Origin: a plasmid
Assembly: GCF_056712565.1 (NCBI RefSeq)
Contig: NZ_JBWXXM010000002.1
Direction: 5' to 3' (one strand)
DNA: 64,000 nucleotides
Below, one piece after another: positions 1 to 64,000 of the stretch (position 1 is the first letter of the stretch; each line of letters starts with the position of its first letter). Made by a program: the position numbers and the translations under genes. The notes below the pieces were generated by a model. That model was given only the letters and a program-made list of their open reading frames with translations. It was not told where the DNA came from and made no database searches.

Positions 1-30626: not shown

Positions 30627-31667
30627 ATGGTTTCCACACACATCGGCTTCCCGACTGAAACGGTCATTGTTTTCATTGCGCTTTCAGTCGGTGCCATCTT
30701 TATTGACCTGTTTATGCACCGTGATGACAAGCCCATTTCCCTGAAGAGTGCGGCGCTCTGGTCCGTATTCTGGGTTGTGGTTGCGATGGCATTTGCCGGT
30801 TTCCTCTACATCCACCACGGTGCTGAGGTTGCCAGCCTGTTTGTAACGGGTTATGCGCTGGAGAAAGTGCTGTCGGTCGACAACCTGTTTGTCATGATGG
30901 CCATCTTCTCCTGGTTCGCCGTTCCTGATCGTTACCGCCACCGTGTTCTCTACTGGGGGATCATTGGTGCCATCGTCTTCAGGGGCATCTTTGTCGCCAT
31001 CGGTACGAGCCTGCTGAGTCTGGGGCCGTATGTTGAAGTTGTCTTCGCTATCATCGTCGCCTGGACGGCGGTCATGATGCTTAAAAGCGGTGATGACGAT
31101 GATGAAATTGAGGATTATTCCCAGCATCTGGCTTACCGCATGGTTAAACGCTTCTTCCCTATCTGGCCGAAGCTCAGAGGTCATGCTTTCCTGCTTAACC
31201 AGAAGGAAGTGGATGCCGAACTGGCGAAACCAGAAAACAGCGATGTCACCATTGGCCGTGGTAAAAAGGCGGCGCTGTATGCGACCCCTCTGTTCCTGTG
31301 TGTGGCCGTGGTTGAACTCTCGGATGTTATGTTTGCGTTTGACTCGGTACCGGCAATCATTGCCGTCAGTCGTGAACCGCTTATCGTCTATAGTGCCATG
31401 ATGTTTGCTATCCTGGGCCTGCGTACTCTGTACTTTGTCCTTGAAGCACTGAAACAGTACCTGGTTCATCTGGAGAAGGCCGTTATCGTGCTGCTGTTCT
31501 TCATCGCGGCAAAACTGGGCCTGAATGCGACCGATCACATTTGGCATCATGGTTACAGCATCGCGGCGACAACCAGCCTGTATGTTGTACTGGGTGTTTT
31601 GGCGCTGGGCATTCTCGCAAGCGTCATGTTCCCGGGCAAACCTGAATCTGAGGAAAAGGGGAGCTGA
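30627..31667 (+). CDS. terC: tellurium resistance integral membrane protein TerC
   Basis: 346 aa, multiple TM helices. Confidence 0.85.
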   Translation: MVSTHIGFPTETVIVFIALSVGAIFIDLFMHRDDKPISLKSAALWSVFWVVVAMAFAGFLYIHHGAEVASLFVTGYALEKVLSVDNLFVMMAIFSWFAVPDRYRHRVLYWGIIGAIVFRGIFVAIGTSLLSLGPYVEVVFAIIVAWTAVMMLKSGDDDDEIEDYSQHLAYRMVKRFFPIWPKLRGHAFLLNQKEVDAELAKPENSDVTIGRGKKAALYATPLFLCVAVVELSDVMFAFDSVPAIIAVSREPLIVYSAMMFAILGLRTLYFVLEALKQYLVHLEKAVIVLLFFIAAKLGLNATDHIWHHGYSIAATTSLYVVLGVLALGILASVMFPGKPESEEKGS

Positions 31668-31715
31668 TCCCCTGAAGTGTTAACCTGAACAATTACTAAT
31701 CGAAGAGGTTATTTT

Positions 31716-32294
31716 ATGAGTGTTTCTCTTTCCAAAGGCGGGAACGTCTCCCTGAGTAAAGCAGCTCCGTCAATGAAAAACGTCCTGGTGGGCCTTGGCT
31801 GGGATGCGCGTTCAACAGACGGTCAGGACTTTGACCTGGATGCTTCAGCATTCCTGCTGGCCGCAAATGGCAAAGTGCGCGGCGATTCAGATTTCATCTT
31901 CTATAACAACCTGACGTCATCTGACGGTTCCGTAACCCATACCGGTGATAACCGTACCGGTGAAGGTGATGGTGATGATGAATCGCTGAAAATTAAACTG
32001 GACGCCGTCCCGTCTGATGTTGACAAGATCATCTTCGTTGTCACTATCCATGATGCTCAGGCTCGTCGCCAGAGCTTTGGTCAGGTATCCGGTGCGTTTA
32101 TTCGCCTGGTCAATGACGATAACCAGACTGAAGTCGCTCGCTACGATCTGACCGAAGATGCGTCCACTGAGACTGCCATGCTGTTCGGCGAGCTGTATCG
32201 CCACAATGGTGAGTGGAAATTCCGCGCAGTGGGCCAGGGTTATGCTGGTGGTCTGGCATCTGTATGTGCTCAGTACGGCATTAACGCGTCCTGA
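31716..32294 (+). CDS. terD: tellurium resistance protein TerD
   Basis: [13 protein letters not shown]. Confidence 0.9.
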
Positions 32295-32298
32295 TCGA

Positions 32299-32309
32299 AA
32301 AGTAACTTT
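32299..32309 (+). repeat. AAAGTAACTTT motif copy 6 (terD-terE intergenic)
   Basis: exact 11-mer. Confidence 0.6.
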
Positions 32310-32361
32310 TCACCCGGGGCTGTTAATGCAGCCCTCATTCAACTGTTTGCAGGAGCTAAAA

Positions 32362-32937
32362 ATGGCAGTTTCTCTCGTAAAAGGCGGCAACGTATCTCTG
32401 ACCAAAGAAGCACCAACCATGAATATCGCTATGGTTGGCCTCGGCTGGGATGCCCGTGTAACTGACGGTCAGGCTTTTGACCTGGACGCTTCCGTGTTCG
32501 CAGTAGGCGAAGACGGTAAAGTGCTGTCAGATGCGCATTTCATTTTCTTCAATAACAAAACCAGCCCTGATGGCGCGGTAGAGCACCAGGGCGACAACCG
32601 TACCGGTGAAGGCGACGGTGACGATGAGCAGGTCAAAATCGATCTGACCAAAGTCTCAGCAGATATCAAAAAACTGGTGTTTGCCGTTACCATCTATGAT
32701 GCAGAAGCGCGTAAACAAAACTTCGGCATGGTGAGCAACAGCTTCATGCGCGTTTACAACAACGACAACGGCACGGAAATTGCCCGTTTCGATCTGTCTG
32801 AAGATGCCTCAACCGAAACCGCTATGGTCTTCGGTGAACTGTATCGTCATGGCGCTGAGTGGAAGTTTAAAGCTGTCGGTCAGGGCTTTGCCGGTGGCCT
32901 GGCGGCTCTTGCCTCCCAGCACGGCGTTAACATCTAA
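32362..32937 (+). CDS. terE: tellurium resistance protein TerE
   Basis: 191 aa starting [13 protein letters not shown]; [13 protein letters not shown]; ORF track start 32158 is upstream. Confidence 0.85.
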
Positions 32938-32954
32938 AACAACGCTGAATCATA

Positions 32955-32979
32955 CCCCGGCAATGCCGGGGTTTTTTTT
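32955..32979 (+). terminator. rho-independent terminator after terE
   Basis: CCCCGG caat GCCGGGG followed by TTTTTTTT. Confidence 0.7.
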
Positions 32980-33365
32980 GGTTGCGATCCGCTTTCAGGA
33001 GGGAGTAGTAGAAAGGGGACTGGAAATTTCAGAAAGCAGGTCATGTTAATTCAGACCTGAGCCTTTTAAAGGCAGGAAACGGATTTATCTCTGGTTGCTG
33101 GTTAAAGCCGGTATTCCGTGCCTTTTATCAACAGAATGCCCCTCTGATATATGTTACTTTTGCGGTTTATGAAGGAACGGGATCTGGAACATAAGATACC
33201 CGGTCAATCAAAATTCCAGTTCAACAGGTATAGAAACTTCAGCGTGATGAAATATGGTGTCACACCATATATACGCCTCACCAGAAATCCAGCGTCCTGA
33301 ACTAAGCCTGGGGAACATATATAAGCGCTGCGCTTTAAAAATAATCAAAAATCAGGAGAGTTAAT

Positions 33366-34607
33366 GTGAATCTACAATCCGGACAAAACATACCGCTTCA
33401 GCAATCTGCGATCAGGCTGAATCTTCAGTACCCTGCCAAATCCGGCTTTAAAGGCGAACCCGATACCTGCCTCTTCCTGCTTAATGCTCAGGGAAAGGTA
33501 ACCGGCGATTCTGACTTTATCTTTTATAATAATCTGTCTTCTCCTGAAGGGGCAGTAAAGCTCGTTACCGGTTCTCAGCAGTCCAGCATTGAGATAGCAC
33601 TGGATCGTGTTCCGGCGAACGTCAGTAAGATTGCGATCACCGTTGTCATTGATGGTGAAGATACTATCAGTGGGCTCAGTTTATTGAGCATTCAGGCTCC
33701 TGGTATCGCTGATTTTCAGGCTGAGACTCAGGGCCGCAGTGAGAAAGCAATCATCCTGGGTGAAGTATATCGGCACAATGGCGCCTGGAAGCTTCGTGCG
33801 CTCGGGCAGGGTTTCAACGGTGGTCTTGAGCCTCTGGCCATTAGCTTTGGCGTTGATGTCGCACAGCCAGCTCCGCAGCCAGCAAAGCCTGCTCGTATCA
33901 GTCTGGAAAAGAAACTTGAAACCAGATCTCCGCGCCTCGTAAGCCTCGCTAAAAAAGCCTCGGTCAGTCTCACTAAAAATAAACTGGACACCCTTGAGGC
34001 AGCGGTTGCATTTGTACTTGACGCATCCGGCTCAATGAGTGGCCAGTTCAGTAAGGGCAACGTTCAGTCTGTGCTGGACCGCATCGCCGTTCTTGCCGCC
34101 CAGTTCGACGACGACGGTGAAATGGATGTCTGGGGATTTGGAGAGAAGCACAAGAAGTATCCAAACGTCACACTGGACAACCTGGACACATATATTCAGT
34201 CCATTCGCGGGTCTGGAAAGCGTTCAGCCTGGGAGAACCTGCCGGGACTTGGTGGGACAAACAATGAGCCCCCTGTGATGGAAGAAATTGTCGACTACTT
34301 TAAGGACTCGAAAATCCCGGTATATGTTGTATTTATTACCGATGGCGGGATCAGCAAGACCCGGGCGATTAAAGATGCAATCCGGCGTTCTGCCAACTAC
34401 CCCATCTTCTGGAAGTTTGTCGGCCTGGGTGGTTCAAGCTACGGTATCCTCAAAAATCTGGATGACTTTACTGACCGCCGGGTTGATAACACCCACTTCT
34501 TTGCCATGGATGATTTCGGTTCGATCAGCGATGAAAAGTTATATGATAATTTACTGGAAGAATTCAGACCGTGGATCGATGAAACAAAAAGGTTAGGCAT
34601 CCTGTAA
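33366..34607 (+). CDS. terF: tellurium resistance protein TerF (TerD domain plus vWA-like C-terminus)
   Basis: GTG start with AGGAGAG RBS; 413 aa; C-terminal FVLDASGSM. Confidence 0.8.
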
Positions 34608-34635
34608 TACGCACAGTTTTCGCATGGTTAAAGGA

Positions 34636-34663
34636 GCTCTACAGCAGCTTAATACTGTAGAGC
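34636..34663 (+). terminator. hairpin downstream of terF
   Basis: GCTCTACAG cagcttaata CTGTAGAGC; weak T-tract. Confidence 0.35.
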
Positions 34664-34935
34664 CTTTGTTCACTGGAAATCGTACAGGGAGGAGCATATG
34701 GACCGCATCAAGTACCTGAAATGGATAGCTGAAGAATCACCAACTGATGATGAAATCGACAACTACGATAGTATCATTAGTCGGGGCGCAGAAAGGGCCG
34801 AGAAGGTTCAGTTGTCTTTAAGACGTTAATATACGGGAGTTTAAATGTTCGTAAGCGTAAACTGACCGCCGTATGTAGCCATCAGACGAGAATTGGTAAC
34901 TTAGACGCCCATCTGATATAGACGGACATCTAAGT

Positions 34936-35361
34936 ATGGAATTACAGGACTGGCGAAAAGAACCTCGTAAAAACTATTCGAATGAATTCAAACTTCGTAT
35001 GGTGGAACTGGCATCACAACCTGGAGCTTGTGTTGCACAGATTGCACGTGAAAATGGCGTCAATGATAATGTTATTTTCAAATGGCTCAGGCTCTGGCAG
35101 AACGAAGGGCGTGTTTCGCGGCGTCTTCCGGTAACGACCTCTTCTGACACTGGCGTTGAATTATTACCTGTAGAAATAACGCCGGATGAGCAGAAAGAAC
35201 CTGTGGCGGCCATTGCGCCGTCTTTATCCACTTCCACTCAGACCAGAGTCAGTGCCAGTTCCTGCAAGGTGGAATTCCGTCACGGTAACATGACGCTGGA
35301 AAATCCATCGCCAGAGCTGCTCACGGTGTTGATCCGTGAACTGACCGGGAGGGGAAGATGA
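34936..35361 (+). CDS. IS66-family accessory protein TnpA (orfA)
   Basis: 141 aa, HTH-like, first ORF of IS66 triad. Confidence 0.8.
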   Translation: MELQDWRKEPRKNYSNEFKLRMVELASQPGACVAQIARENGVNDNVIFKWLRLWQNEGRVSRRLPVTTSSDTGVELLPVEITPDEQKEPVAAIAPSLSTSTQTRVSASSCKVEFRHGNMTLENPSPELLTVLIRELTGRGR

Positions 35362-35708
35362 TCTCACTCCCATCAGGTACCCGTATCTGGCTCGTTGCCG
35401 GCGTTACCGATATGCGTAAATCCTTCAACGGACTGGGAGAACAGGTACAACATGTGCTGAATGATAATCCCTTCTCCGGTCACCTGTTTATCTTCCGTGG
35501 CCGACGGGGTGACACCGTCAAAATTCTTTGGGCTGATGCTGATGGTCTGTGCCTGTTCACCAAACGCCTGGAGGAAGGCCAGTTTATCTGGCCTGCGGTA
35601 CGTGACGGCAAGGTATCCATTACCCGTTCGCAACTGGCAATGCTCCTCGATAAGCTGGACTGGCGTCAGCCAAAAACATCCAGCCGTAACTCACTGACAA
35701 TGTTGTAA
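35358..35708 (+). CDS. IS66-family accessory protein TnpB (orfB)
   Basis: 116 aa, ATGA overlap with orfA. Confidence 0.8.
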   Translation: MISLPSGTRIWLVAGVTDMRKSFNGLGEQVQHVLNDNPFSGHLFIFRGRRGDTVKILWADADGLCLFTKRLEEGQFIWPAVRDGKVSITRSQLAMLLDKLDWRQPKTSSRNSLTML

Positions 35709-35738
35709 AAAACTCCTGACCGCATTATAAAAACGGTC

Positions 35739-37352
35739 ATGAGTCAGAAATACCTCATTCGCATCGCAGAGCTGGAAAGGTTGCTCTCTGAGCAGGCTGA
35801 AGCCCTCCGTCAGAAAGACCAGCAACTGAGTCTGGTTGAAGAGACGGAAGCCTTCCTGCGCTCTGCACTGACACGTGCCGAAGAAAAGATCGAAGAAGAT
35901 GAACGGGAAATAGAACATCTGCGGGCTCAGATAGAAAAACTGCGCCGGATGCTGTTCGGTACCCGTTCTGAAAAACTGCGTCGTGAAGTTGAACTGGCTG
36001 AGGCTCTGCTGAAACAACGTGAACAGGACAGCGATCGTTACAGTGGGCGGGAAGACGATCCTCAGGTTCCCCGCCAGTTGCGACAGTCGCGCCATCGTCG
36101 TCCGTTACCGGCACACCTTCCCCGTGAAATACACCGCCTGGAGCCAGAAGAAAGCTGTTGCCCGGAGTGTGGCGGTGAGCTGGATTATCTGGGGGAAGTC
36201 AGCGCTGAACAGCTGGAACTGGTGAGCAGTGCCCTGAAAGTGATCCGCACAGAACGGGTAAAAAAAGCCTGTACAAAATGTGACTGTATTGTTGAAGCAC
36301 CGGCGCCGTCCCGCCCGATAGAGCGTGGTATCGCGGGCCCCGGATTACTTGCCCGCGTGTTAACGGGAAAATACTGCGAACATCTGCCACTGTATCGTCA
36401 GAGTGAAATCTTTGCCCGCCAGGGTGTCGAACTGAGCCGGGCCTTACTCTCCAACTGGGTTGACGCGTGCTGCCAGTTAATGACACCGGTGAATGATGCC
36501 CTGTACCGTTATGTAATGAACACCCGCAAGGTTCACACTGATGACACACCGGTAAAGGTACTGGCACCGGGTCAGAAAAAGGCGAAAACAGGGCGTATCT
36601 GGACGTATGTCCGGGATGATCGCAATGTGGGTTCGTCATCTCCTCCAGCGGTCTGGTTCGCGTACTCGCCGAACCGGCAGGGGAAACACCCGGAGCAACA
36701 CCTCCGCCCCTTCCGGGGTATCCTGCAGGCGGATGCGTTCACAGGTTACGACAGGTTGTTCAGTGCAGAACGTGAAGGTGGTGCACTGACAGAAGTTGCG
36801 TGCTGGGCCCATGCCCGGCGAAAAATCCACGATGTATACATCAGCAGCAAAAGTGCGACGGCAGAAGAAGCCCTGAAGCGAATCAGTGAACTGTACGCCA
36901 TCGAGGATGAAATACGGGGATTACCGGAGTCAGAGCGTCTTGCCGTCAGGCAGCAGCGAAGCAAAGTGTTACTGACGTCGCTGCATGAATGGATGGTGGA
37001 GAAGAATGGTACGCTGTCGAAAAAATCCAGACTGGGCGAAGCGTTCAGCTATGTACTGAATCAGTGGGATGCCCTCTGTTATTACAGTGATGACGGTCTG
37101 GCGGAGGCGGATAATAATGCTGCGGAAAGAGCGCTTCGTGCAGTCTGTCTCGGAAAGAAAAACTTTATGTTCTTTGGCAGCGATCACGGCGGCGAGCGTG
37201 GAGCACTGTTGTACGGGCTGATCGGCACCTGCCGTCTGAACGGTATCGATCCGGAAGCGTATCTGCGCCATATCCTGAGCGTACTGCCGGAATGGCCTTC
37301 CAACCGAGTTGATGAACTCCTGCCATGGAACGTAGTACTCACCAATAAATAA
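35739..37352 (+). CDS. IS66-family transposase (orfC)
   Basis: 537 aa, CPECGGEL zinc-finger region. Confidence 0.85.
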   Translation: MSQKYLIRIAELERLLSEQAEALRQKDQQLSLVEETEAFLRSALTRAEEKIEEDEREIEHLRAQIEKLRRMLFGTRSEKLRREVELAEALLKQREQDSDRYSGREDDPQVPRQLRQSRHRRPLPAHLPREIHRLEPEESCCPECGGELDYLGEVSAEQLELVSSALKVIRTERVKKACTKCDCIVEAPAPSRPIERGIAGPGLLARVLTGKYCEHLPLYRQSEIFARQGVELSRALLSNWVDACCQLMTPVNDALYRYVMNTRKVHTDDTPVKVLAPGQKKAKTGRIWTYVRDDRNVGSSSPPAVWFAYSPNRQGKHPEQHLRPFRGILQADAFTGYDRLFSAEREGGALTEVACWAHARRKIHDVYISSKSATAEEALKRISELYAIEDEIRGLPESERLAVRQQRSKVLLTSLHEWMVEKNGTLSKKSRLGEAFSYVLNQWDALCYYSDDGLAEADNNAAERALRAVCLGKKNFMFFGSDHGGERGALLYGLIGTCRLNGIDPEAYLRHILSVLPEWPSNRVDELLPWNVVLTNK

Positions 37353-37709
37353 GCGTCAATACGGTGCTCCGTTGACGCTTACAAATGTTCGCAGAAATCA
37401 AAGATAATTATTCGTTAGGTGGATAAAGAAAGGTTGCCATTACCAGCTTTCGACGAGTCGAAAATAAAAACCTTATTTATAGTGACAGGGAGTATGAGCT
37501 GACGCTTGCCAATGGAACAATAATTAAAAATGTACTTAGAAAAGAAGAGTGGGAACTGTTAGAAAGCAATTCAATTAAGGTTATATTATAACGAAAATAT
37601 ATTTACAGTTTTGGATAGGTTTCAAACGAGTCCGGACATTTGTACCTGAAGTATCTGACATTACAGTTAAGTGACGATTATGCCAGCACGTCTGTTGCTG
37701 GCAGCTTAG

Positions 37710-37991
37710 CTATCGGTCTAAAAGCTGATCCATTAATAATTCTTCGTAAAGCCCAGAGGTATCGGGCTTTATTACAATATCCGTTATTTCGAAGCGTTCA
37801 AGTACAAATTGCAGATATTCCGGAGTAACGTAGTAGGGATCAGGTTCAGCCAGATTAGTATAGAGTGGGTCTTCTGCTGCATTAATGTCATAATCAATGC
37901 ACATATGAAACCACTGCAAAGGTGGATCCCAGCCTAACATCACCTGAACAATTCCCTGATTGCTTTTCACCTCATACCAGTGCTGGCTCAT
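37710..37991 (-). CDS. hypothetical protein (93 aa)
   Basis: ORF track only. Confidence 0.35.
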   Translation of the reverse strand: MSQHWYEVKSNQGIVQVMLGWDPPLQWFHMCIDYDINAAEDPLYTNLAEPDPYYVTPEYLQFVLERFEITDIVIKPDTSGLYEELLMDQLLDR

Positions 37992-38040
37992 ACTTAGTCC
38001 TTAAGAAAATTTGTCATCGGAAAATAACACGAAGCCTGCA

Positions 38041-38232
38041 TCATCGAGGCGCATAACCTTCTTCCCTTAACGCCTGTTGTAATTTATCAACTGCGCTTTT
38101 CATTACCCAGGCTTCTTCGTCACTCACAGCACAACCACGTAGATCGCTCCAGCTCAGACGTTTAACAAATTGAGCAAGGGCCATAGTTTCGTTCTCATCA
38201 AGCCGCAAACTCAGTGTCTCAATACCTTCCAC
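38041..38232 (-). CDS. hypothetical small protein (63 aa)
   Basis: ORF track only. Confidence 0.3.
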   Translation of the reverse strand: MEGIETLSLRLDENETMALAQFVKRLSWSDLRGCAVSDEEAWVMKSAVDKLQQALREEGYAPR

Positions 38233-38323
38233 AATCTAACCTCCCTTATAATGAAAAATGGCGCTTTACTTCTGACCAGATGCCGAAGCCTTGAATGCAG
38301 CCGGAACTGTCGTTGTTTCTACT

Positions 38324-38695
38324 TTACAGAAATGGAATTAAAAAGTGGTGATGCTGGGCACGTTTCTTTTCCAGCCGGGGTTTAAGCCAGAGCTGAAACT
38401 CATTCAACTTCTCAGCAGCCAAAACCGCTTCAACGGGGAAAACTTTATATTTACCCTGTTGCTGAGGTTCACCCAGCCATCGCCTGATGGCTCCGTCAGT
38501 CCATAAACGAGTCTCTTTTAGCCTAGTTACAGTGACCCATTTTCTGGACCATTCATCAAATTGTCGCTGGCGATCCCGATAACGTTGTTCTTCCTGCTGC
38601 CGAAGCCACTCGCGATCAACAGCAAATTTTCGGTATCCAACAAAGAGCCCTTGTACTTTGGCCATGTCATATTCCGGTTGCTTAGAGTTACTCAT
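38324..38695 (-). CDS. hypothetical protein (123 aa), basic, coiled-coil-like
   Basis: ORF track only. Confidence 0.35.
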   Translation of the reverse strand: MSNSKQPEYDMAKVQGLFVGYRKFAVDREWLRQQEEQRYRDRQRQFDEWSRKWVTVTRLKETRLWTDGAIRRWLGEPQQQGKYKVFPVEAVLAAEKLNEFQLWLKPRLEKKRAQHHHFLIPFL

Positions 38696-39036
38696 TCAAC
38701 CAAAACCTAAACGTCGATACAAACTCTGTTTCATAACCAGGGTTTTATCCTTACCGCGACAGTAAGTAACAGGGGCTGCATAAACCGGTCATTTAGTCCG
38801 TTATGCAAAAATTATTGAGGATCCGGGCTGTTAAACTGTTCTTCCTCTTTCGCTTCCGGTGAAAAGGGGAGGTGTCACCCTGCGAGCCCGTGTAGTGAAA
38901 GGGATTCGTCGTAATACAGGCCAAAGGCTAACATGACCGCAAAGGACGCCCGGGCGACCGGATACCTGCCGGGTTGTGCGATGTAAAATCCGGAAGCAGT
39001 GATAACACAAACAGGCCCCTACAGCGTAAGGATTGT

Positions 39037-39397
39037 GATGGACGATAAAGAGCAGTTTACGAATCTTGTGGCAAAGCATGCCTCCGGACTCACCGAAGAG
39101 CAGCTGGCCGGGTACGATGCCTGTTCCCTGGATGGTGAATGCGTCACGCCTTCATACGAGGTTTTCCGGGGGTATCGTACCCGCCACACACTGGATGAAT
39201 TTCTGGAGATGGCCATATCGCTGAATGCCATCCACCCGGATGAATATTTAACGGATATGCTGCTGAAGCCTCATGAGGTGATCGGCGCTCTGGCCGATGA
39301 AGGCGACCAGCTGAACAACGCCACCCCGGTTTATTTCTTTCCGGATACCGGCGTCTATGCAGCGGCCGTTAGTGAAACCCGGGTGCTCGATGCCTAG
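39037..39397 (+). CDS. hypothetical protein (119 aa)
   Basis: ATG 39037 preceded by AGGA; ORF track start 38999. Confidence 0.35.
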
Positions 39398-39904
39398 CTT
39401 TGCTGGCCATGCTACCCGGCGAACTGGTAACGCGGCCGTTGGAATTGCACCGGCCGGATACGAATTTAACCGATCCCGTGGCGGGAAGGCTATCAGAGTT
39501 GCATGTCCTCATCCCTCAAGCCCCCTGCCAGGCCCCAACGTGCTGTCAGGCTTCGCCTGATTCCCGATCTGCGCCGATACTTCAGCCGATAACTTTTTGT
39601 TTTCTTTTTATTTTCTTCCCATTTCCTCAAAAATCGCGGGCGGCGTGGACAGGGCACCATTGCCGCATGTGGGGTCTTAATAAGGGCAGGGTGGTCAGTT
39701 TTGCTCGATGCCATGGGTAGGCCCTCCCCTTCATGGGATGAGGACATGCAAGTAAGCTAACTATCTGAAATGACGAAGGTTCATTTGGTGAATGTCGCTT
39801 CATATTAATGTTGTGTCACTTATGATCGTATGTAGCTGGTTGCAAAGAGGAGCGATGAGACAATAAAGTTGTATCGCTAACAAGATTTATGCTGCCACAT
39901 AGTA

Positions 39905-40004
39905 ACAGCCTAAAAGTTGTACGCCCTATTTAACAGCTTTTAGGCTGTTAATTTGATATTACAGCTTTTAGGGTGTATGTTTAGGAAACAGCCTGCAAGG
40001 TGTA
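39905..40004 (+). promoter_or_regulatory. four tandem palindromic operator repeats upstream of hipB
   Basis: ACAGCCTAAAAGTTGTA, ACAGCTTTTAGGCTGTT, ACAGCTTTTAGGGTGTA, ACAGCCTGCAAGGTGTA at 39905, 39933, 39961, 39988 (27-28 bp spacing). Confidence 0.55.
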
Positions 40005-40030
40005 TCAGAGGAAACTACTGAGGCCAGCTT

Positions 40031-40327
40031 ATGATCAATAATGATTACCCGTTAAACACGCTCAACCAGCTGCGTCCCTTGCTCATTGGTTTTCGCAAGG
40101 CGAATGGCCTGACGCAAAAAGACCTGTCCGAAAGGTTAGGCGTCACTCAACAGACATACTCACGTCTGGAAGCCAACCCTGCCAGTGCGAGCATTGAACG
40201 GCTATTCAAGGTGTTTTCCATCCTGGGCGTAAAAATCAGCTTCTCCTCGGCAACCACCTCTTCAGAGAGGAAGCAGACGGAAGAAATGCTTAAATCAAAC
40301 TCACCTGCACGACAGGAGGATTGGTAA
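40031..40327 (+). CDS. hipB: HipB-like XRE-family HTH antitoxin
   Basis: HTH segment NGLTQKDLSERLGVTQQTYSRLE; 4 nt upstream of hipA. Confidence 0.75.
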   Translation: MINNDYPLNTLNQLRPLLIGFRKANGLTQKDLSERLGVTQQTYSRLEANPASASIERLFKVFSILGVKISFSSATTSSERKQTEEMLKSNSPARQEDW

Positions 40328-40331
40328 CGAT

Positions 40332-62955: not shown

Positions 62956-63474
62956 ATGATGTTTTTTTTAACAAAGTTACTTTTGCCCATCATGATTGTT
63001 GTATTCCCAGTGGCGTCCTGGGGGAACTCAACAACTTTTGAGGCAAAGGTGGTTAAGATTGTTGACGGTGACACCATAACTGCGTTGGATGCTCAAAACA
63101 CAACCATCAAAATACGGATGTATGGTATAGACGCTCCTGAATCTAAACAGGCTTTTGGCCAAAAAGCAAAACAGGCCTTAACCACAGCTATAGCAACTAA
63201 AATCGTTACCGTGATAGACCATGGTACGGATATCTATGGCCGTATGTTAGGTACCATCTGGTTAGATGGATATGATATCAATGCCTCTATGGTGGACAGT
63301 GGATATGCGTGGGTTTATCGGTTCGAAGATAACGCCATTGTCCCTGGCTATATCAAATATGAATCCGCAGCACAAAAGGAGGCAAAAGGGTTATGGGCAG
63401 ACACCAACCCTGTCCCACCATGGCAGTGGAGACAGGCAAACGAAAAGCCCAGAAAGGTGAAAGAGAAGAAATAA
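62956..63474 (+). CDS. secreted thermonuclease (SNase-like)
   Basis: signal peptide MMFFLTKLLLPIMIVVFPVASW; VDGDTI, RMYGIDAPE, YAWVY. Confidence 0.7.
   Translation: MMFFLTKLLLPIMIVVFPVASWGNSTTFEAKVVKIVDGDTITALDAQNTTIKIRMYGIDAPESKQAFGQKAKQALTTAIATKIVTVIDHGTDIYGRMLGTIWLDGYDINASMVDSGYAWVYRFEDNAIVPGYIKYESAAQKEAKGLWADTNPVPPWQWRQANEKPRKVKEKK
62973..62983 (-). repeat. AAAGTAACTTT motif copy 9 (inside thermonuclease signal-peptide region)
   Basis: plus strand reads AAAGTTACTTT. Confidence 0.6.
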
Positions 63475-63476
63475 CC

Positions 63477-64000
63477 ATGATGAAAGAGCCTCATCCGTTA
63501 CTTCAGTTGGTACTAAACGATTCCGGTCGTCTAACCATGCCTGTTTATTATAGAGATCAACAGTATTGCCCGACTTGCCTTACAAAGGTGTTGAAGAGTG
63601 AGGATGGAAGTTTGGCGCACCTCGGGGAAATAAATCAAAATACATGTAGACCTTCTATTTCAGTAGTTGTGACAAAAGCAATTATTGAAATGTTATGTGA
63701 CGGGGAAAAAATATATGTAAATCCAATACGACACCGAGGCCGGGTGCTGGCACCCTCAGTAATTTTTTCTCCCGACACTCACACTTTCAAACCGTTTATA
63801 AATACAGACTATCAGCCTGTGGGAGCAAACTGGAAAAGTGAAAAGGGATATAAACTCGGTCTGTTTTATCTCAAAGATCGAGCCAACTCTATCAATAAAG
63901 AGGAATTTGATTTCATTGCCGTTATAGACCCTGAGGCAATGCAGAAAGAATTTATTTCGGCCTGGTCTGAGGTTGATGAAAAAAATCCATTGGAAACGCT
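63477..64000 (+). CDS. hypothetical protein, 3' end beyond window
   Basis: ATG 63477 directly after nuclease stop; open to window end; absent from ORF track because no stop. Confidence 0.4.
   Translation, partial: MMKEPHPLLQLVLNDSGRLTMPVYYRDQQYCPTCLTKVLKSEDGSLAHLGEINQNTCRPSISVVVTKAIIEMLCDGEKIYVNPIRHRGRVLAPSVIFSPDTHTFKPFINTDYQPVGANWKSEKGYKLGLFYLKDRANSINKEEFDFIAVIDPEAMQKEFISAWSEVDEKNPLET

Follow-up and report, generated by a model that had tools for sequence, protein, structure and literature searches.

IS66 from the Agrobacterium Ti plasmid and IS679/ISEc8 are the prototypes of the three-ORF IS66 family. This family is reportedly described by Han et al. in 2001 and by Gourbeyre et al. in 2010, with IS679 reportedly treated in the former. 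According to the family description, these elements share the gene order tnpA-tnpB-tnpC, a DDE transposase with IS66-specific zinc-finger and leucine-zipper regions, GTAAGCG terminal repeats, and an 8-bp duplication of the target. The 8-bp target-site duplication of IS66 is reported as a hallmark in a passage of PMC6778807 that cites Machida et al. 1984, and the same paper tells simple insertion apart from inter-copy recombination by whether the flanking octamers are identical or exchanged. ISEc23, as the element is named in ISfinder and NCBI PGAP, also appears under this name in publications, such as PMC4398462 for plasmid pEC958. Here, we analyze a copy on an IncHI2-type plasmid within a 64,000-nucleotide stretch of DNA, henceforth termed the window. 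The features named for the prototypes are all present in this element, yet IS66 and IS679/ISEc8 are different element species that are related to it at the protein-family level only. With ISEc23, in contrast, it shares the length of 2532 bp, the ends, the three proteins, and the 8-bp duplications, and it differs from most of the sampled copies by one synonymous base and has an insertion site not seen in the collections searched. The object is thus already known, an ordinary ISEc23 insertion, and the sequence comparisons detailed below make it all but certain that an intact, autonomous three-gene element of the IS66 family transposed in a simple event into an intergenic spacer of an IncHI2-type backbone.

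Read directly from the sequence, the element spans window positions 34851–37382 (2532 bp, + strand, left inverted repeat on the left) and matches annotated ISEc23 copies over its full length at 100.0%. Its left tip, GTAAGCGTAAAC..., begins at 34851 and its right tip, ...GTTGACGCTTAC, ends at 37382, with an octamer abutting each: both the left copy of the target-site duplication (34843–34850) and the right copy (37383–37390) read AAATGTTC. A perfect 8-bp duplication had been claimed by an earlier sequence-only reading, and the repeats were identical on re-inspection. That reading had also placed the element at 34851–37383; its start is retained, whereas its end has to be moved to 37382, as the right-hand duplication already starts at 37383. 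The terminal inverted repeats, GTAAGCGT... and ...ACGCTTAC, are imperfect and match at 20 of 24 positions, with GTAAGCGTAAACTGACCGCCGTAT at the left end (IRL, 34851–34874, + strand) and GTAAGCGTCAACGGAGCACCGTAT as the reverse complement of the right end (IRR, 37359–37382, - strand). Both tips begin with 5'-GTAAGCG, as is typical of the IS66 family. The octamer itself is not rare, with five occurrences in the window where 3.6 are expected; the probability of finding it by chance exactly against both inverted-repeat tips, in one fixed register, is about 4^-8, or 1.5e-5. A G follows the octamer on both sides, so that the two pieces of an empty site overlap by nine bases, i.e., the octamer plus one chance base. 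We assigned the left-hand G to the element because the inverted repeats are symmetrical. The resulting left junction reads, over 33 nt, GGGAGTTTAAATGTTCGTAAGCGTAAACTGACC.

Three intact reading frames, all on the + strand, fill the element. The first, tnpA (34936–35361), encodes a 141-amino-acid helix-turn-helix accessory protein that matches HTH_Tnp_1 (PF01527, E 5e-12) and scores 83 bits against the NCBIfam model IS66_ISRel24_TnpA (NF047595, cut-off 74); the tnpA coding sequence of the sampled copies described below carries the annotation WP_000422741.1, with 0–1 synonymous differences. Its stop codon overlaps the start of tnpB in an ATGA at 35358–35361. The tnpB product (35358–35708, 116 amino acids) is an accessory protein of the IS66 Orf2 type (PF05717, E 1e-36; 121 bits against NF033819, cut-off 50). 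The third gene, tnpC (35739–37352), encodes the 537-amino-acid DDE transposase, in which the match to DDE_Tnp_IS66 (PF03050, E 9e-98) covers 283 of 284 profile positions and is accompanied by the zf-IS66, LZ_Tnp_IS66, and DDE_Tnp_IS66_C domains (PF13005, PF13007, PF13817); TnpC scores 452 bits against NF033517 (cut-off 180). These domain matches support the earlier assignment to the IS66 family, for which we find all four characters: a DDE-type TnpC, upstream tnpA and tnpB genes that overlap, GTAAGCG inverted repeats, and an 8-bp duplication. By analogy with the family, TnpC assisted by the accessory proteins TnpA and TnpB would bind the GTAAGCG... terminal repeats and link the 3' ends of the element to the target strands, which are cut at a stagger of 8 bp; filling of the two resulting 8-nt gaps by host repair would generate the direct repeat AAATGTTC. 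Both the ability of this copy to transpose and the functions given here for TnpA and TnpB are likewise proposed by analogy with other IS66-family elements. A hairpin in front of the tnpA start (34899–34935) was considered as a translational control element and rejected, its folding energy of -12.2 kcal/mol not being significant (z = -1.44, equaled by 13 of 200 shuffled sequences).

The identification as ISEc23, a name taken from NCBI annotation and literature usage, has strong indirect support from sequence identity. A megablast search with the element alone returned full-length copies at 100.0% in plasmids of E. coli, E. albertii, and Salmonella as well as in E. coli chromosomes, their transposase being annotated as “IS66-like element ISEc23 family transposase”; some match to the element was present in 3,432 plasmid records and in 4,796 of 5,426 complete E. 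coli genomes. We sampled 18 annotated copies from other records. All have a length of 2532 bp and the ends seen in the window, and they differ from the window element by 0–6 nt (99.8–100% nucleotide identity). At window position 35627 the element carries a T where 17 of the 18 carry a C. This difference is synonymous (tnpB codon 90, CGT instead of CGC), so that all three proteins are those of standard ISEc23. Perfect 8-bp duplications surround 17 of the 18 copies; the exception is a case of matching flanks with another octamer pattern and not of an absent duplication. When copies were chosen regardless of their flanks, all 12 showed perfect 8-bp duplications of varied sequence. The only identical copy among the 18 is chromosomal and lies between pcoC and pcoB in E. 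coli 20AR1039, and a 160-kb plasmid of the same strain also contains a match at equal top bit score. The T at 35627 shared with this strain could hint at a donor lineage.

The element lies in the neighborhood of the ter genes. The ORF on its left (33366–34607, + strand) encodes a 413-amino-acid protein with TerD and vWA-TerF-like domains and follows terZABCDE in related plasmids, which confirms its earlier designation as terF; it is intact and ends 243 bp before the element. Next comes an ORF of 43 codons (34698–34829, + strand), which the sequence-only reading had listed as possibly affected by the insertion. The ORF exists, and RefSeq plasmids annotate its product as the hypothetical protein WP_000374059.1, for which we obtained no Pfam or NCBIfam match. 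The suggested effect is not borne out at the coding level: the frame is intact, 13 bp separate its stop codon from the duplication, and its 3' context alone is changed. In annotated relatives, the order is terZ-A-B-C-D-E, terF, the 43-codon ORF, an unannotated spacer of ca. 340 bp, and a block of three small genes in the opposite orientation. The element thus occupies a spacer between convergent units, with terZABCDEF and the 43-codon ORF on the + strand and the three-gene block on the - strand; the nearest gene of this block (37710–37991) has its stop codon 327 bp from the element. The insertion leaves unchanged two terminator-like hairpins upstream of it, one after terF (34636–34663, visible in the sequence) and one inside the end of the 43-codon ORF (34795–34809). 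According to the RefSeq annotation of relatives, the element interrupts no annotated gene, and Rfam searches gave no family at E<=1 in the intact spacer and none in the occupied region.

Among the alternatives to a silent, simple insertion, the one that survives best is that the element has functional consequences for its neighbors, which we nevertheless regard as improbable. The transcript of the 43-codon ORF could have been parted from its native 3' end, a short ORF could have been broken, or antisense read-through from tnpC could reach into the genes at 37710–38695, toward which the genes of the element point. The short ORF is a frame of 13 codons (MFAEIKDNYSLGG) that is opened in the empty site by GGGAG-N5-ATG, the ATG lying within the octamer that was duplicated. 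Contiguous in the empty site (ca. 6604–6645 of record L001), this candidate frame is now divided between window positions 34846–34850 and 37391–37424; on the left it is cut to six codons, and the right-hand copy has lost the ribosome-binding site. It is the sole sequence feature broken by the insertion. Yet the frame is unannotated, and its support is limited to a Shine-Dalgarno-like sequence. The intact intergenic region offers neither an annotated gene nor an Rfam match that could have been interrupted, and the two hairpins at 34636–34663 and 34795–34809 remain in place. Furthermore, Citrobacter plasmids and an E. coli chromosome tolerate other, larger insertions or replacements in the same spacer, which suggests that it is dispensable. 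We consider it most likely that the insertion is phenotypically neutral as well as recent. A version of this alternative in which neutrality is actually lost, because the 13-codon ORF or an unrecognized 3' element of the 43-codon ORF transcript is disrupted or because tnpC read-through silences 37710–38695, seems less probable still, and we would give it little weight. If it were true, silenced convergent genes of the IncHI2 backbone would change the behavior of the plasmid.

A second alternative concerns the origin of the junctions. The two flanks might not be original neighbors if the element had arrived or been reshaped when a pair of ISEc23 copies underwent homologous recombination, or if it were one end of a composite transposon. 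Such events have precedent, as IS66-family copies mediate deletions of this kind (PMC6778807), and ISEc23 sits at other positions in some IncHI2 plasmids. We compared the locus with plasmids lacking the element, using an empty-site construct made of 608 bp from the left, one octamer included, and 600 bp from the right as the query against 72,556 plasmids. The 1208-bp construct matched in a single piece at 100.0% in all 30 of the records listed, i.e., in at least 30 IncHI2 plasmids, and 642 plasmid records span the empty site. The carriers that we inspected, among them pSTM6-275, belong to the IncHI2/IncHI2A type and come from Salmonella, E. coli, Enterobacter, and Klebsiella, and in the empty-site plasmids AAATGTTC is present once. 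With 10 kb of flank on each side (a query of 22,540 bp), a two-piece match at 100.0% was obtained with many IncHI2 plasmids, and the corresponding span in these records is exactly 20,000 bp, the query length minus the 2,532 bp of the element and the 8 bp of one duplication copy. On a larger scale, window positions 14988–52769 are collinear with pR18.2256_182k at 99.99% with the exception of the element, which corresponds to ca. 20 kb on its left and ca. 15 kb on its right.

An exact empty site with collinear flanks indicates a simple insertion in which nothing was lost, gained, or rearranged, as had been claimed in the sequence-only reading; the empty-site comparison thus upholds this part in full. 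It also effectively refutes recombination, since hundreds of plasmids without the element have the two flanks directly joined and collinear. In addition, the octamers on both flanks are identical, which by the distinction drawn in PMC6778807 marks a simple insertion, and the window contains a single ISEc23 copy. We consider the chance that the junctions arose by recombination to be negligible. An equally negligible chance attaches to an assembly artefact, in which a repeat-collapsing assembler would have misplaced an IS copy: misassembly is common at IS elements, but misplacement would not yield a perfect 8-bp duplication at both inverted-repeat tips of an octamer that is single-copy in the empty site.

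Simple insertion of ISEc23 also agrees with the distribution of the occupied site, which was not found in 72,556 plasmids (PLSDB) or in 5,426 RefSeq complete E. coli genomes. Only four plasmid records cover at least 80% of the element with its flanks, all from Citrobacter freundii and with ISKox1 at another position, and none of the 5,426 complete E. coli genomes reaches this coverage. Combined with an element divergence close to zero (0–1 nt from widespread copies), this absence from both large collections fits a recent event private to one lineage and supports the recency proposed earlier. The word “recent” is used in a relative sense, resting as it does on that divergence and on two collections that are large but incomplete.

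ISKox1, another member of the IS66 family, has the spacer downstream of terF in common with the window element and is ca. 79% identical to it at the nucleotide level over the tnpB-tnpC part. In the Citrobacter freundii plasmids, ISKox1 is part of an insert of 3848 bp by which the 43-codon ORF is split at the equivalent of window positions 34745/34746, whereas the ORF is unsplit in the window; the boundaries of this insert do not coincide with an IS end, and the octamer targeted by ISEc23 is unoccupied. In pRHBSTW-00110_2 (record L003, 2493–6340), the insert comprises ISKox1 and a relB/dinJ-type antitoxin gene. The chromosome of E. coli TUM9812 (record L002, 3259–5798) harbors an ISEc23-like copy that is 98% identical to the window element, with 50 differences. 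It is located ca. 170 bp further upstream, equivalent to window position ca. 34680, has a different right-hand neighbor, and is flanked by unlike octamers, ATTAAAAG and CGGCATAC. The spacer downstream of terF has thus been struck independently by IS66-family elements in other replicons. ISEc23 is also found elsewhere in IncHI2 backbones in which the site downstream of terF is empty, as in NZ_CP034390.1 (60239–92526) and NZ_CP117034.1 (170018–172549), and these different positions imply several independent entries into this plasmid family.

A preference of ISEc23 for AAATG-like targets was suggested by the duplications AAATGGCT, AAATGAAG, AAATGATC, AAATGTGC, and GGATGTTC, which were taken from hits running 5–30 bp past the element. 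We rejected it as selection bias because these copies had been picked from searches that included the flanks. Among the 12 copies from the element-only search (11 distinct sites), the duplications varied, including TATCATTC, CTGAATGG, GGAAGAGG, CCTCTTTC, CACCGGGT, and AACAAAAA, and no clear target consensus was apparent in this flank-independent set.

Copies of ISEc23, a catalogued element, occur in thousands of enterobacterial replicons, and the one described here lies in a spacer that accommodates other insertions as well; its importance is accordingly very small. Its practical value lies in the terF::ISEc23 junction (…GGGAGTTTAAATGTTC|GTAAGCGTAAAC…), which is usable as a lineage marker for tracing this IncHI2 plasmid because neither the 72,556 plasmids nor the 5,426 E. 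coli genomes contain it. In addition, the plasmid gains from the element a 2.5-kb patch of homology and a source of transposase, presumably active by family analogy, that could seed later rearrangements.

Other mobile elements are present in the window. Compared with IncHI2 relatives, a second insertion is an IS5-family element of 1196 bp at 13792–14987, with the ends GGAAGGTGCGAA... and ...TTCGCACCTTCC and a 4-bp TTAG duplication at 13788–13791 and 14988–14991. It encodes a 326-amino-acid transposase (13860–14840, DDE_Tnp_1/DUF772) and interrupts, in the terY/PP2C cluster, a gene annotated in pR18.2256_182k as “lipopolysaccharide kinase InaA family protein”. An IS1 copy at ca. 52770–53537 contains an ORF of 167 amino acids (53019–53522, DDE_Tnp_IS1), and collinearity with pR18.2256_182k stops there. 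Further to the right, an IS21-family pair is encoded on the - strand (istA, 58451–59623; istB, 57654–58454), and beyond it lie genes for a DUF1173 protein, a C-5 cytosine methylase (61317–62786), and an SNase-like nuclease (62920–63474).
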